A DNA stretch of 37,979 nt from Faecalibacterium sp. (lineage in GTDB: Bacteria; Bacillota; Clostridia; Oscillospirales; Ruminococcaceae). The notes beneath the pieces are model-generated. The model was not told the DNA's origin and searched no databases. It saw nothing but the letters and a program-made list of their open reading frames with translations. The position numbers were made by a program, and so were the translations under genes. The stretch spans positions 1 through 37,979 of the forward strand of contig JBJERT010000027.1 of NCBI GenBank assembly GCA_051882435.1, written 5' to 3'. Every line of letters starts with the position of its first letter. Positions within the stretch are counted from its first letter, which is position 1. This document shows positions 1-37,979 of the stretch, one piece after another.

Positions 1-14
1 TTTTCGCACTTCAG

Positions 15-52
15 ACAAGGCGGAGTCTCATGAGAGGCTCCGCCTTGTTTTA
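15..52 (+). terminator. Intrinsic terminator of an upstream gene outside the window
   Basis: Stem ACAAGGCGGAGTCTC / GAGGCTCCGCCTTGT followed by a T run. Confidence 0.7.
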
Positions 53-222
53 TGCGGCGTGTCCCGGGCATCTGCATCGCTCTGGAAAGGGGAGGAAGCC
101 GGATTTTTATACAGGAAATCGGGAAGGGTGTACAAAAAATACAAAGTTTTTTCAAAAATATTCCATTTTTGCCCTGTCTTTTCGTCATAATCGGAAACTT
201 TTCCCAAAAAGGGGCAGAGTGA

Positions 223-251
223 TTGACATTTGATTTATGATTGTTTAAGAT
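223..251 (+). promoter_or_regulatory. Sigma-A promoter of the pot operon
   Basis: TTGACA-17 bp-TAAGAT. Confidence 0.7.
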
Positions 252-330
252 AAGGCAAACAGGGAGAGAGAATCTGCGCAGATCCGGCAACGATGGACGA
301 TGCGCGGGGACCGGGTGCCCTGGTACGGGG

Positions 331-357
331 GATGGGGTCAAGAACCCTGTCTTTTTT
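331..357 (+). terminator. Terminator-like hairpin in the potA 5' leader (possible attenuator)
   Basis: GATGGGGT-CAAGA-ACCCTGTC (with G-U pairs) plus TTTTTT, between promoter and RBS. Confidence 0.45.
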
Positions 358-389
358 CGTATCTGAATTTAAGGAGGCATTGTTTCAAA

Positions 390-1436
390 ATGGACAACTC
401 GGTGATCGTATCATTGCAGGACATCGTGGTGGAGTTCGACGGCCAGCGCATTCTGGACGGGCTGCACCTCGATATCCACGACAAGGAATTTGTCACGCTG
501 CTGGGTCCCTCCGGCTGCGGAAAAACAACGACACTTCGACTGATCGCTGGCTTTCTGGAACCAGACGCAGGCAAGGTCTTTCTCAAGGGTGAGGATATCA
601 CCGGCGTGCCTCCTTATCGACGGCCGGTGAATACGGTGTTCCAGAAGTACGCGTTGTTCCCGCACCTGAATGTGTTCGAGAACGTAGCCTTTGGCCTCCG
701 GCTGAAAAAGATGGATGAAAACACCATCCGCCGCAAGGTGCAGGAGATGCTGGAGGTCGTCGGCCTGAAGGGCTTCGAGCGGCGGAGCATCGGCCAGATG
801 TCCGGCGGCCAGCAGCAGCGCGTGGCGATCGCGCGCAGTCTGGTCAATGAGCCGGAGATCCTGCTGCTGGACGAGCCGCTGGGCGCGCTGGACCTCAAGC
901 TGCGCAAGGAAATGCAGCTCGAGCTGAAGCGGCTGCAGCGTGAAATGAACATCACCTTTATCTATGTTACCCATGACCAGGAAGAGGCTCTGACCATGTC
1001 GGACACGGTGGTCGTCATGAACGGCGGCCGTGTGCAGCAGATCGGTACCCCAGAGGATATCTACAATGAGCCGACCAATGCCTTCGTGGCGGACTTTATC
1101 GGCGCTTCCAACATCGTGGACGGCGTGATGCACCGCGATTTCCTGGTCTCCTTTGCGGGGACAGAGTTCCCCTGTGTGGACCGCGGCTTTGCGCGGGAGC
1201 AGAGCGTGCAGGTAGTCATCCGGCCGGAGGACATCGAGGTGGTCTCCCCGATGGAGGGCCAGCTCACCGGTGTGGTGAATGAGGTCATCTTCAAGGGCGT
1301 ACACTTCGAGATGCATGTAGACTGCGACGGCCGCGAGTGGCTCATCCACTCCACCCGCGCCTGCACGCCGGGGGAGACCATCGGCATGCGCATCGGCCCC
1401 AACGAGATCCATATCATGGCGCGTTCGGAGGGCTGA
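390..1436 (+). CDS. potA: Spermidine/putrescine ABC transporter ATP-binding protein
   Basis: Walker A GPSGCGKT, signature [15 protein letters not shown]-terminal TOBE-like region; AAGGAGG RBS supports ATG at 390 rather than 300. Confidence 0.93.
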
Positions 1437-1443
1437 CGAAGAA

Positions 1444-2259
1444 ATGAAGATCTATGATAAGCGTCTGGCCTATCCCTATCTGGTATGGATGGTCCTGTTC
1501 ACGGTGGTCCCGCTGCTCATCGTGGTCTATTATGCCCTGACCGATGGCGAGGGGCATTTCACCCTGACAAATCTTGCCTCGATCAGCGGTTATGGCTCGG
1601 TGTTCGCCCGCAGTCTGCTTCTGGCGCTCATCGCCACAGTGCTGTGTCTGGTGCTGGCATTTCCCATTGGTTATTTCCTCTCCCGTCTGCGGGTGAACAA
1701 GCAGCACATCATGCTCATGCTGGTCATGCTGCCCATGTGGATGAACTTTCTGCTGCGTACCTATGCATGGATGGGCCTGCTCAGTGTCAACGGTCCGGTC
1801 AACACGGTGCTGGGCTTTTTGGGGCTGGGACCCTATACCATGCTCAACACCGCCGGTGCAGTGGTGCTGGGCATGGTGTACAACTACCTGCCCTATATGA
1901 TCCTTCCGCTCTACACCAGCATGACCAAGATCGACCAGAGCGTGATCGAAGCCGCGCAGGACCTGGGCGCCAGCACGACCCAGACGCTGGTGCGGGTGCT
2001 CATCCCCATGAGCATGCCCGGCGTGAGCACCGGCATCACCATGGTGTTCGTCCCGGCGGTCTCGACCTTCGTGATCAGCCGTATGCTGGGCGGTGGTTCC
2101 AATCTGCTGATCGGCGACCTGATCGAGATGCAGTTTTTGGGGAACAGCTACAACCTGAACGTAGGCTCGGCCATGAGCCTTGTGCTGATGATCATCGTTC
2201 TGCTGTGCATGAGCTTTACTTCGAGCTTCGACGAGGATGAGATGGAGGGCGTGTCCTGA
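1444..2259 (+). CDS. potB: Spermidine/putrescine ABC transporter permease
   Basis: Multiple TM helices, LPMWMNFLLRTYAW, EAA loop EAAQDLGA; operon position. Confidence 0.92.
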   Translation: MKIYDKRLAYPYLVWMVLFTVVPLLIVVYYALTDGEGHFTLTNLASISGYGSVFARSLLLALIATVLCLVLAFPIGYFLSRLRVNKQHIMLMLVMLPMWMNFLLRTYAWMGLLSVNGPVNTVLGFLGLGPYTMLNTAGAVVLGMVYNYLPYMILPLYTSMTKIDQSVIEAAQDLGASTTQTLVRVLIPMSMPGVSTGITMVFVPAVSTFVISRMLGGGSNLLIGDLIEMQFLGNSYNLNVGSAMSLVLMIIVLLCMSFTSSFDEDEMEGVS

Positions 2260-3107
2260 TGAAAACAAAGCATCTTCGCATTTTTCAGCGCGCCTATGTT
2301 GTGCTGTTCTTTTGCTTCATGTATCTGCCCATCGCGTATATGATCGTGTTCAGCTTCAACCAGAGCAAGGGCTACTCGCTGTTCACCGGCTTTACGCTGA
2401 AGTGGTACGCCAGCCTGTTCACCAACTCCAATATCCTGCATGCGCTGTGGGTGTCGCTGGAGGTGGCGCTGGTCTCAGCGGTCATTGCGACCGTGCTGGG
2501 CACGGCGGCTTCGCTGGGCATCGCGGCGATGGGCCGCAAGAGCCGGCTGCTGGTCACGAACGTCACCTATATCCCGGTCGTCAACCCGGAGATCATCACC
2601 GGTATCTCGCTGATGCTGCTGTTCGTGGCCTATCAGCGCTTTGCCGCCGATGTGTCCTGGCTGCCGGATACTATTATGGGCATCCCCACGCTGCTCATCG
2701 CGCATATTGCGTTCAATGTGCCCTATGTCATCTTCAATGTCAGCCCCAAGCTGCGGCAGCTGGATATCCGCCTCTATGAGGCGGCGCTGGATCTGGGCTG
2801 TGACCCGAAGCAGGCCTTTTTCAAGGTCATTCTGCCGGAGATCAGCCCGGCGATCCTGTCGGCCTTCCTTATCTGCCTGACCTATTCCATCGATGACTTC
2901 ATGATCTCCTACTTCAACTGCGGCACGGTGGAGACGCTGCCCATCGCGATCTATTCCATGACACGAAAGAAGGTCAGCCCGGAGATCTACGCGCTGTCCA
3001 CGATCATGTTCGTGGTCATCCTGACCATCATCCTGGTGTCCAACGCGCTGGAGAGCCGCAGCTATCACCGTGACCAGAAAGCGCTGAGAGGGGAGGCACA
3101 AAAGTGA
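2259..3107 (+). CDS. potC: Spermidine/putrescine ABC transporter permease
   Basis: YLPI..FSFN, FTLKWY, PEIITG, EAALDLG; overlaps potB stop. Confidence 0.92.
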   Translation: MKTKHLRIFQRAYVVLFFCFMYLPIAYMIVFSFNQSKGYSLFTGFTLKWYASLFTNSNILHALWVSLEVALVSAVIATVLGTAASLGIAAMGRKSRLLVTNVTYIPVVNPEIITGISLMLLFVAYQRFAADVSWLPDTIMGIPTLLIAHIAFNVPYVIFNVSPKLRQLDIRLYEAALDLGCDPKQAFFKVILPEISPAILSAFLICLTYSIDDFMISYFNCGTVETLPIAIYSMTRKKVSPEIYALSTIMFVVILTIILVSNALESRSYHRDQKALRGEAQK

Positions 3108-4339
3108 AGAAACGTGCATTTGCTCTTTTGCTTGCGCTGGTATTCGCGCTGGCGCTGCCTGCCCCGGCCCTTGCGGCGGGAACGATCGAGGTCACAGAGG
3201 ATATCTCTGTTTCGGCAGATTACGATTGGACCCGTTTCGCGGGCCAGAACCTGACGCTCAACGTCTACAACTGGGGCGAGTACATCTCCAATGGCTCGGA
3301 TGACAGTGTGGATGTGGTGGATGCCTTTGAGCGGCTCACCGGCATCAAGGTGAACTATACCACCTTCGATTCCAATGAATCCATGTATGCCAAGCTGAAA
3401 TCCGGCGCCGCTAACTATGATGTCATCATTCCCTCGGACTACATGGTGGCCAAGATGATCGCGGAGGAGATGCTGCTGCCCCTGGATTACAGCAACATCC
3501 CCAATTTTGCCGCGATCAATGAGGAATACCGCTGCCCGGATTACGACCCGGACAACGCCTATACGGTGCCCTACATGCTCTGCACCACCGGCATCATCTA
3601 CAATACCACGATGGTAGAGGAGGCCCCCACAGCCTGGGCGGACCTGTGGGATGAGCAGTATGCCGGCAGCATCCTGATGTTCAACAACAGCCGCGATGCC
3701 TATTCCATCGCCGCCTTCAAGCTGGGCAAGAGCATCAATCCTTCCTCGGCTGCCGAGGTGGATGAGGTAGTGGAGGAGCTGAAAAAACAGAAGCCCCTCG
3801 TGCAGGCCTATGTTATGGATGAGATCTTTGACAAAATGATCGGCGGCGAGGCCGCGGTGGGCGTCTACTATTCGGGCGACGCCATTACCATGATCGATGA
3901 CAATCCCGACCTTGCTTGGGTGTTCCCGGAGGAGGGCAGCGTCCTCTCTGTAGACTGCATGTGCGTCCCCGCCACCAGCCAGCACCAGGAAGCGGCGGAA
4001 ATGTTCATCAATTTCATGTGTGAACAGGACGTCGGCGTAGCCAATACGGAATATATCGGCTATACGACCCCCATGGAGAACGTCTGGGAGGCGCTGGACG
4101 AAGAGCTGAAATACAGCGAGATCGCTTATCCCGCCGAAGAGCTGGCCGCAAAGGAGCAGGTATTCACGGCGCTGAGCGATGAGGTGAACAGCGAGCTGGA
4201 TGTGAAGTGGAGCGAGATGAAGAGCTACGATGAGGGCGGCAGCGCAGTCATTTTTCTGCTGCTCCTGCTGGCGATGCTGGCATTGGCGATCTTCAACATC
4301 TGGCGCAAGCTGCGCAAAAAGAGCCGGAACCAATACTAA
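3104..4339 (+). CDS. potD: Spermidine/putrescine-binding protein with C-terminal membrane anchor
   Basis: LNVYNWGEYI, FDSNESMYAKL, PSDYMV motifs; cleavable signal peptide; C-terminal hydrophobic helix with basic tail. Confidence 0.92.
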   Translation: MKKRAFALLLALVFALALPAPALAAGTIEVTEDISVSADYDWTRFAGQNLTLNVYNWGEYISNGSDDSVDVVDAFERLTGIKVNYTTFDSNESMYAKLKSGAANYDVIIPSDYMVAKMIAEEMLLPLDYSNIPNFAAINEEYRCPDYDPDNAYTVPYMLCTTGIIYNTTMVEEAPTAWADLWDEQYAGSILMFNNSRDAYSIAAFKLGKSINPSSAAEVDEVVEELKKQKPLVQAYVMDEIFDKMIGGEAAVGVYYSGDAITMIDDNPDLAWVFPEEGSVLSVDCMCVPATSQHQEAAEMFINFMCEQDVGVANTEYIGYTTPMENVWEALDEELKYSEIAYPAEELAAKEQVFTALSDEVNSELDVKWSEMKSYDEGGSAVIFLLLLLAMLALAIFNIWRKLRKKSRNQY

Positions 4340-4352
4340 AAATACCCATCCG

Positions 4353-4386
4353 GGGCGGGCTGCGTAAAAAGCGGCCTGCCCTTTTT
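4353..4386 (+). terminator. Intrinsic terminator of the pot operon
   Basis: GGGCGGGCTGC / GCGGCCTGCCC stem plus TTTTT. Confidence 0.75.
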
Positions 4387-4406
4387 GAAAACAGGGAGGA
4401 GAACCG

Positions 4407-5138
4407 ATGCTGTATCAGTATACCGAAACGATGACCGTCCGCAATGCGGATTCGGATTTCCGCGGGGGAATGAAGCCCGGTGCGCTGCTACGCTGTGTGG
4501 AGCAGATCAGCGCTGACCACATCCGTTTGTTCGGCATGGATGACCAATTCTTCAAGGACCGGCAGGCAGCGCTGCTGGTGGGGCGGCAGGCACTGCGTTT
4601 TCTCCGTGTGCCCCGTCGCGCCGAGGAGCTGACACTGACGACCATCGCGGAACGGGCCAAGCGCGGCACACTGAAACGGATCACCGTGCTGTCCGATGCG
4701 GCCGGGCAGGAGGTCGCCCGGGTGGACAGCCGCTGGATCACGGTCGACACCGCAAAGGGGTGCATCGTGCGCGAGCCGAACTGGATGAAGGAGGGCATCT
4801 GCAACGACGATATCCCGGACGAGCTGCCCCAGCAGGTCCACCGCGCGAAAGATTTGACCTTTGCGGGCACATGGAAGGCTCATTATTCTTTGTGCGATAT
4901 CAACGGCCACCTGAACAATGCCTGCTATCTGGATATCGCCTGTGACGCTCTGCCGCCGCAGGTGCTGGAACAGGGGCCGGTGGTGTTTGCTTCCGTCAAA
5001 TACAATCGTGAGGTGCCAAAAGGGGAGAGCATGGAAGTATTCTATGCGCCTTCGGGGGATGGCTGGTATCTCGTGGGCCGCCGCGAGGGGCACAATGCCT
5101 TCGAGTGCTATCTTGAGCTTGGCTGCGGAAAAAACTGA
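4407..5138 (+). CDS. Acyl-ACP thioesterase (FatA/FatB-like, double hotdog)
   Basis: Catalytic-type motif DINGHLNNACY; GGGAGG RBS. Confidence 0.85.
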   Translation: MLYQYTETMTVRNADSDFRGGMKPGALLRCVEQISADHIRLFGMDDQFFKDRQAALLVGRQALRFLRVPRRAEELTLTTIAERAKRGTLKRITVLSDAAGQEVARVDSRWITVDTAKGCIVREPNWMKEGICNDDIPDELPQQVHRAKDLTFAGTWKAHYSLCDINGHLNNACYLDIACDALPPQVLEQGPVVFASVKYNREVPKGESMEVFYAPSGDGWYLVGRREGHNAFECYLELGCGKN

Positions 5139-5145
5139 AAAAGAA

Positions 5146-5208
5146 ATTACAAAAAAATTACAAAAAGGTATTGCAAAACAGTATCAAAAGGGTTACAATA
5201 TAGTTACA
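5146..5208 (+). promoter_or_regulatory. Sigma-A promoter with two OmpR-family direct-repeat boxes
   Basis: TTGCAA(5171)-17 bp-TACAAT(5194); ATTACA-N5-ATTACA at 5146-5162 and GTTACA-N5-GTTACA at 5192-5208. Confidence 0.7.
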
Positions 5209-5388
5209 GCAGGGAGGAACGGAACTGCCTGCTGTGTGAGATCTTTTTCTACTTGTTCTTGAGGTGCCGGGCGCGGGCCTCCTCCTCCGACTGTACTCCT
5301 TCGCAGCCGTTACCCCGCGCCGCACAGGCGGCAGCCTCGCTTCGTGTGCAAAAAAGTCCGTCCTCTTTTGTGGGACGGGCTTTTTTGC
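5206..5388 (+). ncRNA. Putative trans-acting small RNA (~180 nt) with C-rich anti-SD loops
   Basis: Own promoter, 5' hairpin ACAGCAGG/CCTGCTGT, nested stems around CCTCCTCCTCC and CTCCTT, own terminator; no credible ORF. Confidence 0.6.
5348..5388 (+). terminator. Intrinsic (bidirectional-type) terminator
   Basis: GCAAAAAAGTCCGTCC / GGACGGGCTTTTTTGC. Confidence 0.8.
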
Positions 5389-5500
5389 GTCCGGCGTCAT
5401 CCGGCAGCCGGATGAGTATGACTTTTTTGGCTTTCCTATACAAAATGCCTGTTTTTCTGTGCAGTGTGTTTTGAAAGTTTGTGCCGCAGAGGTTTTGTAT

Positions 5501-5551
5501 TTGACCGGCAAATATGGTATTATATTATATAATCATTTTGCCTTATCCACA
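5501..5551 (+). promoter_or_regulatory. guaB promoter with downstream DnaA box
   Basis: TTGACC at 5501 with TATTAT/TATAAT candidates at 5523-5533; perfect TTATCCACA at 5543-5551. Confidence 0.55.
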
Positions 5552-5620
5552 CATGAAATTTTTTGTTGTTATACGGATGGCCGCGTGGCTGGCCTGTGAG
5601 CAGAGAAAAGGAGTTTGATT

Positions 5621-7135
5621 ATGGCTTATTTTTATGAAGAACCCTCTCGTACCTTTGGCGAATACCTGCTGGTGCCGGGCTATTCCTCCGCGGAAAATGT
5701 CCCTGCAGCCGTCAGCCTCAAGACCCCGCTGGTCAAATACCGCAAGGGCGAGGAGAAATGCCCGCTGGAAATGAACATCCCCATGATCAGCGCCATCATG
5801 CAGTCGGTCTCCGGCGACCGTCTGGCCATCGCGCTGGCGCGCCAGGGCGGCGTTTCTTTCATCTATGGCTCCCAGAGCGTCGCGGACGAGGCCGCCATGG
5901 TGCGCCGCGTCAAGAACTATAAGGCGGGCTATGTGGTCTCGGATTCCAACCTGGCTCCCAACGCTACCCTGCACGATGTGCTGGAGCTGAAAGCCCGCAC
6001 CGGCCATTCCACCATCGCCATCACCGAGGACGGCACGGCCAACGGCAAGCTGCTGGGCATCGTGGCCTCTCGTGATTACCGTGTCAACCATACCCCGGAT
6101 GATGCCTGCGTCACGACCTTTATGACCCCGCTGGAAAAGCTGGTCACTGCGCCGGAGAACACTTCTCTGCATGACTGCAACAACATCATCTGGGACAACA
6201 AGATCAATACCCTTCCGCTGGTGGATGAGAACGGCTGCCTGAAATATTTCGTTTTCCGCAAGGACTACAATTCTCACAAAGAGAACGCCAACGAGCTGCT
6301 GGACGCCAACAAGAGCTATGTGGTGGGTGCCGGTATCAATACCCGCGATTATGCGGAGCGTGTGCCTGCGCTGGTGGAGGCAGGTGTGGATGTGCTGTGC
6401 ATCGACTCCTCCGAGGGCTTCTCGGAGTGGCAGAGCCGCACCATCGCCTGGATCCGTGAGCGCTACGGCGACAAGGTTAAGGTCGGTGCGGGCAACGTCG
6501 TGGATCGTGACGGTTTCCGGTTCCTCGCTGAGGCAGGCGCGGACTTCGTCAAGATCGGCATCGGCGGCGGCTCGATCTGCATTACCCGTGAGACCAAGGG
6601 CATCGGCCGCGGCCAGGCCACGGCGGTCATCGAGGTGGCCAAGGCCCGTGACGAATACTTCAAGGAGACCGGCGTCTATGTGCCGATCTGCTCGGATGGC
6701 GGTATCGTCCACGATTACCACATCACGCTCGCACTGGCTATGGGTGCCGATTTCGTCATGCTGGGCCGTTACTTTGCCCGTTTTGACGAAAGCCCCACCA
6801 ATAAGGTGCGCATCAATGGCCAGTATATGAAGGAATACTGGGGCGAAGGCTCCAACCGTGCGCGCAACTGGCAGCGCTACGATCTGGGCGGTGCCTCCAA
6901 GCTGACCTTTGAAGAAGGCGTGGACAGCTATGTCCCGTATGCCGGCCCGCTGGCGGATGGCGTCCAGACCACCCTGTACAAGGTCAAGAGCACCATGTGC
7001 AACTGCGGCGCGCTGTCGATCCCCGAACTGCAGCAGAAGGCCAAGCTGACGGTCGTTTCCTCCACTTCTATTGTGGAAGGCGGCAGCCACGACGTCATGC
7101 TGAAGAATGCGACCCCCAGTATCATGAATGGCTGA
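5621..7135 (+). CDS. guaB: IMP dehydrogenase
   Basis: Catalytic loop [13 protein letters not shown] insert, SDGGI, YWGEGS; AAAGGAG RBS supports ATG at 5621. Confidence 0.95.
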
Positions 7136-7159
7136 GCCGTCCTGTGATCAAAATGCCCG

Positions 7160-7189
7160 GAGACTGCCGCATTGCGGCAGTCTCTTTTT
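7160..7189 (+). terminator. guaB terminator
   Basis: Perfect stem GAGACTGCCGC / GCGGCAGTCTC plus TTTTT. Confidence 0.85.
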
Positions 7190-7273
7190 CTGTCTATACA
7201 GGGAAGTGTTCATTGTGTCAAGACAGATATCAAGATATTTGTTCCCGATTTGACTGGAATTTTGCAAAAGCTC

Positions 7274-7302
7274 TTGCACCACATCCAAAATGATGCTATG
7301 AT
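7274..7302 (+). promoter_or_regulatory. Sigma-A promoter of pncB
   Basis: TTGCAC-17 bp-TATGAT with extended TG. Confidence 0.65.
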
Positions 7303-7363
7303 GATACAAACGCCTCCATAGGGGCGGTGCTATCGGCGGACGAAAAGAAAAGAGGAAATTTTC

Positions 7364-8881
7364 ATGGAAGAGATCAAGGTTGTTCCCTATATCCCGGATG
7401 AAGATTATGATAATCCCGCCATGGTCGTGGATTTTTATGAATTTACAATGGCCAACTGCCTGTTCCTGCACGGCTACAAGGATACGACGCTGGTCTTTGA
7501 CATGTTCTTCCGCAAGAATCCCAACGATCAGGGCTATTCCATCAGCGCAGGCCAGCGCAAGCTGACCCGGTTTTTGCTGAACTACCACTTTAATGCACAG
7601 GATATCTGGTGGCTGCGCACCAAAGGCATGAGCGAAGAATTTTGCGACTATCTCCGTACCTATCGCTGGAAAGGCGATATGTACGCCCTGCCGGAGGGTA
7701 CGGTCTGTTACCCGCATGTCCAGATGGTGCGTATCGAATGTGATCTGGTGGGAGCCATCCTGATCGAGACCTATCTGCTCCAGACGATGAACTTCCACAG
7801 CCTGATCGCGACCAAGGCGACCCGTGTCGTCGGTCTGAACACCAAGACGCCCCGCAGCGTGATGGAATTTGGCACGCGGCGCGCACAGGGCGAGAGCGCG
7901 GGCAACGACGGCGCGTATGCGGCGATCCTGGGCGGCTGCGTGGGTACGGCAAACTGCCTGGCCGAGATGAAATTCGGCGAGGAAGTCAAGGCTGTGGGGA
8001 CGGTCGCGCACAGCTTCATCGAGTTTTTTCCCACCGAGTTCGATGCGTTCAAGGCGTTCGCAGACACTTATCCCGACTCGGTGAGCCTTCTGCTGGACAC
8101 CTACAACATCATGGAAAGCGGCCTGCCCAACCTCATCAAGCTGGACGATTACCTCATCGAGAAATACCCGGATGACCCCAACAAACGTGTGAAATCGGCC
8201 CGCATCGATTCCGGCGACCTTGCCCGCGGCTCCAAGCGGCTGCGCAAGGCACTGGACGCGGCCGGAAAGCCGTATATCAAGCTCGTGGCCTCCAACGGCC
8301 TGGATGAGAAGAAGATCGCTAATATGGAGCTGTATGAGCATGCTCATTTCGACTCCTACGGCGTGGGCGAGAATCTGATCACCTCCGCGTCCGATCCGGT
8401 ATTCGGCGGTGTGTACAAGCTGGTAGCCGTCAAGCAGCCGGACGGCAGCTATCAGCCCAAAATGAAATGCTCTGACTCGGCCAGCAAGGCGATCATCCCG
8501 GGCAAAAAGATGCCGTGGCGCCTCTACGATGAAAACGGACAGGCACAGTGTGACCTCATCGCGATGGATGATGAGGTCATTGAGGCCGGCAAACCGGTCA
8601 CGATGGTCAATCTGGACCCCGACGCGATCGAGCGCTCTATCACGATCACGCCGACAGCCGTCAAGCGCCTGCTGGTGCCGCATGTTCTGGGCGGTCAGCT
8701 CGCCATTGACCTGCCTTCGATCGCAGAGAAGAAAGCGTATATTGCCCGCCAGCTCACAGATGAGACCTGGGAGAGCGAGCTGCGGTTGGAGTGCCCGCAC
8801 AAGCATTATGTCAATATGACTCCTGCTGTGGCAGAGTGCCGCACAAAAATGTACGCCGAACTGCACGGCGGCAAGGTGTGA
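7364..8881 (+). CDS. pncB: Nicotinate phosphoribosyltransferase
   Basis: DFYEFTMA, EFGTRRAQ, GTVAHS, LLDTY, RIDSGDL, GGVYKL motifs. Confidence 0.95.
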   Translation: MEEIKVVPYIPDEDYDNPAMVVDFYEFTMANCLFLHGYKDTTLVFDMFFRKNPNDQGYSISAGQRKLTRFLLNYHFNAQDIWWLRTKGMSEEFCDYLRTYRWKGDMYALPEGTVCYPHVQMVRIECDLVGAILIETYLLQTMNFHSLIATKATRVVGLNTKTPRSVMEFGTRRAQGESAGNDGAYAAILGGCVGTANCLAEMKFGEEVKAVGTVAHSFIEFFPTEFDAFKAFADTYPDSVSLLLDTYNIMESGLPNLIKLDDYLIEKYPDDPNKRVKSARIDSGDLARGSKRLRKALDAAGKPYIKLVASNGLDEKKIANMELYEHAHFDSYGVGENLITSASDPVFGGVYKLVAVKQPDGSYQPKMKCSDSASKAIIPGKKMPWRLYDENGQAQCDLIAMDDEVIEAGKPVTMVNLDPDAIERSITITPTAVKRLLVPHVLGGQLAIDLPSIAEKKAYIARQLTDETWESELRLECPHKHYVNMTPAVAECRTKMYAELHGGKV

Positions 8882-8911
8882 GTTCTGCTGTAAAAAACAC
8901 GGCCTCTTTTC

Positions 8912-8940
8912 TTGACAAAGCGTTATTTCTATTGTATCAT
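8912..8940 (+). promoter_or_regulatory. Sigma-A promoter of tRNA-Leu
   Basis: TTGACA-17 bp-TATCAT. Confidence 0.75.
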
Positions 8941-8985
8941 AATAAAGCCGCCGCACGTTGCCGCAGCGTGCGGCGCTCTCTTTTA

Positions 8986-9069
8986 GCCGCTGTGGTGAAA
9001 TTGGCAGACACGAGGGACTTAAAATCCCTTGCTGGAGACAGCGTACGGGTTCGACCCCCGTCGGCGGCA
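8986..9069 (+). tRNA. tRNA-Leu(TAA)
   Basis: Acceptor GCCGCTG/CGGCGGC, anticodon arm AGGGA-CTTAAAA-TCCCT, long variable arm, GGTTCGAC T-loop; CCA not encoded. Confidence 0.95.
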
Positions 9070-9157
9070 TTAAAAAGTAACGTTTCCATGCGTTAAAGTC
9101 GGTGCTCTTGTTTTGGGCGAATATCCACACTGCAACCCACTTTTGCAAGAGATGCGC

Positions 9158-9207
9158 AAAGACGTCCCTGTGTTACACTGTTTCCAGTGCAGCATAGGGA
9201 CGTTTTT
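9158..9207 (+). terminator. Long hairpin, probable tRNA-Leu terminator
   Basis: AAAGACGTCCCTGTGTTACACTG / CAGTGCAGCATAGGGACGTTTTT. Confidence 0.6.
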
Positions 9208-9233
9208 CATCAGCGAACAAGAGGTCAAAAAGG

Positions 9234-9278
9234 AAAACCCCCGAAAATCGGCTTCACGAGCCAATTTTCGGGGGTTTT
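9234..9278 (-). terminator. Hairpin, probable tRNA-Thr terminator
   Basis: AAAACCCCCGAAAAT..GGCT / AGCC..ATTTTCGGGGGTTTT directly 3' of tRNA-Thr. Confidence 0.7.
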
Positions 9279-9283
9279 GGGGT

Positions 9284-9359
9284 TGGAGCTACTGATCCGA
9301 TTCGAACGGACGACCTGCTCATTACGAGTGAGCTGCTCTACCGGCTGAGCCACAGTAGC
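9284..9359 (-). tRNA. tRNA-Thr(CGT)
   Basis: Reverse complement GCTACTGTGGCTCAGCCGGTAGAGC...CT-CGT-AA...GTTCGAATC...CAGTAGCTCCA, 76 nt with CCA. Confidence 0.95.
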
Positions 9360-9381
9360 AAAGCTGTTTGCAACGTGGGTT

Positions 9382-9410
9382 AGTTTATCATAAAATTTCA
9401 AAACTGTCAA
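9382..9410 (-). promoter_or_regulatory. Sigma-A promoter of tRNA-Thr
   Basis: TTGACA-17 bp-TAAACT with extended TG on the - strand. Confidence 0.7.
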
Positions 9411-9682
9411 GAGCTTGCAGTAAACTTTCCTCGGAAATCGATTTTATAAAACGGACCTCCGATGATATTCTAAAAGAATAAAAAGATCAGGATCGAACCT
9501 GACCATACATGGATATCCCGGGAGGAGCAGAAACGGCTTGAGACTGAGAATGCCTTTGAGCACGGAAAATGGAAAAAGAAAAGGAAAGCAAGAAAACATT
9601 TTATGCATTTTTCACAGTTTTCTAAATGGGGTTTTGGTGGTACAATAGAGATGTCAGAAAGGGATTGCTCAGGAGGGTGTAA

Positions 9683-10651
<969 letters not shown>

Positions 10652-10704
10652 CAGTCCGCCCCTCATGCTGGGCAGATACCGGAAAAAGAAAGGAGTGGGC
10701 AGTT

Positions 10705-11205
10705 ATGTCCAACAAAGTTTTGATCACAAATTCCCAAAAAGCGGTCAAGGTCCCATCCGGCCTCCGTATCCTGATCCGCCGTGCCTGCAATGCTGTGCTG
10801 GAATATGAGCATTTCAAGACACCGGCGGAGATCAGCGTGACCTTTGTGGACAATGCCGCGATTGCGGAGCTGAATAATCAGTACCGCAACAAGCCGATGC
10901 CTACGGATGTTCTCAGCTTTCCTCTGGGCGCGGACGGGAAATATGATACAGACCCGAATAATGGCTGCAAAATGCTGGGTGATATCGTCATCAGCATGGA
11001 GCGTGCACAGGAGCAGGCAAACCTCTATGGTCATCCTCTCCAGCGTGAGGTCGCATTCCTGACGGTCCATTCGATGCTCCATCTGCTGGGCTATGACCAT
11101 GAGAACGGCGGTCTGGAAGCGATGCGGATGCGCGAAAAGGAAGAAGCGGTCCTGACCCAGCTCGGCCTGCCCCGTTCGGTGAGCTACACGGTGAGCAACG
11201 ATTGA
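10705..11205 (+). CDS. ybeY: rRNA maturation endoribonuclease YbeY
   Basis: PTDVLSF, LGDIVIS, HSMLHLLGYDH zinc motif. Confidence 0.95.
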   Translation: MSNKVLITNSQKAVKVPSGLRILIRRACNAVLEYEHFKTPAEISVTFVDNAAIAELNNQYRNKPMPTDVLSFPLGADGKYDTDPNNGCKMLGDIVISMERAQEQANLYGHPLQREVAFLTVHSMLHLLGYDHENGGLEAMRMREKEEAVLTQLGLPRSVSYTVSND

Positions 11206-11260
11206 TGCGGCGGATGGCCGCAGCGGACCCCGGAGATTGGAAACAGACAGGAGCGAGATT

Positions 11261-12199
11261 TTGAAAAACGAAACACCGACCCCGACTCATTGCGATACCT
11301 CTTCCGTTTTTGTGGCGGTGATCGGCCGTCCGAATGTGGGAAAATCAAGCCTGACGAACCTTTTGGTGGGGGAGAAGGTGGCCATTGTCACTTCCAAACC
11401 CCAGACCACCCGCACCCGGATCACCGGCGTGATCACCCGCGGACCGCTGCAATATGTGCTTTTGGATACCCCTGGCGTCCACAAGGCACGCAACAAGCTG
11501 GGAAAGCGGATGGACAAAACTGCCAGCGACTCGATCGCAGACGTGGATGTTTCCATGATGCTTTTTGAACCGTATGGTGTTCTGAACGAGTCCGAGATGG
11601 TTCTTGTAGAAACGCTGCGCCGCAGCGGCAGCCCGGCCATTGCGGTCATCAATAAGACCGATCTGGTCAAGCAGCCAGCCGATCTGGAGCAGCGCAAGGC
11701 CGAACTGGCCGAGCTGGGCGTATTTGACGCTGTTTATGCGGTCAGCGTGCGAGCCAACGAACACTGCGAGGAGCTGTTCGACATCCTGAGCCGCTATGCT
11801 GTGGAAAGCCCGCACTACTTCGATGATGATGCCTATACCGATCTGCCGGAAAAAGAACTGGTCGCAGAGTTGATCCGGGAAAAGGCACTGCTCTATCTGA
11901 GAGAGGAGATCCCCCACGGCATCGCGGTCGTGGTCGAGCGGTTCAAGGAACGTCCGGGCACGGATCTCGTGGATATCGATGTGAACATCTACTGTGAACG
12001 CGACAGCCACAAAGGCATGGTCATCGGCAAGGGCGGCGCGATGCTGAAAAAAATCGCCAGCGCGGCCCGAACGGATTGCGAAGCATTTTTAGGCTGCCGT
12101 GTCAATCTTCAGTGTTGGGTCAAGGTCAAGCCTGACTGGCGGGACAATGAATTTCTGCTCAACAACTTCGGTTTCAAACAGGATCGTTCCGGTCACTGA
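11261..12199 (+). CDS. era: GTPase Era
   Basis: GRPNVGKS, PQTTR, DTPG, NKTD, KH domain VIGKGG; TTG start chosen from the AGGAG RBS (start uncertain). Confidence 0.95.
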   Translation: MKNETPTPTHCDTSSVFVAVIGRPNVGKSSLTNLLVGEKVAIVTSKPQTTRTRITGVITRGPLQYVLLDTPGVHKARNKLGKRMDKTASDSIADVDVSMMLFEPYGVLNESEMVLVETLRRSGSPAIAVINKTDLVKQPADLEQRKAELAELGVFDAVYAVSVRANEHCEELFDILSRYAVESPHYFDDDAYTDLPEKELVAELIREKALLYLREEIPHGIAVVVERFKERPGTDLVDIDVNIYCERDSHKGMVIGKGGAMLKKIASAARTDCEAFLGCRVNLQCWVKVKPDWRDNEFLLNNFGFKQDRSGH

Positions 12200-12308
12200 G
12201 CACGCACACGGCGGCAGGACAGATTTCCCGGGGATAGCTCTGCCGGAGGGAGCCACACTAACTTTGTAACAGGCGGGCTGAACCGCCGGAAAGAGGTGTT
12301 GTTTCCCA

Positions 12309-12476
12309 ATGGATGCACAGACGAGCTGGCAGGAATTTGCCTGCACCGGGAATATTTACCGATATCTGGATTATAGACAGCAGACGGTCGCACCGTCTAC
12401 TGACACGGCAGGAGACGATACAGCAAATGGAACCCTTTGTGACGTTAGGACTTGTCCTGCGGGAGATCCACTATAA
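12309..12476 (+). CDS. yqzL: YqzL-family small protein (55 aa), absent from the ORF track
   Basis: MDAQTSWQEFACTGNIYRYLDYR... fits the W-x2-F-x2-TG-x-I-x2-YL pattern; GAGGTG RBS; era-yqzL-recO order as in Bacillus. Confidence 0.75.
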   Translation: MDAQTSWQEFACTGNIYRYLDYRQQTVAPSTDTAGDDTANGTLCDVRTCPAGDPL

Positions 12477-13173
12477 GGAGGCGGACCGGATCCTGACGCT
12501 CCTGACGCCAAAGCTGGGTGTGATCTCCGCTTTCGCGCCCAACAGCCTGCGGATGAAAAGCAAGCTGCTCAGCGGCTGCGGGCTTTTTTGTTATTCGGAA
12601 TTCGTTCTGTCCCCGGGGCGCAATATGTATCGTATCTGGGAGGCAGACGTGCAGACGACCTTTTATGGGGTATCTGCCAGCATCGAGGGGCTAAGCCTTT
12701 CGACCTATTTGTCGGAGATCGCTTCCGCGCTCCTGCCCACGGGAGAAGAAGCCGAAAAGGAGCTGCGCCTTCTGCTCAACTGCCTATACATGATCAGTGA
12801 GCAAAAAGCGGATCTCCGGGTCATCAAGGCGGTGTTCGAGCTGCGAACGATGAGCCAGTGCGGTTTTATGCCGCAGATCGTCTGCTGCAAAGGATGCGGC
12901 GCTTACGATGGCTCCGCTTTTTATCTGGACACGCAGGAGGGCATCCTGCTCTGTGAACGCTGTGCGGCGAAAGCGGGAAAAGAGCCGAATCTGGACCCCG
13001 GAGCGCTGTTTGCACTGCGTCATATCTGTCTGGTGGAGGACAAGCGTATCTTTGGTTTCCGCCTTTCCATGGCCAGTCTTTCCCGCCTGGCTCCGGTTGC
13101 AGAGCAGTATGCATTGACGCATTTGGACAAGCTGCCAAAAAGCTATCAATTTTTGAAATCGGTGCTGCCGTAA
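12427..13173 (+). CDS. recO: DNA repair protein RecO
   Basis: GLVLRE..YKEADRILTLLT N-terminus, CxxC...CxxC zinc finger; AGGAG RBS supports ATG at 12427. Confidence 0.92.
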   Translation: MEPFVTLGLVLREIHYKEADRILTLLTPKLGVISAFAPNSLRMKSKLLSGCGLFCYSEFVLSPGRNMYRIWEADVQTTFYGVSASIEGLSLSTYLSEIASALLPTGEEAEKELRLLLNCLYMISEQKADLRVIKAVFELRTMSQCGFMPQIVCCKGCGAYDGSAFYLDTQEGILLCERCAAKAGKEPNLDPGALFALRHICLVEDKRIFGFRLSMASLSRLAPVAEQYALTHLDKLPKSYQFLKSVLP

Positions 13174-13218
13174 TGCCCGGCGGCACCTTTGACTGTAATA
13201 AGGAACAGAATAAAATCT

Positions 13219-15630
13219 ATGGAAATCAGTTATCTCAAAACTCTGGAGCTGGACAAGATCATTGCCCGGGCCGCCGAAGGCTGTGTGTGCAAAGAAGCCC
13301 GAGCACAGCTCCTTTCCCTCACGCCCCAGTGCGACCCCGACGAAGTGCGCTATGCGCTGGAGCAGACGGATGCGATCAACACGTTGCTCATCAAAAACGG
13401 TTCACCGCGCTTTGGCGGGGTAGAGGGTGTGCGCCAGCTTGCTGCGCGGGCCGTCAAGGGCGGTATCCTTTCCATGGGGGAGCTGCTCATGGTTGCAGGG
13501 GCGCTTCGGAATTTTCAGAATCTTGTGAGCTGGTACGGTTCTTCCGAACATGATGCACTTCCCACGGATGACCTGTTTTATGCCCTTGCGCCGCAGCCGG
13601 GCCTTGAACAGGAGATCTCCTCCTGTATTCTCGCCCCCGATACCATGGCCGATACGGCGTCCCACACCCTGAACGACCTGCGCAAGAAGATCCGGGCGAC
13701 AGAGAACAGCATCCGCGACCGGCTGGAGAGCATGGTGCGCAATCTGGACACTTCCAAATATTTGCAGGAAAGTGTCGTGTCCATGCGGAACGGGCGGTAT
13801 GTCGTACCGGTCAAGAGTGAATACCGCGGTGAGATAAGCGGTATCATCCACGATGTTTCGTCCACGGGCGCGACGGTCTTTGTGGAGCCTCAGGCGGTCG
13901 TAGAGGCGAACGCACGCATCCTGCAGTATCGTGCGCAGGAAGCGCAGGAGATCGAACGCATTCTGGAAGCTCTGACCGCTCAGGTGGCTGCGATCGAGCC
14001 GCAGTTCCAGTACAGCTATCAGGCGATGCTGGAGATCGATGTCCTGTTGGCAAAAGCCCGTCTTGCCGTGGAGCAAAAAGCATTCAAGCCTGCCGTGCGC
14101 ACGGATAGTTCGTTTTCCCTGGTGCGCGCACGGCATCCTCTCATTGATCCTAAAAAGTGCGTCCCCGTCAACATCGCTCTGGGCAGCGATTACGATTCCC
14201 TCATCATCACCGGCCCGAACACCGGCGGCAAGACCGTCACTCTCAAAACAGCCGGATTGCTCTGTGCTATGGCACAATGCGGTCTCCTGATCCCGGCGGA
14301 TGAGCGGAGCGAAGTCTGCGTGTTCGAGGAGTTTCTGGTCGATATCGGCGACGAACAGAGCATTGAGCAGAGCCTTTCTACCTTTTCCGGCCATATGAAA
14401 AAGATCACCGGCATTCTGGAGCTGGCCATGCCGCGCACACTGGTCCTGCTGGATGAGCTGGGGGCGGGGACCGACCCTGCCGAGGGTGCTGCGCTGGCAG
14501 TGGCGATCATCGAAGAACTGCGCCGCCGCGGCGTACTGCTGATGGCCACCACCCATTATGCCGAGCTGAAGGTCTTTGCCCTGGAAACAGCGGGCGTCGT
14601 CAATGCGAGCTGTGAGTTCGATTTGGAAACGCTGCGTCCCACATATAAACTGAGTGTCGGTGTCCCGGGCAAATCGAACGCATTTCTCATCAGCGAAAAG
14701 CTCGGCATTCCTCAGCGGGTCATTAAAGCGGCCCAGCAGCATCTTTCCGCCGAGGATAAGCGCCTGGATGCCGTGCTGGGCCAGCTCGATGACCTGAAGC
14801 TCCAACTGAAAGCCAGTCAGGATGAAGTGGAGCGCCTGCGCGACGAAGCGTCGCACCAACTGGAGGCGGCTCGCGCAAAGCGGGACGAGCTGATCCGTCA
14901 GGGCGAGAACGAATTGGAGGCAGCCCGCGCGAAAGCGCGCACCCTGGCGCAGCAGGTCGAAAGTCAGGCCTATGCGCTGTCCGACGAGCTGCGCCAGCTC
15001 CAGAAGGACGAACGCATGAGCGCCCAGCAAAAAGCCCTGCGCGCCCGTGAGATCGCCAAAAAAGAGACGGAAAAACTGCTGGTCGGCACCGACCCGGTGC
15101 ATAATCCCGTCAAGGAATTCACGCCGCTGAAAGAAGTAAGAGTAGGGCAGGAGGTCTGTATCGCGGAGCTTGGGCAGCTCGCCACGGTCCTGGCACTGCC
15201 AGACAAGAATGGGGATGTGCTCGTCCGCGCCGGCATCATCAAGACAAAGGTGCCGCTCAAAAGTCTGAAACAGCCCGAAAAGCTTCAGAAGGAGCCGAAG
15301 CCCCAGACCAAGGCGCAGCAGCGCTATACCCGCCAGACCGGAGACGCCGGAAGGCCGAACGGAAGGGTAGAGCGGGTGCAGCGCACCGCAAAGATGGAGT
15401 GCAACCTGTTAGGTCTGACGGTGGAGGAAGCGCTCTATGAGGTGGACGCATTCCTGGACCGTGCCCTTCTGAACGGGCAGACCGTGATCTACCTGATCCA
15501 TGGCAACGGCACCGGCGCTCTGCGCACAGCGATCCATAAACATCTGCGCGGCCATCGTATGGTCAAGAGCTTTCGCCTGGGACGTTATGGCGAGGGCGAA
15601 AGCGGAGTGACCGTCGTGGAACTGAAGTGA
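13219..15630 (+). CDS. mutS2: Endonuclease MutS2
   Basis: ITGPNTGGKT, DEQSIEQSLSTFS, DELGAGTDP, coiled coil, C-terminal Smr domain (IHGNGTGALR). Confidence 0.95.
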   Translation: MEISYLKTLELDKIIARAAEGCVCKEARAQLLSLTPQCDPDEVRYALEQTDAINTLLIKNGSPRFGGVEGVRQLAARAVKGGILSMGELLMVAGALRNFQNLVSWYGSSEHDALPTDDLFYALAPQPGLEQEISSCILAPDTMADTASHTLNDLRKKIRATENSIRDRLESMVRNLDTSKYLQESVVSMRNGRYVVPVKSEYRGEISGIIHDVSSTGATVFVEPQAVVEANARILQYRAQEAQEIERILEALTAQVAAIEPQFQYSYQAMLEIDVLLAKARLAVEQKAFKPAVRTDSSFSLVRARHPLIDPKKCVPVNIALGSDYDSLIITGPNTGGKTVTLKTAGLLCAMAQCGLLIPADERSEVCVFEEFLVDIGDEQSIEQSLSTFSGHMKKITGILELAMPRTLVLLDELGAGTDPAEGAALAVAIIEELRRRGVLLMATTHYAELKVFALETAGVVNASCEFDLETLRPTYKLSVGVPGKSNAFLISEKLGIPQRVIKAAQQHLSAEDKRLDAVLGQLDDLKLQLKASQDEVERLRDEASHQLEAARAKRDELIRQGENELEAARAKARTLAQQVESQAYALSDELRQLQKDERMSAQQKALRAREIAKKETEKLLVGTDPVHNPVKEFTPLKEVRVGQEVCIAELGQLATVLALPDKNGDVLVRAGIIKTKVPLKSLKQPEKLQKEPKPQTKAQQRYTRQTGDAGRPNGRVERVQRTAKMECNLLGLTVEEALYEVDAFLDRALLNGQTVIYLIHGNGTGALRTAIHKHLRGHRMVKSFRLGRYGEGESGVTVVELK

Positions 15631-15640
15631 AAATTTTCTC

Positions 15641-16498
15641 ATGGCTAAAAATAACGCATGCCGACGCCTCCGACGCGGAGGCAAACACAGCCGCCGTACG
15701 TCTCAATGGTTTCGTCCGGTCCTGCGCTGGGGAGCGCTCCTTGTATGGATCGCTCTGCTGGGGTGGTTCTGTATCTGGGCGCTTGGACTGTTTCCGCAGA
15801 GAACACCGGAAAAACAGGAGCAGCCTGCCCGGGAAGAGTTCCGGCCGGAAGTGGGGGAGCCGCCCTACATCATTGCGGTAGATGCCGGTCACGGCGGCAC
15901 AGATCCCGGAGCGATCGGGATCGTAGAAGAGCGACAGATGACGGCACAGACGGCTGAGGCACTCTGCGCTCTGCTTGAAAAAGACCCCAGTTACATCCCG
16001 GTCCACACCCGCGATAGCTATGATGTGACCGCCAAGCCCAGCGAGCGTGCGGAATACGCAAATCGTCAAACGCCGGATCTGCTGCTTTCTATTCATGGAA
16101 ACTCCGCGCCGGAAGGGTCGGAGGCATCCGGCTTCGAATGCTATCCGGCCGTACCGGGGCGTACCTGGCATCAGGAAAGCTATTTCTTTGCGCAGCTCCT
16201 GGCAGAAGGGATGAGCGCGGCTGGGGCTTCGCTGCGCGGAAGCGGCGGGATCCGATACATTTATTATCTGGAAAACGGCGAAAAGAAAATCGTCGAAACA
16301 AACTATGCCGCGATCCGGGAAGAACGCAGCTTTACGATACTGGAAGACGTAACGTGTCCGGCGGTACTGGCGGAACAATGCTTTGTGACAAATGAATCAG
16401 ATGTCGAGCGGTTTGGTACAGAAGAAGGATGTCAGCGCGCTGCGCAGATCTATTACGAAGCGATTTGCAGGTACTTTGGAACGCAGGCGATTTTGTGA
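15641..16498 (+). CDS. N-acetylmuramoyl-L-alanine amidase (Amidase_3), N-terminally membrane anchored
   Basis: VDAGHGGTDPGA, LSIHGN, PAVLAE motifs; N-terminal TM helix. Confidence 0.9.
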   Translation: MAKNNACRRLRRGGKHSRRTSQWFRPVLRWGALLVWIALLGWFCIWALGLFPQRTPEKQEQPAREEFRPEVGEPPYIIAVDAGHGGTDPGAIGIVEERQMTAQTAEALCALLEKDPSYIPVHTRDSYDVTAKPSERAEYANRQTPDLLLSIHGNSAPEGSEASGFECYPAVPGRTWHQESYFFAQLLAEGMSAAGASLRGSGGIRYIYYLENGEKKIVETNYAAIREERSFTILEDVTCPAVLAEQCFVTNESDVERFGTEEGCQRAAQIYYEAICRYFGTQAIL

Positions 16499-16544
16499 CC
16501 GCAGCAGAAAAATAGAGAAGAAGGGAGGTTTGATTTTCCCATAG

Positions 16545-16580
16545 CTATATTTCGTATAATGCAAGTTATACGAAATATAG
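16545..16580. other. Symmetric tyrosine-recombinase-type site (candidate chromosomal dif; loxP-like)
   Basis: Perfect inverted repeat CTATATTTCGTATA-ATGCAAGT-TATACGAAATATAG; 11-6-11 core ATTTCGTATAA-TGCAAG-TTATACGAAAT; located where gene orientation converges. Confidence 0.65.
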
Positions 16581-16691
16581 GGGAGTGAAAAAACCCTTTT
16601 TCCGTTCCTGAGCCTTCCTGACGGCTCGTTTTCGACCCGTCCGCAGGATTCCTGGATCATGAGCGCTTGAATGAATCAAGAATCAAACATC

Positions 16692-16736
16692 AAACAAAAA
16701 CGTCCCGAGCACGACACCCGGGACGTTTTTGTTTTT
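16692..16736. terminator. Bidirectional terminator between convergent blocks
   Basis: AAACAAAAACGTCCCG / CGGGACGTTTTTGTTT. Confidence 0.8.
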
Positions 16737-16752
16737 ATAATTCAGTTTATTT

Positions 16753-18156
16753 TTACTCTTGTGCCTGCGCAAAAGCACTGAATGCACGATATGCCATGTA
16801 CAGGTCCGTCTTATGGATGACCTCGAACGGAGCATGCATCGACAACACCGGAACGCCCAGATCCAGCACTGGGATCCCACGGTTTGCGACATATTTTGAG
16901 ATGGTACCGCCGCCGCCCAGGTCCAGCCGCCCCAGTTCGCCGATCTGCCATGCGATGCCATGATCATCCAGCATACGAGTGATTTTTCCCACCAGCTCGG
17001 CGTTGGCATCATTGGCGGAGCTCTTGCCGCGGCTTCCGGTATACTTAAAGATCGCGACGCCGCGGCCCGCATAGGTGCCGTTCTGTTTTTCAAAGGCGCT
17101 GGCCCAGGTCGGATCATAGGCTGCGGTGACATCGGCTGACAGGCAAATACTGTTCTGGAACGCCACGATATCATCCACACCAGCCGTACGGCAGAGCTGC
17201 TGCATAAAGTGGAACACATACATGCTCTTCATACCAGTCACACCGTCGGAGCCGATCTCTTCTTTATCGGTCAGAACGCAGATCGTGGTAAAAGCCGGAT
17301 CCTCCGCTTCGATCTGCGCCATCAGAGCCGGATATGCGTCCACACGGTCATCATGGCCGTAGGCGCCCACCATCGAACGGTCAAATCCGACATCTTTCGC
17401 TTTGTGCGCAGGCACCAGTTCGATTTCAGCCCGGGTAAAGTCACGTTCGGTGATTCCATATTTTTCGTTCAGGAGCATCAGAAGATTGAGCTTGACGGCC
17501 TCTTTGATCGCTTCATCCTGCACCGCATCGGAGCCAATGAGCAGATTCATTTCTTCTGCTTGGATGCCCTCGCTCAGCTTTCTGTCATTCTGCTCGGCAC
17601 TCAGATGAGGCAAAAGATCCGTGATGCAAAAGACCGGGTCGCCTTCCTCCTCGCCCACACGGATCGTAACACTGCTGCCATCCGCGCGGGTAAATACTCC
17701 ATGGATCGCCAGCGGGATCGTCGCCCACTGGTATTTGCGTACGCCGCCATAGTAATGGGTCTTGAAATAGCCCAAATGCTCAGACTCATATAAGGGATTC
17801 GGACGCAGGTCCAGCCGAGGACAGTCGATATGAGCGATCGTAAGGCGGAACCCTTCCTCAAAGCTGCGTGTGCCGATGGTCGCGGCGATCAGGGATTTGC
17901 CGAACTGGGTCATGTAGACTCTGTCCCCAGGAGCATAAACCTTTTTGGGGTCAAAAAGCTGATATCCTGCGGCTTTGAGCATTTGTACGCTTTCGGCCGT
18001 CACTTCGCGCTCGGTCTTGCCGGCATCCATGTATTTTTTGTAGCCCTCTGCGAAAGCGGCAGTTCTGGACCTGAGCTCCAGGTCCTTGTCAGCCGCATAA
18101 ACGGGCTGATAAAACAGCTTTTCGGCGAGCTGCTGCGCCGGAGTTTTTTCCTTCAT
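16753..18156 (-). CDS. M18 family aminopeptidase
   Basis: AHIDCPRLDL, YYGG..YQW, HDDR, DKEEIGS, SADV, LSMHAP; AGGAG RBS supports ATG at 18156. Confidence 0.92.
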   Translation of the reverse strand: MKEKTPAQQLAEKLFYQPVYAADKDLELRSRTAAFAEGYKKYMDAGKTEREVTAESVQMLKAAGYQLFDPKKVYAPGDRVYMTQFGKSLIAATIGTRSFEEGFRLTIAHIDCPRLDLRPNPLYESEHLGYFKTHYYGGVRKYQWATIPLAIHGVFTRADGSSVTIRVGEEEGDPVFCITDLLPHLSAEQNDRKLSEGIQAEEMNLLIGSDAVQDEAIKEAVKLNLLMLLNEKYGITERDFTRAEIELVPAHKAKDVGFDRSMVGAYGHDDRVDAYPALMAQIEAEDPAFTTICVLTDKEEIGSDGVTGMKSMYVFHFMQQLCRTAGVDDIVAFQNSICLSADVTAAYDPTWASAFEKQNGTYAGRGVAIFKYTGSRGKSSANDANAELVGKITRMLDDHGIAWQIGELGRLDLGGGGTISKYVANRGIPVLDLGVPVLSMHAPFEVIHKTDLYMAYRAFSAFAQAQE

Positions 18157-18202
18157 GTCTAAAAATTCTCCTGTCTTTCCTATTTCCTGAAATATTTCTA
18201 TT

Positions 18203-18856
18203 TCAAACCACAGCCGACGGCATTTCAGTCGTCGGCCTGGTTCTGGCAAATGAATCTAATGATCCCCAGACAAAGGCCGCAGCTCCCGGCGATGCATCCG
18301 CATAAAGGAGCTGGTAAAATCCATAGCATTCCTCAATCTTCTCGACATAATGGTTCATCTGCGTATATGGGAACCCCTGAAGCGTCTGGCCATCGGCAGA
18401 ATGCTCTTTGCTCTCCAGCAGGGCGTCCACTGTCCCCCATCCACTATGATAAGCCGCGGCAGCGGTAGCCACATCTTCGTGATAGCGGTCGAGACACAGC
18501 CGAAAATAGTAGCATCCAAAACGGATGCTCACCTCCGGCTCATACAGATCATCAAACGTCAAGTCCTCCTGCGGCGCGATCTTGCTGCACAGCCAGCGGA
18601 AGGTTTCCTCTGTCATCTGCATCAGCCCCCGGGCACCCATGCTGGAAGTTGCTTCTGGATCAAAGCCGCTTTCAGTACGGATAACGGAATAGACCAGCAG
18701 TGGGTCCAGCTCATAGACCGCAGACCATCGCTCCACGGGATCTGTGTATTTACAAGGGTAAAGCAGCGTTCCAGCCTTGTGCAGGAGCGGCTGCGTATTG
18801 AGGACCAGCAATGCCAGCACCAGCAAAATGATGCTGCTTTTCAAAAGCTTTTTCAA
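18203..18856 (-). CDS. Lytic transglycosylase (SLT domain)
   Basis: IRTESGF catalytic Glu, GARGLMQ, AAYHSG; N-terminal TM helix; TTG start overlaps coaE stop. Confidence 0.9.
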   Translation of the reverse strand: MKKLLKSSIILLVLALLVLNTQPLLHKAGTLLYPCKYTDPVERWSAVYELDPLLVYSVIRTESGFDPEATSSMGARGLMQMTEETFRWLCSKIAPQEDLTFDDLYEPEVSIRFGCYYFRLCLDRYHEDVATAAAAYHSGWGTVDALLESKEHSADGQTLQGFPYTQMNHYVEKIEECYGFYQLLYADASPGAAAFVWGSLDSFARTRPTTEMPSAVV

Positions 18857-19476
18857 GGGCAGTTCTTTGCTCCCCCTTTCCCTTCTGAGAGAAGCTGTAC
18901 GCACAGCGCGGCAGCGGCCTGCTCCAAAGCCTCCAGTCCTGCGTCATTGCGCAGGAGGTAGTCAGCTTTTGCGGTCAGCACGGCCTCCGGCGTCTGGGCG
19001 TTGAGACGTCGTGCAGCCATTTCCGGCGAGATGCCATCACGTTTTGCAATGCGCTCCACACTGATCTCAAAAGGAGCCGTTACCACCGCAAGACGATCGC
19101 ATTCCGCTTCGGCTTCAGTCCCCACGATGACGGCGCCATCCAGAACGAACAGCGGGCTGCCGACGGCTGCGGCCGCAGCCTTGGCGGCACGAATGCGCCG
19201 TATAATCTCTGGGTGCGTCAACGCATCCAGTGCTCGTTTTCCCTCCGGCGTTGCAAACGCGCGATCTGCCAGCCCCCGGCGATCCAATACACCATCGGCG
19301 TTCAGCAGATCGGTGCCAAAGCATTCGGCGAGCTGCGGCAGCAACGGCGAACCAGGCTGAAGGATCTCCCGCGAGATCTGGTCGGCGTCCGCCAGCGGAA
19401 CGTCTGCCGTCGCAAATACGGCTGTAACGGTCGATTTGCCGCAGCCGCTGCGGCCTGTGATCCCCAGTGTGATCAT
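18853..19476 (-). CDS. coaE: Dephospho-CoA kinase
   Basis: GITGRSGCGKSTV, DAD, LDR..LA..F, THP motifs. Confidence 0.93.
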   Translation of the reverse strand: MITLGITGRSGCGKSTVTAVFATADVPLADADQISREILQPGSPLLPQLAECFGTDLLNADGVLDRRGLADRAFATPEGKRALDALTHPEIIRRIRAAKAAAAAVGSPLFVLDGAVIVGTEAEAECDRLAVVTAPFEISVERIAKRDGISPEMAARRLNAQTPEAVLTAKADYLLRNDAGLEALEQAAAALCVQLLSEGKGGAKNCP

Positions 19477-20501
19477 AATTTCACCACCCGAAATGCCGCG
19501 GCCCGGATCAGACGATTATACACTGCCATGGAGAGACCGTCCTTCTGCGGGCAGCGGGCATAGACGACACCGTCTCCCTGCTCATCCAGAGCACGAAGGC
19601 TGCGGAACAGATGCTTTGCCTGATCCGCGCCGTCCCCTTCCCGACCATATTCCACACAAGGCACACCAAGATTTTTGGCCTCACCTGTAAAGCATAGGCA
19701 GCTTGGAGACTCGGCAGCATGGGCATCCACATACGCCTTGAACTGCTCAAACGTTCCTTCTAGCAGGGTGATATCTGCTTTGGGAGCGTAATGTTTATAT
19801 TTCATACCGGGGCTGCGGGCAACCTCGCCCTCTGGCAGCTTTTCCAAAATCGCGTGGGAGACCTCGACTTCCTCGCCGAGAGCACGTTCAAGGTCCTCAA
19901 GCGTAATATGGCCCGGGCGGAACAGAGTCGGTTTTTCGCCTACTACGGAAACCACGGTGGACTCAACACCCACGTCGCATTCGCCTCCATCCAAAATCAA
20001 CGGCAGCCGTCCCTCCATATCCGAAAACACATCCTGCGCATTGGTCGGGCTGGGCCTGCCCGAAAGGTTGGCCGACGGAGCAGCAAAGGCGCAGCCGCTC
20101 TTCTGGATGACCGCCCGCGCAACCGGATGGGCAGGCATGCGGATGCCCACCGTATCCAGCCCGGCGCAGCATTCATCTGCTACTTCCGGCCCGCGCGGCA
20201 TGATAATGGTCAGAGGGCCCGGGCAGAACGCAGCCATCAAGAGCTGGGCGCGTTCCGGGATCTCCCGCACAAGACCGGGAAGCATCTCCGGTCCGCTGAC
20301 ATGTACGATCAGGGGGTTATCCTGTGGGCGGCCTTTGGCCGCAAAGATTTTTTTGACGGCCTCCCCATTGCGCGCATCGGCCGCGATACCATAAACCGTT
20401 TCGGTCGGCAGCGCTACGATCCCGCCGCAGCGCAAGATCCGGGCCGCTTTGTCTATTCCGATCTCATCTGCCGGGCAGACGATTGTTTCTATATTTTTCA
20501 C
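19473..20501 (-). CDS. sua5: Threonylcarbamoyl-AMP synthase (YrdC plus SUA5 domains)
   Basis: PTETVYG, KGRPQDNPLIVH, APSANLSG, SPGMKYKHYAP; GTG start inferred from RBS. Confidence 0.93.
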   Translation of the reverse strand: MKNIETIVCPADEIGIDKAARILRCGGIVALPTETVYGIAADARNGEAVKKIFAAKGRPQDNPLIVHVSGPEMLPGLVREIPERAQLLMAAFCPGPLTIIMPRGPEVADECCAGLDTVGIRMPAHPVARAVIQKSGCAFAAPSANLSGRPSPTNAQDVFSDMEGRLPLILDGGECDVGVESTVVSVVGEKPTLFRPGHITLEDLERALGEEVEVSHAILEKLPEGEVARSPGMKYKHYAPKADITLLEGTFEQFKAYVDAHAAESPSCLCFTGEAKNLGVPCVEYGREGDGADQAKHLFRSLRALDEQGDGVVYARCPQKDGLSMAVYNRLIRAAAFRVVKL

Positions 20502-20609
20502 GTTTTTTCGTCCTTTTCGACTGTAAAGTAAAACCACTTTTCAGAATATATCAAAATTTATGCAGGGGTTTCAAACATTTTGTCTCTATGGAAAACAGAA
20601 TCGTTCCAT

Positions 20610-21692
20610 TCATCCATTCAGTTTTTGCAGTTTTTCTGTTTGCTCACGGGCGGCAAGATGATCTATGATATCATCCAATCCGCCATCCATGATCTTATTC
20701 AAATTATGCAGCGTCAAACCGATCCGATGGTCCGTGCAGCGGTCCTGCGGAAAATTATATGTGCGTATTTTTTCGCTGCGCTCCCCTGTCCCCACCTGAC
20801 CCTGACGATTCGCGTTGATCGCATCCTGCTGTTCCTTTTGTTTTTGGGCCAACAGGCGGCTGCGCAGGATCTCCAGAGCTTTGTCTTTATTCTGGAACTG
20901 GCTGCGCTCGTTCTGACATTCGACGACCATGCCGGTAGGCAGATGTGTTATGCGGATCGCACTGGATGTCTTATTGATATGCTGTCCGCCTGCGCCCGAT
21001 GAACGAAAGGTATCGATGCGCAGGTCCTTCATATCCAGCGCAAAGTCCACTTCCTCTGCCTGCGGCATCACGGCCACCGTGGCAGTAGAGGTATGGATGC
21101 GCCCCTGCGTTTCGGTCTCTGGTACACGCTGGACCCGATGCACACCGCTCTCATACTTGAGCCGGTTATAAGCACCGCTGCCATTTACTGCGAGGATCGC
21201 CTCTTTGACACCCCCCAGCTCGGTCTCATTCAGACTGAGCACTTCCAGTTCCCACCCGCGGCTCTGGCCATACATGGAGTACATCCGCAGCAGGCTGTGG
21301 GCAAACAACGCGGCTTCTTCCCCTCCTGCTCCGCCACGGATCTCCAGAATGACGCTTTTTCCATCATTTACATCTTTGGGCAGCAGTAAAAATTTGAGAT
21401 TATTTTCCAGTTCTTCCAAATCATGACGTTTTTCGCTGATCTCCTGTTGTACCATTTCCTTAAAGTCCGGGTCGAGCGGCTCGGACTCCAGCAAAGCTCT
21501 GGCCTGCGCGAGGTGATCCTGAGCAGTCTGCCAGGCGCGATACGCCCGCACGATCGGTTCAGCATCGCGGTATTCCCGCATCAGGCGGCGGAACAGCGTC
21601 GGGTCGGCTGCAGTCTGGGGCTGGTTGAGGCGCATGGACAGCTCCTCAAAGCGGCGGCAGACAGTTTCCATTTGATCGAACATCTTCGGCAT
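20610..21692 (-). CDS. prfA: Peptide chain release factor 1
   Basis: GGQ motif, RF1-specific PxT (RVPETE), IRTYNFPQ. Confidence 0.95.
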   Translation of the reverse strand: MPKMFDQMETVCRRFEELSMRLNQPQTAADPTLFRRLMREYRDAEPIVRAYRAWQTAQDHLAQARALLESEPLDPDFKEMVQQEISEKRHDLEELENNLKFLLLPKDVNDGKSVILEIRGGAGGEEAALFAHSLLRMYSMYGQSRGWELEVLSLNETELGGVKEAILAVNGSGAYNRLKYESGVHRVQRVPETETQGRIHTSTATVAVMPQAEEVDFALDMKDLRIDTFRSSGAGGQHINKTSSAIRITHLPTGMVVECQNERSQFQNKDKALEILRSRLLAQKQKEQQDAINANRQGQVGTGERSEKIRTYNFPQDRCTDHRIGLTLHNLNKIMDGGLDDIIDHLAAREQTEKLQKLNG

Positions 21693-21747
21693 AGTCCGCA
21701 GTTCTCCTTACCATAGTTTGTCTGGATAAGACGAGCATTCCCCTGCC

Positions 21748-21936
21748 CTAAAGCTGGTCTGGTTTGAGGACTTTTTTGATGTTCTTTTCGATCTTTGCGC
21801 GCGGCAGCATCACTTCGCGGCCGCAGCCAGTACAGCGAATGCGGAAATCCATCCCCACGCGCAGCACCTCAAAACGGGACGCTCCACAGGGATGCTTTTT
21901 CCGGGTGAGGATCATATCTCCCACCGCGATATCCAT
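21748..21936 (-). CDS. DUF951 family small protein
   Basis: MDIAVGD..KKHPCG...RVGMDFRIRCTGCGR; AAAGGAG RBS supports ATG at 21936. Confidence 0.88.
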   Translation of the reverse strand: MDIAVGDMILTRKKHPCGASRFEVLRVGMDFRIRCTGCGREVMLPRAKIEKNIKKVLKPDQL

Positions 21937-22016
21937 AGTCCGCTCCTTTCCCGTCCGCGCAGTGCGCGGGCAGCGCAGATGACTTGCCGGAGCTCCGGCT
22001 CTGCGCATACGCTTAT

Positions 22017-22045
22017 AGTATAATCCAAACCTGTGCAAAATGCAA
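22017..22045 (-). promoter_or_regulatory. Sigma-A promoter for DUF951-prfA
   Basis: TTGCAT-17 bp-TATACT on the - strand. Confidence 0.6.
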
Positions 22046-22145
22046 ATATCCGCTGACGGACACGCATAAAGTGGTACTGTCCCGCCGCAAATGGCTGTCT
22101 GCACACAGGCGAGAGCACAAAAACTGACAGAAAGAGGAATGAAAG

Positions 22146-23081
22146 ATGATGCAAGCGTTCCGAACCGAAGGCAATTACCGCAGCGCCGCCCACCTGAGCG
22201 CTGCCGAGCTGCGCGCCGCCATGGCGAACCACGAGATCTTGCAGGGCACTGCGCTGGCTTTTGACACGCAGCGCCAGCTCCGCTTTGAGCTGGGCGGGGT
22301 AAGGGGCATCATGCCCTTTACCCAGTGTGCCGATGGAGCCGAAAGCGGCAATGTACGCGATATCGCTGTTCTGACAAGGGTAGGGCGCCCTACCTGCTTT
22401 GTGATAGAGTCGCTGGAAACTGACGAAGCCGGGCAGCCTTTCTATCGGCTCTCCCGGGCCGAAGCACAACGCATGTGTAAGGAAGAGTACCTTGATGTAC
22501 TGCGGCCCGGCGATATTTTACCCTGCACTGTGACCCATATCGAACCGTTCGGCGCCTTCTGCGACGTAGGGTGCGGAGTGAGTGCGTTGCTGCCCATCGA
22601 CTGTATGTCGGTGAGCCGCATCTCCTCCCCGGCCGACCGCGTCAGCGTAGGGCAGCAGATCTTGTGCGCGATCAAGAGCCGCGATGTACAGGGCCGGTTC
22701 GTCCTGACGATCCGGGAGCTGCTGGGCACCTGGGCCGAGAATGCAGCTTCCTTTACCGTGGGCGAGACGGTGGTGGGGATCGTACGCAGTGTGGAAGATT
22801 ACGGCACCTTTGTCGAGATCGCCCCCAATTTGGCGGGTCTGGCCGAGAGCTGCCCCGAGCTGCGCCCCGGTCAAGCGGTAAGCGTCTACATCAAAAATAT
22901 CTTGCCGGAAAAAATGAAGATCAAGCTGGTCATCGTCAACCACAGCCTGAATCAAAGTCATCGCTTTGAACTGCGCTATTTTATCACAGAAGGACACATC
23001 GACCGCTGGGTCTATTCCACATCAGAAAGCCGCAAGCAAATTGAAACAGATTTTGTCTGTGCAGCTTGCAATTCCCTGTAA
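22146..23081 (+). CDS. S1 RNA-binding domain protein (about three S1 repeats)
   Basis: VTHIEPFGAFCDVG and VRSVEDYGTFVEI S1 motifs; LSR at the end of the first repeat. Confidence 0.85.
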   Translation: MMQAFRTEGNYRSAAHLSAAELRAAMANHEILQGTALAFDTQRQLRFELGGVRGIMPFTQCADGAESGNVRDIAVLTRVGRPTCFVIESLETDEAGQPFYRLSRAEAQRMCKEEYLDVLRPGDILPCTVTHIEPFGAFCDVGCGVSALLPIDCMSVSRISSPADRVSVGQQILCAIKSRDVQGRFVLTIRELLGTWAENAASFTVGETVVGIVRSVEDYGTFVEIAPNLAGLAESCPELRPGQAVSVYIKNILPEKMKIKLVIVNHSLNQSHRFELRYFITEGHIDRWVYSTSESRKQIETDFVCAACNSL

Positions 23082-23094
23082 AACCTCTTATAAT
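23066..23094 (+). promoter_or_regulatory. Sigma-A promoter for the DUF4364-like gene
   Basis: TTGCAA-17 bp-TATAAT. Confidence 0.65.
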
Positions 23095-23183
23095 TGAAAG
23101 GAACACTGGACGCTGAAAAGCACCCGCATGATCTATGGCGGGTGCCCATGAGACTGGATACGATAAGGGGATGTGGGAAGACG

Positions 23184-23735
23184 ATGGCTGTCAACGATGC
23201 CTTTACCGCCGGTGTCCGACCCGGTGGGCTGACCAGCAGTACCGAGATCCGGCTGCTGCTGTGTTATCTTGTGAAGAATGCCGGGCCGCTGACGCAGCAG
23301 GAGATCGAGGATGCTCTGGTCGAGGAGGCGCTGGTCAACTATTTTGAGATCGGCTCCTGTCTGGACGATATCGCCCGGCAGAAGCTGGTCACATGGCAGG
23401 ATGGACGGTATTCCATTACCGACAATGGCCGCAAGGTCGCGCAGGAGCTGGCCTATGATCTGCCCCGCAGCGTTCGGGAACGGGCTGTCGCAGCGGTGCT
23501 GCGCAGCCAGACCTGGGCGCGCAAGTCGGCCGAATACAGTGCTGACATCACCGAAAAAGCAGACGGGCACTGTACGATCCGCTGTACCGTCAAAGGGTTG
23601 GACGAAGAACTGTTTCGTCTGGACCTTGGTACGCCGGACCGGCTTTCGGCAGAGATGATAAAAAAGCAGTTCATCCTCAAAGGCAATGAAGTTTACCAGA
23701 TGCTCATCAATAAGCTGACAGAAGAAGAACGATAA
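23184..23735 (+). CDS. DUF4364-like winged-helix protein
   Basis: IRLLLCYL...VNYFE...YSIT..G pattern typical of this clostridial family; start re-assigned to ATG 23184. Confidence 0.7.
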   Translation: MAVNDAFTAGVRPGGLTSSTEIRLLLCYLVKNAGPLTQQEIEDALVEEALVNYFEIGSCLDDIARQKLVTWQDGRYSITDNGRKVAQELAYDLPRSVRERAVAAVLRSQTWARKSAEYSADITEKADGHCTIRCTVKGLDEELFRLDLGTPDRLSAEMIKKQFILKGNEVYQMLINKLTEEER

Positions 23736-23770
23736 AGAACCCCCGGCTCTGCCGGGGGTTCTTTATCGTT
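23728..23770. terminator. Perfect 20-bp hairpin terminator
   Basis: AACGATAAAGAACCCCCGGC-TCT-GCCGGGGGTTCTTTATCGTT between convergent genes. Confidence 0.8.
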
Positions 23771-23772
23771 CC

Positions 23773-23807
23773 AAAAAGCGGCCCTCCGTATTGTCGGAGA
23801 GCCGCTT
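23773..23807 (-). terminator. pfkA terminator
   Basis: AAGCGGCCCTCCG / CGGAGAGCCGCTT stem with an A run on the left (U tract on the - strand). Confidence 0.7.
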
Positions 23808-23825
23808 GATAATGCGAAGAACCAA

Positions 23826-24800
23826 TCAGATGGAGATCGTATTGCAGACGTCCAGCAGGACCGGATCGAGAGACTTGGTCATCTCCAATGCCTCGTCTAC
23901 AGGATAATCTACGAGCTGTTCTCCCTTCATGCCGACGATGCGGTTATACTTGCCTTCCTCGAGCAGGCAGACGGCACGATAACCCATGGCAGAGGCGTTC
24001 ACACGGTCACGCAGCGTAGGAGAACCGCCGCGCTGCACATGGCCCAGGATCGTTGCACGGGAATCAATGCCCGTGCGGGCCTGGATCTCATTGGCGATCT
24101 CCTGCGCATGGCCGACACCTTCGGCCACGATCACGATGAAGTGGCTCTTTCCGGTCTTTTGCGTCTCCGTGATCTTGTCGAGGATGTCGCGCTGCATATC
24201 GAACTCTTTTTCCGGCAGAAGGACTGCCATAGCGCCGGAGGCGATCGCCACGTTCAGCGCGATGTAGCCCGCATTGCGGCCCATGACCTCAACGACGCTG
24301 CAGCGGTCATGGCTCTGGGTGGTATCGCGCAGCTTATCGATCATCTCCAGCGCCGTATTCATAGCGGTGTCGTAACCGATGGTGTATTCCGTGCAGGCGA
24401 TATCGTTGTCGATGGTACCGGGCAGGCCGATCATCGGGATGCCGCGGTGGGCCAGCTCGCGCGCACCGCGATAAGAGCCATCGCCGCCGATGACTACCAG
24501 AGCGTCGATGCCCAGCTCACGGCACTTGGCCGCGCCCTTGTCCTGGCCTTCCTTGGTCTTGAACTCCAGACAGCGGGCCGTATACAGGATCGTGCCGCCT
24601 GCCTGAATGATGTTCGAGACGCTGCGCAGATTCATCTCAAAGCACTCGCTGTTCAGCAGTCCGTTGTAGCCGCGCTGGATGCCGATCATGCGGAAGCCCT
24701 TGTGGATGCCGGTGCGGACCACGGCACGGACCGCGGCGTTCATGCCGGGAGCGTCGCCGCCGCTGGTCAGAACGCCGATCGTTTTGATTTGCTTTTCCAT
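23826..24800 (-). CDS. pfkA: ATP-dependent 6-phosphofructokinase
   Basis: TSGGDAPGMN, GGDGS, PGTIDND, EVMGR, LGHVQRGG; GGAGGG RBS supports ATG at 24800. Confidence 0.96.
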   Translation of the reverse strand: MEKQIKTIGVLTSGGDAPGMNAAVRAVVRTGIHKGFRMIGIQRGYNGLLNSECFEMNLRSVSNIIQAGGTILYTARCLEFKTKEGQDKGAAKCRELGIDALVVIGGDGSYRGARELAHRGIPMIGLPGTIDNDIACTEYTIGYDTAMNTALEMIDKLRDTTQSHDRCSVVEVMGRNAGYIALNVAIASGAMAVLLPEKEFDMQRDILDKITETQKTGKSHFIVIVAEGVGHAQEIANEIQARTGIDSRATILGHVQRGGSPTLRDRVNASAMGYRAVCLLEEGKYNRIVGMKGEQLVDYPVDEALEMTKSLDPVLLDVCNTISI

Positions 24801-24975
24801 ACTAGAGATTCCCTCCAATTTGTATTCTTCATTCACCCATCAAGACGACGCCCTTCTGCCAGAACGCGTCCTGTGCTTTGCCTGAAGGCTGGTTCTCGCT
24901 TGTGCCTAGGTTAATTATAACACAATCGCTCTCTTTTGAAAACCTCCCACCCGTAAGGAATCGCGCACAGAAATG

Positions 24976-27900
24976 TCATTTTGTTGCAACATTCTCTTTG
25001 CCCAGCAGCCGCTCCAGCTCCTGGAACAGCAGCGGATGGCCCGAAGCATACAGCCTGCGGGGCGCGGCCAGCTTCTGCCGGGTATCCTGCAAATAGAGGA
25101 TGACCGGGATGCTGCCGTCAAAGATTTCCAGCAGGTTGATCACTTTGGCATACTGTGGACTGTTCCGGGACGGCAGACGGAGATAGATCCGCTGGGTTGC
25201 CTCCCGCAGCGGGTCGGGCCGGCCGGACTGCGGGGCAGCCGGGTCGTAGCGGTCCACCGGGATGATGCTCTCCGCCATCAGCTTGGACGGCTCATCCTCC
25301 CGCACGGACAGCCGCCCGTCGATGACCACGACGGCGTTTTCCTGAAGGGCATCCCGGAAATTTTCCAGCACCCGCGGGAACACGATCACTTCCATGGTGC
25401 CGGTCAGATCTTCGATGCTGGTAAACGCCATCAGGCTGTTGGATTTGGTCGTCATCATGCGGCTTTTGACTACGGTGCAGACCACCCTCACCCGGCTGTT
25501 ATCCAGTTTGTGGCTTTCCTCGCCGGTCAGGTCTTTGATGGTATGGCTGCCAAAACGCCGGATCTGCTCCCGGTAAGCGTCCAGCGGGTGGCCGGACAGG
25601 TACAACCCGCTGACCTCCTTTTCCTGCTGGAGCAGCTCGGCCGGGGTATACTCTGGGACGGGGCGCACCTCATAATTGTCCTCCCCGCTCCCCTGCTCTG
25701 TTCCGCCCATGACCGAGAACAGGTCCAACTGGCCGTCCAGGTTGCGTCGCACATCGCTTTCCACGCTTTTCAGGATGCCTTCCACAGCCTCTACCAGGCT
25801 GCGGCGGTTGACGCCCATACAGTCGAACGCGCCTGCTTTTATCAGGCTCTCGACGGCGCGGCGATTCATTTCGTTGCCATACATCCGCTTACAGAAGTCG
25901 TAGAGGCTGGCGTAAGGGCGTTCCTGCCTCTGCTGCACCGCCCGCTCGATAAGGTTGCGGCCCACGTTTTTTACTGCGTTCAGGCCAAAGCGTATCTGCC
26001 CCTGCGCATCCACGGTAAAGCCGCCGCCCGAGACATTGATATCCGGCGGCAGGACCTTGATGCCCAGCCGGGCGCACTCGCTGGAATATTCGATGACCTT
26101 GTCCGTGTTGTCCAGCACGCTGGTCAGCAGCGCAGCCATGAACTCGCTGGGATAGTGGCACTTGAGATAGGCCGTCTGGAACGCCACATAAGCGTAGCAG
26201 GCGGCGTGGCTTTTATTGAACGCATAGGACGCGAAGCTGGACATCTCGTCATAGATCTCATTCGCAACCTTTTCCGGGATGCCGTTGGCAACGCAGCCGG
26301 GGCACTCATGGCCCGGCTCGGTGCTGCCGTGGACAAAGTGCTCCCGTTCGGCCTCCATGACGGCATGCTTTTTTTTGCTCATGGCCCGGCGCACGTTGTC
26401 CGCCTGGCCGAAGGAAAAGCCCGCCAGCTCCCGGAAGATCTGCATGACCTGCTCCTGATAAAGGATACAGCCGTTGGTCACATCCAGGATATGCGCCAGC
26501 TGCGGCGTTTTATACTGGATCTTGTCCGGCTCATGACGGTTGCGCAGGTAGGTCGGGATGGAGTCCATCGGGCCGGGACGGTAAAGGCTGATCAGCGCGA
26601 TGATATCTTCCAGATCCTTTGGCTGCAGGCCCACCAGGAGCTGCTTCATGCCGGAGGATTCCAGCTGGAACACGCCTTCCGTCTCTCCCTGACTGAGCAT
26701 CCGATAGGTAGCGGCGTCGTCATAGTCCAGCGTCTCGATGGAAAAATCCGGCACCCTTTTCCGAATGGCCGTTTCCGCGTCCCGGATGACCGTGAGGGTG
26801 CGCAGACCGAGAAAGTCCATTTTGAGCAGGCCAAGTTCCTCGATCTCGGTCATATTGAACTGCGTTACGGGCAGGCCGTCGTTGGTGGCAAGAGGCAGGT
26901 ATTCATCGGTCGGCTCGGGGGTGATGACCACGCCCGCCGCATGGGTGGAGGCATGGCGGGGCATCCCCTCCACCTTGGCCGCAGTGTCGAGCAGCTCTTT
27001 GACCTGGGGATCCGTGTCGTATAGGTGCTTTAACTCGGTGGAGACCTCCAATGCGCGCTTCAGAGTCATTTTCAGCTCCATCGGGACCAGCTTGGCCACA
27101 ACATCCACGCTCTGATACGGCAGCCCCATCACGCGGCCCACGTCGCGGATGGCGTTGCGCGCGGCCATCGTTCCGAACGTGACGATCTGCGCCACATGGT
27201 CTGCGCCGTATTTTCGGTTCACATAGTCGATGACCTCCTGTCGGCGTTCGTAGCAGAAATCTACGTCGAAGTCCGGCATGCTGACGCGCTCCGGGTTCAG
27301 GAAGCGCTCGAAGATCAGGTGATATCGGATGGGGTCGATATCGGTGATCCCGACGCAGTAGGCTGCGATGCTGCCCGCACCCGAGCCGCGGCCCGGCCCC
27401 ACCGGGATCCCCTGGCTTTTGGCGTAGTTGATATAATCGAACACGATGAGATAATAGTTGGTATAGCCCATCGTTTTGATGACGCCGATCTCGTAGCGCA
27501 GACGCTCGCGGTTCGCCTCCGGCACATCTGCGCCATAACGCCGCTCCAGTCCCTCCCAGCAGAGCTTCTCAAAGTATTCCTGATTGTCCATGCCGCCGGG
27601 GGCCTTGTAATAAGGGATCTTGGTATGCCCAAAGTCAAAATCGAAATTGCACTGTTCCGCAATCTTTGCCGTGTTAGCACAGGCTTCCGGTACGATGGAG
27701 AACAGATCATACATCTCATCGGTCGTTTTGAGATAGAACTCGTCTGTCTGGAACTCCATTTTGTCCGCGTCCTGGATGGTCTTGCCCGTCTGGATGCACA
27801 GCAGAATGCTCTGCATTTTGGCGTCATCCTTGCGCAGATAATGCGCGTCGTTGGTGGCGGCCATGGGGATGCCGGTCTCCCGCGCCAGCTTGATCAGCTG

Positions 27901-28491
27901 AGGTAGGACCGTCGTGTCCTCTTTGAGGCCGTGATCCTGAAGCTCGATATAGAAATTCCCCTCGCCGAACAGGTCGCGATACCACAGCGCCGCCGACTTG
28001 GCTTTTTCGTAATCCCCCGCCAGCAGCGCCTGCGGAATCTCGCCTGCAAGACAGGCGGACAGACAAATAAGGCCCTCATGGTGCTGCTCCAGGAGCTGCT
28101 TGTCCACACGAGGACGGGAATAGAATCCCTCCACGAATGCGGAGGAGACCATTTTAATAAGGTTTTTATAGCCGGTCTCGTTTTTGCACAGCAGGATCAG
28201 GTGGTGGCTCCCATCGATCTTATTGACCTTGTCAAAGCGGGTTCGGGTCGCCACATAGACCTCGCAGCCAATGATGGGCTTGATGCCTGCCTTTTTGGCT
28301 GCTTTATAGAACTGGACGCAGCCGTACATGACGCCGTGATCCGTACAGGCGATGGCTGTCTGGCCGCACTCTTTGACCCGGTCCATCATCTGGTCGATGC
28401 GGCAGGCGCCGTCCAGAAGGCTGTACTCCGTATGCACATGGAGATGGACAAAGGGGCGTTGTCCGGTTCTTTCTTCTGTATTCTCGCTCAA
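24976..28491 (-). CDS. dnaE: DNA polymerase III alpha subunit
   Basis: PHP domain HLHVHTEYSLLDG, GPGRGSGAGS, FERFLNPER.SMPDFDVDF, YAFNKSH, OB fold. Confidence 0.96.
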   Translation of the reverse strand: MSENTEERTGQRPFVHLHVHTEYSLLDGACRIDQMMDRVKECGQTAIACTDHGVMYGCVQFYKAAKKAGIKPIIGCEVYVATRTRFDKVNKIDGSHHLILLCKNETGYKNLIKMVSSAFVEGFYSRPRVDKQLLEQHHEGLICLSACLAGEIPQALLAGDYEKAKSAALWYRDLFGEGNFYIELQDHGLKEDTTVLPQLIKLARETGIPMAATNDAHYLRKDDAKMQSILLCIQTGKTIQDADKMEFQTDEFYLKTTDEMYDLFSIVPEACANTAKIAEQCNFDFDFGHTKIPYYKAPGGMDNQEYFEKLCWEGLERRYGADVPEANRERLRYEIGVIKTMGYTNYYLIVFDYINYAKSQGIPVGPGRGSGAGSIAAYCVGITDIDPIRYHLIFERFLNPERVSMPDFDVDFCYERRQEVIDYVNRKYGADHVAQIVTFGTMAARNAIRDVGRVMGLPYQSVDVVAKLVPMELKMTLKRALEVSTELKHLYDTDPQVKELLDTAAKVEGMPRHASTHAAGVVITPEPTDEYLPLATNDGLPVTQFNMTEIEELGLLKMDFLGLRTLTVIRDAETAIRKRVPDFSIETLDYDDAATYRMLSQGETEGVFQLESSGMKQLLVGLQPKDLEDIIALISLYRPGPMDSIPTYLRNRHEPDKIQYKTPQLAHILDVTNGCILYQEQVMQIFRELAGFSFGQADNVRRAMSKKKHAVMEAEREHFVHGSTEPGHECPGCVANGIPEKVANEIYDEMSSFASYAFNKSHAACYAYVAFQTAYLKCHYPSEFMAALLTSVLDNTDKVIEYSSECARLGIKVLPPDINVSGGGFTVDAQGQIRFGLNAVKNVGRNLIERAVQQRQERPYASLYDFCKRMYGNEMNRRAVESLIKAGAFDCMGVNRRSLVEAVEGILKSVESDVRRNLDGQLDLFSVMGGTEQGSGEDNYEVRPVPEYTPAELLQQEKEVSGLYLSGHPLDAYREQIRRFGSHTIKDLTGEESHKLDNSRVRVVCTVVKSRMMTTKSNSLMAFTSIEDLTGTMEVIVFPRVLENFRDALQENAVVVIDGRLSVREDEPSKLMAESIIPVDRYDPAAPQSGRPDPLREATQRIYLRLPSRNSPQYAKVINLLEIFDGSIPVILYLQDTRQKLAAPRRLYASGHPLLFQELERLLGKENVATK

Positions 28492-29417
28492 AGTCCTTCC
28501 TCCTGTTGTTCCAGACGCTGGCGCAGGGCTTCGGCCAGCGACTCAAGCTTTTTCATACGGTGGGACAGCCCGGATTTGCTCATTTCCGGCTCAAAGCAGC
28601 CGCACAGCGCTGTCAGGGAGAGATCCGGGTGGGCAAGCCGCTGGGCCGCTGCTTCCTGTAGCGGAGGCGGCAAAGCCTCCAGCGCGCCGTGCGCCTGCAA
28701 GTAGCGGATGGCCCGCAGAGTCTGCGCGTTGGCGCGGGCAGTTTTGCTCAGGTTGGCCGTATCGCAGTTGGTCTGGCGGTTGATGGTGTTGCGCATCTGC
28801 TTGACCGCTTTCTGTGCCTCCAGACGCTCGGCGGCCTCTGCTGCGCCAAGAAAGGCCAGCAGCTTCTGCACGTTCGCCCCCGTTTTGACATAGATGAGAT
28901 TGACACCGTTGCGGCGGGTCCGGTGGGGCGAGAACTCATGCTCTGCCAGCAATGCCTCAAAATCCCGGGCAAGGTTAGTACGCGGGGTCAGAAATTCGAG
29001 GTTGTATTCCTTTTGGGGATCGGTCACGGTCCCCCCGCACAGAAAAGCGGTCCCAATGTAAGCGCTGACGCACATCTGGCAGCGGATGAGCCGCGGATCG
29101 ATCTGAAGGCTTGTTTCGGTCCCAGTGGTCCCGAACAGCTCATGCATCCGGGCCACCGGACCGGGCGCCCGGATGCCAAATTCGTACAATATGCCACTGG
29201 GACGCTGCTTTTCCAAAATCTCTCCCTGCACACCGCAGCGGGCGAAGAGCTGCTGTGCCAGATGTGCGGTCTGTGCCTGTTCCGTCTGGAGCACAAGGCC
29301 GCGCGCGTCAAAATATTTGGCAAAGCACGCGATGCCGTAGGCCGCCGCGCGCACACAACAATCCTTTTGCAGGCTGCGCCGCGCGATCTCCTCCCGCGCC
29401 TCGGATGCAAAGCTCAT
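28488..29417 (-). CDS. whiA: DNA-binding protein WhiA
   Basis: MSFASE, AFL.GG.V.DP...Y.LEF, NR..NCDTANL.K, SKSG..HR motifs. Confidence 0.92.
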   Translation of the reverse strand: MSFASEAREEIARRSLQKDCCVRAAAYGIACFAKYFDARGLVLQTEQAQTAHLAQQLFARCGVQGEILEKQRPSGILYEFGIRAPGPVARMHELFGTTGTETSLQIDPRLIRCQMCVSAYIGTAFLCGGTVTDPQKEYNLEFLTPRTNLARDFEALLAEHEFSPHRTRRNGVNLIYVKTGANVQKLLAFLGAAEAAERLEAQKAVKQMRNTINRQTNCDTANLSKTARANAQTLRAIRYLQAHGALEALPPPLQEAAAQRLAHPDLSLTALCGCFEPEMSKSGLSHRMKKLESLAEALRQRLEQQEEGL

Positions 29418-29466
29418 GGTCATTCCTCTTTCCGTTCCGGGCCGCGGCCCGCCGTTTTCCTCTCTC

Positions 29467-30330
29467 TCAGCGCTTGACGTCCCGGTGCTGCATGTTGGGC
29501 TGATAGCCCAGCTCTTCACAGTAAGCGGCGAGCTTGCGCACGAACGTGATGGAGCGATGCTTGCCGCCGGTACAGCCCACCGCGATGGTCAGCTGGCTCT
29601 TGCCCTCCTTGACATAGAGCGGCAGCGCGCACTCCAGAAAGCTCTCGTAGCGCCGCAGAAGCTCCTGCGATTCCGGGGAGGCCATCACATAGTCCACCAC
29701 ATCCTGATCCAGCCCCGTCTTGTGCTTCAGCTCAGGGACATAGAAGGGATTGGGCAGGCAGCGCACATCCAGCACAAGGTCTGCCTCCGGCGGCAGGCCA
29801 TGCTTGAAGCCAAAGGACAGGATGGTCAGACGCATCGCACCCTTTGCCCCGCCATTCTGCAGGAACAGATCACAGATACGCTCTTTGTTCTGAGCGGTAG
29901 AGAGCAGTTCCGTATCAATAAAATAATCCGCCTGTTCCTTCAGCGGGCGCAGGACTTTGCGTTCCTGCGCGAAGGCCTCCTCCATAGAGACACCCTCCAT
30001 CATGCTGATGGGATGGCGGCGTCGGGTGGCGCTGTAACGCTGCATCAGCACCTTGTCCGGCGCGTCCAGAAATAAAATTTTGTAGGGCACGCTCTGCTGT
30101 TTCAGCTGCTCCAGTGCATTTTCCAATTCTTCCGCAGAACGGCAGCCGCGCACATCCATTGAGAGAGCCACACGCTTCAATTTTCCATCTCCCGCACGGG
30201 AAAAGGCAAGGATGCTGGGCAGCAGTCCTGCCGGCACATTATCGATACAGAAAAAACCGATATCTTCCAGCGCGTTCATCGCGACCGATTTGCCCGCGCC
30301 GGACAAGCCGCTGACGATCAACAATTCCAT
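29467..30330 (-). CDS. rapZ: RNase adapter RapZ / YvcJ P-loop protein
   Basis: SGLSGAGKS, CIDNVP, TRRRHP, SFGFKHG, GCTGGKHRS. Confidence 0.94.
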   Translation of the reverse strand: MELLIVSGLSGAGKSVAMNALEDIGFFCIDNVPAGLLPSILAFSRAGDGKLKRVALSMDVRGCRSAEELENALEQLKQQSVPYKILFLDAPDKVLMQRYSATRRRHPISMMEGVSMEEAFAQERKVLRPLKEQADYFIDTELLSTAQNKERICDLFLQNGGAKGAMRLTILSFGFKHGLPPEADLVLDVRCLPNPFYVPELKHKTGLDQDVVDYVMASPESQELLRRYESFLECALPLYVKEGKSQLTIAVGCTGGKHRSITFVRKLAAYCEELGYQPNMQHRDVKR

Positions 30331-30377
30331 GGTACATCTCCCTTTGACGTTCCTTTGTGATTTTTTTGTTTCTGACC

Positions 30378-31280
30378 TCAGCGGTACGGCACGACCCGGA
30401 TCTCTTTTTCCAGTGTGTACCCGGTCTTTTCCTTTACGATAGCAGATACCTCGCAGCACAGAGCCAGCACGTCGGCGCAGCTTGCGCCGCCAAGGTTGAC
30501 TACAAAACCGCAGTGTTTCTCACTGATCGCAGCACCGCCGTGGCGGTAGCCCCTCAGCCCGCACTGATCGATGAGAGCCGCCGCGAAAGCCCCCGCAGGG
30601 CGTTTGAAGGTGCTGCCCGCGCTGGGCTTGTCAAGAGGCTGTTTTTCCGCGCGGCAGGCCATCAGTTCGTCCATTCTGGCGCGGATCATCGCCGTGTCTC
30701 CTTCAGTCAACCGGAGCTCTGCCGCAAGGATGACGCCTCCGTTGCTCTCAAAAACGCTGTGCCGATAGCGCAGCTCCAGCTCCGCCGCCGGGACTGTGAC
30801 CACCTTGCCCGCTGCGTTCAGAAAACGCACCTGCGTGAGGACGTCTTTGATCTCGCCGCCGTAAGCTCCGGCGTTCATATAGACCGCGCCGCCCACCGTA
30901 CCGGGGATGCCATAGGCAAATTCCAGCCCGGTCAGCCCTCCGCGCAAAGCCTCGGCGCACACAGCCGAGAGCCGTGTGCCGGAGCCGGCGCGCAGCACGG
31001 TGCCCACACGTTCTACCGGGCTGCTGACCGCGGTCAGGTCGATGACCGCGCCGCAGAAGCCCTCATCCGAAAAGAGGATGTTGCTGCCATTGCCCAGCAG
31101 ATAATACCGCACTCCCTGCTCCCGGCAGAGCGCAACCGCACGGACGAGCTGAGTCTCGCTCGCCGGTTGGACAAACAGCTCCGCCGGGCCTCCGATACGG
31201 AACGTACAGTGAGCGGCCAGCGGCTCCTGCTCCCGGAACGGGATCGCTTCCTCTTTTAGTCTGCGCTTGAATGCTTCCAT
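30378..31280 (-). CDS. murB: UDP-N-acetylenolpyruvoylglucosamine reductase
   Basis: TFRIGGPA, LGNGSNIL, GIPGTVGGAVYMNAGAYG, PSAGSTFKRP. Confidence 0.95.
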   Translation of the reverse strand: MEAFKRRLKEEAIPFREQEPLAAHCTFRIGGPAELFVQPASETQLVRAVALCREQGVRYYLLGNGSNILFSDEGFCGAVIDLTAVSSPVERVGTVLRAGSGTRLSAVCAEALRGGLTGLEFAYGIPGTVGGAVYMNAGAYGGEIKDVLTQVRFLNAAGKVVTVPAAELELRYRHSVFESNGGVILAAELRLTEGDTAMIRARMDELMACRAEKQPLDKPSAGSTFKRPAGAFAAALIDQCGLRGYRHGGAAISEKHCGFVVNLGGASCADVLALCCEVSAIVKEKTGYTLEKEIRVVPYR

Positions 31281-31316
31281 ATTCTCCAGTTCTCCTGTTT
31301 ACCGCATCGGTTGAGA

Positions 31317-32252
31317 TCAAAGCAGATCGTCCTCCAGACCCAGACGGGTCAGAAGCTCCTTGGCCGCATTGTATCCCATCTTTTTCTGACGGTTATTGAT
31401 GGCTGCCGTCTCCAGAACGACCGCCAGATTGCGGCCGGGAGAAACGGGGATGCTGGTGCTGGGGATATTGACGCCCAAAATCTCATAGTATTCGCTCTCA
31501 AGACCGGTGCGCTGGTAGTTCTTGGTGGGGTCCCACGCCTCGAGCTGGACCACAAGGTCCAGACTCTCGCTCACCTTGACGGCCCCCACGCCGAACACGC
31601 GGGCAACGTTCACGATGCCGATGCCCCGCAGCTCGATAAAATGGCGGATATTCTCCGGCGCAGTGCCCATGATCTGGCGGTTGGACACCTTGCGCAGCTC
31701 TACGGCATCGTCCGCCACAAGGCGGTGGCCGCGCTTCACCAGCTCGATGGCCAGCTCGCTCTTGCCGACGCCGCTTTCGCCCAGGATCAGGATGCCCTCA
31801 CCGTACACCTCCACCAGAACGCCGTGGCGGGTGATGCGGGGCGCCAGCTCCAGATTCAGCACACTGATCAGGCTGCCCATCAGGGTGCAGGTGGTCTCAT
31901 TGGAGCGCAGTAGCGCGACCTCATGCTTCCGGGCCAGCTCCAGCATCTCCGGGAAAGGGGTCAGCTCCTCGCTGCGGCAGACGATGACCGCAGGAGGCTG
32001 CTGGCGGAACAACTGGTCCAGCGCTTCATAGCGGCGCTCTGCCGGCAGCCCGGACAGGAAGTTCATCTCCGCAAGGCCCATGATCTGGAGCCGCAGCTTA
32101 TCGAAATAATCATAATATCCGGCCAGGAACAGACCCGGACGGTTGACCTCCGCGATCTCGACGCGGATCTTTTCCAGCTCACGCGGGGTATATACGACCT
32201 CCATGCTGACGCGATCGGTCAGGTTCTTGAGCGAAACGTTAAAATTCGCCAT
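31317..32252 (-). CDS. hprK: HPr kinase/phosphorylase
   Basis: NRPGL, HGVLVEVYG, GESGVGKSE, LVADD, ELRGIGI; AGGAGG RBS supports ATG at 32252. Confidence 0.95.
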   Translation of the reverse strand: MANFNVSLKNLTDRVSMEVVYTPRELEKIRVEIAEVNRPGLFLAGYYDYFDKLRLQIMGLAEMNFLSGLPAERRYEALDQLFRQQPPAVIVCRSEELTPFPEMLELARKHEVALLRSNETTCTLMGSLISVLNLELAPRITRHGVLVEVYGEGILILGESGVGKSELAIELVKRGHRLVADDAVELRKVSNRQIMGTAPENIRHFIELRGIGIVNVARVFGVGAVKVSESLDLVVQLEAWDPTKNYQRTGLESEYYEILGVNIPSTSIPVSPGRNLAVVLETAAINNRQKKMGYNAAKELLTRLGLEDDLL

Positions 32253-32310
32253 CTGCCAGTTCCTCCTGTCATTCCCCCGGCACACCGGGGCAGTTTGCGC
32301 TTTCTTTATT

Positions 32311-32339
32311 ATTATAATAAACTTTCTGAGGAAAAACAA
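32311..32339 (-). promoter_or_regulatory. Sigma-A promoter of the hprK operon
   Basis: TTGTTT-17 bp-TATAAT on the - strand. Confidence 0.6.
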
Positions 32340-32384
32340 TTCCCCCGGTTATCTTTTCTGCGGTGGAGGTGGAGAACGGGATTT

Positions 32385-32515
32385 GTTCCTTTTTCGAGAA
32401 AAAGGAACCGAAAAAGCTTTTCACTGGGACCCGCACATTTGTGCGGGTCCTGTTTTTGTTGGCAGGGGTTGGCGGCACCGGTTTGCGCGCTCCCGCGCGC
32501 GGGGGCTGCGCCCCA
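32385..32515. repeat. Cluster of short palindromes (possible dispersed extragenic repeat)
   Basis: GTTCCTTTTT/AAAAAGGAAC, GGACCCGCAC/GTGCGGGTCC, GCGCGC/GCGCGC and GGGGC/GCCCC hairpins in tandem. Confidence 0.45.
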
Positions 32516-32570
32516 CAGCAGAAAAAGGGCATGGACGGGTGTTGGTTTTTGGATTTTTTGCCAACACGGA

Positions 32571-32672
32571 TTGAAATACCGGAAAAGGGGCTTATAATAA
32601 TAACAGGTCTGTTCCGTTTTACATTGGTTTTACATTCCGGCGGTTTCCGATTTTACATTTCGCCCGTATACT
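32571..32672 (+). promoter_or_regulatory. Promoter region with Pho-box-like repeats
   Basis: TTGAAA-16 bp-TATAAT (32571-32598); TTTTACATT at 32617, 32628 and 32651; second -10 TATACT at 32667. Confidence 0.65.
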
Positions 32673-32718
32673 CAAAGCGAAGGCAATGAACCTGTAAGAT
32701 CAAAGTGAGGATAATGGA

Positions 32719-34506
32719 ATGACCATCTTTAACGTTTTTTCGCTTTTGGGCGGTCTGGCGCTGTTTTTGTTCGGCATGGATATTATGGGCAAGGCGCTGG
32801 AAAAGCAGGCCGGCGGCCAGCTCCAGAAGATCCTGAGCCGCCTGACCGACAACCCGCTCAAGGGATTTTTCCTGGGGCTGGTCGTCACGGCTGTGATCCA
32901 AAGCTCCAGTGCCACCACGGTCATGGTGGTCGGCTTTGTCAACAGCGGCATCATGCAGCTGCATCAGGCCATCGGCATCATCATGGGCAGCAACGTGGGC
33001 ACCACGGTCACGAGCTGGCTGCTGAGTCTGGCGGGCCTTGAGGGCGACAGCCTGTTCATCCAGATGCTCAAACCCACTACCTTCAGCCCGGTGCTGGCAT
33101 TCATCGGCATTCTGCTGTATATGCGACGCAGTGAAAAGCAGAAGGGCATCGGCACCATCCTGATCGGCTTTGCCGTACTGATGACCGGCATGACCACCAT
33201 GTCCAACGCTGTGGCGCCGCTGCAGAACGAAGAATGGTTCACCAGTTTGTTCGTACGTTTTTCCAATCCCCTGCTGGGCGTTCTGGTAGGCGCGCTGGTC
33301 ACGGCCGTGATCCAGAGCTCCAGCGCCAGCGTCGGCATCCTGCAGGCACTCAGCGCGACGGGAGTCATCACTTACGGCAGCGCGATCCCCATCATCATGG
33401 GTCAGAACATCGGCACCTGCGTCACAGCGCTGCTCTCCTCCGTGGGCGCGAACAAAAACGCCCGCCGCGCTGCCATGGTGCACCTGTACTTCAACATCAT
33501 CGGTGTGATGCTGTTCCTGATCGCGTTCTATGGTCTGAATGCGGTGCTGCACTTCACCTTTGTGAACGACACCATCGCCGCATGGGGCATCGCGGTGGTG
33601 CATTCCATCTTCAACCTCTGCACCACTCTGGTGATGCTGCCCTTTGCGGGCGTATTGGAAAAGCTGGCCGTCCTCACGATCCCCGACGACGCAGAGAAGG
33701 AACACTTCTCTCTGCTGGATGACCGCCTGCTGAACACTCCCGCTGTGGCTGTGGAGCGTGCCCGCGCCGCCACTGCCGATATGGCCGAGCTGGCCCGCAT
33801 CGGCGTTGTTCAGGCCATGAGCCTGACCCACACCTGGGACGATGCCCTGGCCGAAAAGGTCCGGGCACAAGAGAGCGAGGTGGACCGCTATGAGGACGCG
33901 CTGGGCACCTATCTGGTCAAGCTGTCCAGCCGCCCGCTGAGCCACGCGGACAGCCAGAGCGTGAACACACTGCTGCACACGATCAGCGATTTCGAGCGTA
34001 TCAGCGACCACTCCGTCAATCTGGTGGAGTCGGCAGAGGAGATCCGCACAAAGGATGTCTGCTTTTCGCAGGACGCGCGGGAAGAATTGCAGGTGCTGGA
34101 AGATGCCGTGCAGGATATTCTGGACCGCACGACCGAAGCCTTCCGCAAGGACGACCTGCATCTGGCCGCCAAGGTCGAGCCGCTGGAGACCGTGGTGAAC
34201 GAGCTGGTGCGCGCCATCAAGGCACGGCACATCGCACGCCTGCAGGCCGGCAGCTGTTCCATCGAGTATGGCTTTGTGCTGGACGACCTGCTGACCAACT
34301 ACGAGCGCGTGTGCGACCATTGCAGCAATGTGGCGGTTGCGCAGATCGAGGTGGCGCAGGACAGCTTTGACACCCATGCATATCTGAACGACCTGCGGCA
34401 CGGCAAGGACACGCAGGAGAGCGAAGCCTTCCAGCGGCGTCTGGATCGCTACCGTGAACGCTATCTTTTCCCCGAAACTGGAACTACAGAGGAGCCTGAG
34501 GCATGA
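32719..34506 (+). CDS. Na/Pi cotransporter family protein with C-terminal PhoU-like domains
   Basis: GGLALFLFGM, two QSSSA repeats, GSNVGTT / GQNIGT; C-terminal ERISDH and ERVCDH PhoU-type motifs. Confidence 0.92.
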   Translation: MTIFNVFSLLGGLALFLFGMDIMGKALEKQAGGQLQKILSRLTDNPLKGFFLGLVVTAVIQSSSATTVMVVGFVNSGIMQLHQAIGIIMGSNVGTTVTSWLLSLAGLEGDSLFIQMLKPTTFSPVLAFIGILLYMRRSEKQKGIGTILIGFAVLMTGMTTMSNAVAPLQNEEWFTSLFVRFSNPLLGVLVGALVTAVIQSSSASVGILQALSATGVITYGSAIPIIMGQNIGTCVTALLSSVGANKNARRAAMVHLYFNIIGVMLFLIAFYGLNAVLHFTFVNDTIAAWGIAVVHSIFNLCTTLVMLPFAGVLEKLAVLTIPDDAEKEHFSLLDDRLLNTPAVAVERARAATADMAELARIGVVQAMSLTHTWDDALAEKVRAQESEVDRYEDALGTYLVKLSSRPLSHADSQSVNTLLHTISDFERISDHSVNLVESAEEIRTKDVCFSQDAREELQVLEDAVQDILDRTTEAFRKDDLHLAAKVEPLETVVNELVRAIKARHIARLQAGSCSIEYGFVLDDLLTNYERVCDHCSNVAVAQIEVAQDSFDTHAYLNDLRHGKDTQESEAFQRRLDRYRERYLFPETGTTEEPEA

Positions 34507-35192
34507 TCTATATCGTAGAAGACGATCCCGCCATCCGGGAGCTGGAGCAATATGCGCTGGAATCCAGCGGTTATGAGGTGAGCGGGTTCGAGTCCTCCGA
34601 ACCGTTCTGGCAGGCGATGCGCGCCGCCGCCCCCGAGCTGGTGATCCTGGATGTGATGCTTCCCGGCGAGGACGGATTTTCCATCCTCAAAAAGCTGCGC
34701 AACACCCCTTCCCTGCGGCGCATGCCCATCTTGATGGTGACCGCCAAATCCAGCGAACTGGACACTGTGCGGGGCCTGGACTGCGGAGCGGATGACTACA
34801 TTACCAAGCCCTTCGGCATCATGGAATTTCTCAGCCGGGTGCGGGCGGCACTGCGCCGCTCGGCCCCGGAAGCCAGGCCGGACGTTTTTACCTTTCAGGA
34901 GATCGTGCTGGATAACGCCCGCCATAGCGTTACAGTGAGCGGTACGCCGGTGGATCTGACCTATAAAGAATACAGCCTGCTGCGTCTGCTGCTGGAAAAC
35001 GTCGGCCTTGTCGTGACCCGCGATACCATTTTGCAGGTGGTATGGGGCACGGACATCCCGGTGGAGAGCCGCACGGTGGATATGCACATCCGCACTCTGC
35101 GCAAAAAACTGGGCGACGCAGGGCGGTATATCTGCACCGTGCGCAAGGTGGGTTATAAGCTGACAGACAGCGGGGAGGCCGAAACCGAATGA
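34503..35192 (+). CDS. OmpR/PhoB-family response regulator (probable PhoP/PhoB)
   Basis: IVEDD, LDVMLPG, GADDYITKPF, SRTVDMHIRTLRKKL, TVRKVGY. Confidence 0.92.
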   Translation: MIYIVEDDPAIRELEQYALESSGYEVSGFESSEPFWQAMRAAAPELVILDVMLPGEDGFSILKKLRNTPSLRRMPILMVTAKSSELDTVRGLDCGADDYITKPFGIMEFLSRVRAALRRSAPEARPDVFTFQEIVLDNARHSVTVSGTPVDLTYKEYSLLRLLLENVGLVVTRDTILQVVWGTDIPVESRTVDMHIRTLRKKLGDAGRYICTVRKVGYKLTDSGEAETE

Positions 35193-36538
35193 AACCGCGC
35201 AGCATGGAGGAAAAGATCAGCTATCGGCTTTTCCTCATGGGGTTCCTGGGGCTGGTCTGCACGGCAGCGCTGTGTTTGTTCGTCTTTCACAAGGCGTTCA
35301 CACAGCAGGCATGGGCCGCGCTGGAATCCAAGACCGATCTGGTCGCCGCAGGCTGCTCTGTCATTGATACGCCGGAACAGCTTGCGGGCTTTGTGGCCGG
35401 AGAACTGCGCATTACTCTGATCGCACCGGACGGCACCGTCCTGTTTGAATCCGCCACCGCGCAGCCGATGGAGAATCACCTTTCCCGCCCGGAGATCCAG
35501 CAGGCATTGAACACCGGCGAGGGCCGCGCTCAGCGCGATTCCCATACGATGGGGTTCCAGACCTATTATTACGCCCGGATGCTGCCGGACGGCAGCATCC
35601 TGCGTGTGGCACAGGATTCGGAGACGCTGTGGTCGATTTACGACGCAGCACTGCCCGCCATCCTGTTGAGCTGCCTTGTGCTGATGGCCATCGCGGCAGG
35701 CTCCGCCGGGCTTCTCACGCGCAGTCTGGTGCAGCCGGTGCTTCACATGACCGACGATCTCGACCATATCCAGGATCATGTGCCCTACCGGGAGCTGATC
35801 CCTTTTGCCGAGAGCATCCACTCCGACCGCATCCTGCGGGAAAACAACGAAAAAATGCGGCAGGAGTTCACTGCCAACGTCAGCCATGAATTAAAGACGC
35901 CTCTTACCAGCATCTCCGGGTATGCGGAGCTGATCGAGACCGGCATTGCGAAACCGGAGGATATTCCGGCTTTCAGCCGCAAGATCCACGAGGAGGCGGC
36001 CCGGATGATCCAGCTCGTGAATGACATCCTGCAGCTTTCCCATCTGGATGATGTAAGCGGGGCGGGCGAAGAGCCCGCCATGGAAACAGTGGACTTGCTG
36101 GAAGTGGCCCGGGAATGCGCGGAGCGCCAGCGGGTGAATGCCCGCCGCGCCTATGTGACGCTGACCTGCCTGGGCGAGAGCGCCCCCGTTTCGGGCAGCC
36201 GTGCCCTGCTGGACGAGCTGTGCCAGAACCTGTGCGACAACGCCATCCGCTACAACCGCCCCGGCGGAAAGGTCCAGCTTCTGGTAGGCTGCGGCCGGGA
36301 CGGACACTGTACTCTGACCGTAAAGGACACCGGCATCGGCATCCCGAAGGAGGCACAGGACAGCGTATTCGAGCGCTTTTATCGGGTCGATAAGAGCCGC
36401 AGCAAGGCCACCGGCGGCACCGGGCTGGGTCTGGCCATCGTCAAACACATCGCGCGGATCCACAATGCCCGCATCCATCTGGAAAGCGAGGTAGACGTGG
36501 GGACCACGATCACGGTCACATTTGAGACTGCGCACTAA
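35189..36538 (+). CDS. Sensor histidine kinase (PhoR-like)
   Basis: Two TM helices, ENHLSRPEI sensor motif, ANVSHELKTPL, FERFYRVDKSRS, GGTGLGLAIVKH. Confidence 0.92.
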   Translation: MKPRSMEEKISYRLFLMGFLGLVCTAALCLFVFHKAFTQQAWAALESKTDLVAAGCSVIDTPEQLAGFVAGELRITLIAPDGTVLFESATAQPMENHLSRPEIQQALNTGEGRAQRDSHTMGFQTYYYARMLPDGSILRVAQDSETLWSIYDAALPAILLSCLVLMAIAAGSAGLLTRSLVQPVLHMTDDLDHIQDHVPYRELIPFAESIHSDRILRENNEKMRQEFTANVSHELKTPLTSISGYAELIETGIAKPEDIPAFSRKIHEEAARMIQLVNDILQLSHLDDVSGAGEEPAMETVDLLEVARECAERQRVNARRAYVTLTCLGESAPVSGSRALLDELCQNLCDNAIRYNRPGGKVQLLVGCGRDGHCTLTVKDTGIGIPKEAQDSVFERFYRVDKSRSKATGGTGLGLAIVKHIARIHNARIHLESEVDVGTTITVTFETAH

Positions 36539-37521
36539 AAATCAAACAGCAGCCTGACGTCTGTCCGTACCTCCGGGCAGGCGTTTTTTGCTGGTTCCAG
36601 AGAGTCGGTGCGGATGTTGCGCAGAGCTTTCGCAGCTCCCAGACCGGCAAGGTCTATGCCTCTGTCCCAGAATGCTCGTACCGTCCGGGCACAGAGCTGC
36701 TCCAGCGCCTCGCACTGCACTGCATCCGGCGGCTGCGCACCTGCGGCACTCTGACAATCCAGTTCGATCGTGAAGGAACCGTCTGCTTCCGGCTGCACGG
36801 CACGACCGCGGCAGCGCAGCGTGACCCGGCGGCCATCCAGCCAAAAGGTATACGTCTCCCCTGCCCCTGCCAGAAGCCGGGCCGCAGAGGTCTGCGCAGC
36901 ATCCAGCAAAAGCTCACCGGAAGCAGAGAGGAACACGCCCTCCTCTGCCGGAGCGGCATCTTCCTCGGTCAGCACGAGCCGCGGCATGAGACAGCCTGCC
37001 CGACGGTCATACAAATGCGGCGCAGCGGCGGCGCTGTTTTTGACGCATTGCAGCAGTGCCTCCGGCAATGCGTCCACCTCCTCGCTCTGCTCCGAAAGTT
37101 CGGAACAGCTGAAGCCGCAGCTCAGCACCCGTGCCGAGATCCGGCCGCACTGCTGCGCAAGGACGAGTTGTTCATACTCATCCAGCAGGTCCATTCTGGC
37201 TCCCTGCGCCAGCAAAAGGTAATCGCACAGGCGGTAGTTTGCTTTCTGGGGCAGTGCCTTTTCGGCTGCGGCCAGAGCTTTGGCCAGCGTTTCGTCCTCC
37301 GCGGCAGCAAAACGCACTTCGGCCACTGCCTCGGAGGAATCCGCTGACGCCTCCGGCGCCTGATAGATCAGGCCCGCCGTCCAGCCCTGCGGGCTGCGCT
37401 CCAGCATCACTGCGCGGATCATGCTCTGCTCGGTGGTCTCGCAGCGCAGAAAAAGCAGGCACCAGATCAGCAAAGCTCCCGTCCCGATCCTCCGGGCACG
37501 TCCCGACCTGCGGCGGCTCAT
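36535..37521 (-). CDS. Divergent Ger(x)C-like spore germination protein
   Basis: Basic N-terminus plus hydrophobic stretch ending in Cys, D.AGLG near the C-terminus; ATGA overlap with the upstream GerAB-like gene. Confidence 0.5.
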   Translation of the reverse strand: MSRRRSGRARRIGTGALLIWCLLFLRCETTEQSMIRAVMLERSPQGWTAGLIYQAPEASADSSEAVAEVRFAAAEDETLAKALAAAEKALPQKANYRLCDYLLLAQGARMDLLDEYEQLVLAQQCGRISARVLSCGFSCSELSEQSEEVDALPEALLQCVKNSAAAAPHLYDRRAGCLMPRLVLTEEDAAPAEEGVFLSASGELLLDAAQTSAARLLAGAGETYTFWLDGRRVTLRCRGRAVQPEADGSFTIELDCQSAAGAQPPDAVQCEALEQLCARTVRAFWDRGIDLAGLGAAKALRNIRTDSLEPAKNACPEVRTDVRLLFDF

Positions 37522-37979
37522 GCTGCTTCTCCTTTCGCCGGCCCTGCCCCGACAGGAGCCAGCAGACGCTGGCATACGCGGCGCAGAACGCAGCTCAAAA
37601 AGCAGATGCGGTAGAGTGCCGTCGCCAGCCAGAACAGCACCAGAAGCGCATCCATCCGGGAGAACACCCCCATAGCCCACGCCCGCAGCAGCTCATATCC
37701 GGTATAGCTGCTGGAAGTCATGGGGCCAAACAGCAGTTCCATGCCCAGAGCAAAAACTGCCTGCACACCAAAGCCCACAAACGGCAGCCCTGCACCCTTG
37801 CGACAGGTCCGTGGATCCCCCAGCAGCGGCAGAGCAAAGTATTCGGCATACATGGGCAGCATGGGCGGTGTCTGCCCCCGCAGGCTGGCGGCAGCTTCCA
37901 GCAGGCGCTGCCACCGCATCTGACTGCCCAGCCCTGCCACACAGACCAAAGCTCCCAGCCACACGAACCACCACAGGAT
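37518..37979 (-). CDS. GerAB-like germination membrane protein (5' truncated by window edge)
   Basis: Hydrophobic helices with FSRMDALLVLFW, resembling the F-x-R-x-D...W motif of GerAB; frame open to the window end. Confidence 0.55.
   Translation of the reverse strand: MLWWFVWLGALVCVAGLGSQMRWQRLLEAAASLRGQTPPMLPMYAEYFALPLLGDPRTCRKGAGLPFVGFGVQAVFALGMELLFGPMTSSSYTGYELLRAWAMGVFSRMDALLVLFWLATALYRICFLSCVLRRVCQRLLAPVGAGPAKGEAA

What the first reader, a model, noticed from the sequence alone, without database searches (positions are those of the whole stretch)
16545..16580. Perfectly symmetric loxP/dif-like recombination site: candidate chromosomal dif of a single-recombinase system
Seen: an AT-rich perfect inverted repeat, CTATATTTCGTATA-ATGCAAGT-TATACGAAATATAG, in a GC-rich genome. 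It has no terminator character, and a separate terminator lies at 16692. Read as 11-6-11 it is ATTTCGTATAA-TGCAAG-TTATACGAAAT, the Xer dif geometry. Known: ATTTCGTATAA is a XerC-type arm (as in Acinetobacter pdif sites), but canonical dif pairs it with a different XerD arm (TTATGTTAAAT). Read as 13-8-13 it matches phage P1 loxP at 23/34 positions by my manual alignment, including TTCGTATA and TATACGAA and an asymmetric 8-bp spacer beginning ATG. Inference: two identical arms suggest one homotetrameric, Cre-like or XerS/XerH/XerA-style recombinase, encoded elsewhere, resolving chromosome dimers. I do not know of a characterised dif of this form in this group.
Basis: partly seen in the sequence, partly recalled or inferred. 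Interest (0 to 1): 0.9.

Follow-up and report, generated by a model that had tools for sequence, protein, structure and literature searches.

The report
Faecalibacterium terminus dif, lone Xer recombinase
This palindrome sits once per chromosome where the two replication arms meet in the gut bacterium Faecalibacterium, and is likely the spot where a single recombinase (not the usual XerC/XerD pair, and not Cre) separates fused sister chromosomes, a one-enzyme system that recurs across Clostridia and that I found in none of the papers searched.

Summary
In detail: a perfect 15-6-15 palindrome, single-copy in the assembly, 7 bp from the window's GC-skew peak, between convergent genes. It occurs in 33 of 36 genomes of the genus (Faecalibacterium) and lies opposite dnaA in 4 of 4 single-contig genomes. 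None of 41 good genus genomes has XerC or XerD over cut-off. Each has one conserved Xer-type recombinase, within about 3 kb of the site in 30 of 33 relatives, but not on this contig. Its relatives across Clostridia often carry a palindromic 11-6-11 site just upstream (51 of 103 loci). The protein groups apart from XerC/D and XerS. The loxP likeness (23/34) is real but derived: arms are perfect in only 5 of 29 genus loci, and Cre is not hit. A heptamer, AGGGGAG, flips strand at the site even inside lagging-strand genes (19:1), a candidate FtsK guide (KOPS); one outward-facing copy abuts the right arm in 28 of 29 loci. Verdict: a likely single-recombinase dif, new variant of a known kind; recombination is untested.

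The parts
16545..16580 (.). Perfect 15-6-15 palindrome holding the predicted dif site
   Evidence: window skew maximum at 16587
16549..16559 (+). Left 11-bp arm ATTTCGTATAA, predicted recombinase half-site; the better conserved arm in the genus
   Evidence: column counts over 29 genus loci
16560..16565 (+). Asymmetric 6-bp centre TGCAAG, predicted crossover region (genus consensus TGCACG)
   Evidence: cut positions inferred from Xer geometry, not tested
16566..16576 (+). Right 11-bp arm TTATACGAAAT, predicted half-site; TTATRYGAAAN in most relatives
16579..16593 (+). Conserved one-sided extension AGGGGAG-TGAAAAAA: a copy of the replichore-polarised heptamer, pointing away from the site
   Evidence: 28 of 29 genus loci; G-run on one side in 39 of 48 family-type sites
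88..94 (+). AGGGGAG pointing to the site (left replichore), candidate KOPS
3089..3095 (+). AGGGGAG pointing to the site (left replichore), candidate KOPS
5021..5027 (+). AGGGGAG pointing to the site (left replichore), candidate KOPS
20781..20787 (-). AGGGGAG pointing to the site (right replichore), candidate KOPS
25688..25694 (-). AGGGGAG pointing to the site (right replichore), candidate KOPS
36856..36862 (-). AGGGGAG pointing to the site (right replichore), candidate KOPS
15641..16498 (+). Left neighbour: N-acetylmuramoyl-L-alanine amidase-like gene, the usual neighbour in the genus (context)
16692..16734 (.). Separate intrinsic terminator between the convergent genes (context)
16753..18249 (-). 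Right neighbour: aminopeptidase gene, where relatives have the xer gene (context)

Best explanation
[quoted passage not shown] Shown: position, copy number, conservation, no XerC or XerD over cut-off in the genus, one conserved recombinase that is linked to the site in relatives and has an intact catalytic set, an FtsK gamma domain in the genome, and a polarised heptamer that flips strand at the site. Inferred: one subunit binds each 11-bp arm; two sites pair; strands are exchanged across the 6-bp centre through a Holliday junction; septal FtsK, guided by AGGGGAG, delivers the two sites and licenses the reaction. The history is also inferred. The ancestral module had a palindromic site just upstream of the gene. 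In most Faecalibacterium the arms changed from CGCTAAA to CGTATAA, the protein evolved faster and the site came to lie downstream of the gene. In this genome a rearrangement put site and gene at least 16 kb apart.
For: POSITION: window skew peak 16587 and gene-strand flip. The site is 48-53% of the chromosome from dnaA in G013, G020, G027, G028 and 841 bp from the skew peak of 400 kb in G013. The AGGGGAG polarity switch falls within 1.4 kb around the site in G013 and within 1 kb beside it in G020. CONSERVATION: 33 of 36 genus genomes, reversed-pattern control 0 of 36. ONE ENZYME: best TIGR02225 score 171-207 bits in 41 of 41 genomes (cut-off 329.6; one hit partial), and 6 of them have no second hit at E 1e-20. 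True XerC and XerD controls score 327-409 bits on the same model. LINKAGE: gene within about 3 kb in 30 of 33 relatives, with 79-90% identity to the G000 protein in the main lineage and 41-46% in two basal genomes. CATALYSIS: R184, K208, H279, R282, H306, Y315 invariant in 33 of 33. BREADTH: orthologue in 111 of 120 family genomes, XerD-like hit in 4 of 120. An 11-6-11 repeat with 10 or more of 11 pairs lies within 350 bp upstream in 51 of 103 loci, against 6 downstream and 1 inside the gene. Arm changes between lineages are mirrored on both arms. The gene is opposite dnaA in 5 of 5 further genomes. TREES: 37 rows form one side of a branch (SH-aLRT 96-98), apart from 24 XerC/D rows and 2 XerS rows. 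FtsK gamma in G000.
Against: No binding or recombination was tested. In G000 the recombinase gene is cut by a contig end at 229 aa, so its catalytic end is not seen, and the assembly is 80% complete. In G020 the 400-kb GC-skew maximum is 123 kb from the site, which is only a local peak; in G163 it is 15 kb away. 52 of 103 loci lack a strong upstream repeat within 350 bp. Most Faecalibacterium right arms are imperfect and drift toward TTATG, as XerD arms do. 35 of 41 genus genomes carry other tyrosine recombinases at E 1e-20. Three genomes have a second, diverged site 48-50 kb away. Three genomes from two other families hold this recombinase type together with further Xer hits, with no strong (10 of 11) upstream palindrome; in G513 the other two are XerC and XerD. 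Both trees are quick searches without bootstrap. The heptamer resembles a ribosome-binding site and could be polarised for a reason other than FtsK.
Confidence: 0.82

Rival explanations
1. It is a dif site read by a heterotetramer: this recombinase plus a second, diverged Xer-like partner.
For: Arms are unequal in 24 of 29 genus loci. Many genomes have a second hit at 140-173 bits. 4 of 120 family genomes keep a XerD-like gene, 3 of them on the same contig as this recombinase.
Against: Six high-quality genus genomes have only one hit at E 1e-20. Second hits are patchy; the 327-aa one lies among genes that look like type I restriction-modification (that label is my recall from the sequences). 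Family arms are mostly perfect mirrors. XerS and XerH also act alone on unequal arms.
Confidence: 0.05
2. It is only an operator: the recombinase or a transcription factor binds it to regulate transcription, and no strand exchange occurs.
For: In most of the family it sits 20-200 bp upstream of the recombinase gene, and each arm overlaps a TATAAT-like hexamer. Autoregulation was suggested for difSL (PMC1914069).
Against: Here it lies between convergent gene ends with no promoter match. It stayed at the replichore junction while the gene moved away. It is single-copy.
Confidence: 0.05
3. It is a loxP-type site of a Cre-like, phage-derived recombinase.
For: 23 of 34 identity to loxP, 9 of 13 in each arm. 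A distant relative's site (L212) also has a loxP-like right arm.
Against: Cre is not among the 16 solved-structure hits of the profile. Symmetry runs inward to a 6-bp centre, not 8. The outer loxP bases are not conserved. Family arms are further from loxP. The window holds housekeeping genes. P1 was not among the 17 phage hits.
Confidence: 0.03
4. It is an attachment scar of a mobile element, or an RNA hairpin, with no role in segregation.
For: Strong predicted hairpin. Flanking genes vary in some relatives. Some phage contigs carry similar 26-mers.
Against: Fixed at the junction in genomes with different neighbours. The centre is conserved in sequence. The three best phage-collection hits are chromosomal fragments holding site, xer and radA. 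A separate terminator serves the convergent genes.
Confidence: 0.05

Closest known systems
XerS/difSL of streptococci and lactococci (PMC1914069; PMC5357621 section 12)
   Same: One recombinase, no XerC/D, site at the skew switch, site directly upstream of the gene in the ancestral arrangement, FtsK present.
   Different: Protein scores 139-148 bits on the XerS model (cut-off 267; a true XerS scores 561) and lies on a separate branch. The site is a 28-bp 11-6-11 repeat, not the 31-bp unequal difSL. In main-line Faecalibacterium the site is downstream of the gene, and here it is unlinked.
XerL/dif of Legionellales (PMC9765430)
   Same: Single recombinase, uninterrupted inverted-repeat arms (10-12 bp), site and gene can be far apart.
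   Different: Different phylum; XerL was not compared by sequence here. Linkage of site and gene is the rule in this clostridial group.
XerH/difH of Helicobacter and Campylobacter (PMC5357621 section 13)
   Same: Single recombinase near its site.
   Different: Profile hits XerH at E 2e-25, far weaker than XerD (6e-43) or XerA (3e-40). Arm sequences differ.
XerA/dif of archaea (PMC5357621 section 14)
   Same: Single recombinase, 11-6-11 site, gene linked or unlinked.
   Different: Below the XerA model cut-off (185-194 vs 220 bits). XerA is described as FtsK-independent, whereas this genome has FtsK gamma and a polarised purine motif.
XerC/XerD-dif of Bacillota (PMC3025954 supplement)
   Same: 28-bp 11-6-11 geometry, TAA and TTA inner bases, terminus position; the left arm resembles listed XerC arms.
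   Different: No XerC or XerD over cut-off in 41 genus genomes. No canonical pattern at the terminus of 5 complete genomes. Arms are mirror images rather than a C arm and a D arm.
Cre/loxP of phage P1
   Same: Symmetric arms, 23 of 34 identical bases, one protein (inferred here).
   Different: 6-bp rather than 8-bp asymmetric centre; protein is Xer-like with no Cre hit; chromosomal; the likeness is recent within one genus.

Membership tests
Chromosomal dif site (any Xer system) | About 28-31 bp inverted repeat with a short centre, non-coding, A+T-rich | tested here: met
Chromosomal dif site (any Xer system) | One copy per chromosome | tested here: met
   One in G000 and in 30 of 33 relatives with a match, counting G016's two contig-end copies as one; 3 have a second diverged site
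Chromosomal dif site (any Xer system) | At the replichore junction, opposite oriC | tested here: met
   48-53% from dnaA in 4 of 4 single-contig genus genomes; skew or motif switch at the site in G000, G013, G020, G163, G570; GC skew alone is off by 123 kb in G020
Chromosomal dif site (any Xer system) | Bound and recombined by a Xer recombinase; needed for dimer resolution | not testable with these tools
   Needs binding, resolution and deletion experiments
XerC/XerD-dif | Both xerC and xerD genes in the genome | tested here: not met
   0 of 42 genus genomes over the TIGR02225 cut-off, best 207 bits; controls 327-409 bits
XerC/XerD-dif | Conserved XerD arm of the TTATGT-AA type at the terminus | tested here: not met
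   Pattern built from the Clostridia rows: 1 hit in 5 complete genomes, about 200 kb from dnaA
Single-recombinase Xer/dif systems (XerS, XerH, XerA, XerL as a kind) | One conserved Xer-type tyrosine recombinase with the R-K-H-R-H-Y set | tested here: met
   catalytic end not visible in G000 itself because of the contig end
Single-recombinase Xer/dif systems (XerS, XerH, XerA, XerL as a kind) | Site linked to the gene (XerS, XerH; not XerL) | tested here: met
   30 of 33 genus relatives; 51 of 103 wider loci; not linked in G000
Single-recombinase Xer/dif systems (XerS, XerH, XerA, XerL as a kind) | The single protein is necessary and sufficient | not testable with these tools
   Bench test
XerS/difSL proper | Protein over the XerS family cut-off and in the XerS clade | tested here: not met
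   139-148 bits vs 267; separate branch
XerS/difSL proper | 31-bp site with arms of unequal length | tested here: not met
XerH/difH proper | XerH orthologue and difH arms | tested here: inconclusive
   Only a profile E-value (2e-25); XerH was not in the tree; arms differ from those quoted
Cre/loxP | Cre-family recombinase | tested here: not met
   The linked protein's profile does not hit Cre at E 0.01; genomes were not searched with a Cre model
Cre/loxP | 13-8-13 site with conserved outer arm bases | tested here: not met
   6-bp asymmetric centre; positions outside the 11-bp arms vary on the left; 23 of 34
KOPS/SRS-type FtsK guide motif (AGGGGAG) | Leading-strand skew that switches at dif and does not depend on gene strand | tested here: met
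   122:21 over 800 kb; 19:1 inside lagging-strand genes, control AGGAGG 41:53; most biased of 21 permutations in G000, 86:18; switch at the site. Whole genomes were not scanned.
KOPS/SRS-type FtsK guide motif (AGGGGAG) | Bound by the FtsK gamma domain and orients translocation | not testable with these tools
   Needs the assays of PMC3384302

The most novel reading that the evidence does not exclude
Ruminococcaceae use an undescribed, independent one-enzyme Xer system. Its symmetric dif gets its asymmetry from outside: AGGGGAG is the FtsK guide motif of these bacteria, and one copy fixed 2 bp beyond the right arm, pointing away, sets the side from which FtsK meets the tetramer and the order of strand exchange. 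In Faecalibacterium, enzyme and site co-evolved until the site converged on loxP.
Probability: 0.25. Interest if true: 0.75.

Novelty: new variant of a known kind. Interest (0 to 1): 0.5.

Why it matters
How dominant gut Clostridia resolve chromosome dimers is not settled in the papers I could search. The large 2011 dif survey had 19 Clostridia rows, none from this family, and 6 of the 19 were unpredicted or more than 130 degrees from the skew shift. This gives a 28-bp site, one enzyme and a candidate FtsK guide motif that can be tested in E. coli. It would add a further single-recombinase Xer lineage and a way to ask how a homotetramer on a symmetric site is kept under division control. It marks the terminus in fragmented assemblies, and offers a candidate recA-independent landing site in Faecalibacterium. 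It also flags a loxP-like site to check before Cre is used in this genus.

Tried and rejected
(1) Phage and plasmid mimics of the site (integrating elements): the three best phage-collection hits are chromosomal fragments. Site plus extension: 0 viral contigs. A looser pattern gave 13 contigs with no orthologue of this recombinase, only two weak integrase hits. Plasmid hits were weak, 6 of 7 in Acinetobacter. So the phage use reported in earlier scan notes was not confirmed for this genus. (2) Predicted complex of the recombinase C-terminal part with FtsK gamma: no answer, score 0.00; not used as evidence. (3) The extension as a ribosome-binding site: rejected, because no gene follows it in main-line Faecalibacterium and it faces away from the gene in 7 family loci. 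(4) B. subtilis SRS and E. coli KOPS as the guide motif: skewed, but not independent of gene strand (SRS 3:3 in lagging-strand genes) or weak in leading-strand genes (GGGNAGGG 51:40). (5) Misassembly of the site-aminopeptidase junction: overlapping contigs from other studies tile across it, though no single contig spans the whole 2 kb. (6) Two searches for XerS among genome handles found none over cut-off; it was obtained from two viral-collection contigs. (7) A second site near hprK on contig C27: none found. (8) The careful tree did not finish; both trees are quick searches (with 77 rows; without 3 long rows). (10) Ten paper searches gave no description of this system.

Full report
OBSERVATION. 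The 36-mer is at 16545-16580 and is a perfect 15-6-15 inverted repeat. It is unique in the assembly and absent from 100 window shuffles. It lies between a plus-strand block (phoH, ybeY, era, recO, mutS2, amidase) and a minus-strand block (aminopeptidase, coaE, prfA, dnaE). The cumulative GC skew of the window peaks at 16587. A separate terminator lies at 16692-16734. The match to loxP is 23 of 34.

GENUS. The two arms with up to 3 mismatches occur in 33 of 36 same-genus genomes and 1 of 24 genomes of other families; the reversed pattern gave 0 hits in the genus. Record titles name the genus as Faecalibacterium. In four single-contig genomes the site is 53, 49, 49 and 48% of the chromosome from dnaA. 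The arms are perfect mirrors in only 5 of the 29 loci fetched; the usual form is WTTTCGTATAA-TGCACG-TTATRYGAAAN. So perfect symmetry is one state of a slightly variable site.

RECOMBINASE. G000 has one PF00589 hit, after radA at the end of contig C175, cut at 229 aa. In relatives its orthologue is the best tyrosine-recombinase hit and lies next to the site. Of 33 relatives with a match, 30 have gene and site within about 3 kb (28 with the site downstream, 2 upstream). Two have the site near a contig end (G004, G029), and one has only a diverged site on a 3.4-kb contig (G015). In G000 the aminopeptidase block stands where xer and radA usually are. Contigs from four studies tile this junction, though none spans the whole stretch. 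No genus genome reaches the XerD cut-off: best scores are 171-207 bits in 41 of 41 (one partial), and six have no second hit at E 1e-20. Real XerC and XerD score 327-409 on that model. The protein is also below the XerC, XerS and XerA cut-offs. Databases call it tyrosine-type recombinase, XerC or XerD, inconsistently. The six catalytic residues are invariant in 33 of 33 aligned proteins (residue pattern).

BREADTH. An orthologue is present in 111 of 120 family genomes, one genus each, nearly always once; a XerD-like gene is present in 4 of 120. A search blind to sequence found an 11-6-11 repeat with 10 or more pairs within 350 bp upstream in 51 of 103 loci (of 110 fetched; 7 had too little flank), against 6 downstream and 1 inside the gene. 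The commonest arm is ATTTCGCTAAA (24), then ATTATACAAAA (9). Changes between lineages are mirrored on both arms, as expected if one protein reads both. Spacers of 4, 8 and 10 score similarly there, so the 6-bp centre rests on this genus, where symmetry stops at 6 bp, and on Xer precedent. Across the class the family pattern hit 22 of 301 genomes (reversed control 12); 18 of the 22 loci fetched lie just upstream of this gene. In a phylum draw of 131 genomes, the five with scores over 400 bits had a single match, while most others had two. Three genomes hold this type together with further Xer hits and no strong palindrome. The gene is opposite dnaA in G133, G163, G180, G570, G596. The skew peak is 1.8 kb from the site in G570 and 15 kb in G163.

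TREE. In two quick trees the 37 rows of this type form one side of a branch (SH-aLRT 96 and 98; three ungrouped rows fall inside in the second). The 24 XerC/D rows form another (90 and 99), and XerS sits on a long separate branch whose place is unsure. Main-line Faecalibacterium proteins are on a long branch (0.58-0.73). The basal genomes keep the site upstream, with intermediate arms: ATTTCGCTTAA/TTAAGCGAAAT in G069, ATTTCGTATAA/TTAAGCGAAAT in G002, G017, G084. This series makes the loxP likeness a recent convergence (inference). The profile hits XerD, XerA and XerH structures but not Cre.

POLARISED HEPTAMER. In 800 kb around the site in G013 and G020, AGGGGAG is 122:21 on the leading strand, and related octamers top the skew list. 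Inside lagging-strand genes it is still 19:1, while AGGAGG is 41:53 (my own rough gene calls). It is the most strand-biased of 21 permutations in G000 (86:18). Its polarity switches within about 1 kb of the site in G013 and G020, even though GC skew in G020 peaks 123 kb away; in G163 the same holds. On contig C27 all 3 copies to the left and all 4 to the right point to the site. This meets the sequence criteria for KOPS in PMC3384302; binding is untested. One copy, or AGGGAAG, lies 2 bp beyond the right arm in 28 of 29 genus loci, pointing away, usually followed by YGAAAA. Against a strong role: a single non-permissive KOPS had no effect in E. coli assays. G000 encodes an FtsK gamma domain.

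MECHANISM. Most likely (0.82): a homotetramer pairs two copies of the site on a chromosome dimer and exchanges strands across the 6-bp centre, with FtsK bringing the sites together. Position, copy number, gene content and polarity are shown; binding, catalysis and FtsK control are inferred from XerS, XerH and XerL.

LITERATURE. Seen: PMC3025954 (passages, supplement rows); PMC5357621 (outline, sections 12-14, passages); PMC1914069 (passages, section 7); PMC9765430 (passages); PMC8138268 (passages); PMC3384302 (passages); PMC10591718 (passages, for loxP); one 2026 preprint (one reference line). Ten searches found no description for Faecalibacterium, Ruminococcaceae or Clostridia. Subscription papers, figures and most supplements (for example the datasets of PMC8138268 and PMC3384302) were not seen and could hold it. 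Earlier notes of this scan report the same kind of module in at least 26 other genomes; look-ups for this genus, this DNA, this protein and the heptamer returned nothing.

VERDICT. A real feature and a likely dif of a one-enzyme Xer system; new variant of a known kind; interest 0.5.

Noticed in passing
G020:C1:1422156, G028:C1:1885352, G023:C2:129199 (L041-L043); G015:C110:1497 (L092): A second, diverged dif-like 28-mer (left arm ATTTCGTGTAA, variable centre, no G-run) 48-50 kb from the main site, between a DUF4363 gene and nrdR in three genomes; no match in the 400 kb of G013 or in G000. Unexplained.
   Followed up: partly
L305:1691, L308:822, L314:1217: Three related viral contigs (81-99% alike) carry the same dif-like 26-mer with centre TAGGTA, the reverse complement of the centre in G017, upstream of what look like scaffold and capsid genes (my recall; no Pfam hit). 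No recombinase in the stretch.
   Followed up: partly
L205, L206, L207 (G513, G563, G582): This recombinase type (343-350 bits) in genomes with further Xer hits (XerC and XerD in G513), with no strong palindrome upstream; role unknown.
   Followed up: partly
L212 (G521), L213, L215, L221, L222, L225: More distant Xer-like genes in other Bacillota families also have 11-6-11 palindromes upstream; L212's right arm reads TTATACGAAGT, close to loxP.
   Followed up: no
L106 (G276): Two perfect 11-6-11 palindromes flank the recombinase gene, one upstream and one just after its end, with different arms.
   Followed up: no
L114, L145, L191, L198 genomes by handle: G114, G145, G191, G198: Four of 120 family genomes keep a XerD-like gene; in G114 and G191 it lies about 2 kb from the lone-type recombinase. 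Cited by genome handle; these regions were not fetched.
   Followed up: no
window 16505-16540 and 16590-16605: Purine runs point toward the site from both sides (GAAGAAGGGAGG on the left, reverse of CCCTTTTTCC on the right), conserved in the genus.
   Followed up: no
L035:7504-7700 and orthologues: Main-line Faecalibacterium recombinases carry an acidic, variable C-terminal tail of about 60 aa beyond the conserved domain.
   Followed up: no
G020:C1:1192252-1592251: GC skew has two peaks and is irregular, while AGGGGAG polarity switches once, at the site.
   Followed up: partly
PDB chain 9i5v_14: A 401-aa chain named RaiA matches the Xer profile at E 9e-42 over residues 62-305, perhaps a fused or mis-bounded sequence.
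   Followed up: no
L298, L299, L300: Three public records labelled 'Bacteriophage sp.' hold the site with xer and radA and look like Faecalibacterium chromosome fragments.
   Followed up: yes
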